IMG/VR virus record: IMGVR_UViG_2740892426_000004
Location: 1 to 40,253 of that record
Origin: a virus
Taxonomy: Duplodnaviria > Heunggongvirae > Uroviricota > Caudoviricetes
Length of the DNA: 40,253 bases
Reading direction: 5' to 3' (one strand)
The notes under the pieces were generated by a model, which worked only from the letters and a program-made list of their open reading frames with translations, was not told the DNA's origin and did not search any database. The translations under genes and the position numbers were made by a program. Position 1 is the first letter of the stretch. Every line of letters starts with the position of its first letter. This document shows positions 1 to 40,253 of the stretch, one piece after another.

Positions 1-1248
1 ATGGCACTGAATATTCCATTCAGAAATGCGTACTATCGTTTTGCATCCAGTTACTCATTTCTCTTTTTTATTTCCTGGTCGCTGTGGTGGTCATTATACG
101 CTATTTGGCTGAAAGGACATCTAGGGTTGACAGGGACGGAATTAGGTACACTTTATTCGGTCAACCAGTTTACCAGCATTCTATTTATGATGTTCTACGG
201 CATCGTTCAGGATAAACTCGGTCTGAAGAAACCGCTCATCTGGTGTATGAGTTTCATCTTGGTCTTGACCGGACCGTTTATGATTTACGTTTATGAACCG
301 TTACTGCAAAGCAATTTTTCTGTAGGTTTAATTCTGGGTGCGCTCTTTTTTGGTCTGGGGTATCTGGCGGGATGCGGTTTGCTTGACAGCTTCACCGAAA
401 AAATGGCGCGAAATTTTCATTTCGAATATGGAACAGCGCGCGCCTGGGGATCTTTTGGCTATGCTATTGGCGCATTCTTTGCTGGCATATTTTTTAGTAT
501 CAGTCCCCATATCAACTTCTGGTTGGTCTCTCTATTTGGCGCTGTATTTATGATGATCAACATGCGTTTTAAAGATCAGGAACACCAGTGCGTAGCGGCG
601 GATGTGGGAGGGGTAAAAAAAGAGGATTTTATCGCAGTTTTCAAGGATCGAAACTTCTGGGTTTTCGTCATATTTATTGTGGGGACGTGGTCTTTCTATA
701 ACATTTTTGATCAACAACTCTTTCCTGTCTTTTATGCAGGTTTATTCGAATCACACGATGTAGGAACGCGCCTGTATGGTTATCTCAACTCATTCCAGGT
801 GGTACTCGAAGCGCTGTGCATGGCGATTATTCCTTTCTTTGTGAATCGGGTAGGGCCAAAAAATGCATTACTTATCGGTGTTGTGATTATGGCGTTGCGT
901 ATCCTTTCCTGCGCGCTATTCGTTAACCCCTGGATTATTTCATTAGTGAAGCTGTTACATGCCATTGAGGTTCCACTTTGTGTCATATCCGTCTTCAAAT
1001 ACAGCGTGGCAAATTTTGATAAGCGCCTGTCGTCGACGATCTTTCTGATTGGTTTTCAAATTGCCAGTTCGTTGGGGATTGTGCTGCTTTCAACGCCGAC
1101 TGGGATACTCTTTGACCACGCAGGCTACCAGACGGTTTTTTTCGCAATTTCGGGTATTGTCTGCCTGATGTTGCTATTTGGCATTTTCTTCCTGAGTAAA
1201 AAACGTGAGCAAATAGTGATGGAAACGCCAGTACCTTCAGCAATATAA
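1..1248 (+). CDS. cscB: LacY-family sugar:H+ symporter, sucrose permease CscB-like (host flank)
   Basis: 415-aa ORF starting at pos 1; polytopic membrane protein with LacY-like motifs; recalled near-identity to E. coli CscB; stop TAA 1246-1248. Confidence 0.8.
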   Translation: MALNIPFRNAYYRFASSYSFLFFISWSLWWSLYAIWLKGHLGLTGTELGTLYSVNQFTSILFMMFYGIVQDKLGLKKPLIWCMSFILVLTGPFMIYVYEPLLQSNFSVGLILGALFFGLGYLAGCGLLDSFTEKMARNFHFEYGTARAWGSFGYAIGAFFAGIFFSISPHINFWLVSLFGAVFMMINMRFKDQEHQCVAADVGGVKKEDFIAVFKDRNFWVFVIFIVGTWSFYNIFDQQLFPVFYAGLFESHDVGTRLYGYLNSFQVVLEALCMAIIPFFVNRVGPKNALLIGVVIMALRILSCALFVNPWIISLVKLLHAIEVPLCVISVFKYSVANFDKRLSSTIFLIGFQIASSLGIVLLSTPTGILFDHAGYQTVFFAISGIVCLMLLFGIFFLSKKREQIVMETPVPSAI

Positions 1249-1255
1249 ACGTAAA

Positions 1256-1301
1256 CTTTTTCCGGTTGTTGTCGATAGCTCTATATCCCTCAACCGGAAA
1301 A
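1256..1301 (+). other. inverted repeat downstream of cscB (TTTCCGGTTG ... CAACCGGAAA), possible transcription stop or REP-like element
   Basis: 10-bp perfect inverted repeat with 23-nt loop immediately after cscB stop. Confidence 0.3.
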
Positions 1302-1686
1302 TAATAATACCAAAATGCTTAGCCCTGCTAATAATCGCCTAATCCAAACGCCTCATTCATGTTCTGGTACAGTCGCTCAAATGTACTCCGGATACACGGC
1401 TCGCTGATTTCCAGGGCATTGTCGTAATTCAGCGACCTGTCCCGTGTATCACGGGCCTGCGAATTCATCAAGGAAAGCATTGTGGAGTGAAGTATCAAGT
1501 CACGCCATATTTCGCGATCAGGATTGTGTGTGATGGTTACATCGCCCAGCCCAGGGCTGTTTAGTCATCAGCGTTTTCTGACCGTGTTGAGATTTCAACC
1601 TGTTGCAGGAAAAATGAGTAGATAGGGCAAATGTGCTGCCAAACTTATCTTTTACGGGGTGAAGGTAGATATCGTTTGAAGGGTAT

Positions 1687-1702
1687 CTGGTGTCCCCTGC
1701 AG
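1687..1702 (-). other. putative attR core: displaced tRNA 3' end (minus strand CTGCAGGGGACACCA-G)
   Basis: Minus-strand sequence is a tRNA T-stem 3' half plus acceptor 3' strand ending ACCA, 73 bp beyond the torI stop; matches my recollection of the argW 3' end. Confidence 0.5.
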
Positions 1703-1775
1703 ACATCTACTTGAGGCAGCAGGGGATTGATTGGAATGGTATTTTTTAGATGTGAAAAATATTTTACCCGCTATT

Positions 1776-1976
1776 TTACCCATCGGCGCGGCTTAAGAGC
1801 TTATTTTTGAACTCACAATGGTCACGATATAACCACCTTGCTCGCCCGTGGATAACTTTGGCTTTTGGCAGGTCGCCGGACTTAATCCGGTCATAGATGA
1901 AGGTTTTACCGAAGCCAGTATCGGCCATGATGAATTTCAAATCAACCAGTGAATCAGGCTGTAGTTCGTGTTGCAT
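1776..1976 (-). CDS. torI: AlpA-family excisionase / recombination directionality factor TorI
   Basis: 66-aa ORF MQHELQPDSLVDLKFIMADTGFGKTFIYDRIKSGDLPKAK...; recalled identity to KplE1 TorI; GGAG RBS 9 nt upstream. Confidence 0.85.
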   Translation of the reverse strand: MQHELQPDSLVDLKFIMADTGFGKTFIYDRIKSGDLPKAKVIHGRARWLYRDHCEFKNKLLSRADG

Positions 1977-1985
1977 GAGTGCTAT

Positions 1986-2002
1986 CTCCGAATAGGGAAT
2001 CG
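1986..2002 (-). other. tRNA T-arm-like segment (minus strand TTTGCAGGTTCGATTCC) immediately upstream of torI
   Basis: Contains canonical T-loop GGTTCGATTCC; together with 1687-1702 would reconstitute a complete tRNA T-arm and acceptor 3' end. Confidence 0.45.
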
Positions 2003-2011
2003 AACCTGCAA

Positions 2012-2032
2012 ATCAGGCAATAAAAAAACCGC
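2012..2032 (-). terminator. rho-independent terminator upstream of torI
   Basis: Minus strand CCGCA-TCAA-TGCGG hairpin followed by TTTTTTT. Confidence 0.55.
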
Positions 2033-2099
2033 ATTGATGCGGCAATGGCAGGTCTGGATATCTTGAGAAATGAACAGGCCTCATCGAGTGTGAGGCGGG

Positions 2100-2444
2100 T
2101 TAGTCCTTGCGTAGCTCGCTGATTCTTCTGTAAGTCTCTGGTGCTTTGTTCCCGTACGTCTTCATTTCAGACTTCAACAGAGCAACGAGGGAATCCCATT
2201 CGTTGAGGATTCCTTTGAATGCCGGAACGCGCTTTGCAACCTTGTTGAATGAATCTCTGATTTCTGGAATCTGCTCAACAAGTGCAACGCATCGCCGAAA
2301 GTCTGCTGCGTCATGGGGAGCGCCGAAGTGATGACCATAGATATTCTTTTTCAGTCCACATGCGATTGAGGCAAGAGTTGCGCTACTGATGCCGACATCG
2401 CCAGTTGATTGCCATTTCAAAACCTTCATAGCCAAATCTGACAT
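2100..2444 (-). CDS. hypothetical prophage protein (114 aa)
   Basis: ORF in track 2100..2471; start moved to MSDLAMKV (ATG 2444) because upstream Met lies inside a terminator hairpin; GGAG RBS 7 nt upstream. Confidence 0.5.
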   Translation of the reverse strand: MSDLAMKVLKWQSTGDVGISSATLASIACGLKKNIYGHHFGAPHDAADFRRCVALVEQIPEIRDSFNKVAKRVPAFKGILNEWDSLVALLKSEMKTYGNKAPETYRRISELRKD

Positions 2445-2457
2445 TTCTTGTCTCCAA

Positions 2458-2478
2458 TAAAAAACCGCCATCAGGCGG
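2458..2478 (-). terminator. rho-independent terminator between two small early-left genes
   Basis: Minus strand CCGCC-TGAT-GGCGG hairpin followed by TTTTTTT, then RBS of next gene. Confidence 0.55.
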
Positions 2479-2638
2479 ATTGGTGTTCTTTCAGTTCTTC
2501 AATTCGAATATTGGTTACGTCTGCATGCGCTATCTGCGCCCATATCATCCAGTGGTTATAGCAGTCGTTGATGTCCTCTGCTTCGATAACCCTGTCGAAT
2601 GGCTCTCCATTCCATTCACCTGTGACTCGGAAGTGCAT
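2471..2638 (-). CDS. hypothetical small protein (55 aa)
   Basis: ORF MHFRVTGEWNGEPFDRVIEAEDINDCYNHWMIWAQIAHADVTNIRIEELKEHQSA with GGAG RBS 7 nt upstream; below 60-aa cutoff of ORF track. Confidence 0.4.
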   Translation of the reverse strand: MHFRVTGEWNGEPFDRVIEAEDINDCYNHWMIWAQIAHADVTNIRIEELKEHQSA

Positions 2639-2645
2639 TTATCAT

Positions 2646-2676
2646 CTCCATAAAACAAAACTCGCCGTAGCGAGTT
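2646..2676 (-). terminator. candidate rho-independent terminator
   Basis: Minus strand AACTCGC-TACG-GCGAGTT hairpin followed by TTGTTTTAT. Confidence 0.4.
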
Positions 2677-2756
2677 CAGATAAAAGAAATCCCCGCGAGT
2701 TCGAGGATTGTTATTCATTGCCGATATTCACCTTTATCGCGAACACCTTTACCGGT

Positions 2757-2999
2757 TTATCTCCTTTGCATAGCACGTAATTTTTTCAGATGGTTCTCCT
2801 GTTCTGTTTCAGCCAGGATCTGGTGATATTCTCTGTGATCAATGTGTTCGAATAAATTATTGAATTTTCTGATGCACACTCTTCCAGGATAGCCATCCAT
2901 CCTCTTGAAGAATACTGAGTGATCAGTACTACGAATGATTTTTACTGGATAGCCAGCGCTATCGGTGTATATCTGACCACGTTGAATCAGAGAGAACAT
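2757..2999 (-). CDS. hypothetical prophage protein (80 aa)
   Basis: ORF with ATG at 2999; no recognisable motif. Confidence 0.5.
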   Translation of the reverse strand: MFSLIQRGQIYTDSAGYPVKIIRSTDHSVFFKRMDGYPGRVCIRKFNNLFEHIDHREYHQILAETEQENHLKKLRAMQRR

Positions 3000-3065
3000 T
3001 CGTTTATCCCCAGATAAAAATATAGCAATACCAATTACATAAAATACTTCAGGCCAAGCATCATT

Positions 3066-3707
3066 TCACCCCTGCGGCGGTTCTGGCAGCGGCATCCAGT
3101 GGGTTACACCGTCAATTGGTTCGTCGTCGTCGTACTCCAATGCGGCCATATAGAACCCGTCACGACGAGAATAAGAAATCCCTGACATTACAATGCCATC
3201 CGAAACAACAATAATGTCACCCGTTTCTTCCGGCATTCGCTCACTACAGCTTATCCAACCATCCGGAATTACCGGAGAGTTGCCGGGTTCTTTAATGTGC
3301 AAGCGAGGCTCACCATCTTTTGGCTCAGGCCACTGGCGCTCCATGTTGATCTTCAATTTATCTTCCATAGCAGCGGTAATTTCAGCATCGCTGATGCCAG
3401 CACGGCGCTGTGCATCCCACAACAGGAACTGCATATCAGCCCACTCGCTGAGATCGTCAGGTTCGGCTGCGGCTTCCAGAGCCTCTTTTGAGAGGTGTTT
3501 CAGTGGACCAATGGGGCCAACGCAGCCAAATGTGGAGTCAGACCATTTGGCATGCTCGTGGCGAATCTGTTCGCGTTCCAGCGATGCCAGAGCAATTCGT
3601 GCCAGTTCTTCCGCTTCTTCTGCTGGCAGTACAACGTTGCTACCAGGTCCGTATGTTTCGCGCCACTGCTTGATTGTCAGCAGTCGCTCTTTGGTAATAG
3701 TTGTCAT
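3066..3707 (-). CDS. DUF550/DUF551-like prophage protein (213 aa)
   Basis: C-terminus ...THWMPLPEPPQG resembles DUF551 signature common in enterobacterial prophage early regions; ATGA overlap with upstream gene. Confidence 0.6.
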   Translation of the reverse strand: MTTITKERLLTIKQWRETYGPGSNVVLPAEEAEELARIALASLEREQIRHEHAKWSDSTFGCVGPIGPLKHLSKEALEAAAEPDDLSEWADMQFLLWDAQRRAGISDAEITAAMEDKLKINMERQWPEPKDGEPRLHIKEPGNSPVIPDGWISCSERMPEETGDIIVVSDGIVMSGISYSRRDGFYMAALEYDDDEPIDGVTHWMPLPEPPQG

Positions 3708-4219
3708 GCCGCGTTTCCTTCTTTCTTATTAACAATTACACCGTCATATATTTCATTAAGGTGCCCTCTCAACTCCATGCGCCTTAATGCAGATAACATG
3801 TAATCGCATTCAACCTGCTTATTTCCAGTAAATGGCTTATCGTCAGGATTACCCCAACAGCAATTGCCCTTTGGCCACCCATGTACTTTCCGTACTCTTC
3901 CGTTAACAACGTGAAGTAATCCCCAGCCAGGTGGTAAATCCTCAATTGAAATAATCCCCGGCTCACTAATAAAGAATCGCCAGTCGCCCATTCCAAGAGA
4001 CGGATTTTTACGAAAACGCTTTTTTCTATCTGCCAACAAGTCAGCACGAGAACACTTCGCCTCTATCAGGCATGATGCTGAATTTCTGAATCCCATAGCA
4101 TCTGGCTGTTCTCCGGTACTGGTTACAGCTATAAAGCGGTCATGAAAACAAACCTTGAACCCGTTGCGCTTAAGGAACTTGTACGCAATCTGACAGAGTT
4201 CGCTGTGTGTTAACGCCAT
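3704..4219 (-). CDS. hypothetical protein with PD-(D/E)xK-like motif (putative nuclease, 171 aa)
   Basis: Motif GEQPD...(23 aa)...LIEAKCS; strong AGGAG RBS; function not established. Confidence 0.5.
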   Translation of the reverse strand: MALTHSELCQIAYKFLKRNGFKVCFHDRFIAVTSTGEQPDAMGFRNSASCLIEAKCSRADLLADRKKRFRKNPSLGMGDWRFFISEPGIISIEDLPPGWGLLHVVNGRVRKVHGWPKGNCCWGNPDDKPFTGNKQVECDYMLSALRRMELRGHLNEIYDGVIVNKKEGNAA

Positions 4220-4220
4220 A

Positions 4221-4949
4221 TCACTCTCCTTTCCCCTGAAGCATGGCGTTGCTCCGCTCTATACCATCCAGCGCGATTCGCAGTGCCTGAATTGTGGTAA
4301 TGCTATCGTTTGGGGCTATTCCATATCGCTCGAATACAGCGATATGACCGCGCATAATCTCAGGCGTAAGCTCTTTGTAAGCATAAGCAAGCGACCCTGA
4401 TGCATTATCCGGCACTACCGGCGATGGCTGTTTAGCTTCTAAATCAGCTATTCTGTCAACCACGGCATCGACAGCATCTGAAAAGCCGAACCAGTTGCTC
4501 CACTCCGGCCTGTTACCGGTTGCTGCAAAGTACATATCATCTAAAGCAGACTCAGCATGGTCACGCTCATTGATGAGTTGCTCTTCGCTTTTCTCCAGTT
4601 CAGCAATACGCTTACTTCCATCCGAGATAACACCTTCGTAATACTCACGCTGCTCGTTGAGTTTTGATTTTGCCGACTCCAGTTGTTTTGTTAGTTCCGC
4701 AATACGGCAAACATCGTTGATACGCGTTTCCTCTAATGCGTTGATCTCATCCAGTAGTGCCAAAGCAACCTTTGGATTAAAGGCAGCAATAAATTCAGCG
4801 TTGTTTTTCAGAACGTGTTGCGCAATGGCCTGACTACTTAGTCGGACCTCATAACCACGTGCGCCACGGTGTGGTTTATATGAGTCCCAGTCTCCCCACG
4901 TTGCTTTCTCTGCCGCCTCACGCAGTGCCTGGTAATTAATTTTGGTCAT
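4221..4949 (-). CDS. hypothetical coiled-coil protein, possibly Ead/Ea22-like (242 aa)
   Basis: Long ORF with central heptad-rich region; position and size typical of Ea22-like early-left proteins. Confidence 0.5.
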   Translation of the reverse strand: MTKINYQALREAAEKATWGDWDSYKPHRGARGYEVRLSSQAIAQHVLKNNAEFIAAFNPKVALALLDEINALEETRINDVCRIAELTKQLESAKSKLNEQREYYEGVISDGSKRIAELEKSEEQLINERDHAESALDDMYFAATGNRPEWSNWFGFSDAVDAVVDRIADLEAKQPSPVVPDNASGSLAYAYKELTPEIMRGHIAVFERYGIAPNDSITTIQALRIALDGIERSNAMLQGKGE

Positions 4950-4950
4950 A

Positions 4951-5250
4951 TCACATCACCCTGAAGCCGTTGCATTTACGTAAGAAATCGCAGATATAGC
5001 CCTTCATTTTTTCATGCCAATCTCGATCATTCCCATTGCACCAACCATCAGGTGGAGTCCAGTTTTCTATCAGAGCAGCCATTTTCTTTGCTTTCGCCGG
5101 AGTAGCTGTTGCGGTATCGCAGTAATGACGAGTGTCAACAAACTTATCCATGCCATCGATATCAAGTACGCAAAACCATGTGTGATTCGGCATTTCAACA
5201 GATGGTATTTGTTGCCCACGTCGACGTTTATCAATAAGACATACAGTCAC
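4951..5250 (-). CDS. hypothetical protein (99 aa, GTG start)
   Basis: GTG start with AAGGAGG RBS 6 nt upstream; GTGA overlap with upstream gene. Confidence 0.5.
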   Translation of the reverse strand: MTVCLIDKRRRGQQIPSVEMPNHTWFCVLDIDGMDKFVDTRHYCDTATATPAKAKKMAALIENWTPPDGWCNGNDRDWHEKMKGYICDFLRKCNGFRVM

Positions 5251-5615
5251 TGGTTGCCTCCTTTACGTAGCTCGGCGGCAAAAGCTACTGCGTGATCATG
5301 ATGTTCAAGTGTGTATGCACACTCCGCAAACATCTCCACCCCCTGCGCCCGTACTTCAGCCAGGAAAGCATCGGTGGCTGGGGTTTCCGTGAAGTTGTCC
5401 TCCCAACCGTAGTACTCCTGACGACAGAAGTTATTAAATTCCTTCTCCGACTGTTTAAGCGCCGCATTCTCCGCTGCCAGCGCCGCGCACTTGGCCTCCG
5501 CTTCAGCAAATTTACGCACCAGATATTCAGCGTTTGTTTCGTTAACCTTTAAATCTCGTGGGATGCATTTACCTTTCAGAAATCCATCCATCTCAATTAG
5601 TGACATTTGTTTCAT
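5247..5615 (-). CDS. hypothetical protein (122 aa)
   Basis: Start placed at [12 protein letters not shown] (ATG 5615) giving ATGA overlap with upstream gene stop and GGAG RBS; track ORF 5247..5633. Confidence 0.5.
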
Positions 5616-5776
5616 TTCTTCCCACTCCGCCACATCGCATTCAGATATTTGTTGTCATTAACAGAACCGAAACTCTTTCTCTTAAGCAATTCCTCTCTCG
5701 ATGGCATTGGCTTTACGCGTTGGCGAATAATCATTTCTGCCGGAAGAATGCCGGGATTGTATGCAAGTCCTCTCAT
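5612..5776 (-). CDS. hypothetical small protein (54 aa, start uncertain)
   Basis: Track ORF 5612..5929 overlaps neighbour; start MRGLAYNPG (ATG 5776) has GAGG RBS 8 nt upstream. Confidence 0.4.
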
Positions 5777-5786
5777 GGTAAATTCC

Positions 5787-6083
5787 TCAGTCATTACTGA
5801 TAGCGCCATAGCGTGAGCGGTAATTACGCAGGCGCGGGTCGATATATTCAGGGAAGTGGGTATATGTGGCTTTGCGGAATGGTCGGATTGATGTCTGGTA
5901 AATTCGCTCGCGTTCTTCTTTCTCTGCAAGCCATACGCAGTGGCGAAATTCCTTTTCCTCTTTTGTTTCCTGCGGTAGCGACATTATCCGGTCGTAGTTT
6001 TTCCTGAATTTATCCAGCACCTCCGATACGGAATTGCCGGAACAGCGGTGCGGGTCATCCGCACCATACAGAGGCGCTGGCAT
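5787..6083 (-). CDS. hypothetical protein (98 aa)
   Basis: ORF with AAGGA RBS 8 nt upstream of ATG 6083. Confidence 0.5.
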
Positions 6084-6106
6084 AATTAAATCCTTATTTT
6101 TCTGAA

Positions 6107-6490
6107 TCAGAATGGGATGGAATCGTCGTATACAGGGGTGTTCTGCTGGTTACTACTTTGCTGCTGCGGGCCATTTCCTGAAGCTGCAAATCCAATCTTT
6201 GCATTCAGTAATTCAAGAGTGATTGATTGACCATTTTGCCCCTGATAAACATCAACCCTGATGTTTTCTCCGGTAATTTCCACAATGCCACCTTCAACAA
6301 GAACACTACGGTAGTAATCCGCTTGCGCTCCCGGCTTGGCAAATACAACGGCGCTGTAGTTTGTCCATTCTTTCTTTTTTGTCTGGCGATCGTAATACTG
6401 AACGCCAGCACGGATGTTGAATCCGATATTTTCCCCGGCCTGAAACTCTCTTGCAGGTTTGTTTAGTCTTACAGTAATCGAATGTGCCAT
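6107..6490 (-). CDS. single-stranded DNA-binding protein-like (127 aa)
   Basis: C-terminal acidic tip ...VYDDSIPF typical of SSB; start ATG overlaps erf stop (TAATG); track ORF extends spuriously into erf. Confidence 0.6.
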   Translation of the reverse strand: MAHSITVRLNKPAREFQAGENIGFNIRAGVQYYDRQTKKKEWTNYSAVVFAKPGAQADYYRSVLVEGGIVEITGENIRVDVYQGQNGQSITLELLNAKIGFAASGNGPQQQSSNQQNTPVYDDSIPF

Positions 6491-7095
6491 TAAGCAGTCG
6501 CTCCTTCTAATTCGTCTCGTCTGATGTTGTAAACGTCCTGCGCTTTGTGCTGCTCCGGTGTGCCTTCGAGCATCTTCCACGCTTTGGCGAAAGCCTGTTT
6601 AAGCTCTTCTACGGTGTTTTTCTGCATTGCTGCGTCAGTGAATGCTTTTAGAACCTGTTCAGGTGTAGGTGATGGTTTTGATTGCTTTGCTGCTGCGTTC
6701 TGTTGATGTTTATGCTCGTCTGTATCTGCATCTTTCGCATCATCAATGCCGAACAAACCATTGAGGCAATACTTGCGTGCATAAGAGCTTGTAGCTCCCG
6801 TAACTTGTGCAGAATCCATTCCTTTCTTGCTTTCTTCCTCTCGTGCTAGTGCGGTTGCCGTATGACTGTTTTCGCCATCGGTAATAGTTGCCGTGGCTTT
6901 CACGTAATACCGATCACCAATCAACACAACTTCATCGCTGATTGATAAAAACAGGCCATTAAGCAGCGGCTTAACGCCTTCAAGAATATCTTCGCAGCTT
7001 CTGTATTTATATTTACCGAATGAGTTGTACTGATTCTTTGGCGCGTTCAGATTCTCCTGAATAGCTGCCAGTCTTGCGTAAAATTCTTTGCTCAT
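6490..7095 (-). CDS. erf: Erf-family single-strand annealing recombination protein
   Basis: MSKEFYARLAAIQENLNAPKNQYNSFGKYKYRSCEDILEGVKPLL... recalled high similarity to P22 Erf; start taken at MSKEF (ATG 7095). Confidence 0.85.
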   Translation of the reverse strand: MSKEFYARLAAIQENLNAPKNQYNSFGKYKYRSCEDILEGVKPLLNGLFLSISDEVVLIGDRYYVKATATITDGENSHTATALAREEESKKGMDSAQVTGATSSYARKYCLNGLFGIDDAKDADTDEHKHQQNAAAKQSKPSPTPEQVLKAFTDAAMQKNTVEELKQAFAKAWKMLEGTPEQHKAQDVYNIRRDELEGATA

Positions 7096-7193
7096 ATGAT
7101 TGTTCTCAGAATGGACATGGCCCAAGGAAATAACGCTGATTTAATACTTCTACTCGGGACAAATTAAGGCATACCCGCATTCCTTCGCGGTCG

Positions 7194-7355
7194 CCATTAT
7201 GGCGATACCAGAGAGCTTTCTGGGTGTACATGCGTCTCTGTAACTTGCTCTCCTTCACTGTGGTTGCAAGTGACATGAATATCTCCTTCGTTACCGATTA
7301 ATTCTTTCATCTGACGAATGAATTCTTCGTCTGACCAGTTATCTGTAAAACTCAT
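7194..7355 (-). CDS. hypothetical small protein (53 aa)
   Basis: ORF MSFTDNWSDEEFIRQMKELIGNEGDIHVTCNHSEGEQ... whose ATG overlaps the kil-like stop (ATGA); below track cutoff. Confidence 0.3.
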
Positions 7356-7504
7356 TTCCTGCGATACCATGGAAGGTTGATAGCTGATTTCATCGCTTTA
7401 TTTGCTTCAAGCCACATTTTTGAATCACCAATAAATCGGGCTATTACTGCTTTGTTTTGTGCAGCACGAAGCATCTGGTGATTAATGGCTATTTCATTGC
7501 GCAT
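7352..7504 (-). CDS. kil: Kil-like small protein (host cell-division inhibitor candidate, 50 aa)
   Basis: Small ORF MRNEIAINHQMLRAAQNKAVIARFIGDSKMW... overlapping cIII end as in lambda; FIGD motif recalled from lambda Kil; position in PL operon. Confidence 0.45.
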   Translation of the reverse strand: MRNEIAINHQMLRAAQNKAVIARFIGDSKMWLEANKAMKSAINLPWYRRK

Positions 7505-7623
7505 AACGCCTCCAGTTGTTTCTTTGCTGCTCTGATTAATTGTTTAACTCGGCGTGATAATTCAGATTCGTGCGGGTAGAAAGCGGACATGACGCCGCTA
7601 CCCGCGAGCTGAAAGTGCATCAT
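7489..7623 (-). CDS. cIII: CIII-like protein (FtsH inhibitor family)
   Basis: MMHFQLAGSGVMSAFYPHESELSRRVKQLIRAAKKQLEAL resembles lambda CIII core helix; AAGGAG RBS 6 nt upstream of ATG 7623; track ORF has upstream in-frame extension. Confidence 0.55.
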   Translation of the reverse strand: MMHFQLAGSGVMSAFYPHESELSRRVKQLIRAAKKQLEALCAMK

Positions 7624-7698
7624 GGGTAACTCCTTATATTTGATTGCATAACGAAAATGCCTCTCGTGAAGCATTATTGGTATGCGGTAAAGCCGCGC

Positions 7699-8067
7699 TC
7701 AGGCGGCTTTGATAGTCATATCATCTGAATCAAATATTCCTGATGTATCGATATCGGCAATTCTTATTCCTTCACTACCATCCATTGGAGGCCATCCTTC
7801 CTGACCATTTCCATCATCCCAGTCGAACTCACAAACAACACCATATGCATTTAAGTCTTTCGAAATTGCTATAAGCAGAGCATGTTGCGCCAGCATGATT
7901 AATACAGCATTTAATACAGCGCCGTGTTTATTGAGTCGGTATTCAGAGTCTGACCAGAAATTATTAATCTGGTGAAGTTTTTCCTCTGTCATTACGTCAT
8001 GGTCGATTTCAATTTCTATTGATGCTTTCCAGTCGTAATCAATGATGTATTTTTTGATGTTTGACAT
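7699..8067 (-). CDS. hypothetical early protein, Ea10-like position (122 aa)
   Basis: ORF between ral and cIII, same order and size as lambda ea10. Confidence 0.5.
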   Translation of the reverse strand: MSNIKKYIIDYDWKASIEIEIDHDVMTEEKLHQINNFWSDSEYRLNKHGAVLNAVLIMLAQHALLIAISKDLNAYGVVCEFDWDDGNGQEGWPPMDGSEGIRIADIDTSGIFDSDDMTIKAA

Positions 8068-8249
8068 CTATTCATATCCTCATAGATAAAAAATCGCCCT
8101 CACATTGGAGGGCAAAGAAGATTTCCAATAATCAGAACAAGTCGGCTCCTGTTTAGTTACGAGCGACATTGCTCCGTGTATTCACTCGTTGGAATGAATA
8201 CACAGTGCAGTGTTTATTCTGTTGTTTATGCCAAAAATAAAGGCCACCA

Positions 8250-8450
8250 TCAGGCAGCCTTGTTATTCTGTTTACCAAGTTCTCTGGCAATCATTGCCGT
8301 CGTTCGTATTGCCCATTTATCGACATATTTCCCATCTTCTATTACAGGAAACATTTCTTCAGGCTTAACCATGCATTCCGATTGCAGCTTGCATCCATTG
8401 CATCGTTTGAATTGTCCACACCATTGATTCTTATCAATAGTCGTAGTCAT
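8250..8450 (-). CDS. ral: restriction alleviation protein Ral
   Basis: 66-aa ORF MTTTIDKNQWCGQFKRCNGCKLQSECMVKPEEMF... recalled near-identity to lambda Ral. Confidence 0.85.
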   Translation of the reverse strand: MTTTIDKNQWCGQFKRCNGCKLQSECMVKPEEMFPVIEDGKYVDKWAIRTTAMIARELGKQNNKAA

Positions 8451-8520
8451 ACGGATAGTCCTGGTATTGTTCCATCACATCCTGCGGATGCTCTTCGAAC
8501 TCTTCAAATTCTTCTTCCAT
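8434..8520 (-). CDS. possible small acidic peptide (28 aa)
   Basis: ORF MEEEFEEFEEHPQDVMEQYQDYPYDYDY overlapping ral start, position equivalent to lambda orf28; weak. Confidence 0.25.
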   Translation of the reverse strand: MEEEFEEFEEHPQDVMEQYQDYPYDYDY

Positions 8521-8528
8521 ATATCACC

Positions 8529-8828
8529 TCAAATAAGTGGCTTGCTGCCTAATTTCATTTTCTGGCGACCAACACAAGTCACACCCATTTCACTGCGTGG
8601 CTTGCGGTAGTAAATACGGTTCTGTTTACGCTCGACTTCATCTGCCTTCTTGCAGAGAAGGCTGCCAAGTGATGCTGCTTTGTCTGCTCTGACGCAACCA
8701 GAGAGCTTTAGCGCAATCTTCCGCGCCAGTCGCTGTTCTTTCATTGCCTGTTCACGTTGAGCCTGTCTGCGTGCTCTGCGGCGATTTCTGGCGTTATCGT
8801 CAGCCAGATATGTAATGACTACTGTCAT
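8529..8828 (-). CDS. N-like transcription antitermination protein (P22 gene 24-like)
   Basis: 99-aa ORF with N-terminal arginine-rich motif NARNRRRARRQAQREQ; first gene downstream of PL/nutL; GGAGG RBS. Confidence 0.65.
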   Translation of the reverse strand: MTVVITYLADDNARNRRRARRQAQREQAMKEQRLARKIALKLSGCVRADKAASLGSLLCKKADEVERKQNRIYYRKPRSEMGVTCVGRQKMKLGSKPLI

Positions 8829-8855
8829 GTTGACCTCCGATGATTGACTTTAGCG

Positions 8856-8953
8856 GTGACGTGACGTGACGTGACGTGACGTGACGTGACGTGACGTGAC
8901 GTGACGTGACGTGACGTGACGTGACGTGACGTGACGTGACGGGGGGAGGGAGG
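8856..8953. repeat. perfect pentanucleotide microsatellite (GTGAC)x17 followed by G-rich tract GGGGGGAGGGAGG
   Basis: 85 bp of uninterrupted GTGAC units (8856-8940) then 13-nt G-tract; lies in PL transcript leader between nutL and the N-like start. Confidence 0.95.
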
Positions 8954-9018
8954 TTAACTCCCTGATGCTGTCGCGCTGCTGCACTTCACATCACCCCAAA
9001 GCCAACTACTCTTTGGTT

Positions 9019-9059
9019 CCCGCATTTCGGCGGGACAATCCCATCAATGTTAAAGAGCC
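9019..9059 (-). promoter_or_regulatory. nutL (boxA GGCTCTTTAACA and boxB hairpin CCCGC-CGAAAT-GCGGG)
   Basis: boxA-like and boxB stem-loop on minus strand downstream of PL; identical boxB found at nutR. Confidence 0.7.
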
Positions 9060-9099
9060 TGCCAATCTGTTCCGTTTGGCTACCAGCGTCCTGCTGATG

Positions 9100-9180
9100 A
9101 CTTAAATTTAAGATTTCTTTAATTGGTGGTCAAGGGTGTTTTTGAAGAAAACTTAAATTTTATTGCGAAGCTTAAGTTTT
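9100..9180 (-). promoter_or_regulatory. PL promoter with OL operators (P22 c2-type)
   Basis: Minus strand -35 TTGACC (9133-9128), 17-nt spacer, -10 TAAATT; operator ATTTAAGATTTCTTTAAT (9106-9123) nearly identical to OR site; further ACTTAAA/CTTAAGT half-sites 9151-9177. Confidence 0.6.
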
Positions 9181-9195
9181 GCTTTGATTTTTAAA

Positions 9196-9221
9196 GGAAA
9201 GAAAAAAGGGGCGAATGCCCC
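9196..9221 (-). terminator. rho-independent terminator of repressor gene
   Basis: Minus strand GGGGC-ATTC-GCCCC hairpin followed by TTTTTTCTTT directly after c2 stop. Confidence 0.7.
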
Positions 9222-9872
9222 TTATGGAAGGTTTGCTATTTTTGCATCGACAACTACACCGATGATTTTGCAGTTCCCGTTGATCTCAATCATCGGATAT
9301 TGTGGGTTAAGTGGTTTTAGAAACCTCCTGCCAGCATCAATAACTAACTTCTTGAAAGTTGCCTCGTTTTCTCCTTCGAGCTTTGCCACTACCAGCTTCC
9401 CATTACGAGGTTCTACTTCAGGATCGACGAGTATTATCATCCCTTCAGGGATGCTAAGACCGGCTGGAGCCGTCATCGAATCACCTTTTACGTCCAGCCA
9501 AAACGAATCTTCTGAACAATCTACGGTTGTATCGTACCAGTTATCTATTGCACGCTTATGATATGGCTCTACAGCTTCCATCCAACATCCTGCGCTTACC
9601 CAACTAATTAGAGGATACGAACCTCTTGGATCATGCCTGCTGTGATAGGCAATGTTTGAAAGACTATCTTCTCCTTTCAACAAGTAATCAGGGGAGCACT
9701 GCAAAGCCTTGGCTAAGGCCAATAGGTTTTCGCCATTGGGCTCAGTTTCAGAACGCTCCCATTGGGAAATAGCAACATTAGACACGCCAACCATCTTGCC
9801 AAGGGCAGCCTGCCTAATCTTGAGTTCTTTTCTGCGAGCGCGAATACGCTCACCCATCAGTTGTGTATTCAT
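9222..9872 (-). CDS. c2: C2-type (cI-like) prophage repressor, LexA-like autopeptidase fold
   Basis: 216-aa ORF MNTQLMGERIRARRKELKIRQAALGKMVGVSNVAISQWERSETEPNGENLLAL...; recalled near-identity to P22 C2. Confidence 0.9.
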   Translation of the reverse strand: MNTQLMGERIRARRKELKIRQAALGKMVGVSNVAISQWERSETEPNGENLLALAKALQCSPDYLLKGEDSLSNIAYHSRHDPRGSYPLISWVSAGCWMEAVEPYHKRAIDNWYDTTVDCSEDSFWLDVKGDSMTAPAGLSIPEGMIILVDPEVEPRNGKLVVAKLEGENEATFKKLVIDAGRRFLKPLNPQYPMIEINGNCKIIGVVVDAKIANLP

Positions 9873-9940
9873 AGTTAAGACATCTTAAATAAACTTGACT
9901 TAAGATTCCTTTGATAGATAATTTAAGTGTTCTTTAATTT
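9873..9940. promoter_or_regulatory. OR operators with divergent PRM/PR promoters
   Basis: Operator-like 18-mers AGTTAAGACATCTTAAAT (9873-9890) and ATTTAAGTGTTCTTTAAT (9921-9938); PR -35 TTGACT 9895-9900 and -10 ATAATT 9918-9923. Confidence 0.65.
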
Positions 9941-9952
9941 CGGAGCGAGTCT

Positions 9953-10138
9953 ATGTACAAGAAAGATGTTATCGACCACTTCGGAACCCAGCGTGCGGTA
10001 GCTAAAGCGTTAGGCATTAGCGATGCAGCAGTCTCTCAGTGGAAGGAAGTCATCCCAGAGAAAGACGCCTATCGACTGGAAGTCGTTACAGCTGGCGCCC
10101 TGAAGTATCAAGAAAGTGCTTACCGCAAAGCGGCATAA
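9953..10138 (+). CDS. cro: Cro repressor (P22-type)
   Basis: 61-aa ORF MYKKDVIDHFGTQRAVAKALGISDAAVSQWKEVIPEKDAYRLE... recalled near-identity to P22 Cro; GGAG RBS. Confidence 0.9.
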   Translation: MYKKDVIDHFGTQRAVAKALGISDAAVSQWKEVIPEKDAYRLEVVTAGALKYQESAYRKAA

Positions 10139-10144
10139 GCAAAT

Positions 10145-10188
10145 TGCTCTTTAACAGTCATGGTCCTCATTCCCGCCGAAATGCGGGA
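10145..10188 (+). promoter_or_regulatory. nutR (boxA TGCTCTTTAACA and boxB CCCGC-CGAAAT-GCGGG)
   Basis: Same boxA/boxB elements as nutL, located just downstream of cro. Confidence 0.7.
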
Positions 10189-10246
10189 ATACAACGCGCA
10201 TCAGTTGGTGCGTATAACTTCTTATTTGTTAAGGAAATACTTACAT

Positions 10247-10525
10247 ATGCAACTTACAAGTACTCGCAAGAAAGCGAATGCAATCACAAGCAACATCCTA
10301 AATCGAATTGCTGTACGTGGTCAGCGAAAGGTTGCTGATGCATTAGGGATTAATGAATCGCAAATTTCGCGATGGAAAGACAGCTTTATCCCAAAGATGG
10401 CCATGCTTCTGGCTGTGCTGGAGTGGGGTGTTGAAGACGAGGAATTAGCAGAGCTGGCAAAGAAAGTAGCCATGGTGCTGACAAAAGAAAAGCCTCAAGA
10501 CTGCTGCAACAGTTTTGAGGCCTGA
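10247..10525 (+). CDS. c1: CII-like transcriptional activator (P22 C1-like)
   Basis: MQLTSTRKKANAITSNILNRIAVRGQRKVADALGINESQISRWK... HTH protein after cro/nutR; track ORF begins upstream at 10160. Confidence 0.8.
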   Translation: MQLTSTRKKANAITSNILNRIAVRGQRKVADALGINESQISRWKDSFIPKMAMLLAVLEWGVEDEELAELAKKVAMVLTKEKPQDCCNSFEA

Positions 10526-10559
10526 TGTAGAAAGACTGGATCAATCCACAGGAGTAATT

Positions 10560-10721
10560 ATGACAAAACGTCGTAAGAAATACCAGGAAAAAGAAGAGAT
10601 TCGACACCCTGATTCACCTGAGGGATTAGTGGTAGCCGCAGCAAATAACAGGGCGTTCGCAGAGCGCCTTGTTGGTGTTTACAGACTAGCCAAAGCAGGA
10701 GTGAAACATGGGCGTCGTTAA
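10560..10721 (+). CDS. hypothetical small basic protein (53 aa)
   Basis: MTKRRKKYQEKEEIRHPDSPEGLVVAAANNRAFAERLVGVYRLAKAG... with AGGAG RBS 6 nt upstream; overlaps O start. Confidence 0.45.
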   Translation: MTKRRKKYQEKEEIRHPDSPEGLVVAAANNRAFAERLVGVYRLAKAGVKHGRR

Positions 10722-11529
10722 GTTAGCTGATTACAGGCCTCAACTGGAGGTCGTGGAGCATCGCGTGGCAGATACCGAAGATGGTTTCATGCGCGTTGCT
10801 AACGAGATTACCGACAGTCTGCTGATGGCTGATTTAACTGTCCGGCAGTTGAAGGTGATGCTCGCTATCATGCGCAAGACATACGGATTCAATAAGCCGA
10901 TGGATCGACTCACAAACACGCAGATAGCAGCCATGACAGGTATTCATCACACTCATGTTTGCGCTGCCAAGCGCCAGCTTATTGAGCGTAAATTCCTCAT
11001 TGCTGATGGCGTGAAAATAGGAGTGAACAAGGTGGTTTCTCAGTGGATTAGCCAGGACAGCTTAACATTAGCTAAAACAGCTAATAAAACATTAGCCGAG
11101 TTGGCTAATGGGTATAAGCCAAGTCAGCTAAACACAAAAGACAATATACAAAAGACAATAAATACAAATACCCCCTTACCCCCTAACGGGGGCGGCGATG
11201 GGCAGGTTAAACCTGAACGTCGCAAGGCAGAACGAATCGACTACGAATCCTTCCTGAACGCCTACAACACCGAAGTCGGTGACAGACTTCCACACGCTGT
11301 TGCGGTCAACGAGAAACGAAAACGCCGCCTGAAGAAAATCATCCCACAACTGAAAACGCCAAACGTGGACGGTTTCAGAGCGTATGTCAGGGCGTTTGTG
11401 CACCAGGCCAAGCCGTTTTACTTCGGAGACAACGACACGGGCTGGACGGCTGATTTTGATTACCTGTTGAGGGAAGACTCGTTAACGGGAGTTCGGGAAG
11501 GGAAGTTTGCAGACAGGGGGATTGCATGA
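10708..11529 (+). CDS. replication initiation protein O-like (P22 gene 18-like)
   Basis: 273-aa ORF with replisome-organiser-like N-terminal region; AGGAG RBS; translationally coupled to helicase gene; contains ori-like repeats. Confidence 0.75.
11060..11190. promoter_or_regulatory. candidate origin of replication inside O-like gene
   Basis: Clustered ATTAGC/GCTAAT inverted repeats (11065-11110) followed by A-rich segment with 12-nt direct repeat ACAAAAGACAAT x2. Confidence 0.4.
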
Positions 11530-12902
11530 GACAGGATATCGAAGCGAGCGTTATCGGTGGCCTGCTGATTGGTGGATTAACTCCAACCGCCAGTGACGTT
11601 CTGGCAACGCTTGAGCCGGAAGCGTTTTCAATTCCGCTCTACAGAAAAGCCTTCGAGGTTATCCGCAAGCAGGCGAGAAACAGAAACCTAATCGACGCGC
11701 TGCTGGTTGCCGAGGAGTGCGGAGAGGAGCATTTCACGTCAATCCTGATGACCAGCAAAAACTGCCCGAGTGCCGCAAACCTGAAGGGATATGCCGGAAT
11801 GGTCGCGGATAACTATCACCGCCGTCTGGTGCTGGAAATCATGGATGAAATGCGTGAACCAATTCGGAGCGGAACCATCGACGCATCGAGTCAGGCGATG
11901 GATGAGCTTGTAAAGCGTCTCTCAGCCATCAGAAAGCCCCGTGACGAGGTTAAACCGGTGCGGTTAGGGGAAATCATCACTGACTACACTGACACGCTTG
12001 ACAGGCGTCTGAGGAACGGAGAAGAGTCAGATACCCTGAAGACCGGAATCGAAGAACTTGATGCCATCACCGGAGGGATGAACGCAGAAGACCTTGTGAT
12101 AATCGCTGCTCGTCCTGGTATGGGGAAAACCGAACTGGCGCTGAAGATTGCCGAAGGCGTTGCAAGCCGCGTTATTCCTGGTTCTGACGTCCGGCGCGGA
12201 GTGTTGATTTTCTCGATGGAAATGAGCGCATTGCAGATTGCAGAGCGAAGCATTGCCAACGCCGGGAGGATGCCGGTTAGCGTGCTGCGAAATCCTGCTT
12301 CGATGGATGACGAAGGCTGGGCGCGCGTTGCTAACGGCATGAGTCAGCTTGCAGATTTGGATGTATGGGTAGTCGATGCCTCGCGGTTATCGGTCGAAGA
12401 AATACGCTCAATCGCAGAACGGCACAAACAGGAAAATCCAAACCTGTCACTCATCATGGTGGATTATCTTGGCCTGATTGAGAAGCCGAAAGCAGACCGC
12501 AACGACCTCGCAATTGCTCACATCTCCGGAAGCCTGAAGGCGATGGCGAAAGACCTGAAAACGCCAGTTATCTCCCTGAGTCAGCTTTCGCGCGATGTTG
12601 AGAAGCGACCAAACAAACGCCCGACAAACGCAGATTTGCGTGATTCAGGAAGCATTGAACAGGACGCAGACTCAATCATCATGCTCTATCGGGAAGCAGT
12701 ATATGACGAGAACAGTAGCGCCGCGCCATTTGCTGAAATCATCGTGACGAAAAACCGTTTTGGCTCACTTGGTACGGTTTACCAGCGGTTCTGCAACGGA
12801 CACTTTGTTGCATGTGACCAGGATGAAGCCAGACAGATTTGCACAGCATCAAATGCACCTGCTGCACGTGGCAGACGATATGCACAAGGGGCTGACGTAT
12901 GA
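11526..12902 (+). CDS. replicative DNA helicase, DnaB-like (P22 gene 12-like)
   Basis: 458-aa ORF with Walker [14 protein letters not shown] and DnaB-like helicase motifs. Confidence 0.85.
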
Positions 12903-12927
12903 CCATCTACATCACTGAGCTAATAAC

Positions 12928-12958
12928 AGGCCTGCTGGTAATCGCAGGCCTTTTTATT
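12928..12958 (+). terminator. rho-independent terminator (tR2-like) before nin region
   Basis: AGGCCTGC-TGGTAATC-GCAGGCCT hairpin followed by TTTTATTT. Confidence 0.7.
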
Positions 12959-12975
12959 TGGGGGAGAGGGAAGTC

Positions 12976-13416
12976 ATGAAAAAACTAACCTTTGAAATTC
13001 GATCTCCAGCACATCAGCAAAACGCTATTCACGCGGTACAGCAAATTCTTCCAGACCCAACCAAACCAATCGTAGTAACCATTCAGGAACGCAACCGCAG
13101 CTTAGACCAAAACAGGAAGCTGTGGGCCTGCTTAGGTGACGTCTCTCGTCAGGTTGAATGGCATGGTCGCTGGCTGGATGCAGAAAGCTGGAAGTGTGTG
13201 TTTACCGCAGCATTAAAGCAGCAGGATGTTGTTCCTAACCTTGCCGGGAATGGCTTTGTGGTAATAGGCCAGTCAACCAGCAGGATGCGTGTAAGCGAAT
13301 TTGCGGAGCTATTAGAGCTTATACAGGCATTTGGTACAGAGCGTGGCGTTAAGTGGTCAGACGAAGCGCGACTGGCTCTGGAGTGGAAAGCAAGATGGGG
13401 AGACAGGGCTGCATGA
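12976..13416 (+). CDS. ninB: NinB recombination protein
   Basis: MKKLTFEIRSPAHQQNAIHAVQQILPDPTKPIVVTIQERNRSLDQNRKLWACLGDV... recalled near-identity to lambda NinB; track ORF has 6-codon upstream extension. Confidence 0.9.
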   Translation: MKKLTFEIRSPAHQQNAIHAVQQILPDPTKPIVVTIQERNRSLDQNRKLWACLGDVSRQVEWHGRWLDAESWKCVFTAALKQQDVVPNLAGNGFVVIGQSTSRMRVSEFAELLELIQAFGTERGVKWSDEARLALEWKARWGDRAA

Positions 13417-14285
13417 TAAATGTCGTTAGTTTCTCCGGTGGCAGGACGTCAGCATATTTGCTCTGGCTAATGGAGCAAAAGCGACAGGCAGGTGAAGACG
13501 TGCATTACGTTTTCATGGATACAGGTTGTGAACACCCGATGACATATCGGTTTATCCGCGAAGTTGTGAAGTTCTGGGATATACCGCTCACTGTATTGCA
13601 GGTTGATATCAACCCAGAGCCTGGGCAGCCAAATGGTTATACGGTATGGGAGCCAAAGGATATTCAGACGCGAATGCCTGTTCTGAAGCCATTTATCGAT
13701 ATGGTAAAGAAATATGGCACTCCATACGTCGGCGGCGCGTTCTGCACTGACAGATTAAAACTCGTTCCCTTCACCAAATACTGTGATGACCATTTCGGGC
13801 GAGGGAATTACACCACGTGGATTGGCATCAGAGCTGATGAACCGAAGCGGCTAAAGCCAAAGCCTGGAATCAGATATCTTGCTGAGCTGTCAGACTTTGA
13901 GAAGGAAGATATCCTCGCATGGTGGAAGCAACAACCATTCGATTTGCAAATACCGGAACATCTCGGTAACTGCATATTCTGCATTAAAAAATCAACGCAA
14001 AAAATCGGACTTGCCTGCAAAGATGAGGAGGGATTGCAGCGTGTTTTTAATGAGGTCATCACGGGATCGCATGTGCGTGACGGACATCGGGAAACACCAA
14101 AGGAGATTATGTACCGAGGAAGAATGTCGCTGGATGGTATCGCGAAAATGTATTCAGAAAATGATTATCAAGCCCTGTATCAGGACATGGTACGAGCTAA
14201 AAGATTCGATACCGGCTCTTGTTCTGAGTCATGCGAAATATTTGGAGGGCAGCTTTATTTCGACTTCGGGAGGGAAGCTGCATGA
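13413..14285 (+). CDS. ninC: NinC-like protein (PAPS-reductase-like fold, 290 aa)
   Basis: Starts [15 protein letters not shown] (SGGxxS P-loop-like motif); size matches lambda NinC. Confidence 0.8.
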
Positions 14286-14455
14286 TGCGATGTTATCGGT
14301 GCGGTGAATGCAAAGAAGATAACCGCTTCCGACCAAATCAACCTTACTGGAATCGATGGTGTCTCCGGTGTGAAAGAACACCAACAGGGGTGTTACCACT
14401 ACCGCAGGAAAAGGAGGACGTGTGGCGAGACAGCGACGAAGTATCACCGACATAA
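14282..14455 (+). CDS. ninD: NinD-like zinc-ribbon protein (57 aa)
   Basis: [31 protein letters not shown]... two CxxC pairs; ATGA overlap with ninC stop. Confidence 0.7.
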
Positions 14456-14604
14456 TCTGCGAAAACTGCAAATACCTTCCAACGAAACGCTCCAGAAATA
14501 AACGCAAGCCAATCCAAAAAGAATCTGACGTAAAAACCTTCAATTACACGGCTCACCTGTGGGATATCCGGTGGCTAAGACATCGTGCGAGGAAAACAAG
14601 GTGA
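14422..14604 (+). CDS. ninE: NinE protein
   Basis: 60-aa [54 protein letters not shown]... recalled near-identity to lambda NinE. Confidence 0.85.
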
Positions 14605-14771
14605 TTGACCCAAATCGAAGTTACGAACAAGAAAGCGTCGAGCGGGCTTTAACGTGCGCTAACTGCGGTCAGAAGCTGCATGTGCTGGAAGTTCACGTGT
14701 GTGAGCACTGCTGCGCAGAACTGATGAGCGATCCGAATAGCTCAATGTACGAGGAAGAAGACGATGAGTGA
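14601..14771 (+). CDS. ninF: NinF-like protein (GTG start)
   Basis: [56 protein letters not shown] with GAGGA RBS; track ORF begins upstream. Confidence 0.7.
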
Positions 14772-15033
14772 TTTCTCTGAGCTTATTTCCTTCAAAAAAG
14801 ACAGAGAAGAAATGCGGACTGAATCTGTCTATTACGTTCAACACCGGAATAAACGCTCGGTGCTTGATCAGAATCTGATTATTACCGGAGACCTGGCATT
14901 CAGAACATATAAGGCCAGCATGGAAATGAAGGATTTCCCTAAATGTGGTTCTGAAAGAGAAGCCGCGTTAAAGCTGGCTGAGTGGATGCAGAGAATGGCT
15001 GCTGCAATTGAGAATTACTGGAGTGAACCATAA
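14764..15033 (+). CDS. hypothetical nin-region protein (89 aa)
   Basis: [35 protein letters not shown]...; no recognisable motif. Confidence 0.5.
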   Translation: MSDFSELISFKKDREEMRTESVYYVQHRNKRSVLDQNLIITGDLAFRTYKASMEMKDFPKCGSEREAALKLAEWMQRMAAAIENYWSEP

Positions 15034-15323
15034 TGGCTAACCTACGCAAAGAAGCACGCGGCAGAGAATGCCAGGTACGTATTTACGGCGTATGCAATGG
15101 CAATCCTGAAACTACAGTTCTGGCACATTACCGGATGGCTGGAATTTGCGGAACGGGAATGAAGCCTGACGACCTGATCGGCGCATGGGCTTGTAGCGCG
15201 TGTCACGATGAAATCGACCGACGCACCCATAACCTCGACAACAAAGACGCCAGACTTTACCACCTCGAAGGCGTGATCAGGACGCAGGCGATACTGCTGA
15301 AGGAGGGGAAGATTAAGTCATGA
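15033..15323 (+). CDS. ybcO: DUF1364 putative nuclease, YbcO-like
   Basis: 96-aa ORF MANLRKEARGRECQVRIYGVCNGNPETTVLAH... Cys/His-rich; recalled similarity to DLP12 YbcO. Confidence 0.75.
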   Translation: MANLRKEARGRECQVRIYGVCNGNPETTVLAHYRMAGICGTGMKPDDLIGAWACSACHDEIDRRTHNLDNKDARLYHLEGVIRTQAILLKEGKIKS

Positions 15324-15844
15324 ACGGTAAAAGATATCCAACACAAAAAGAAATCAATGAATTGTATGAATATAATAGCGAAACAGGTTTGTTTATATAC
15401 AAGAGAAGAGAAAGTGTAAGAGAGTGCTGGAATTCAACATATGCCGGTAAGATTGCTGGTTCTATAGATGAAAAAGGATACGTTCGTATATCTGTAAATA
15501 AAAAAGTTTGTCGAGCTCATAGAATCGCATGGATATCCTTTTATGGAAGTGAACCTGATGGGGAAATTGACCACATAAATGGAATTAAAAGTGATAACAG
15601 AATATGCAATTTGCGCGTTGTAGATGATAAACAGAACTCAAGGAACAGAAAAAAGCCTATTAATAATCGCTCTGGAGTAATGGGTGTTGCCTACTATAAG
15701 AAGAATAAAAAGTGGGGCGCATATATAAACAGTGATAATAAAAAGATATTTCTTGGATTATACGATGACATATCTCTAGCCGTTAATGCCAGAAAATTGG
15801 CGGAATCACGATTGGGGTATCACCATAATCATGGGAGAGGATAA
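15320..15844 (+). CDS. HNH homing endonuclease with AP2-type DNA-binding domain
   Basis: HNH motif GEIDHINGIKSDNRICNLRVV; C-terminal AP2-like SGVMGVAYYKKNKKWGAYI; markedly AT-rich relative to flanking nin genes. Confidence 0.8.
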   Translation: MNGKRYPTQKEINELYEYNSETGLFIYKRRESVRECWNSTYAGKIAGSIDEKGYVRISVNKKVCRAHRIAWISFYGSEPDGEIDHINGIKSDNRICNLRVVDDKQNSRNRKKPINNRSGVMGVAYYKKNKKWGAYINSDNKKIFLGLYDDISLAVNARKLAESRLGYHHNHGRG

Positions 15845-16207
15845 ATGGCAGAATACAGATTCACACTTCCGTACCCACCGTCGCTGAATACCTACTGGCG
15901 AAGACGGGGAAGCCAATACTACATCAGCGATAAAGGCCAGAAATACCGAAAAGATGTACAGCAAATAATCCGCCAACTCAAGTTAGACATTTTCACCAAA
16001 TCACGACTCCGCATCAAAGTCATCGCAGACGTTCCAGACTCCCGCCGCCGCGACCTCGACAACATTCTTAAAGGTTTACTCGACTCCCTTATCCATGCCG
16101 GATTTGCGGAAGACGACGAGCAATTCGACGACATTCGTGTAATTCGTGGTGTGAAAGTACCAGGAGGAAGGCTTGGAATAAAAATCACCGAACTGGAGAA
16201 CGTATGA
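15845..16207 (+). CDS. rusA: RusA-family Holliday junction resolvase
   Basis: 120-aa ORF MAEYRFTLPYPPSLNTYWRRRG...RRRDLDNILKGLLDSL...; characteristic RusA motifs. Confidence 0.85.
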   Translation: MAEYRFTLPYPPSLNTYWRRRGSQYYISDKGQKYRKDVQQIIRQLKLDIFTKSRLRIKVIADVPDSRRRDLDNILKGLLDSLIHAGFAEDDEQFDDIRVIRGVKVPGGRLGIKITELENV

Positions 16208-16392
16208 ACGCCACAATTCAAACGATACCAGAGCTTCTTATCCAGACACGAGGCAATCAGACCGAAGTGGCGAGGATGCTTTCCTGCGCAAGAGGAACAG
16301 TGCTCAAGTACAACCGAGACAGCAAAGGCGAGCGTCACGTAATAGTTAACGGCGTCCTGATGGTCAAACAGGGCAAGAGGGGAAGACGATGA
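16204..16392 (+). CDS. ninH: NinH-like protein
   Basis: 62-aa ORF at lambda ninH position; basic C-terminus. Confidence 0.65.
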   Translation: MNATIQTIPELLIQTRGNQTEVARMLSCARGTVLKYNRDSKGERHVIVNGVLMVKQGKRGRR

Positions 16393-16907
16393 GCATAAGA
16401 GAACTAAACCTCACCAAAGAGCAGCACGAGTGGCTGAGTGGCTGGCTTGAACTGTGGGGAGCATGGGTTTATTCAGGTCGTCTGGAAAAGCGCATGAGCA
16501 GCGTAATAGCGAAGTTCATGGAGAGCGTAGAGCCGGGAAGAGTTATGACAAGGCCAATGTGTAATGATGATGATGGAATGTTGATTTCTCAGGTCGTCGA
16601 TTCCGTCATGTGCATTGACAAGAAAGCCTTTGGCATCCTCCTCAGCTACTACGCTCATGGTTCATCTAAGCGAGCAATTGCATCCTACTATCACGCGACT
16701 GCAAAGCCACGCAAGATGTGTGGACGTGGTGGCGAGGGATGGCGAAAACCTTCACTGGCAACCTGTAGAAACGAAATTGACGACATCCTGAAAGCGTCAT
16801 TATTTGTTTTATACCAGCCAATGCAAAATGCTTTCAAAATGCGTAAACGTGTAGAGAAAGTTAAGCATATTGCTGTTAAAAGTCTTGACATGCAATTAGC
16901 CATTTAG
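16389..16907 (+). CDS. late-gene antiterminator Q (P22 gene 23-like)
   Basis: LELWGAW and PMCNDDDGMLI motifs recalled from P22 gp23; lies immediately upstream of candidate PR', tR' and lysis genes. Confidence 0.7.
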   Translation: MSIRELNLTKEQHEWLSGWLELWGAWVYSGRLEKRMSSVIAKFMESVEPGRVMTRPMCNDDDGMLISQVVDSVMCIDKKAFGILLSYYAHGSSKRAIASYYHATAKPRKMCGRGGEGWRKPSLATCRNEIDDILKASLFVLYQPMQNAFKMRKRVEKVKHIAVKSLDMQLAI

Positions 16908-16914
16908 CCATAAT
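16885..16914 (+). promoter_or_regulatory. candidate late promoter PR'
   Basis: -35 TTGACA (16885-16890), 18-nt spacer, -10 CATAAT (16909-16914), overlapping Q 3' end. Confidence 0.45.
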
Positions 16915-16927
16915 TAGAGGGTAAGCT

Positions 16928-16970
16928 GCCGTTAGTGACTCTTAAGTTGCAACGGTGGCTTTTTTTATTT
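16928..16970 (+). terminator. candidate tR' terminator
   Basis: Imperfect hairpin (CCGTT...AACGG) followed by TTTTTTTATTT about 15 nt downstream of the predicted PR' start. Confidence 0.45.
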
Positions 16971-17045
16971 GGGTCAGTCGTATAAAGGTCATTACGGAAG
17001 GCTGTTAACCTTCTTATCGTGGTTCGAGTCCACGCTGTCCCGCCA
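16971..17045 (+). tRNA. tRNA-Asn(GUU)-like, with two stem mismatches
   Basis: 75-nt cloverleaf by manual folding: anticodon arm GAAGG-CTGTTAA-CCTTC, T-arm CGTGG-TTCGAGT-CCACG, 3' end CTGTCCC-G-CCA; one mismatch each in acceptor and D stems. Confidence 0.45.
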
Positions 17046-17050
17046 AACAT

Positions 17051-17126
17051 GCTGGTTTAGCTCCAATGGTAGAGCAGTCGCCTTGTAAGCGAATGGGTGG
17101 CGGTTCAAGTCCGTTAATCAGCACCA
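17051..17126 (+). tRNA. tRNA-Thr(UGU)
   Basis: 76-nt cloverleaf: acceptor GCTGGTT/AATCAGC, D-arm GCTC-CAATGGTA-GAGC, anticodon loop CTTGTAA, T-loop TTCAAGT, A73-CCA. Confidence 0.65.
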
Positions 17127-17368
17127 TAACTGAGCCGTAGCCACTGGTTATCCTGAATTCATCAGTGATAGTTACGCTGCGGCCTTCTACACATGACCTT
17201 CGTGAAAGCGGGTGGCAAGAGGCTGCGCTAACAACCTCATGCCGTTTTGCCCGTGCATATCGGTCACGAACAAATCTGATTACTAAACACAGTAGCCTGG
17301 ATTTGTTCTATCAGTAATCGACCTTATTCCTAATTAAATAGAGCAAATCCCCTTATTGGGGGTAAGAC

Positions 17369-17692
17369 ATGAAGATGCCAGAAAAACATGACCTGTTAGC
17401 CGCCATTCTCGCGGCAAAGGAACAAGGCATCGGGGCAATCCTTGCGTTTGCAATGGCGTACCTTCGCGGCAGATATAATGGCGGTGCGTTTACAAAAACA
17501 GTAATCGACGCAACGATGTGCGCCATTATCGCCTGGTTCATTCGTGACCTTCTCGACTTCGCCGGACTAAGTAGCAATCTCGCTTATATAACGAGCGTGT
17601 TCATCGGCTACATCGGCACTGACTCGATTGGTTCGCTTATCAAACGCTTCGCTGCTAAAAAAGCCGGAGTAGAAGATGGTGGAAATCAATAA
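17369..17692 (+). CDS. S: holin S (class I, dual-start MKM)
   Basis: 107-aa [42 protein letters not shown]... recalled near-identity to lambda S. Confidence 0.9.
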
Positions 17693-18152
17693 TCAACGTA
17701 AGGCGTTCCTCGATATGCTGGCGTGGTCAGAGGGAACTGATAACGGACGTCAGAAAACCAGAAATCATGGTTATGACGTCATTGTAGGCGGAGAGCTATT
17801 CACTGATTACTCCGATCACCCTCGCAAACTTGTCACGCTAAACCCCAAACTCAAATCAACAGCAGCCGGACGTTACCAGCTTCTTTCCCGTTGGTGGGAT
17901 GCTTACCGTAAGCAGCTTGGCCTGAAAGACTTCTCTCCGAAAAGCCAGGACGCTGTGGCATTGCAGCAGATTAAGGAGCGTGGCGCTTTACCGATGATTG
18001 ATCGCGGTGATATCCGTCAGGCAATCGACCGTTGCAGCAATATCTGGGCTTCACTGCCGGGCGCTGGTTATGGTCAGTTCGAGCATAAGGCTGACAGCCT
18101 GATTGCAAAATTCAAAGAAGCGGGCGGAACGGTCAGAGAGATTGAGGTATGA
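17676..18152 (+). CDS. R: endolysin R (lytic transglycosylase)
   Basis: 158-aa [42 protein letters not shown]... recalled near-identity to lambda R. Confidence 0.9.
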
Positions 18153-18586
18153 GCAGAGTCACCGCGATTATCTCCGCTCTGGTTATCTGCATCATCGTCT
18201 GCCTGTCATGGGCTGTTAATCATTACCGTGATAACGCCATCGCCTACAAAGACCAGCGCGATAAAGCCACATCCATCATCGCTGATATGCAGAAGCGTCA
18301 ACGTGATGTAGCAGAACTCGATGCCAGATATACAAAGGAGCTTGCTGATGCTAACGCGACTATCGAAAGTCTCCGTGATGATGTTTCTGCTGGGCGTAAG
18401 CGGCTGCAAGTCGCCGCCTCCTGTGCAAAGTCAAAGACCGGAGCCAGCGGCATGGGCGATGGAGAAAGCCCAAGACTTACAGCAGATGCTGAACTCAATT
18501 ATTACCGTCTCCGAAGTGGAATCGACAAGATAACCGCGCAGGTTAACTACCTGCAGGAATACATCAGGACGCAATGCCTGAAATAA
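18149..18586 (+). CDS. Rz: i-spanin Rz
   Basis: 145-aa [33 protein letters not shown]... N-terminal TM then coiled coil; lambda Rz-like. Confidence 0.85.
18378..18533 (+). CDS. Rz1: o-spanin Rz1 (lipoprotein embedded in +1 frame of Rz)
   Basis: [26 protein letters not shown]... lipobox VSGC and proline-rich region, nested within Rz. Confidence 0.65.
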
Positions 18587-18618
18587 TTTTTTTGCAAATC
18601 ACAAAGTCAATTTAATGA

Positions 18619-18641
18619 GCCTCGCGATGCGGGGCTTTTTG
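18619..18641 (+). terminator. rho-independent terminator after lysis cassette (first of two)
   Basis: GCCTCGC-GAT-GCGGGGC hairpin followed by TTTTT. Confidence 0.55.
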
Positions 18642-18647
18642 CAATAA

Positions 18648-18672
18648 ATGCGTACCGCAACGCATGTTTTTT
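18648..18672 (+). terminator. rho-independent terminator after lysis cassette (second)
   Basis: ATGCGT-ACCGCA-ACGCAT hairpin followed by GTTTTTT. Confidence 0.6.
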
Positions 18673-18787
18673 ACACCGAACCTGCCCCTTTGGAATGGGC
18701 CTTTGAGGATACCAGTTAGTGCTGGCGAGCCTCGGTGGGCTGGTTTCCTATGCGGCAAAGGTTCATTTCAAATGGTAGGTAAACGTT

Positions 18788-19309
18788 ATGAATATCGTGC
18801 CACTTAATTACAAAGGTGAAATTGTCAGTTTCAACACTGATGGTTGGATCAACGTCACAGGTGTTGCTGAGAGATTTGGGAAACGCATTGATAACTGGAT
18901 GCGTTTGGCAGAAACGCTTGAATACGTTCGTGCTTTAGACGAAGCGTTGACCGGGAAAGAATCTCAAATTTTACATCCCTCACAATCGAGGTATGTAAAA
19001 ACCAGCAAGGCACGAAAGGACAGGGGTGGTGGTACGTGGCTACATCCAAAACTTTCAGTTGCATTTGCCCGTTGGTGTGATGCTCGTTTTGCTGTGTGGT
19101 GCGACCTGCACATTGATAGTCTGCTTCGCGGTGAACTGACTGAGCAGCAGAAATATGAGCAAGCATGTCGCATTCGCGATGACCGGAAATCAAAAGCCAG
19201 CAATGGGGCAAGAGAGATGGCTCGCTGGCGATGGGATAAGCCGGTTATTGAAGCAAATGTTGAGTACTGGCGCGAGCAACTGCAGTTGACTCTCGATATC
19301 GCGTGCTGA
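18788..19309 (+). CDS. KilA-N domain protein (173 aa)
   Basis: N-terminal region with KilA-N-like features (GTWLHPKLSVAFARWCDARFAVWCD); AGGTAA RBS. Confidence 0.55.
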   Translation: MNIVPLNYKGEIVSFNTDGWINVTGVAERFGKRIDNWMRLAETLEYVRALDEALTGKESQILHPSQSRYVKTSKARKDRGGGTWLHPKLSVAFARWCDARFAVWCDLHIDSLLRGELTEQQKYEQACRIRDDRKSKASNGAREMARWRWDKPVIEANVEYWREQLQLTLDIAC

Positions 19310-19597
19310 TGGCAAACGCAAAACTGCGTTATCGGAAAAATCAAAGCATTACGAGAACTGAGCAACGGCTATCCATTACAAAGCCCATCTACGGGTGGGC
19401 TTGATAATGAAACCGGAATTTATTCTTGGCAACCAGTTACGGCAGTACCACGAAGCAACCCAAGCCAGTAAGTGGGGAAATAACACCGGCAGCCACTGAA
19501 AGATGAACCTCCTGCCTTATGGCAAAAAAGATTCTTTGTGGTGGCGGACTGATGGAAAGACATCCTAATCAAGCAACCACTCTACAGGGTCATAATT

Positions 19598-19996
19598 ATG
19601 AGCGACCAGCAAATCGAAAAAGAAATCGTTGAGAAAGGCAAAACAGCCCCGCGAATCACTCCTCAGCACATCGAAGACGTGATTAAAAGCGAGCATTACT
19701 TTACTGCTTATGATGGACGTAATGGTGCCATTTCCAGCAACGAATATTGTGGCAGGGAAAAACCAGAAGAAGGCGATCGTGATTTATCACCATTGAAGTT
19801 GCTCACTTTCTGCGTACTGGTGCTGAAGAATGGCTTCACCGTCACCGGAGAGAGTGCCTGTGCAAGCCCGGAAAACTTTGATGCAGAAATTGGTCGGAAG
19901 ATTGCCCGGCAGAATGCTGTAAACAAAATCTGGATGCTCGAAGGTTACTTGCTGAAGCAGTCACTGATTGAAAGCGCGAAAGAGTCATCAGCCTGA
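19598..19996 (+). CDS. conserved hypothetical phage protein upstream of terminase (132 aa)
   Basis: ORF with AGGG RBS; followed by a terminator hairpin. Confidence 0.55.
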   Translation: MSDQQIEKEIVEKGKTAPRITPQHIEDVIKSEHYFTAYDGRNGAISSNEYCGREKPEEGDRDLSPLKLLTFCVLVLKNGFTVTGESACASPENFDAEIGRKIARQNAVNKIWMLEGYLLKQSLIESAKESSA

Positions 19997-20021
19997 AATA
20001 ACAACTAAGTGAGATGAATAT

Positions 20022-20048
20022 GGCAGCACTCAACATGCTGCCTTTTAT
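20022..20048 (+). terminator. rho-independent terminator
   Basis: GGCAGCA-7 nt loop-TGCTGCC hairpin followed by TTTTAT. Confidence 0.55.
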
Positions 20049-20059
20049 CGTTGATTAGT

Positions 20060-20299
20060 TTAACCGCGAGCTTCACGACCGTTTTCGTCTTCAGGCACAC
20101 GGAAACGCCAGTACTTATCTGGCTTAACCCAAACAACACTTTCACCGCTATCAACCCTGAATTTATTAATCACTTTTGTTGATAGCGCTTGGTTGCCATC
20201 CGCATTTTCTTTGAGGTGCTGCTCGTTATGTTGTTTAACGAGATAATCCACAACATCCTGCTGATAAAGGCAACCCTCTGTTGATAAAACGGACATCAT
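20060..20299 (-). CDS. hypothetical protein (79 aa), antisense-oriented moron
   Basis: Minus-strand ORF inside the plus-strand late region. Confidence 0.5.
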   Translation of the reverse strand: MMSVLSTEGCLYQQDVVDYLVKQHNEQHLKENADGNQALSTKVINKFRVDSGESVVWVKPDKYWRFRVPEDENGREARG

Positions 20300-20343
20300 C
20301 CATGATGAAATATCATCAAGAGTTAAGGTTGGTGTGTTTGGGA

Positions 20344-20526
20344 CTATGGCTTTGGGGTAACGCGCTCAAGAGATTCCGGTTTGAAATATCCTTGCTCAAG
20401 CTTCTTGCCAGCAAACCATTGACAAAGAAAAGAGTTACCGTGGGTAGATGAAAATGACCTGATAGTCATGTCAGGTCCGCCTGATTTCAGTTTAACAATG
20501 TCACCTGTTTTAAAGTCATCGTTCAT
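20344..20526 (-). CDS. YodC/DUF2158-like small protein (60 aa)
   Basis: MNDDFKTGDIVKLKSGGPDMTI... resembles YodC-type motif; AAGGAG RBS 7 nt upstream; track ORF has upstream extension. Confidence 0.55.
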   Translation of the reverse strand: MNDDFKTGDIVKLKSGGPDMTIRSFSSTHGNSFLCQWFAGKKLEQGYFKPESLERVTPKP

Positions 20527-20552
20527 AACAATCTCCTTATGGGAAGTAAAAA

Positions 20553-21080
20553 ATGGCACTCACCGACAAACAAGAAATGTTCTGTCGCGAGTACCTCATC
20601 GATTTAAATGCCACGCAAGCGGCTATTCGGGCGGGGTACAGCGCAAAGACAGCTAACCGTACCGCATCCGAAAACCTGTCAAAACCTGATATCAAGTTAA
20701 GAATCTCCGAACTGAAAGCGCAACGCAATGATCTTGTTGGTATTAATGCAGAATATGTACTTAATCGCCTTCTTGAAATCGACCAGATGGATGTGCTCGA
20801 CATTCTCCTGCAAAACGGTGAGTTAAAGCCCATTAAAGACTGGCCTAAGGTATGGCGCACAACGCTATCAGGAATGGATGTTATGGAGATGGTATCCGCA
20901 GATAGTGCCGCACTTCTGAAGAAAATCAAATGGCCTGATAAGGTTAAAAACCTCGAACTTCTTGGTAAGCATGTTTCTGTTCAGGCATTTAAAGAACAAT
21001 CTTCTCACGAGCTAACCGGCAAAGACGGCGGCGCAATCCAGATTGAAACATCACCGATGAGCACTCTATTCGGAAAATGA
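20553..21080 (+). CDS. terminase small subunit
   Basis: 175-aa ORF MALTDKQEMFCREYLIDLNATQAAIRAGYSAKTANRTASENL... typical small-terminase HTH N-terminus; immediately upstream of large terminase. Confidence 0.8.
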   Translation: MALTDKQEMFCREYLIDLNATQAAIRAGYSAKTANRTASENLSKPDIKLRISELKAQRNDLVGINAEYVLNRLLEIDQMDVLDILLQNGELKPIKDWPKVWRTTLSGMDVMEMVSADSAALLKKIKWPDKVKNLELLGKHVSVQAFKEQSSHELTGKDGGAIQIETSPMSTLFGK

Positions 21081-22492
21081 CCTCGATTAATCCTATCTTT
21101 GAACCGTTCATTGAGGCGCATCGCTACAAAGTCGCCAAAGGCGGTCGAGGTAGCGGTAAGTCATGGGCAATTGCGAGGCTGCTTGTTGAGGCGGCGCGTC
21201 GGCAGCCTGTGCGTATTCTCTGCGCTCGTGAACTGCAAAACAGTATCAGCGATTCGGTAATCCGGTTGCTTGAAGACACCATAGAGCGGGAAGGGTATTC
21301 GGCTGAGTTTGAAATTCAGCGTTCAATGATTCGTCATCTCGGAACGAATGCTGAATTCATGTTCTACGGCATAAAAAACAACCCGACGAAGATTAAATCG
21401 CTCGAAGGTATTGATATCTGCTGGGTGGAGGAAGCGGAAGCGGTAACGAAGGAATCATGGGATATCCTGATACCAACCATCCGCAAGCCGTTTTCCGAAA
21501 TATGGGTGAGTTTCAACCCTAAGAACATCCTCGACGATACCTATCAGCGATTCGTCGTAAATCCTCCCGATGATATTTGCCTGCTGACGGTGAACTACAC
21601 CGACAATCCGCACTTTCCTGAAGTTCTCCGTCTGGAGATGGAAGAGTGTAAACGCAGAAATCCGACACTGTATCGTCACATCTGGCTTGGTGAGCCGGTA
21701 AGCGCAAGTGATATGGCAATCATCAAACGTGAATGGCTTGAAGCCGCAACCGATGCGCACAAGAAACTCGGATGGAAAGCGAAAGGCGCGGTTGTTTCTG
21801 CTCATGACCCATCAGATACAGGGCCGGATGCTAAAGGTTATGCATCGCGTCACGGTTCGGTAGTTAAGCGCATTGCCGAAGGTCTGCTGATGGACATCAA
21901 CGAGGGGGCTGACTGGGCTACTTCGCTGGCGATTGAAGACGGTGCTGACCACTACTTGTGGGATGGTGATGGTGTCGGTGCAGGGCTACGCAGACAGACA
22001 ACGGAAGCGTTCTCCGGTAAGAAAATCACCGCCACGATGTTCAAGGGCAGCGAATCGCCATTTGATGAAGATGCACCATATCAGGCTGGAGCATGGGCTG
22101 ATGAAGTCGTACAGGGTGACAACGTTCGCACTATTGGTGATGTGTTCCGCAATAAGCGAGCGCAATTCTATTACGCGCTGGCTGACAGGCTGTATCTGAC
22201 ATATCGGGCGGTTGTTCACGGTGAGTATGTGGACCCCGACGACATGCTGAGTTTCGACAAAGAAGCGATAGGCGAGAAGATGCTGGAGAAGCTGTTTGCA
22301 GAACTGACGCAGATTCAGCGCAAATTCAATAACAACGGGAAGCTGGAGCTAATGACTAAGGTCGAAATGAAGCAGAAGCTCGGTATTCCATCTCCTAACC
22401 TGGCTGATGCGCTGATGATGTGTATGCATTGCCCAGAGTCGGCTGCGCAACCCGACTATTCCAGTTACTCAATTCCTTGTGGTGTAGGTTGA
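21077..22492 (+). CDS. terminase large subunit
   Basis: 471-aa ORF with Walker A GGRGSGKS and nuclease-domain acidic residues. Confidence 0.85.
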   Translation: MTSINPIFEPFIEAHRYKVAKGGRGSGKSWAIARLLVEAARRQPVRILCARELQNSISDSVIRLLEDTIEREGYSAEFEIQRSMIRHLGTNAEFMFYGIKNNPTKIKSLEGIDICWVEEAEAVTKESWDILIPTIRKPFSEIWVSFNPKNILDDTYQRFVVNPPDDICLLTVNYTDNPHFPEVLRLEMEECKRRNPTLYRHIWLGEPVSASDMAIIKREWLEAATDAHKKLGWKAKGAVVSAHDPSDTGPDAKGYASRHGSVVKRIAEGLLMDINEGADWATSLAIEDGADHYLWDGDGVGAGLRRQTTEAFSGKKITATMFKGSESPFDEDAPYQAGAWADEVVQGDNVRTIGDVFRNKRAQFYYALADRLYLTYRAVVHGEYVDPDDMLSFDKEAIGEKMLEKLFAELTQIQRKFNNNGKLELMTKVEMKQKLGIPSPNLADALMMCMHCPESAAQPDYSSYSIPCGVG

Positions 22493-22493
22493 T

Positions 22494-24692
22494 ATGGCAG
22501 AAAAAAAGATGACTGACTGGCATCGCAAGGTGCTGTGCAACTTTGATAATGCCTGGTCAGCAACGCAGGATATGCGTGAGCAGATTATTGAGGCTCAACG
22601 TTTCGTCCGGGTGTCCGGCGCACAGTGGGAAGGCAGCACAAACGCTGGTTACTCATTTGATGAAGGCAGGTTTGAGCATTACCCGCGCTTTGAATTGAAT
22701 AAGATTGCCCGTGAATGTGATCGCATCATTGGCGAGTATCGACAGAATCGCATCAGCGTTAAATTCAGGCCGAAGGACGATAAGGCATCGGAAGCGTTAG
22801 CCGAAAAAATGAACGGCAAATTCCGCGCTGACTATCAGGAAACATCCGGTGGCGAAGCGTGTGATAACGCATTTGATGATGCCGTAACGGGTGGATTCGG
22901 TTGTTTCCGCATGTGTGCCGATTACGAAGATGAAATGGATCCGAGTAACGAGCAGCGACGCATCAGTCTTCTTCCTGTTTACGACCCAGCGACATGCGTC
23001 TTCTTCGATCAGGACAGCAAGCAATATGACCGCTCTGATGCTATGTGGGCTATGGAAATGTTCTCCATGACGCCTAAAGCGTTCGAGGCTGAATACCCTG
23101 ATTCCATCGCGGCAAGCCTTTCTCGTGATGACACTGGCACTCAATATGACTGGTCAACGCCCGATGCCATCTATGTTGGACGCTACTACGAAGTTCGCAT
23201 AGAGAAGGTGAAGCTCACGGCGTGGCGCAACCCTGTTAGCGGAGAAACGGCAATCTATGATGAAGAGCAAATCAAAGATATTGTCGACGAGCTGACCGAT
23301 GGTGCATTCGAACTGATTGGCGAGCGAACGGTGAAGAAGCGCCGCGTTTATTGCGGTCTTCTGTCTGGCGCTGAATGGCTGGAAGAACCGAAGCGTATTC
23401 CGGGTGAACATATTCCTCTCATCCCGGTATATGGGCGTCGATCATTTGTTGATAATCAGGAGCGAATCGAAGGTCACGCAGCAAAAGCGATGGATGCACA
23501 GCGTCTTGAGAACCTGATGGTTTCCATGATTGCAGATAACGCTACTCAGGCGGGCGGTGATGGCATTCCTATCGTGGATGTTGATTTCATTCCCGGTCCA
23601 TTAATGAATCACTGGGCAGAGAGGAATAAGAAAAGACCAGCAGTTCTTCCTATGACCAGCAAGAAGGACAAAAACGGAACGGTCATTTCAGAAGCTCAGG
23701 TTGCTGGCTGGACACCTCCGACACAAATGCCTCCAGCTCTTGCCGGGCTGTTGCAGTACACCGGAACGGCTATTCAGCAAATTACCGGGGCTTCGCAGCT
23801 TGATAACATGCCGAGCAACGTCGCTACCGATACCGTTGATAGTATCTTTAACCGGATGGATACGCAGTCCTATATCTACATGGACAACATGGCTAAATCC
23901 ATGCGCCGCGCTGGCGTTGTGTGGCTTTCTATGGCGCGTGAGGTCTATGGCAGTGATACGCCGATGCGTATCGTTAATGAGGACGGCAGCGATGACGTGG
24001 CGCTGATGACTGGTGAAGTGGTTGACCGTCAGACAGGGCAGGTTATCGCGCTTAACGACCTTTCGCAGGGTAACTATGAAGTGACTGTCGATGTCGGTCA
24101 GTCGTTTGCTACTCGCCGTGATGCAACGGTTAAGTCGTTACTTTCCATGCTGGCACTTATCCCACCAGGAACGCCGAAGCACGACCTTGTATCGTCGATG
24201 ATTCTCGACAATATGGACGGCGAAGGGATGGACGACCTTAAAGAATACAACCGCAATCAGTTGCTTCTGTCTGGAGTTATAAAGCCGAGAACGCCAGAAG
24301 AGCAGCAAATGGTTGAACAGGCGAAACAACAACAGGCCAGTCAGCCAGATCCGGCTATGGTTGCAGCGCAAGGTCAGCTTCTTGCTGGTCAGGCTGAATT
24401 GCAGAAAGCGCAGAACGAACAGGCAGCCATTCAGGTTAAAGCATTCCAGGCACAGACTGATGCTCAGGTTGCAGCGGCAAACGTTGTGAAAATCCTCGCA
24501 TCTGCCGATAGCCAGCAGAAATCTGATATCCGCGAGGCTCTGAAACTGCTCGGACAGTTCCAGCAACAGCAAGGAGATAATGCCCGTGCTGATGCAGAGC
24601 TTGTCCTGAAAAGTCAGGCACAGGGCCATGCGCAGCGCATGGACATCAGCAGCATCCTGCAAAAATCAACTCAGCAACAACCACAGCAGTAA
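22494..24692 (+). CDS. portal protein (P22 gp1-like)
   Basis: 732-aa ORF following terminase; size and Gln-rich C-terminal tail typical of P22-family portal. Confidence 0.85.
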   Translation: MAEKKMTDWHRKVLCNFDNAWSATQDMREQIIEAQRFVRVSGAQWEGSTNAGYSFDEGRFEHYPRFELNKIARECDRIIGEYRQNRISVKFRPKDDKASEALAEKMNGKFRADYQETSGGEACDNAFDDAVTGGFGCFRMCADYEDEMDPSNEQRRISLLPVYDPATCVFFDQDSKQYDRSDAMWAMEMFSMTPKAFEAEYPDSIAASLSRDDTGTQYDWSTPDAIYVGRYYEVRIEKVKLTAWRNPVSGETAIYDEEQIKDIVDELTDGAFELIGERTVKKRRVYCGLLSGAEWLEEPKRIPGEHIPLIPVYGRRSFVDNQERIEGHAAKAMDAQRLENLMVSMIADNATQAGGDGIPIVDVDFIPGPLMNHWAERNKKRPAVLPMTSKKDKNGTVISEAQVAGWTPPTQMPPALAGLLQYTGTAIQQITGASQLDNMPSNVATDTVDSIFNRMDTQSYIYMDNMAKSMRRAGVVWLSMAREVYGSDTPMRIVNEDGSDDVALMTGEVVDRQTGQVIALNDLSQGNYEVTVDVGQSFATRRDATVKSLLSMLALIPPGTPKHDLVSSMILDNMDGEGMDDLKEYNRNQLLLSGVIKPRTPEEQQMVEQAKQQQASQPDPAMVAAQGQLLAGQAELQKAQNEQAAIQVKAFQAQTDAQVAAANVVKILASADSQQKSDIREALKLLGQFQQQQGDNARADAELVLKSQAQGHAQRMDISSILQKSTQQQPQQ

Positions 24693-24782
24693 TTAACCCA
24701 TAACGTGCAATGGCTGTCTTTATGAGGCCTGGCATCCTATTGCCTTCCGATGGGCTGAACATCGAGTAAACAGGGGTAACAA

Positions 24783-25676
24783 ATGGACCAGATGGCAGAA
24801 AACACACCAGAAGTTGAAATCGAAACCGACGCGTCAGAGCAGATTCCTGATGATGTCGAACTGGCTGAAGAAGTCGAAACAGAAGATGGCAGTGAGTCCT
24901 CCGGCAATGATGCAGAGGAAGCTACTGAAACTGATGACGACGAATCAGAACGGGAATTCTACTTTGGTGACGAAAAGCTGGATTCGCCAACCAGCGAAGA
25001 TGGCGCAGAGCATGGACTGGTAAAACACCTGCGCAAGACGATTAAAGAGAAAGACCGTGAGCTGAAAGAGCTGATGCGTCAGTCTCAGAAACCCGTCGAG
25101 CAGCAGCCGGTAATCACTCAACCACCGCGAATGCCAAAACTGGATGATGAGGACATCGGTTTCGATGAAGAAATCTACCAGCAACGCATGGCTAAGTGGG
25201 CGGAGGACAACGGCAAGTACCAGGAGCAAGTACGAGAGCGGAAACGAGAGGAAGAGGCGCGTACCGCAACGCTTCAGCAGAAAGCAGCCAATTACATGCA
25301 TAGAGTAAAAGCACTGAAAGTGGCTGGTTACCAGGATGCAGAGCAGGCTGTACGCGAAGATGTTCCTGTTCACATTCAGGACATGATCCTTCTTGAGTCA
25401 GAGAAGCCGGAAATCGTTGTTCTGGCACTCGGTCGCAACGCTGAACTGCGCAAGCAACTGGCAGAAGCTACCAACCCCGTAGCAATTGGTCGTCTGCTGG
25501 AACGTATCGAATCGAAGGCCAGAATCATGCCAAAAGCAAAAACCACGGCAGCCACAACCCCGACAGTTAAGGGGAGCAACGGCGCAGTAATCAACAACCT
25601 CGACAAACTGAAAGCCAAGGCGCTGGAAAGTGGTGACTGGACGCCGTATTTCGCCGCTAAAAAGGCAAAAAAATAA
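24783..25676 (+). CDS. scaffolding protein (P22 gp8-like)
   Basis: 297-aa highly charged helical protein between portal and coat. Confidence 0.8.
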   Translation: MDQMAENTPEVEIETDASEQIPDDVELAEEVETEDGSESSGNDAEEATETDDDESEREFYFGDEKLDSPTSEDGAEHGLVKHLRKTIKEKDRELKELMRQSQKPVEQQPVITQPPRMPKLDDEDIGFDEEIYQQRMAKWAEDNGKYQEQVRERKREEEARTATLQQKAANYMHRVKALKVAGYQDAEQAVREDVPVHIQDMILLESEKPEIVVLALGRNAELRKQLAEATNPVAIGRLLERIESKARIMPKAKTTAATTPTVKGSNGAVINNLDKLKAKALESGDWTPYFAAKKAKK

Positions 25677-25694
25677 CCTATCGGAGCATTAAGC

Positions 25695-26948
25695 ATGGCT
25701 AACCAATTAGCAAAAGACCTTGAAATCATGTTCGAAAACTACGTTGAAGGCTTTGAGGCCGCCTGCGTAGTTTCCCGTAACGCTAAAAAATTCCGTCCCG
25801 GTGATACAGCAATGCAGCGAGCAGGTGATGTTCTGTATCGTCCGCAGCATTACCACATGAACATTGAGGAAGGCCTCGATCTCAGCAGCAAAACGCCAAC
25901 AGCACTGGTTCAGCGCCTTGTTCCTTCAGTGTTCAAGGAGCCGAAAAACATTCTGTACACTCTGGATGCGCGTGAAATGCGTGACCCGGAACATAAAACT
26001 GAAGCTGGTCGCGCCGCAGGTATGCGCCTTGCTGCACAGATTGACTCTGACCTGATTTCCATGGTTACGCAGCGTGCTACTAACGTGATCACGATGGCTG
26101 ACTCAACCACAGGTTCACAGGGCCGTGATTTGTGGAACTGTGCGGCAGGTATTGATGCCACCATGACGGCGATTGGTGTACCTCAGGGTATCAACCGTCG
26201 CTCTTTCTGGAACCCCTTCAACTACAAAGACCTTGCTGGCGAGCTTGGTCACCGTGCCTATGCTCAGGGCGCAACCCTGACAGCATACGAAAAAGCGCAG
26301 ATCCCTCCGGTTGCGTCCTTCGATAGCTACAAGACCGATATTTCTGGTCGTGTTCCGAAGGGTACAGCAACTTCCCTGACACTGGCGGCTGAACCTGCGC
26401 ACAAGGTTGAAGCGAAAGATGCCAACGATATGCCAGTGGATAACCGACAGGGTACTATTACGGTATCTGCATCTGGTTTGCAGGTTGGCGATGCGTTCAC
26501 CATTGCTGGCGTGAATTCCGTACACCAGATCACCAAAGACACCACCGGGCAGCCGCAGGTATTCCGCGTTCTGGCAGTAAGCGGAACGACAGTAACTATC
26601 TCCCCGAAAATTCTGCCGCCTGACAACGCGGATGTCGCCAGCCGACCATATGCAAACGTTGATGCTAACGCGGCAAATGGTGCAGCAATTACCATTCTCA
26701 ACAAAAATGCCGCACCGGCTAACCTGTTCTGGGCTGATGGTTCTGTTGAGCTGATGTACGGCAAACTGGCGTTCCCGACTGGTCAGGGTCCACAGGTAAT
26801 GACAGCAACCACCGAGCAGGGCGCTACGCTGATCATGTCTTACGCCTTCGACCACATCAAAGGCGTAACCACTGCGCGTTTCACCACTCTGTACGGTTGC
26901 TCTGTACTGGTTCCTGAATATACGGGCATCGTTATTGCCGGGCAGTAA
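25695..26948 (+). CDS. major capsid (coat) protein (P22 gp5-like)
   Basis: 417-aa ORF in coat position, GGAG RBS, followed by strong terminator hairpin. Confidence 0.85.
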   Translation: MANQLAKDLEIMFENYVEGFEAACVVSRNAKKFRPGDTAMQRAGDVLYRPQHYHMNIEEGLDLSSKTPTALVQRLVPSVFKEPKNILYTLDAREMRDPEHKTEAGRAAGMRLAAQIDSDLISMVTQRATNVITMADSTTGSQGRDLWNCAAGIDATMTAIGVPQGINRRSFWNPFNYKDLAGELGHRAYAQGATLTAYEKAQIPPVASFDSYKTDISGRVPKGTATSLTLAAEPAHKVEAKDANDMPVDNRQGTITVSASGLQVGDAFTIAGVNSVHQITKDTTGQPQVFRVLAVSGTTVTISPKILPPDNADVASRPYANVDANAANGAAITILNKNAAPANLFWADGSVELMYGKLAFPTGQGPQVMTATTEQGATLIMSYAFDHIKGVTTARFTTLYGCSVLVPEYTGIVIAGQ

Positions 26949-26954
26949 TTTTAG

Positions 26955-26978
26955 TGGGGCTTCGGCCCCATTTTTATT
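26955..26978 (+). terminator. rho-independent terminator after coat gene
   Basis: GGGGC-TTCG-GCCCC hairpin followed by ATTTTTATT. Confidence 0.75.
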
Positions 26979-26989
26979 GGGAGAAGACA

Positions 26990-27178
26990 ATGGCACGAAC
27001 AATGCTCTATAAGCCTGGCAACATGATCACCTGTGGTCAGTTTGCTGTCGATTACGTCATTGTTGATGACGAAGAAGTTAAATCTCACCTGAAAAAAGGC
27101 TGGGTAAAAACTCCTGAAGAAACCGCAACGAAGCAAAAAGTGGCTAAGGCGGAAGAAGATGGCGAAAACGAAGGGTGA
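26990..27178 (+). CDS. hypothetical small protein (62 aa)
   Basis: MARTMLYKPGNMITCGQFAVDYVIVDDEEVK... GGAG RBS 7 nt upstream; track ORF start lies inside the terminator hairpin. Confidence 0.5.
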   Translation: MARTMLYKPGNMITCGQFAVDYVIVDDEEVKSHLKKGWVKTPEETATKQKVAKAEEDGENEG

Positions 27179-27620
27179 TCTCGTTCTTAAGGCTTTACGA
27201 AAAGCCGGGCTGTATTCCAATGCCACGTTGACAGATGCTGACCCTCAGGCAATTGAAGATGCCATTAATGACCTCGAAGACATGATGGCAGCATGGCAGG
27301 CGAAAGGTATCGAGCTTGGGTATCAGTTTGCTGATACAGAAAACGGCATCATGCCGTTACCTGACGATGATTCGGGTATCCCTGCATGGGCAAATGATGG
27401 CGTCGCTTTGAAACTCGCTGTGCAAGTGTGCATGGATAACGTCATTCAGCCGTCAGACGCTCTCCTTACCGCTGCTGACAGTGCATATCAAACAATCTGT
27501 ATCGCTTTAACCAAAATACCACCACTTGAGCGGCGAAATGACATGCCTCGCGGTAGTGGTAACAAAAGCGCGTTTACGTGGAATCGGTTTTACATCGAGA
27601 AAGATGATCCGAGTACGTGA
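27159..27620 (+). CDS. head completion / tail accessory factor (P22 gp4-like)
   Basis: MAKTKGDLVLKALRKAGLYSNATLTDADPQAIEDAINDLEDMMAAW... recalled similarity to P22 gp4. Confidence 0.75.
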   Translation: MAKTKGDLVLKALRKAGLYSNATLTDADPQAIEDAINDLEDMMAAWQAKGIELGYQFADTENGIMPLPDDDSGIPAWANDGVALKLAVQVCMDNVIQPSDALLTAADSAYQTICIALTKIPPLERRNDMPRGSGNKSAFTWNRFYIEKDDPST

Positions 27621-27629
27621 GGTGAATAA

Positions 27630-29048
27630 ATGCCGATTCAGCAACTTCCGCTCATGAAAGGTGTCGGCAAAGACTTCCGAAATTCCGACTATATCGACTA
27701 TCTGCCAGTGAATATGTTGGCTACACCCAAAGAAATCCTGAACAGCAGCGGATATCTTCGCTCATTCCCGGGCATTGCCAAACGTTCTGATGTGAATGGT
27801 GTATCGCGCGGTGTCGAGTACAACATGGCGCAGAATGCTGTTTATCGCGTGTGTGGTGGCAAACTCTACAAAGGAGAAAGTGAAGTCGGTGATGTTTCCG
27901 GAAGTGGTCGTGTATCAATGGCGCATGGTCGGACATCACAGGCGGTAGGCGTTAACGGGAAACTGGTCGAGTATCGCTATGATGGCACGGTTAAAACCGT
28001 CTCAAACTGGCCTACTGATAGCGGATTCACTCAGTATGAGTTAGGTTCAGTTCGCGACATTACGCGCTTACGTGGGCGTTATGCGTGGTCAAAAGACGGT
28101 ACTGATTCATGGTTTATCACTGACCTTGAAGACGAATCGCATCCTGACCGCTACAGTGCACAATATCGTGCCGAGTCTCAGCCTGACGGCATCATCGGCA
28201 TAGGTACATGGCGAGACTTCATAGTCTGCTTTGGTTCGTCGACGATTGAATATTTCTCCCTGACAGGTGCAACCACCGTTGGTGCCGCTTTGTATGTCGC
28301 ACAGCCATCGCTGATGGTGCAGAAAGGTATTGCCGGGACTTACTGCAAAACGCCATTCGCTGATTCTTATGCGTTCATCAGCAATCCGGCAACAGGTGCG
28401 CCATCTGTATACATCATCGGTTCCGGGCAGGTATCACCAATCGCCAGCGCGAGCATTGAGAAAATCCTCCGCTCCTACACTGCTGATGAACTGGCTGATG
28501 GTGTGATGGAATCGCTGCGATTTGATGCTCATGAGTTGCTGATTATCCACCTTCCGCGCCATGTTCTCGTGTACGACGCATCTTCAAGCGCCAATGGTCC
28601 GCAATGGTGTGTGTTGAAAACTGGCTTGTATGACGATGTGTACCGCGCTATCGACTTCATTTACGAAGGCAATCAGATAACGTGCGGCGATAAGCTGGAA
28701 TCCGTGACCGGGAAATTGCAGTTCGATATCAGCAGCCAGTACGACAAGCAGCAGGAACACCTGCTGTTTACTCCGTTGTTCAAAGCGGATAACGCCAGAG
28801 TTTTCGACCTTGAAGTTGAATCGTCAACTGGAGTTGCGCAGTATGCTGACCGCCTTTTTCTCTCTGCAACCACTGACGGCATCAATTACGGGCGTGAGCA
28901 GATGATTGAGCAGAATGAACCGTTCGTTTACGACAAACGCGTTTTGTGGAAGCGAGTCGGGCGCATCAGGAAAAATGTCGGCTTCAAATTGCGCATTATC
29001 ACGAAGTCACCTGTCACTCTGTCTGGCGCTCAGATAAGGATTGAGTAA
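27630..29048 (+). CDS. tail hub protein (P22 gp10-like)
   Basis: 472-aa ORF, same length and position as P22 gp10. Confidence 0.75.
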
Positions 29049-29749
29049 TGGCTGATTCGAATCTCAATGAGCCGGTAACAATTCAGGCTACACGACTCGA
29101 TACATCAATCCTTCCACGCAATATATTCAGCCAGTCTTACCTGCTGTATGTCATTAATCAGGGGGCTGATGTCGGCGCAATTGCCGGGAAGGCAAATCAG
29201 GCTGGTCAGGGCGCTTACGATGCTCAGGTGAAAAACGATGAACAGGACGTCGAACTGGCAGATCACGATTCAAGAATCACCGCAAACACAAAAGCGATAA
29301 ATCTCCTTGAGGTCAGGTTAACAACTGCCGAAGGGAAGATAGTCGTACTGCGTAGCGATGTTGATTACTTGCTGGATGAGGTTATCGATATTCAGGCGCA
29401 TCTGGTCACTGTTGACAAAAGACTGGATGGCGTAGAAAGCGATGTATCTGACATTAAGAGTAATTACGTATCGAAAACTGTAACCAAATCGCAGTCTCTT
29501 GCGTCACCGCTGGATGTAAAAACATCATATTCAGTTGATGGAATTCAGGTCGTTGGAGCAAGGCAGACCGGATGGACTGCAGCCACAGGTACGCCACTTC
29601 TTGGTTCATTCAACGCTAACCAGTCATACACGGTCGGCACTACGTACACACAATCCGAAGTCGCAGCTCTCGCTACAGGTTTGGAGCAGGCGCGGCAGCG
29701 TATTCTGGCGCTTGAAACGGCACTTAGATTACATGGGCTGATTGACTGA
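29048..29749 (+). CDS. tail needle protein (P22 gp26-like)
   Basis: 233-aa ORF with extended coiled-coil heptads, same length as P22 gp26. Confidence 0.75.
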
Positions 29750-30204
29750 TGATTACATTCAAACCAACGCGAAACATCGACCTGATAGAAGCAGTCGGAA
29801 ATCACCCTGACATTATTGCCGGGAGCAACAACGGTGATGGATACGACTACAAACCTGATTGCCGTTACTTTGAGGTGAACGTGCACGGGCAGTTCGGCGG
29901 CATTGTTTACTATCAGGAGATTCAGCCGCTGACATTCGATTGCCACGCCATGTACCTGCCAGAGATTCGCGGCTTCAGCAAGGAAATCGGGCTGGCGTTC
30001 TGGCGATACATTCTGACTAACACCACCGTTCAGTGCGTCACATCGTTCGCTGCACGCAAATTCCGACACGGGCAGATGTACTGCGCAATGATTGGCCTTA
30101 AGCGTGTAGGAACCATCAAGAAATACTTCAAAGGCGTGGATGACGTGACGTTTTACAGCGCTACACGCGAAGAACTAATCGACTTCCTGAATCACGGGAG
30201 ATAG
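29749..30204 (+). CDS. head/ejection-associated protein (P22 gp14-like position)
   Basis: 151-aa ORF translationally coupled (TGATG) to needle gene. Confidence 0.55.
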   Translation: MITFKPTRNIDLIEAVGNHPDIIAGSNNGDGYDYKPDCRYFEVNVHGQFGGIVYYQEIQPLTFDCHAMYLPEIRGFSKEIGLAFWRYILTNTTVQCVTSFAARKFRHGQMYCAMIGLKRVGTIKKYFKGVDDVTFYSATREELIDFLNHGR

Positions 30205-30206
30205 CC

Positions 30207-30899
30207 ATGTTATATGCATTTAAGCTGGGCAGAAAACTGCGCGGCGAGGAACCTTATTGCCCTGAAAAAGGCGGGAAAGGTGGAGCCGATAAAAGCGCAA
30301 AGTATGCAGCAGAAGCCCAGAAGTATTCCGCAGACCTGCAAAATCAGCAGTTCAACACCATCATGAACAACCTGAAACCGTTTACTCCTCTGGCTGAGAA
30401 GTATGTCGGCAGCCTCGAGAACTTATCGTCTCTGGAGGGGCAAGGTCAGGCGCTTAACCAGTATTACAACTCTCAGCAGTACAAAGACCTTGCTGGTCAG
30501 GCGCGCTATCAGAGTCTGGCGGCAGCGGAAGCAACAGGTGGATTAGGTTCCACCGCAACCAGTAATCAGTTAGCAACAATCGCACCAACGCTTGGTCAGC
30601 AGTGGCTGTCTGGCCAGATGAACAACTACCAGAATCTGGCAAATATTGGTCTTGGCGCTCTTCAGGGGCAGGCAAACGCCGGGCAAACATATGCCAACAA
30701 CATGAGCCAGATTTCACAGCAAAGCGCGGCACTGGCGGCGGCAAACGCTAATAGACCTTCCGGCCTTCAATCTGCAATAGGCGGGGCTGCCTCTGGAGCA
30801 ATTGCTGGAGCACAGCTTGGCAGCATTGTTCCCGGTATTGGTACTGGTATTGGTGCCGCTGTTGGCGGCGGTCTTGGTCTTCTTGGTTCACTGTTTTAA
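30207..30899 (+). CDS. ejection protein (P22 gp7-like)
   Basis: 230-aa ORF with Gln/Ala-rich middle and Gly-rich hydrophobic C-terminus. Confidence 0.7.
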   Translation: MLYAFKLGRKLRGEEPYCPEKGGKGGADKSAKYAAEAQKYSADLQNQQFNTIMNNLKPFTPLAEKYVGSLENLSSLEGQGQALNQYYNSQQYKDLAGQARYQSLAAAEATGGLGSTATSNQLATIAPTLGQQWLSGQMNNYQNLANIGLGALQGQANAGQTYANNMSQISQQSAALAAANANRPSGLQSAIGGAASGAIAGAQLGSIVPGIGTGIGAAVGGGLGLLGSLF

Positions 30900-30909
30900 G
30901 GGTTAATCA

Positions 30910-32259
30910 ATGGCTACGTGGCAACAGGGTATTAATTCTGGTGGTTTTCTGGCTGGCATTGGTGCGCAAAATGAGAATGCGCCAAAAGCAAGCGACATTA
31001 ACGCAACGCTTGGTCTGATCCGCGAAAACAATGAGTTGGCTCGCTCAGGTGCAAATAACGTTGGTCTGACCGCGTTACGTGGTCTGGCTGGAGTTGCTGA
31101 TATTTATAAGCAGGAACAGCAACAGAAAGCGATTAATGCGTTCAATAAGGTTCACGCTGATGCATGGGCTTCTGGTGATCCATCGGGACTATTTAAGTTT
31201 GCCCAGGAAAATCCAGCGTTTGTTGCACAGGCACAACAGGCATTTTCCGGTCTTAATGAGCAGCAACGCAACGATATGGGCGATTTAGCCATGAGGGCTA
31301 ACGTCGCTCTTTCTCAGGGGCCGGAAGCCTACAGTAAATTCATTACTGACAACAAGGATAGGTTAAATCGCGTTGGCGCGAATGCTGACTGGATGATTCA
31401 GACAGGTATTCAGAATCCAGAGCAGCTATCACACATGCTGACTACTATGTCTCTCGGTGCGCTTGGACCAGAAAAGGCGTTTGCTGTTCAGGATAAGATG
31501 GTTGGTCGCCAGCAGGAGCAGCAAAGAATTAACGAAACCATTCGCAATAATGACATGACGAATGCGAGGGCTATTAGGGGGCAGGATCTTTCCTATAAGG
31601 CTCAAATGGCAAGACTGAATCACGACAAGTATGTGTTTAAGCAGTCACAGGCGGCCCTTGAAAGAGCAGGACAACTTCAGGATATGGATGTTTTGTCTCT
31701 TAACTCACAGATAGCAGCGACGGGAATTGATCCGCTAACCGGTAAAGCTGCAACGTCAGCCAGAATGTCTCAGGCTAAGAGATGGCTTGATGGCAACAAT
31801 AATTACAACAATGCGTTGATTACTGGTGAGCGAGGGATAGAGAAAATTGATTCTTTGCTTGGTAAGAAGGAGCTTGAAGGTATCGGTCGCTTCGAAGGAA
31901 GAAATATAGATGGCTTCACAAGTGCTGAAGGGCTTGCAAACCGTAATGCGATAGAAGAATTAAAGTCGGGTGCGTTTGTCCAGAACGTGCAGACTATGCG
32001 AGGTATGGGTAGCCTCTCCAATGCTGAAGGCCAAAAACTGGAAAACCTGATCGCGAAACTCGATATAACACAGCCTGAAGAGGTCGTCAGAAAACAGTTA
32101 TCTGAAATCCGATCGCAATATTCTGTATTTCAAAAGGTTGCAGCAAGGGAGGCTGAATCAATGGGATATAGTTCATCAGGTTATGACACATATGTTAGTG
32201 AGCGAAAATCAGGAAGCGACAGCAATAAGTCCGGTTTCTCGTATATATGGGGTGATTAA
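30910..32259 (+). CDS. ejection protein (P22 gp20-like)
   Basis: 449-aa ORF in conserved gene order. Confidence 0.7.
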
Positions 32260-34427
32260 TGGCTAAAGCATGGAAAGATGTTATCGCTTCTCCACAGTAT
32301 CAGGCGTTAACTGAAAAACAGAAAGCACAGGCTCAAGCGCAATATTTTGATGAGGTTGTTGCCCCTAAGGCTGGTGACAAATGGGCTGAAGCAAGAGATC
32401 AGTTTTATGCAGCATACCCTCCGCCTCAGCAGCAGAAAAAAGAACCATCATTGATGCAACAAGCTGGTGATTGGCTCACAGGTGGTCAAAGTGCAGGGCA
32501 AATTGCTGAACAGGCTGGTCGTGGTCTGGTAAACATACCATTTGACGTATTGCAGGGTGGCGCAAGTCTGATTAATGCAATCAGCCAGGGGCTTGGTGGC
32601 CCCAAGGTTTTGGATGATGTTTATCGCCCTGTCGATCGACCGACAGACCGTTGGGCGCAAGCCGGTGAAACATTTGGTGGGTATCTCCTGCCAATTGGCA
32701 CAGCGGCAAAAGCTGCTGGAGCGACAGCAAAGCTCGCAGGAGACATCGGTTCCGCAGGAAACATGATTGCAGGTTCTCTTGCTGATGCTGCAAATCAGGA
32801 GGGCGACTTTGCACAAAATGCTGCCATTAACGGTGGTATCAATATTGGTGCTCAGGGGATACTTTCTGGGGCTGGAAGGATCTTAACCTCTAAATCACCT
32901 CAAGTTCTTGGTGGCGGGGCAATAAATTCCGCTGCTGATGTTTCGAAAATGGCAAAGTCTGGTACAGGAAGAGAGATTATTGCCAGACAGTCAGCTAATG
33001 TGTCAGACGAAATAGCAAAAGCAGCAGATACTGCTGGAATAGATATCAACGCATTAACTCCTGGCATGAGATCAGGTAGTCGTGGTCTTGCTCAGGCGGA
33101 GGGGATTCTGGCGTCAAAGCCCGGAATTACACAGGATGCACACACCAAAGCATTCAGTGAAATAGAGTCGAAATTTAACTCAGCATTGGATGAGTTTGGG
33201 GCTGAAGCAGGAACTGCATCAGAAAAAAGTGCAGCCATAAAACAAAGGGTTTTGGCAAGTATTGATAAAATGAAAAATTCAGAAAAGGCCGCATGGGATA
33301 GCGTCCGCTCCACGATGCCTGACGCAAAGGCCAGAATGTCAAACCTGAACGCTACAATTCAGGGTGATATTTTGGCTGGCATGCCGCTAACTCCTGAGAT
33401 GAAACAATTCGCATCTGCTTATGCTAAAACTGGTAAAAAAGGAATCACGTTTGATGCCATGAAGGCATGGCGAAGTAAACTTGCTGACGCAGAGCAGAAG
33501 TATATAAGGTCTGGTGAGGCAAATACGGCAAGGCGCATGGCTGAGCTTCGTGATGCAGCAACGGAAGATATGCGCATAATGGCTCAAAATGGCGGTTTTC
33601 TTGATGACTGGCAAAAAGCTAATGATCTGTCAAAGGCAAGATTTACAGCACAAGAACAGGCTGAAGCAGCGTTTGGTAGAGACCTTGCAACTGATCAGTT
33701 GGTAACTGATGGATCTAAGGCGTTACAGGGTTCAGCAAAAAGTGGAACAGGTCAGTTCCATAAAATAATAAGCGCCCTACCTGAGTCGGAACGCGCGCCA
33801 GCAATTGCATCAATATTACAAGATGCAATGTCGCAAGGGGTACGCGGAGGTAAGTCTGAAGAGGCTGGAATTAAGCATATCGCGACTATTCTTACCCCAC
33901 AAAACGTGAAGGCAATTAGTCGATATTCTCCAGAACTTGGCAGGATTACAAGTTCATACGGAGAACTTGCACGAGCAGCAACAAAGCCACTTCGATATGT
34001 TGAACAGACAGGGCGATCTATGCCAGCCATTAGCACTCTTGAGAATGGCCTTCATCCAGTTTTAGAGAGCGCATTGTCTGGCGCTTTTAGAACTACTGGC
34101 ACTATCGCAGGGTTCTCTGGAGGAGGCGTTATTGGAGCAATAGCGGGTGGCGCTGCAGGTGGGGCAATTGATGCAATGGCAAAAGGAGCGATAGCGAAAT
34201 TATCCGCAACTAGAAGCGGTCGTTACGCTATTGAAAAGGCTGTTCAAGAGGCAACAAAGGCAGTTAAGGTTGGGGCAAGTGATGGTGCATTAGCGGCGGC
34301 GGAACGCAGATTTATGGCAAATAAGGCCGCCGTAAAAGCAATACGCGAGGCACTAGGAAACGAAGAGTTCCAGCGTTTAGCAAGAGCTGGAATTGTGGCA
34401 TCGCTAAGCGGAATGGCACAGGAGTAA
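32259..34427 (+). CDS. ejection protein (P22 gp16-like)
   Basis: 722-aa Ala/Gly-rich ORF, last gene of ejection cluster. Confidence 0.7.
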
Positions 34428-34757
34428 TTAGTCATCCATGGATGGATTGAGCTTATCTCGTGTTGATGTGGCAATTTTCCCAACATTTTTCAACCAAGAT
34501 TTTAAGAAGGATATGTCGTCCTTAATATCATGAATATCCTCATTCTTTATACGATCAACCTTATCCTCTAAGCTCTCTATAGAACGCTCAATGCTAGACA
34601 GAGAGATTTTTAAGTCCCCTTGCTCACGTTCCAGTGAGGATTTGAGAGCACAATATTCGTTTTCTAGAATTCCTATTTTTTTTGATAGAGAGTGCATTCG
34701 ATACTCATACACCAAACCAGAAACGACTAATGCAGCCAACAGAAACCATTCAAGCAC
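34428..34757 (-). CDS. hypothetical membrane-anchored coiled-coil protein (110 aa, GTG start)
   Basis: AAGGAGG RBS 5 nt before GTG; N-terminal hydrophobic helix LEWFLLAALVVSGLVYEY then heptad-rich region; abuts gp16-like stop convergently. Confidence 0.5.
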   Translation of the reverse strand: MLEWFLLAALVVSGLVYEYRMHSLSKKIGILENEYCALKSSLEREQGDLKISLSSIERSIESLEDKVDRIKNEDIHDIKDDISFLKSWLKNVGKIATSTRDKLNPSMDD

Positions 34758-34787
34758 ACCAACCTCCTTAGTTTTGAGCAGGATACC

Positions 34788-35153
34788 ATGAAAAAAGTTA
34801 ACATTGGAAACGTACCAAAGATGCTCGTTCCGCTCTTTGAGAGCGGTACAATTGTGTTTTGTAGAGACTTTCCAGAATGGCAACGCCTGCATCAAAAACT
34901 TGGTGTGGACGTGCAGGACTCGGATGCCAACGGAGCGTCTCATACAATGAGCAGCGAGAATGGTGTTTTGCATGTGATAGGCGTGTTCAATGGCAAACTA
35001 TCTACTATTGCCCATGAGTGCGCTCACATGGCATTCGATATCTGCTCAAGGGTCGGTGTTGATGTTGAACCAGGAAGAGCCAACGAGACTTACTGCTACT
35101 TAATGAGCAGGCTTGTTGAGTTCTGCGAGCGACATATCAAAAAGCCGGAGTGA
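34788..35153 (+). CDS. hypothetical small protein with HExxH motif (121 aa), putative minimal zinc metallopeptidase-like
   Basis: Motif STIAHECAHMAFD; AGGA RBS; divergent from 34428-34757 with 30-bp spacer. Confidence 0.5.
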   Translation: MKKVNIGNVPKMLVPLFESGTIVFCRDFPEWQRLHQKLGVDVQDSDANGASHTMSSENGVLHVIGVFNGKLSTIAHECAHMAFDICSRVGVDVEPGRANETYCYLMSRLVEFCERHIKKPE

Positions 35154-35166
35154 CCCGGCTTGATTA

Positions 35167-35346
35167 TTACTTTTTGCTGTCTGGAGTTCGCTTATCTAAT
35201 ACCCAGCCATGACCTGGCTTTGTTGTTGGTGGAAGCCTTTCGTTGTCCTTGACGGTGGCAAAATTGTCTTTCTTACCGCCGCGCGGGCCAACTTCTTGGT
35301 ATATTCCGCCGTTTTTTCCTGTGTTTTCACCTGGTTTTTTCGCCAT
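35167..35346 (-). CDS. YjzC-like small protein (59 aa)
   Basis: MAKKPGENTGKNGGIYQEVGPRGGKKDNFATVKDNERLPPTTKPGHGWVLDKRTPDSKK; GAGG RBS 7 nt upstream. Confidence 0.5.
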   Translation of the reverse strand: MAKKPGENTGKNGGIYQEVGPRGGKKDNFATVKDNERLPPTTKPGHGWVLDKRTPDSKK

Positions 35347-35445
35347 GATATACCTCAACATACACCCGTTATTGGGCGATTAAATATTGATCTCATTTTA
35401 TAAGTAGTCAATATGGCCCAGGTAAATGCAAAAATTAACCTACCG

Positions 35446-35697
35446 TCAGGTGGGTTTTTTGTACAAATCCTTCAGCGTATCAAACACCATCTTCTTAACA
35501 AGGTCGGACTGCTCATCAGCGATGCGTTCCGCATCGTCTCAATAGCCTGAAATTTTGGATGGCTTTGATACAGCATCAGTCACTATCTGAACTAATTCTG
35601 AATTAAGAGAGCGGCCATTGGATTTGGCTCGCTGTTTTAGTTTTTCCTTTAATTCGTAAGATAGCCGCAGATTAAATTGCGGGTCATCTCTTCCCAT
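35446..35697 (-). pseudogene. mnt: mnt (Mnt ribbon-helix-helix repressor) interrupted by in-frame TGA at codon 53
   Basis: MGRDDPQFNLRLSYELKEKLKQRAKSNGRSLNSELVQIVTDAVSKPSKISGY-stop(TGA 35539-35541)-DDAERIADEQSDLVKKMVFDTLKDLYKKPT; both halves match recalled P22 Mnt; uninterrupted part 35539-35697. Confidence 0.7.
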
Positions 35698-35760
35698 TCT
35701 TGATGCCTCGCTTTTGTGAGTGGATCGGCATCTTATTATCTGCTGGTTGCATCCTCAATA

Positions 35761-35775
35761 AGATCACGGTGGTCT
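35761..35775. promoter_or_regulatory. Mnt operator-like near-palindrome AGATCACGGTGGTCT
   Basis: Resembles recalled P22 Omnt core (AGGTCCACGGTGGACCT), located upstream of mnt. Confidence 0.45.
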
Positions 35776-35974
35776 TGTTGTATGATTGATAATGTTTCAC
35801 TGCAGCCACACTGCGGCGATTCCTTGTATTTGGAGCAAATTAAATGACAGATATTATAAATAGGAATTGTTATTTAATAATGTTTGAAAATAAAAATCAT
35901 GGACGATAGGAATAAAGGTAGTACTTGTTTTTATTTTTGTAAGTGACGCATTAAGCGCATAAATAATATGCCTG

Positions 35975-36003
35975 TTGATCAAGATTCTTGAGTATTGTAA
36001 AAT
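35975..36003 (+). promoter_or_regulatory. candidate sigma70 promoter upstream of tailspike
   Basis: -35 TTGATC, 17-nt spacer, -10 TAAAAT in AT-rich region. Confidence 0.35.
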
Positions 36004-36127
36004 AATCGTTTTGTTCATGTTGCATGGTTTTTAAATGAATAGAAGGTTATTTTTCAAAACAATTGCATCTTTGTCTGCAGTCATTCCGTTTTCTTCAATA
36101 TCTAAATCTTCAAACAGGATGACTAAT

Positions 36128-38713
36128 ATGCCTGATATAACCCCAAATGTTGTGATAGGTATGCCATCGCAACTCTTCACAATGGCTAGCTCTTTTAAAA
36201 CCGTAGCAAATGGAAAAATTTATATCGGTAAGATTGACACAGATCCGGTAAATCCAGAAAACCAGATTCCAGTATATCTGGAACGAGAAGATGGTACTTA
36301 TGTTCAGGTGCCACAGCCAATCGTTATCAATGCTGCTGGATACCCGGTATACAACGGACAGATTTCCAAATTCGTTACCGTGCAAGGCCATTCTATGGCT
36401 GTTTACGATGCATATGGTACGCAGCAGTTCTATTTTCCGAATGTGCTTAAGTACGATCCAGACCAATTAAGACAACAATTAGAAGACCCGGAAGGTGCTA
36501 AAAAATATCATGAATTGCAGATGTCTCGGTGGCGTGATGACGCTGACCCTCGCGGATGGGGAGCAAAAGGTGATGGCATCACCGATGACACATTATCTTT
36601 TCAAGAGTTAGAAAAACAAATCACAGGAAGGATTGTTGATCTAAGGGGTAATACATATATAACAGATCAAGTTTTTGATGGAAATAAGTATATAAATGGC
36701 TATTTTCGCACAGAGAATCGATTACTGCCAGATGCTGATTTTACTGAAAAAAGAATACAAACTATAAAAAAGGGGATGTATACAGGTTTCAGACCTTCTA
36801 CTCCTAATCATGTTAAGTCAGGGTTGCGACTGGCAACAATTAAAAATACTGTCATACAGGGTGCTGTTCTTGATTATTATGACAGTGTTCTTTATTGCTT
36901 GGTAAATGTGAGTGGCAGCGTTAGTTCTGGTGACGAAGTTAATAAAGTTGTTGCTTATAATTGGTTTGGGAATGAAGAGTTAACTCCTCTTTGGGAGACT
37001 AAAGGTAGTAGAGAATTAGGACATCAATGTCTTGGTTTAACCATAGGGCGCGTTGGTTTTCGTAACACAAGAGGCCAGTTACAGATATGGGGGTTAGCTG
37101 GCACAGCTAAAGGAGAGGATCGCGCAAAGTATATCACCAGATTCACCCCTACTGATGGTGGTGAAATTGAACCAGAGTTTTTTCTCATATGGGAAGATGG
37201 TTACGAGAATCAGGTAAATGTTTTATGCACCGACCCTATGAGTCGATGGCTGATTACTACAGCAAAACGTTATGTTGGCCCTGGTGAGAGCCCATCAACA
37301 CCAGATCAAATTCGCTATTATGTAAAAGTATTTGATACCAGCAAATTTATTAACCCGCAGGCGTACAATTACGATTATCGTAATGAAGCAACTTTTGAAT
37401 TTGAAATTGCCGATTTTGTGAGGGATATGCAAACAGTTGCGTGTGACGGTACTGCTATTTATTTTTGTCAGGCTGGATCTGCATATTCTTCAACCAGAAA
37501 ATATTTGCATCAGTACACACTTGATGGTGTTTATCTTGGGGTGCAGCAAATACAGGCAGGTGCAGGAAGAGCCTATGAAATAGCAGATCCAAATGATACC
37601 GGAACGCCAGATGTTAGCAATCTTACATATGAACCAGAAGCAATGTTTTTCCGTATGATTGCAGGTGGGTATGACCTTGTAATGGGGAATACAAATGGCA
37701 TACCAGATGGTGATAGTGGGCGAGAAACTACATTTTACACATTAATGCCACAACAGGTAATGCATGTAAAAACAACATCAAGAAATCAGCCTGGTATTAT
37801 CATTGATTCAACCCATGATATTGTCACTAACTCTGGTTTGTTAAGCCTTGGTAAAATTATGCCTGGTGGTGAAGTCATAGAGCAGGCAAACCTTGATGAC
37901 AAAGGATTCACTGTTTCGAGGGCAACAACACAAGCCGCCCGTTATGATGCAAAGAATAGGTTACGGAATGTAACTTTTCATGTTAGTGAAAAAGGTGATA
38001 CCGGTATTTATGACTTTACCAATGCTCAATGGATATTTAAATCTCCCTTATCAACATCTTCATATTCGTATATCGGTCAGTCAGCGGAGGTTAATGGCTA
38101 TATAAGTGCTAATAAAGATAATACGTCATCATGTGGGACATCATCTAAACGGTGGACGCAAGTATATGCAACTAATGGGGCAATAAATACTTCAGACCAG
38201 ACATTGAAAACAAAGCCACTGACAGTAGAGCAACTTTCAGAAATCATGGAGGTGGATCAGGATGCAATTCTTGACGCATGGGGTGACGTAAATATTATCG
38301 TTTACCAGTGGTTGTCCGATATTAAGGCTAAAGGTTCGGATACTGCTCGTTGGCATTTCGGAGCAATTGCACAGCAGGTAAGAGATGCGTTTCTTGCAAA
38401 GGGGATAGATGGAACAAGATTTGGCTTGCTATGTCATGATAAATGGGATGATGAGTACCAACCTGTAATGGCACAGCGCAAGGTGTCATTTATAGCTAAA
38501 TCCCCTGAAGGAGAAGACATCGTTCGCGAATACTTTGAAGAATACGATACTGGTGACACGGAACTGGTTGTACATGCTGGTGAGCGTTGGGGATTGCGTC
38601 CAGATGAATGTTTGTGGTTGGAGGCTGCATTCCAGCGAAGAAGGTGTGAACGCATTGAGTCTCGTTTAACAGAGCTTGAATTGATAATTAAAAAAGCAAA
38701 AGAGATAGAGTAG
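36128..38713 (+). CDS. tailspike protein: P22-type head-binding domain, GDG-motif central domain, C-terminal intramolecular-chaperone-like domain
   Basis: From [43 protein letters not shown] (recalled P22 gp9 N-terminus); AGGA RBS 9 nt upstream; central [11 protein letters not shown] motif; C-terminal ~170 aa from NTSDQTLK resemble S74-type chaperone domain; track ORF starts in frame at 36035 without RBS. Confidence 0.8.
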
Positions 38714-39001
38714 ATGGATAAAACCCCAATTCATCACGCACTTTGCGCTGTGGTCGCACAGGTACTGGTTGGTCTTTTTACCGGAAACTGGGCTTACGGT
38801 GCGATAGCCGGTTGTACGTTCTTCATTGCTCGTGAACACACCCAGGCAGAATATCGCTGGATTGAAATGTTCGGGCATGGCAAGCGAATGAATATGCCGT
38901 GGTGGGGCGGTTTTGATCCACGTGCATGGGATGTGGCAAGCCTGATGGATTTTTCTTTCCCAATTATCGGATGCTTATTGGTATGGATTCTTGCATCGTA
39001 G
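38714..39001 (+). CDS. hypothetical small membrane protein (95 aa)
   Basis: Two hydrophobic segments; start immediately follows tailspike stop. Confidence 0.45.
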   Translation: MDKTPIHHALCAVVAQVLVGLFTGNWAYGAIAGCTFFIAREHTQAEYRWIEMFGHGKRMNMPWWGGFDPRAWDVASLMDFSFPIIGCLLVWILAS

Positions 39002-39037
39002 CGAACACATAATTACCGATGAAACAAAACTGAGACA

Positions 39038-39071
39038 CACAAAGCTTTGCACTGGATTGCAAGGCTTTGTG
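39038..39071. other. inverted repeat between convergent genes (CACAAAGC ... GCTTTGTG)
   Basis: 8-bp perfect inverted repeat with 18-nt loop containing a nested TTGCA/TGCAA repeat. Confidence 0.35.
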
Positions 39072-39095
39072 CTATCCGATGGTGTTTAAGTTTCC

Positions 39096-40253
39096 TCACT
39101 CCGCCTTTTCATCAAGCCAGTCCGCCCACCACTGCATCATTTCTCTGCGCTTATCGAGATACTGAGCGTGGTTGTAAATCCCGCGTACAGATCCGCCGTT
39201 GGCATGTGCCAGTTGCACTTCAATAGCGTCAGCAGGCCATTCGTGCTCGTTCATAATCGTGCTGAATTCATGCCTGAATCCGTGACCGCTTTCCAGACCT
39301 TCATAGCCGATTTGTTTGATCACAAGCAATACCGCGTTCTCGCAGATTGGCTTCTTCTTATCGTTGCGCCCGGCAAAAACAAACTCTGAGACTGGTTTGG
39401 TGATTGAGCTTAGCGTAGTGAGAAGTTCAACCACCTGGTCTGACATCGGGACCACATGAATTTTGCGTCCCTTCATCACACTGGCGTCGATGGTGATAAT
39501 CCTGTTTTCAAAATCGACGTTCTTCCATAGCATGGAACGAAGCTCTTTTGTTCTTAGGGCTGTGTAGCGTAAAACTTTGGTCGCAATGAGCGATACGATA
39601 CTTCCTGAAAATGTTGCAAGTGCTTTGTTGAATGCCGGGATCTGGTCTGCAGGAAGAAACGGGAAGTTCTTCTTGCGGTATCCCTTCATGGCGTCAGCAA
39701 GGTCAGGTGCCGGGTTATATTTAGCCCTACCAGTGACAATAGCGTAACGGAAAACCTCGCCGCATCTTCTGCGTGCTTTGTTGGCTCGCTCCATTGCGCC
39801 GCGATCTTCAAATCTGCGGATTACTTCCAGCAGTTGCATCGGCTCAATATCCTGAATCTCAAGACCGCCGATGATGGGTAAAATGTCGTCATCAAACATT
39901 TTGGCAAGTTCATTTGCATAGCCTACTGACCAGACTTGCTTCTTGTGCTCGTACCATTCCTTGTAAATGGCGCTAAAGGAATTGTTGTTAGACGAAGCCT
40001 TTTTCGCTTTTACCGGATCGATGCCAACCGAGATGTCTTTCCTCGCGGTCCATGCTTTATCCCTTGCCTCCTGCAAAGTCATAAGCGGATATTTTCCAAC
40101 GGTCAGGATTTTCTCCTTACCGTCAATCTTGTAGCGAAGCTGCCATACCTTTTTCCCTGATACAGGGACATAAAGGTACAGGCCATTACCATCGAGTAGG
40201 CGGTATGGTTTTTCTTTCGGCTTTGCTGCTTCAATCTGCTTAACGGTGAGCAT
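39096..40253 (-). CDS. intS: P4-type tyrosine integrase IntS (KplE1/CPS-53 family)
   Basis: 385-aa ORF MLTVKQIEAAKPKEKPYRLLDGNGLYLYVPVSGKKVWQLRYKIDGKEKILTVGKYPL... recalled near-identity to E. coli IntS; start codon at the last three bases of the window. Confidence 0.85.
   Translation of the reverse strand: MLTVKQIEAAKPKEKPYRLLDGNGLYLYVPVSGKKVWQLRYKIDGKEKILTVGKYPLMTLQEARDKAWTARKDISVGIDPVKAKKASSNNNSFSAIYKEWYEHKKQVWSVGYANELAKMFDDDILPIIGGLEIQDIEPMQLLEVIRRFEDRGAMERANKARRRCGEVFRYAIVTGRAKYNPAPDLADAMKGYRKKNFPFLPADQIPAFNKALATFSGSIVSLIATKVLRYTALRTKELRSMLWKNVDFENRIITIDASVMKGRKIHVVPMSDQVVELLTTLSSITKPVSEFVFAGRNDKKKPICENAVLLVIKQIGYEGLESGHGFRHEFSTIMNEHEWPADAIEVQLAHANGGSVRGIYNHAQYLDKRREMMQWWADWLDEKAE

Follow-up and report, generated by a model that had tools for sequence, protein, structure and literature searches.

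The locus described here raises the question of what becomes of a phage repressor gene that is interrupted by a stop codon and stands next to an operator whose classical target genes are missing. The gene is a homologue of mnt of phage P22 in a P22-like prophage of E. coli and lies in a stretch of 40,253 nucleotides from a tailed virus (Caudoviricetes; positions 1 to 40,253 of IMG/VR record IMGVR_UViG_2740892426_000004), the whole of which is called the window below. An earlier note on this DNA left the choice between recent inactivation of mnt and functional readthrough of the stop, and regarded the operator as orphaned. Three points have to be considered: whether the stop is genuine, what protein it leaves, and what such a repressor may control.

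Reading frame and domains of mnt

The gene comprises the following features:
35446–35697, minus strand: mnt, a probable pseudogene of 83 codons and a stop, belonging to the solo-mnt (Gln6) class (translation, Pfam, PDB, RefSeq)
35542–35697, minus strand: translated part of mnt, a 52-aa ribbon-helix-helix (RHH) domain with P13S (35661) (Pfam)
35539–35541, minus strand: premature opal TGA at codon 53, which is CGA in relatives; G>A on the plus strand at 35541
35449–35538, minus strand: untranslated remnant of the tetramerisation domain, codons 54–83, in frame, with E65D (35503) (Pfam, 1QEY)

The translation of the minus strand (35697–35440) reads MGRDDPQFNLRLSYELKEKLKQRAKSNGRSLNSELVQIVTDAVSKPSKISGY, a stop, DDAERIADEQSDLVKKMVFDTLKDLYKKPT and a further stop; codon 53 is TGA (35541–35539), and the natural stop lies at 35448–35446. 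When the premature stop is read as Arg, Pfam recognizes an Arc/RHH domain (PF03869, residues 3–50, E 2.7e-20) and a Repressor_Mnt domain (PF11423, residues 53–80, E 3.9e-17). The same two domains, RHH and a C-terminal tetramerisation helix, make up P22 Mnt, which is 72% identical to the window protein over 83 residues (tblastn) and whose structure, PDB 1MNT, matches it with E 9.8e-33. The structure of the isolated tetramerisation domain (PDB 1QEY) aligns to residues 53–83, with its first residue falling exactly on the stop. Residue 53 of P22 Mnt is Arg (GYRNDAERLADEQ) in the PDB alignment, as the earlier note had stated, and the other parts of its description of the gene hold equally well: translation, Pfam and PDB agree on a Mnt homologue split by TGA at codon 53, the start of 1QEY at residue 53 means that the RHH part is left and the oligomerisation part removed, and the Repressor_Mnt match at 53–80 confirms that the 30 downstream codons remain in frame and Mnt-like. 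The sequence coding for PF11423 thus stands in frame behind the TGA, and the called product is a 52-aa protein that, in contrast to P22 Mnt, ends at residue 52 and lacks the tetramerisation domain. The promoter, the ribosome-binding region and the RHH part of mnt are intact in the window.

Origin, spread and possible decay of the TGA allele

TGA differs from the codon of the relatives by one base, so that a sequencing or assembly error at a true CGA codon has to be considered. However, the same 52-aa product is found in ENA, NCBI, Logan, IMG/VR, the JGI set and complete genomes, and the TGA is linked to further haplotype-specific SNPs. An index of the assembly collection (ENA, NCBI, Logan) lists the exact product in 56 blocks, and in all nine of the places read back (ENA metagenomes, NCBI isolate, Logan) the TGA is followed by the same downstream frame. 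Its carriers include the isolate genome GCA_900450145.1, the complete genomes A3 and A26, and contigs of IMG/VR and of the JGI set. An error in the reads or the assembly is therefore hardly conceivable and, as far as public data go, was ruled out by the identical allele in many independent runs and projects. The TGA is real and heritable, a nonsense allele (Arg53 CGA>TGA) that belongs to a lineage.

Intact mnt genes of 83 codons occur in a second copy in E. coli A3, in ZH063, in Gally and in the Salmonella phages ST160 and SE1. Arg53 is encoded by CGA in the second copy of A3, ZH063 and Gally and by CGC in ST160 (alignment), so that comparison of the codon in related prophages, a check that had been proposed earlier, gave CGA or CGC in the relatives. 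Over all tabulated copies, which include loci fetched for their TGA, codon 53 is CGA in 47, CGC in 1 and TGA in 11. The allele is rare: it was present in 1 of the 45 IMG/VR contigs with this mnt, 2 of 17 metagenome contigs and 2 of the 112 complete E. coli genomes with this stretch (A3 and A26), that is ~3% of class copies over three samples not chosen for TGA. Of 5426 complete E. coli genomes, 252 matched the mnt region itself. The protein collection contains the exact 52-aa form on 33 contigs and its L12I variant on 18, whereas the most frequent intact protein occurs on 1000 or more; among the 15 billion proteins of the search, no sense allele of codon 53 was found on the TGA background. The RefSeq (PGAP) annotation of E. 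coli A3 treats this allele as a pseudogene ("Arc family DNA-binding protein, internal stop"). Taken together, UGA at codon 53 is confined to a minor clade, yet it cannot be regarded as a private recent lesion of the window: 51 contigs or more carry the lineage allele, which comes in two sub-variants and on several mosaic backgrounds.

The mosaic character of these backgrounds becomes clear from the genes that surround mnt:
36128–38713, plus strand: tailspike gene, 861 aa, with head-binding domain and Peptidase_S74 chaperone (Pfam), divergent from mnt
35167–35346, minus strand: homologue of P22 orf59a, 98% identity over 59 aa (tblastn), directly downstream of mnt

The start of the tailspike is that given in RefSeq and in the gene calls of A3 and of loci L005–L013. 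A module at 34755–38956, comprising hkcC, orf59a, mnt, the intergenic region, the tailspike and a 95-aa ORF, is >99% identical in all TGA carriers, while the upstream gp16 and cargo genes differ; the carriers fall into two intergenic/tailspike haplotypes and at least four upstream gp16/cargo configurations. The module is present twice in E. coli A3, in separate P22-like prophages; mnt is intact in the one (L001) and carries TGA in the other (L140), and the intact mnt adjoins a tailspike module that is 99% identical. The mnt part of the window matches the TGA copy of A3, and the part to the right of a crossover at 35661–35743 matches the intact copy; as judged from the sequence, the window module looks like a chimera of the two A3 modules. 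In one host lineage, E. coli A3/A26, the TGA allele is documented to share its host with an intact mnt of like specificity.

Four changes are common to all TGA copies, namely P13S (35661), R53* (35541), E65D (35503) and a substitution at 35441, which lies in the following element:
35437–35456, both strands: bidirectional stem-loop terminator overlapping the 3' end of mnt (terminator scan)

The change at 35441 is C>T on the plus strand and G>A in the sense of mnt; according to pairing deduced from the sequence, it keeps a G.U pair in the plus-strand RNA and produces a C.A mismatch in the mnt transcript. Sub-lineages carry additional changes: L12I, loss of the natural stop in L011, and a substitution within the operator (35764) that the window has in common with L012 and L013. 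Of the 23 intact class alleles, 22 have Pro at residue 13 and one has Leu; P22 Mnt and Arc have Pro as well.

The 23 distinct intact alleles differ by 33 synonymous and 21 non-synonymous variants, which over the 56 synonymous and 193 non-synonymous sites of the intact class alleles gives pN/pS of ~0.19; by this measure the intact class mnt is evidently under purifying selection, its C-terminal domain included. In the TGA lineage all five private coding changes are non-synonymous (5:0 versus 21:33 in the intact alleles; Fisher one-sided p = 0.013). Not all of them can be safely taken as decay, since each of two is also found by itself on full-length alleles, E65D in 32 contigs and P13S in 2, and both may predate the stop; when only R53*, L12I and the stop loss are counted, the excess is not significant (p = 0.07). 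The proposal that all five lineage changes are decay after inactivation is weakened by these intact alleles. Together with the operator mutation and the stop loss in sub-lineages, the pattern would at most suggest relaxed constraint after the stop in the TGA lineage.

The same coding sequence could also be kept by functional readthrough, in which near-cognate decoding of UGA, e.g. by tRNA-Trp, would give enough Mnt(W53) for repression at a lower set-point. Of the three stop codons, UGA is the one most prone to readthrough in E. coli, which speaks for this possibility, and so does the fact that the 30 downstream codons are open and nearly unchanged in 14 TGA copies including the window, with neither a frameshift nor a second stop within them in any of the 13 TGA loci read besides it. 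However, a short divergence time alone accounts for the intact tail. TGA is rare and derived when set against the CGA and CGC codons of the relatives, L011 has lost its natural stop, and the operator is mutated in the sub-lineage of the window. The base after the stop is G and not the C or A of the UGA-C/A context that Poole et al. in 1995 are said to have found leaky. No SECIS or other Rfam element was detected in 35300–36200, where the only hit was a chance match to mir-280. A hairpin of 7 bp with a GAA triloop and three unpaired bases begins 5 nt downstream of the stop, but it is found in the intact CGA alleles too and is no better than in shuffled sequences (z = -1.28). Selenocysteine insertion or a known recoding RNA was rejected on these grounds, i.e. 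no Rfam match and a hairpin that is not significant. Functional readthrough is quite improbable. Of the two alternatives of the earlier note it is thus readthrough that lacks support, in view of the missing SECIS, the CGA codons of the relatives and the pseudogene label of PGAP.

The operator and the solo-mnt class

The region between mnt and the tailspike gene contains the following elements:
35760–35776: operator of the solo-mnt Mnt, AAGATCACGGTGGTCTT, with the core GACCAC-N-GTGGTC (13 bp)
35730–35758, minus strand: inferred Pmnt, -35 TTGAGG (35758–35753), 17-nt spacer, -10 TAAGAT (35735–35730)
35725–35753, plus strand: degenerate relic at the position of P22 Pant, TCGGCA-17-TGCATC (P22 TTGACA-17-TATATT), from alignment to P22 immI
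35800–35909, plus strand: ancestral tailspike leader with a relic of the old tailspike start, aligned to the gene 9 leaders of Gally, ST160 and P22

The operator was described earlier as a near-palindrome at 35761–35775. The site is present (AGATCACGGTGGTCT, one mismatch to the class consensus AGACCACNGTGGTCT), and at one mismatch it was matched in 0 of 100 shuffled windows, but its imperfection is a derived G>A change of the sub-lineage of the window. The class operator is AAGACCACCGTGGTCTT and forms a perfect palindrome in the relatives, in contrast to AAGATCACGGTGGTCTT of the window. The T at 35764 in the window is a mutation of one half-site that creates GATC; it is present in 1 of 51 haplotypes and is common only to the window, L012 and L013. 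Over these 51 haplotypes conservation reaches 96% or more at every one of the 12 core positions, while the base at the center is free (C in 18, T in 12, G in 10 and A in 11). A free center within conserved arms is the signature to be expected of a selected protein-binding palindrome. No second operator of the class type or of the P22 type was found in the 40-kb window with up to 3 mismatches.

Pmnt is a putative promoter, assigned by positional homology to Pmnt of P22 in the literature. Its -35 hexamer is separated from the operator by 1 nt, a spacing identical to that of P22 immI, where the operator likewise lies next to the -35 of a divergent mnt promoter. In the 51 haplotypes the hexamers are conserved as TTGAGG or TTGTGG and TAAGAT or TATGAT, 17 nt apart. 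On the other side, the window resembles P22 in the gene 9 leader to the right of the operator, as it does in orf59a downstream of mnt. The tailspike leader comprises a hairpin (35800–35816) and a GGAG ribosome-binding site, and an ORF of 21 codons now begins at 35844 with the relic ATGACAGATATT of the old tailspike start; the new tailspike cassette follows. In contrast to P22 immI, the window is devoid of arc, ant and sar, and it has only the degenerate hexamers TCGGCA/TGCATC where P22 has Pant. A consensus scan found no promoter at this position, and neither the scan nor inspection by eye revealed a canonical sigma-70 promoter leading from the operator region into the tailspike gene. The absence of arc and ant claimed earlier is confirmed by tblastn (E<=1), which detected no P22-type Arc or Ant in the window, the RHH domain of Mnt itself excepted.

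This absence was compared over 80 IMG/VR loci that encode Mnt relatives and that fall cleanly into two types:
P22 type, 16 loci: N-terminus MARDDPHFNFRM; operator AGGTCCAC-N-GTGGACCT; arc upstream in 12 of 16
Class type, 64 loci: N-terminus MGRDDPQFNLRL; operator GACCAC-N-GTGGTC; tailspike start upstream in 57

An Arc-like ORF was found upstream of Gln6-type mnt in none of the 64 loci, as opposed to 12 of the 16 P22-type loci. The window has the features of the class, i.e. an mnt gene divergent from the tailspike, an N-terminus of the Gln6 type and the GACCAC-N-GTGGTC operator, the latter with one half-site mutated. The combination also occurs in the more divergent loci L163, L167, L203 and L207, presumably from other genera. 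The P22 operator is similar to that of the class in being a 17-bp palindrome with the same inner CCAC-N-GTGG, and differs in the outer bases (AAGACCAC in the class versus AGGTCCAC in P22). In the strand that contacts DNA the class has Gln6, Leu9 and Leu11 where P22 has His6, Phe9 and Met11; position 6 is a DNA-contact position of Mnt.

Further fetched viral loci contain 102 sites of the class operator. Of these, 24 lie beside a Gln6-type mnt and 4 belong to more distant pairs of Gln6-type mnt and tailspike; the other 74 lack an RHH gene in their vicinity and seem to be fortuitous matches on contigs of unrelated viruses. A class operator in front of an antirepressor gene was not found among the 102 sites scored.

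The mnt-only architecture, with mnt divergent from the tailspike gene and directly adjoining it as in the window, was seen here in SE1, ST160, Gally, vB_EcoP-720R6 and ~250 E. coli prophages; SE1, ST160, Gally and the E. coli prophages share with the window the Gln6-type protein and the GACCAC-N-GTGGTC operator. These mnt-only relatives have intact genes of 83 codons and a perfect palindrome, in contrast to the window with its R53*, P13S, E65D and the mutation in the operator half-site. The class looks like an immI region from which arc and ant are cleanly absent. The missing arc and ant are the normal state of a conserved solo-mnt class and nothing specific to the window. The operator can therefore not be called "orphaned" as a peculiarity of this DNA, since the same arrangement is normal for the solo-mnt class in P22-like phages of E. 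coli, Salmonella and other enterobacteria. Such phages are known: "ant morons" that contain only mnt have been described in ST64T, ST104 and Para1 (PMC2629481), and phage L is also mnt-only in the literature. According to the same 2008 paper, the ant moron, and possibly Mnt and Arc as well, affect the amount of late transcription that reaches the tailspike gene (PMC2629481); the function of the orphan repressor in mnt-only phages is not settled in the literature (PMC8022706).

The conserved gene order is in keeping with the earlier suggestion that Mnt may act on the promoter region of the tailspike gene. Our best guess for the target of the solo Mnt is its own promoter together with residual or read-through transcription into the tailspike gene. 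The normal role of the protein is probably autoregulation combined with damping of this transcription.

Probable consequences of the truncation

The module consists of a Gln6 Mnt repressor, its own GACCAC-N-GTGGTC operator, which abuts the -35 of mnt, and the tailspike gene directly on the other side. With the stop at the first residue of the tetramerisation domain, the sole product would be a 52-residue RHH protein that forms a dimer at most. Mnt binds its operator at full strength only as a tetramer, with its two dimers seated on the two half-sites. [quoted passage not shown] The N-terminal domain of P22 Mnt alone binds weakly. By analogy with P22 Mnt, occupancy of the operator by Mnt(1–52) should collapse, and from the position of the stop it would follow that tetrameric operator binding and repression are lost. 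Laboratory truncations of P22 Mnt comprise the dimeric Mnt(1–76) (PDB 1MNT) and the isolated N-terminal and C-terminal domains (Waldburger and Sauer 1995; 1QEY), and the window protein ends essentially at the boundary by which the isolated N-terminal domain was defined; removal of C-terminal residues is said to have turned the Mnt tetramer into a dimer in work of Burgering et al. from 1994. These laboratory truncations are engineered P22 proteins in vitro, whereas the window carries a natural allele of the other specificity class with an extra P13S. Because the 52-residue product would dimerize at most and binding should need the tetramer, the mnt allele of the window is likely to be a null or strongly hypomorphic pseudogene allele.

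Loss of the repressor would be tolerated because, in the absence of an antirepressor, Mnt has nothing to hold down, and because in A3 an intact Mnt with this specificity is made from the second prophage. In the A3/A26 lineage this intact co-resident Mnt would offer a simple route to loss by redundancy. The neutrality of the loss is something we infer. The sub-lineage of the window has, in addition, lost the symmetry of its operator.

A few observations do not fit easily with a pseudogene. The allele is not ephemeral, being found in at least 51 contigs across recombinant backgrounds. Its promoter, ribosome-binding region and RHH part are intact, and the 30 codons behind the stop show neither a frameshift nor a second stop. 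Other C-terminal truncations could hint at selection for a dimer-only protein: shortened forms of 64 aa (14 contigs) and 56 aa (10 contigs) end inside the C-terminal domain, as seen in protein records alone; at the DNA level an E65* allele had no match in the IMG/VR or metagenome contigs.

It is with these observations in mind that an adaptive truncation has to be weighed, in which selection would maintain the 52-residue RHH protein, either for weaker repression without cooperativity that resets the mnt promoter or the tailspike leader, or as a dominant-negative subunit that would pair with full-length Mnt of a co-resident or superinfecting phage of the class in heterodimers and spoil its tetramer. 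Such a role would be in line with the persistence of the allele over several recombinant backgrounds and at least 51 contigs, with its intact promoter and RHH coding part, with its residence beside an intact copy of the same specificity in E. coli A3/A26, and with the 64-aa and 56-aa forms, which likewise end within the C-terminal domain. This sample of truncations is, however, biased towards long products, as very short N-terminal forms would escape gene calling. The frequency of the TGA allele is low (~3% of class copies), its P13S replaces a proline that is kept in 22 of 23 intact alleles, P22 Mnt and Arc, and the operator of the window sub-lineage is damaged as well, which would be odd if binding still mattered. 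We consider adaptive truncation unlikely. A more specific idea, in which Mnt(1–52) serves as an "anti-Mnt" that spoils the tetramer of another P22-like phage, or as a deliberately weak control of the solo-mnt/tailspike module, is very improbable and remains speculation.

Most likely, mnt of the window is on its way out, in a module from which the classical target of the repressor was already gone. As such it is a nonsense pseudogene of an ordinary sort within a module of a familiar type, and the allele is flagged in public annotation. The stop amounts to a natural knock-out of an accessory repressor and implies that the orphan Mnt can be lost without eliminating a solo-mnt prophage lineage. 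Since lysogens with TGA and with CGA are otherwise 99% identical near the tailspike, their comparison could reveal the role of the orphan Mnt. The class as a whole provides a natural example of a coupled change of repressor and operator specificity in the Arc/Mnt system: Gln6 Mnt pairs with GACCAC-N-GTGGTC and adjacency to the tailspike, and His6 Mnt with AGGTCCAC-N-GTGGACCT and arc/ant.

Prophage ends and accessory genes

The window is an integrated prophage that adjoins the host sucrose permease gene cscB. The layout resembles that of KplE1 and HK620, with int and xis at opposite ends of the prophage. The landmarks outside the mnt-tailspike region are as follows:

1-1248: cscB, host sucrose permease gene
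Left end (within 1-2700): torI-type excisionase
16971-17126: two phage-borne tRNA genes, tRNA-Asn(GTT) and tRNA-Thr(TGT), which precede the lysis and late region
34428-34757, minus strand: ORF of ~109 aa that has a single hydrophobic segment and a long tail resembling a coiled coil
Right end (39096-40253): intS-type integrase

The ~109-aa ORF, for which no Pfam match was found, occupies the slot of sieA in P22. This slot is variable among otherwise near-identical relatives, where it carries ORFs of 107–129 aa.

Two mnt modules in one genome and other shortened Mnt forms

The chromosome of E. coli A3 (NZ_CP028771.1) harbors two P22-like prophages, at 1.62 Mb (L001) and at 2.52 Mb (L140), as does strain A26. 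The hkcC-orf59a-mnt-tailspike modules of the two prophages are 99% identical; mnt is intact in L001 and carries the premature TGA at codon 53 in L140. The module of the window has the sequence that would be expected from a crossover between L001 and L140 at 35661-35743.

Other shortened forms of Mnt of the solo-mnt class (loci with mnt, its operator and a divergent tailspike gene, without arc and ant) are recorded at the protein level in clusters P0022, P0004 and P0012 of the protein collection: a 64-aa form ending in ...ADEQS (14 contigs), which fits a stop at codon 65, a 56-aa form ending in ...GYRDDA (10 contigs, some flagged as partial) and a 38-aa frameshifted form.

Terminator, operator and tailspike leader

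Two stem-loops lie in this part of the window:

35437-35456: stem-loop at the 3' end of mnt, putative terminator in both directions
35800-35816: 7-bp hairpin in the leader of the tailspike mRNA, past the Mnt operator and ahead of the ribosome-binding site

At 35441 the TGA haplotype has a C>T change on the plus strand, which is G>A when read along mnt. This leaves a G.U pair in rightward RNA but a C.A mismatch in mnt RNA. As a result of the operator mutation specific to the window's sub-lineage, 35762-35765 reads GATC, a Dam methylation site that lies inside an operator half-site.

The pairing of the leader hairpin is kept across distant phages by compensatory changes (the window and loci L004, L015, L163, L167, L203 and L207). 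Its arms are CCGTAGC/GCTGCGG in ST160 and P22, CCGCTGC/GCAGTGG in L163 and CCGCAAG/CTTGTGG in L203, L207 and L167. The automatic alignment fold supports the hairpin weakly because the loop lengths vary.

Relic tailspike start and cassette exchange

The tailspike frame is open 5' of its annotated start, at 36035-36127, and the in-frame extension resembles a twin-arginine signal peptide (RRxFxK and a hydrophobic stretch). ATG 36035 lacks a good ribosome-binding site ahead of it and is GTG in other relatives, with the frame open there too. This extension is probably a remnant or a coincidence.

The ancestral tailspike start persists as a relic within 35844-36127. Both its GGAG ribosome-binding site and its ATGACAGATATT (MTDI...) match exactly those with which the tailspike genes of Gally, ST160 and P22 begin, but this start now begins a mere 21-codon ORF (35844-35909). 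It is followed by ~220 bp of AT-rich DNA and then by the present tailspike, which starts at 36128 (MPDITPNVV) and differs from the ancestral one. The receptor-binding cassette has thus been exchanged, with the breakpoint about four codons inside the old tailspike gene.

Follow-up and report, generated by a model that had tools for sequence, protein, structure and literature searches.

Gene organization of the tailspike locus

The window, by which we mean the whole 40,253-nt stretch of DNA that was analysed, carries the receptor-recognising tailspike gene of a P22-like (Lederbergvirus-type) Escherichia coli prophage (Table 1). The product differs by 2 amino acids from RefSeq protein WP_032229949.1, a 'phage tailspike protein' whose start codon PGAP places at the counterpart of 36128. 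As expected for a P22-type tailspike, the gene follows the ejection-protein genes and the immI (mnt) region. DNA-transfer protein genes and an Arc/Mnt gene also precede the near-identical tailspike of the A3 prophage, and the Lederbergvirus JEP4 has the same order of DNA-transfer genes, Arc/Mnt and tailspike. The 95-codon ORF downstream is ∼90% conserved beside different tailspikes and gave no Pfam or NCBIfam match; it lies outside the receptor cassette.

Table 1. Coordinates of features at the tailspike locus (positions in the window).
Feature	Position	Strand	Basis or remark
Arc-family ORF	35539-35697		Pfam search
P22-like 'boundary sequence': canonical ribosome-binding site and relic tailspike start ATGACAGATATTA, ATG 35844	35797-35856	+	
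Relic short ORF at original start codon, MTDIINRNCYLIMFENKNHGR-stop	35844-35909	+	Translation
AT-rich insert, 27.7% GC, 284 nt extra relative to CUS-3	35857-36127	+	
Sigma-70 promoter-like site TTGATC-17 nt-TAAAAT, facing the tailspike gene	35975-36003	+	
In-frame 31-codon extension (MNRRLFFK...)	36035-36127	+	Open in all four variants
Shine-Dalgarno AGGA	36116-36119	+	8 nt before ATG 36128; invariant in all variants
Tailspike CDS, 861 aa	36128-38713	+	Pfam matches and near-identical RefSeq protein
Head-binding (virion attachment) domain, residues 1-113	36128-36466	+	PF09008; structures 7sg7, 2vky, 8tvr
Receptor-cassette 5' junction	36482-36564		DNA identity to JEP4, E4, ZH063 and CUS-3 ends here
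Endosialidase-type N-terminal extension, residues 146-193, with GDGITDD	36563-36706	+	PF12218 sub-threshold; CUS-3 identity
Five-bladed β-propeller, residues ∼205-540; receptor-recognition domain (predicted)	36740-37747	+	
β-rich stalk, residues ∼541-688	37748-38191	+	Model 2 strands; 3gw6 alignment from residue 648
C-terminal intramolecular chaperone / Peptidase_S74, residues 689-861	38192-38710	+	PF13884, 3gw6
Receptor-cassette 3' junction	38713-38723		JEP4 similarity returns at 38723
95-aa ORF, begins right after tailspike stop codon	38714-39001	+	phrog_1443, function unknown

Anchor, stalk and chaperone domains

An earlier note on this DNA had recognized a P22-type head-binding domain at the MPDITPNVV N-terminus, and both profile and structural comparisons agree. 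Head_binding (PF09008) matches residues 1-113 along all 113 positions of its profile (E 4e-61; 204.6 bits, cut-off 24), and residues 1-118 align, from residue 1, with the structures of Sf6 gp14 (7sg7) and the P22 tailspike. Identity to the CUS-3 endosialidase tailspike is 69% over residues 1-197, and residues 122-196 are 47-51% identical to endosialidases (tblastn). The GDGxTDD motif reported for the central region is indeed present, as GDGITDD at residues 148-154 (36569-36589). The surrounding segment scores 24.4 bits against the N-terminal extension profile PF12218, under its 26.3-bit cut-off, and has a pLDDT of 82-91 (model 2). From these sequence similarities the motif probably belongs to an endosialidase-type N-terminal extension and, because endosialidase tailspikes have it too, it does not discriminate for β-helix depolymerases.

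At the other end of the protein, the last ∼170 residues were thought to resemble a chaperone. Peptidase_S74 (PF13884) begins at residue 689 (E 4e-10; 40.3 bits, cut-off 22), and the structure of the K1F endosialidase chaperone, 3gw6, aligns with residues 648-851 (E ∼2e-32 to 2e-33). The sequence NTSDQTLK, given as the start of this domain at 38192, is present; that position, however, is the Ser of SDQTLK, and the Asn of NTSDQTLK is at 38186. Ser689 (38192-38194) and Lys694 (38207-38209) stand five residues apart in S689-D-Q-T-L-K694. Ser689 aligns with the S911A position of 3gw6 and Lys694 with its conserved Lys, the dyad of the K1F endosialidase being thus intact, and the consensus INTSDxxxK is kept in members of the propeller family (see below) that bear an S74 domain. 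A Ser-Lys dyad has a role in S74 self-cleavage (PMC3742443), and we infer self-cleavage at Ser689/Lys694 in the window protein. The stalk that precedes the chaperone has predicted strands at residues 572-639 (model 2) and low confidence beyond in this monomer model; the final 40 residues of the stalk share homology with the end of the endosialidase stalk.

The central domain is a predicted five-bladed propeller

The earlier note had read the centre of the spike as a β-helix polysaccharide depolymerase, a view that the data contradict. The AlphaFold model of the central domain is a five-bladed β-propeller (the models are of monomers, in which stalk residues 640-688 are poorly predicted); a parallel β-helix fold was not found, and pectate-lyase and β-helix Pfam families gave no match to the domain. 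The best structural matches are staphylococcal phage receptor-binding platforms, followed by other five-bladed propellers, and the only PDB sequence-profile match is to P68. These comparisons reveal homology to the phi11/P68 five-bladed platform. The protein reached no Pfam propeller model, and Phage_RBD_prop (PF21311) in particular gave no match at E ≤ 0.01; its link to that family is transitive and structural, not direct. The six-bladed sialidase propeller with inserted β-barrel and endosialidase stalk was likewise not recovered, and End_beta_propel, End_beta_barrel and End_tail_spike had no Pfam match in the protein.

The propeller family is rare, with 26 representatives among 1.84 billion proteins. 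When residues 121-691 were compared by tblastn with 50,697 phage records, the matches listed covered the first 76 residues only, and no record reached 80% query coverage. A tblastn search with a distant homologue (P0013) returned anchor and chaperone matches only, apart from weak, partial hits to phages Pollock and Henu15. An NCBIfam search for relatives of the propeller returned nothing, and the papers searched contain no account of an E. coli phage tailspike built on a five-bladed propeller. Polar or acidic residues occupy the invariant positions of the family (H299, Q300, D440 and E504), with E502 and D416 nearly invariant.

Cassette exchange

Within the tailspike gene, DNA similarity to related phages breaks off between the head-binding and propeller domains and returns just beyond the stop codon. 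The swapped cassette (∼36500-38713) has a GC content of ∼40% compared with 47.8% for the remaining prophage, and the propeller is found behind three types of N-terminal adaptor, P22-type, Tail_spike_N-type and T7-type. The earlier view of a mosaic tailspike with a swapped receptor module is supported, the 5' junction being inside the gene. The AT-rich region upstream, which had been coupled to that exchange, is not a mark of it, because at least three unrelated receptor domains (JEP4, E4 and ZH063) have this insert in front of them; the insert moves together with the head-binding domain, next to receptor domains that differ. The GC skew of the tailspike region, a check proposed at the time, displayed no informative break.

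An AT-rich insert behind a relic start codon

The boundary sequence is 86-93% identical to the DNA before and into the tailspike gene of P22, HK620, epsilon34 and CUS-3, phages in which its equivalent is annotated bsq1, and it includes the canonical tailspike start as a relic at 35844-35856. The short ORF that opens at this original start codon is not conserved as coding, because a stop shortens it in the ZH063 variant. The AT richness noted earlier directly upstream of the tailspike is pronounced: GC content is 27.7% over 35857-36127 (271 nt) and 30.2% over 35797-36127, compared with a window mean of 47.1% (sd 4.4, 300-nt windows), and the lowest-GC 300-nt window of the whole 40 kb begins at 35841, 0.08% of windows being equally low. 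JEP4 has the insert (98%), and a search of 5426 complete E. coli genomes found it in 44, as three variants.

Several identities for this segment were considered and rejected. An intron or known RNA is contradicted by an Rfam scan of 34000-40253 that returned no match at E ≤ 1, a predicted fold of the insert with a z of -1.1 (not significant) and a four-sequence alignment almost devoid of covariation. For a MITE or IS-like element, a search for terminal inverted repeats found none, and only short AT-rich chance repeats were seen. The minus-strand 54-aa ORF (35854-36018) has no family match, and a 5-nt indel breaks its frame in E4 and ZH063. At this site phage Kapi1 has a gene for an HNH endonuclease, along with the same relic (ATGACAGA(C/T)ATTA) and a new start that has been recoded (MPEQ...); a remnant of that gene was sought in the insert, where tblastn found none and blastn matched the flanks only. 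The relic start and insert, together with the Kapi1 HNH gene at the same point, indicate that the first tailspike codons are a recurrent insertion site.

The promoter-like site is a weak candidate for a functional promoter. Its hexamers are invariant in four sequences and its spacer varies at 5 positions, although 12 conserved hexamer positions in four related sequences are not statistically meaningful; the region as a whole has no excess of such sites (8, against an expectation of 11.4). Downstream of it, ATG 36035 is in frame with the tailspike, directly after a TAA, and has no Shine-Dalgarno sequence, and a predicted hairpin pairs its region with upstream sequence. Between variants the 31-codon extension displays 1 synonymous and 1 non-synonymous change in one comparison and 4 and 5 in another, a ratio near 1; the corresponding counts for the head-binding domain next to it are 40/11 and 34/16. 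Its DNA identity is 97.8% and 90.3%, compared with 83.9% and 83.1% for the head-binding coding DNA. An origin from a real exported protein was also rejected: a 40-aa extension query against a 5.8-billion protein set found no protein with three shared 5-residue words, and an NCBIfam search of the 31 codons returned nothing. The substitution pattern, together with the PGAP start at 36128, sustains the earlier suspicion that the extension, which has no ribosome-binding site, is probably untranslated, and 36035-36127 is most likely a conserved untranslated leader. Annotators should be warned that the long ORF opening at 36035 invites a wrong start call (the depositors of JEP4 annotated the long ORF).

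Hosts of near-identical spikes

Prophages with near-identical spikes occupy three integration sites (bio, dacD and torT) in lysogens of serogroups O7, O15 and O120, a tally of O types that leaves out lysogen SW070919. The first lysogens examined appear to be O7 (ST484). Reading the receptor from that host serotype was rejected, as A3 and A26 are O120 and MLI114 is O15, and no single-serogroup rule therefore applies. With near-identical copies in three O types, one O-antigen repeat is a less likely target than a capsule or some other glycan that is independent of O type, and the specificity of the spike probably does not follow O type. O-antigen loci are frequently exchanged, so prophage carriage is no proof that the present host surface is the receptor. 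The statement that specificity could not be read from the sequence is upheld.

Proposed working of the spike and its leader

The explanation that best accommodates these data, and which we consider probable, is a modular tailspike with a propeller centre and a self-cleaving chaperone, preceded by an older, separate insert. What the analysis itself shows is the order of the domains, the modelled fold, the presence of the conserved dyad and the position of the cassette junctions. Residues 1-113 would attach the trimer to the tail hub and be followed by a linker and the endosialidase-type N-terminal extension (residues ∼120-197). The propeller (residues ∼205-540) would recognise a host surface glycan, and residues ∼541-688 would form a trimeric β-stalk. 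The chaperone (residues 689-861) is predicted to nucleate trimerisation and folding of the stalk, and then to remove itself through Ser689/Lys694 autoproteolysis, leaving a mature spike of ∼688 residues. The insert would represent a separate and older event that landed 13 nt into the original gene, left the relic start behind and brought a new ribosome-binding site and start (MPDIT); it may now function as a leader that is conserved but not translated, and possibly carries a promoter of its own.

Whether the propeller also acts on its ligand is the main point on which readings of the spike diverge, and on balance our analysis leans towards a domain that binds and also degrades a surface polysaccharide. 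Short-tailed phages must cross the O-antigen or capsule layer, and to our knowledge all characterized P22-like tailspikes (P22, Sf6, HK620, epsilon34 and CUS-3) destroy their receptor. Both points count against a purely adhesive, non-enzymatic platform like those of phi11 (Gp45), 80alpha and P68, which would make the spike a fibre-like binder of a conserved surface structure, as do the invariant polar and acidic residues described above and the flanking domains, which are those of an enzyme, endosialidase. Such a platform is nevertheless a credible, if less favoured, reading: the same spike in three O types fits a conserved ligand, and the best structural matches and the sole PDB profile match (P68) are described receptor binders (PMC6795507). 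A non-enzymatic binding fold, which the earlier note had named as refuting its reading, finds partial backing in the closest solved relatives, which in the literature examined are described only as receptor binders or wall-teichoic-acid binders (PMC6795507), yet the survey of structural matches shows many glycosidases among five-bladed propellers, so that the domain may still be enzymatic. A right-handed β-helix depolymerase in the centre, as signalled by GDGxTDD, is by comparison highly improbable. The motif is present, and in the family profile its region weakly and locally matches polygalacturonase-like proteins and the Sf6 and phiAB6 tailspikes (E 1e-5 to 1e-2, ∼20-95 profile positions), but the fold described above already contradicts this reading. 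A further proposal, which we hold to be less likely than not, is that the propeller family constitutes a new class of polysaccharide-degrading enzyme acting on a glycan shared by the O7, O15 and O120 strains.

The insert could alternatively be a decayed mobile element, such as a free-standing homing-endonuclease cassette targeting the conserved 5' end of P22-like tailspike genes (canonical ATGACAGACATTACCGCAAACGT site), with no present function. The intact HNH gene in Kapi1, at the same position and with the same relic and a recoded start, fits this origin, as do the foreign GC content and the observation that prophages differ less in the insert than in the adjacent coding DNA, as if it had recently spread. 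Against it, a tblastn search of the insert with the Kapi1 HNH protein gave no hit, terminal repeats are lacking, the sole sizeable minus-strand ORF is broken by the indel in two variants, and conservation peaks in the 93 nt before the working start, including the ribosome-binding site. That peak upstream of 36128 suggests present use as a leader, and we regard decay without function as a minority possibility. Translation of a long isoform from ATG 36035, with MNRRLFFK, a hydrophobic stretch and SIS/K forming a twin-arginine export signal, is very unlikely. The frame is open in all variants and RRLFFK is kept, the promoter-like site lies ∼30 nt upstream, and the JEP4 annotation uses the long ORF. 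Conversely, the start has no Shine-Dalgarno sequence and a hairpin predicted over its ATG, the substitutions are unlike those of a protein, no protein shares three 5-residue words with it, PGAP starts at 36128, and the added residues would occupy the hub-binding end of the spike. It is equally hard to credit that the insert is a portable promoter-plus-leader cassette for prophage-autonomous tailspike expression, from which a 36035 isoform with a Tat-type signal would export the folded spike to the envelope and trim the surface glycan of the lysogen; were this true, it would represent a new form of receptor-destroying superinfection exclusion.

Tailspikes set phage host range and are a source of enzymes for typing and capsule stripping. 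Work on enterobacterial podophages mostly assumes β-helix depolymerases that correspond one-to-one with O antigens. In this spike, a P22-type anchor and an endosialidase-type chaperone frame a rare five-bladed propeller related to receptor binders of Gram-positive phages, and prophages in three or more O serogroups carry it. An enzymatic propeller would provide a new depolymerase scaffold; one that only binds would mean that a P22-like phage is able to use a non-destructive receptor domain.

Comparison with known systems

The closest overall counterpart is the CUS-3 endosialidase tailspike and the K1F endoNF family. The spikes share the genomic slot, the P22 head-binding domain, and a linker and extension with G(A/I)GDGxxDDT; like the window protein, CUS-3 has a stalk and an S74 chaperone of the self-cleaving type behind a propeller centre, with 35% identity over the last 200 residues. 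The centres, however, are unrelated in sequence, that of the window protein being five-bladed and of phi11/P68 type whereas that of CUS-3 is a six-bladed sialidase with an inserted β-barrel. Unlike for the endosialidase, nothing points to polysialic acid as the substrate.

The receptor-binding proteins of staphylococcal phages phi11 (Gp45, 5efv), 80alpha, P68 and NF5 (PF21311) show ∼13-15% identity. In contrast to these, the window spike belongs to a P22-type podophage of a Gram-negative host and has a different N-terminal anchor, with a stalk and S74 chaperone in place of the staphylococcal 'tower' domains. The best predicted viral structure match is the neck appendage protein of the Bacillus phage GA-1 (Foldseek E 9e-20, TM 0.43), which also ends in an S74 chaperone (3gud) but is 16% identical and differs in virion attachment and host. 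The classical tailspikes of P22, Sf6 and HK620 occupy the same gene position, and their head-binding domain is homologous to that of the window spike; for a receptor domain they have a right-handed β-helix without S74, whereas the window spike combines a propeller with S74.

Architecture of the tailspike

The only long ORF in the region (Table) opens 31 codons upstream of the working tailspike start, which is almost certainly ATG 36128. AGGA lies 8 nt before this codon, the NCBI pipeline chose the corresponding position as the start of RefSeq protein WP_032229949.1, which is near-identical, and alignment of the 861-aa product with the Sf6 and P22 tailspikes begins at residue 1. Pfam recognizes three domains in this product, one of them sub-threshold. 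In addition, residues 648-851 are similar to the K1F endosialidase chaperone of crystal structure 3gw6 (E 2e-33): Ser689 falls where that structure carries an Ala substitution, and Lys694 falls on the conserved Lys. In the self-cleaving chaperone domain such a Ser-Lys pair acts as the catalytic dyad (PMC3742443). Both the architecture and the chaperone step have good support, and we infer autoproteolysis of the C-terminal domain. An earlier note, made from the sequence alone, had described the head-binding domain, the GDGxTDD motif, the C-terminal chaperone domain, the start codon and the AT-richness upstream correctly. Its view of a mosaic tailspike with an intramolecular chaperone domain also stands, whereas its beta-helix centre and its reading of the AT-rich stretch as the mark of a receptor swap do not.

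Features of the tailspike gene and its surroundings
Feature	Position	Strand	Remarks
mnt-like Arc-family repressor gene	35446-35697	minus	nonsense codon at 35541
Conserved boundary sequence, 60 nt	35797-35856	+	shared with P22, HK620, epsilon34 and CUS-3
Promoter-like TTGATC-17-TAAAAT	35975-36003	+	hexamers kept while spacer varies
Long ORF	36035-38713	+	ORF analysis
Head_binding	residues 1-113	+	Pfam, E 4e-61
End_N_terminal	residues 146-193	+	Pfam, sub-threshold
Peptidase_S74	from residue 689	+	Pfam, E 4e-10
ORF95, hydrophobic, 95 aa	38714-39001	+	phrog_1443 (function unknown); first base follows tailspike stop
Integrase gene	39096-40253	minus	after ORF95

No beta-helix family in Pfam matches the tailspike. 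The first full-length AlphaFold model contains around 20 antiparallel strands at residues 233-538. Foldseek paired this model with receptor-binding proteins of the staphylococcal phages phi11, 80alpha, P68 and NF5 (E about 1e-11) as well as with WD40-like propellers and, only weakly, with endosialidase NF. Searching with the family sequence profile also hits the P68 tail-fibre platform (E 1e-6), and distant members of the family score above the Pfam cut-off of PF21311 ('phage 5-bladed beta-propeller receptor binding platform'). The best match among predicted viral structures is the GA-1 neck appendage, which, like the tailspike, has an S74 chaperone at its end. The central domain is thereby predicted to be a propeller, and the beta-helix model was rejected. 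The GDGITDD motif (residues 148-154) lies upstream of the propeller, in a segment, reaching to residue 197, that shares 69% identity with the CUS-3 endosialidase tailspike, and is therefore part of an endosialidase-type N-terminal extension, not a beta-helix cap. A 1,678-aa relative from the representative search, P0021, combines such an extension with a mid-protein PF21311 propeller and a weak C-terminal GDSL-lipase/esterase match, a combination suggesting that the propeller serves as a core for multi-activity receptor-binding proteins.

An exchanged receptor-binding cassette

DNA similarity to the P22-like phages and prophages JEP4, E4, ZH063 and CUS-3 ends at 36482-36564, and similarity to JEP4 returns at 38723, shortly past the tailspike stop codon. 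The exchanged cassette therefore extends from about residue 120/145 to 861 and takes in propeller, stalk and chaperone together. Its GC content is about 40%, compared with 47.8% in the rest of the prophage. The propeller occurs at 61-69% identity behind three virion adaptors (P22 head-binding, Tail_spike_N and the T7 tail-fibre N-terminus). The family is rare, with 14 clusters in a set of 5.8 billion proteins and 26 representatives at E <= 1e-3 among 1.84 billion; tblastn of a 571-aa query against phage records gave no match covering 80%, the matches listed ending at approximately the first 76 residues. Across 32 members N190, G298-H299-Q300, D440, Y445, G467 and E504 are invariant, and W321, D416, F425, Q435 and E502 nearly so.

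ORF95, which matches nothing in Pfam or NCBIfam, is ∼90% conserved behind the unrelated tailspikes of JEP4, 611R6 and HZ41, and may be a lysogen-expressed membrane protein. A block of insert, tailspike and ORF95, about 99% identical, ends the prophages of A3, E100341, MLI114 and SW070919 (loci L004, L008, L012 and L013) at three chromosomal sites, ybhB-bioA, dacD and torT. In these four strains the host genes come after ORF95 with no intervening integrase gene, which the window does have. Compared with strain A3, whose protein has 83 aa, CGA has become TGA in the mnt-like gene (R53*), so that the product stops at 52 aa and lacks its C-terminal portion. The window has neither arc nor ant after this gene, while in MLI114 and SW070919 the mnt-arc-ant set is complete.

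The AT-rich insert

The AT-rich stretch, 35857-36127, has the lowest GC content in the window (27.7%; mean 47.1%). In P22, HK620, epsilon34 and CUS-3 the boundary sequence preceding it lies immediately 5' of the tailspike gene and extends into its first codons; here it ends with GGAGCAAATTAAATGACAGATATTA, a canonical ribosome-binding site followed by MTDI. Homology is then lost and regained 284 nt on, placing the insert 13 nt into the ancestral gene. A 21-codon relic ORF remains, and the insert provides both the ribosome-binding site and the start (MPDIT) that displaced the original start codon. Three sequence variants of the insert occur among JEP4 and 44 of 5,426 complete E. coli genomes, and it precedes unrelated receptor domains. 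This ties the insert to the head-binding part of the gene and makes it an event separate from the receptor swap, of which it is no mark.

The 93 nt before the working start are 97.8% and 90.3% conserved between variants (83.9% and 83.1% in neighbouring coding DNA), with synonymous/non-synonymous changes of 1/1 and 4/5 (40/11 and 34/16 in the coding DNA). These figures agree with a constrained untranslated leader, or with an element that has spread recently, rather than with a translated extension. The 31 codons would encode a twin-arginine-signal-like peptide (RRxFxK, a moderately hydrophobic stretch and small residues at SIS/K), and retention of the motif in all three variants favours a Tat-like long isoform. 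Translation from ATG 36035 is nevertheless unlikely, as the changes show no synonymous bias and the codon, with TAA immediately 5', has no Shine-Dalgarno sequence. The promoter-like hexamers are weak evidence for a promoter; Rfam, RNA folding, repeat and protein searches of the insert region returned nothing. TAATATGCCTG is present in two copies 160 nt apart (35964-35974 and 36124-36134), the second including the working start codon; this repeat may be left over from the origin of the insert or of its new start.

In phage Kapi1 the place of the insert is taken by an HNH endonuclease gene that is intact (locus L002, 3559-4059, minus strand). It lies exactly between a relic tailspike start, ATGACAGACATTACC, and a recoded working start, MPEQLYNVV, an arrangement also seen in the window. 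Homology between the two inserts was looked for and not found. The shared position suggests that the first codons of the tailspike gene are a recurrent insertion or homing site. The Kapi1 gene itself looks like a free-standing homing endonuclease that would target P22-like tailspike genes at their conserved 5' end.

Hosts and possible activity of the spike

The spike is present at about 99% identity in 14 complete genomes, on P22-like backbones that differ in carrying arc and ant and in lying next to bio, dacD or torT. Hosts include O7 (E100341, H1827/12, AST19, AST205 and EC0026B), O120 (A3 and A26) and O15 (MLI114) strains. This spike breaks the usual rule (PMC10408124) that each O serogroup has one tailspike type. 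Possible causes are a receptor without O specificity, such as capsule, colanic acid or ECA, broad specificity of the spike, or replacement of the O-antigen after lysogeny. The O7 strain E4 carries a P22-like prophage with the 92% variant of the insert and a 910-aa spike (locus L005, 4267-6999) whose receptor domain is unrelated, though its C-terminus is likewise an S74 chaperone; the gene just downstream encodes an acyltransferase. As this spike differs from the propeller spike of the O7 lysogens, O7 hosts are targeted by at least two spike types.

We lean, cautiously, towards a propeller that cleaves its ligand because every characterized P22-like spike, to our knowledge, destroys its receptor, the residues invariant in the family are polar or acidic, the domains on either side resemble those of endosialidases and many five-bladed propellers are glycosidases. 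The alternative, a pure binder, would be consistent with the literature on the closest solved relatives, which describes binding only, and with the independence of the spike from O type. The tailspike lends itself well to a single experiment with recombinant protein and is not a new kind of system: it is a variant of the known modular tailspike, in which a P22 anchor and an endosialidase-type extension are joined to a rare, predicted five-bladed propeller and an S74 chaperone.
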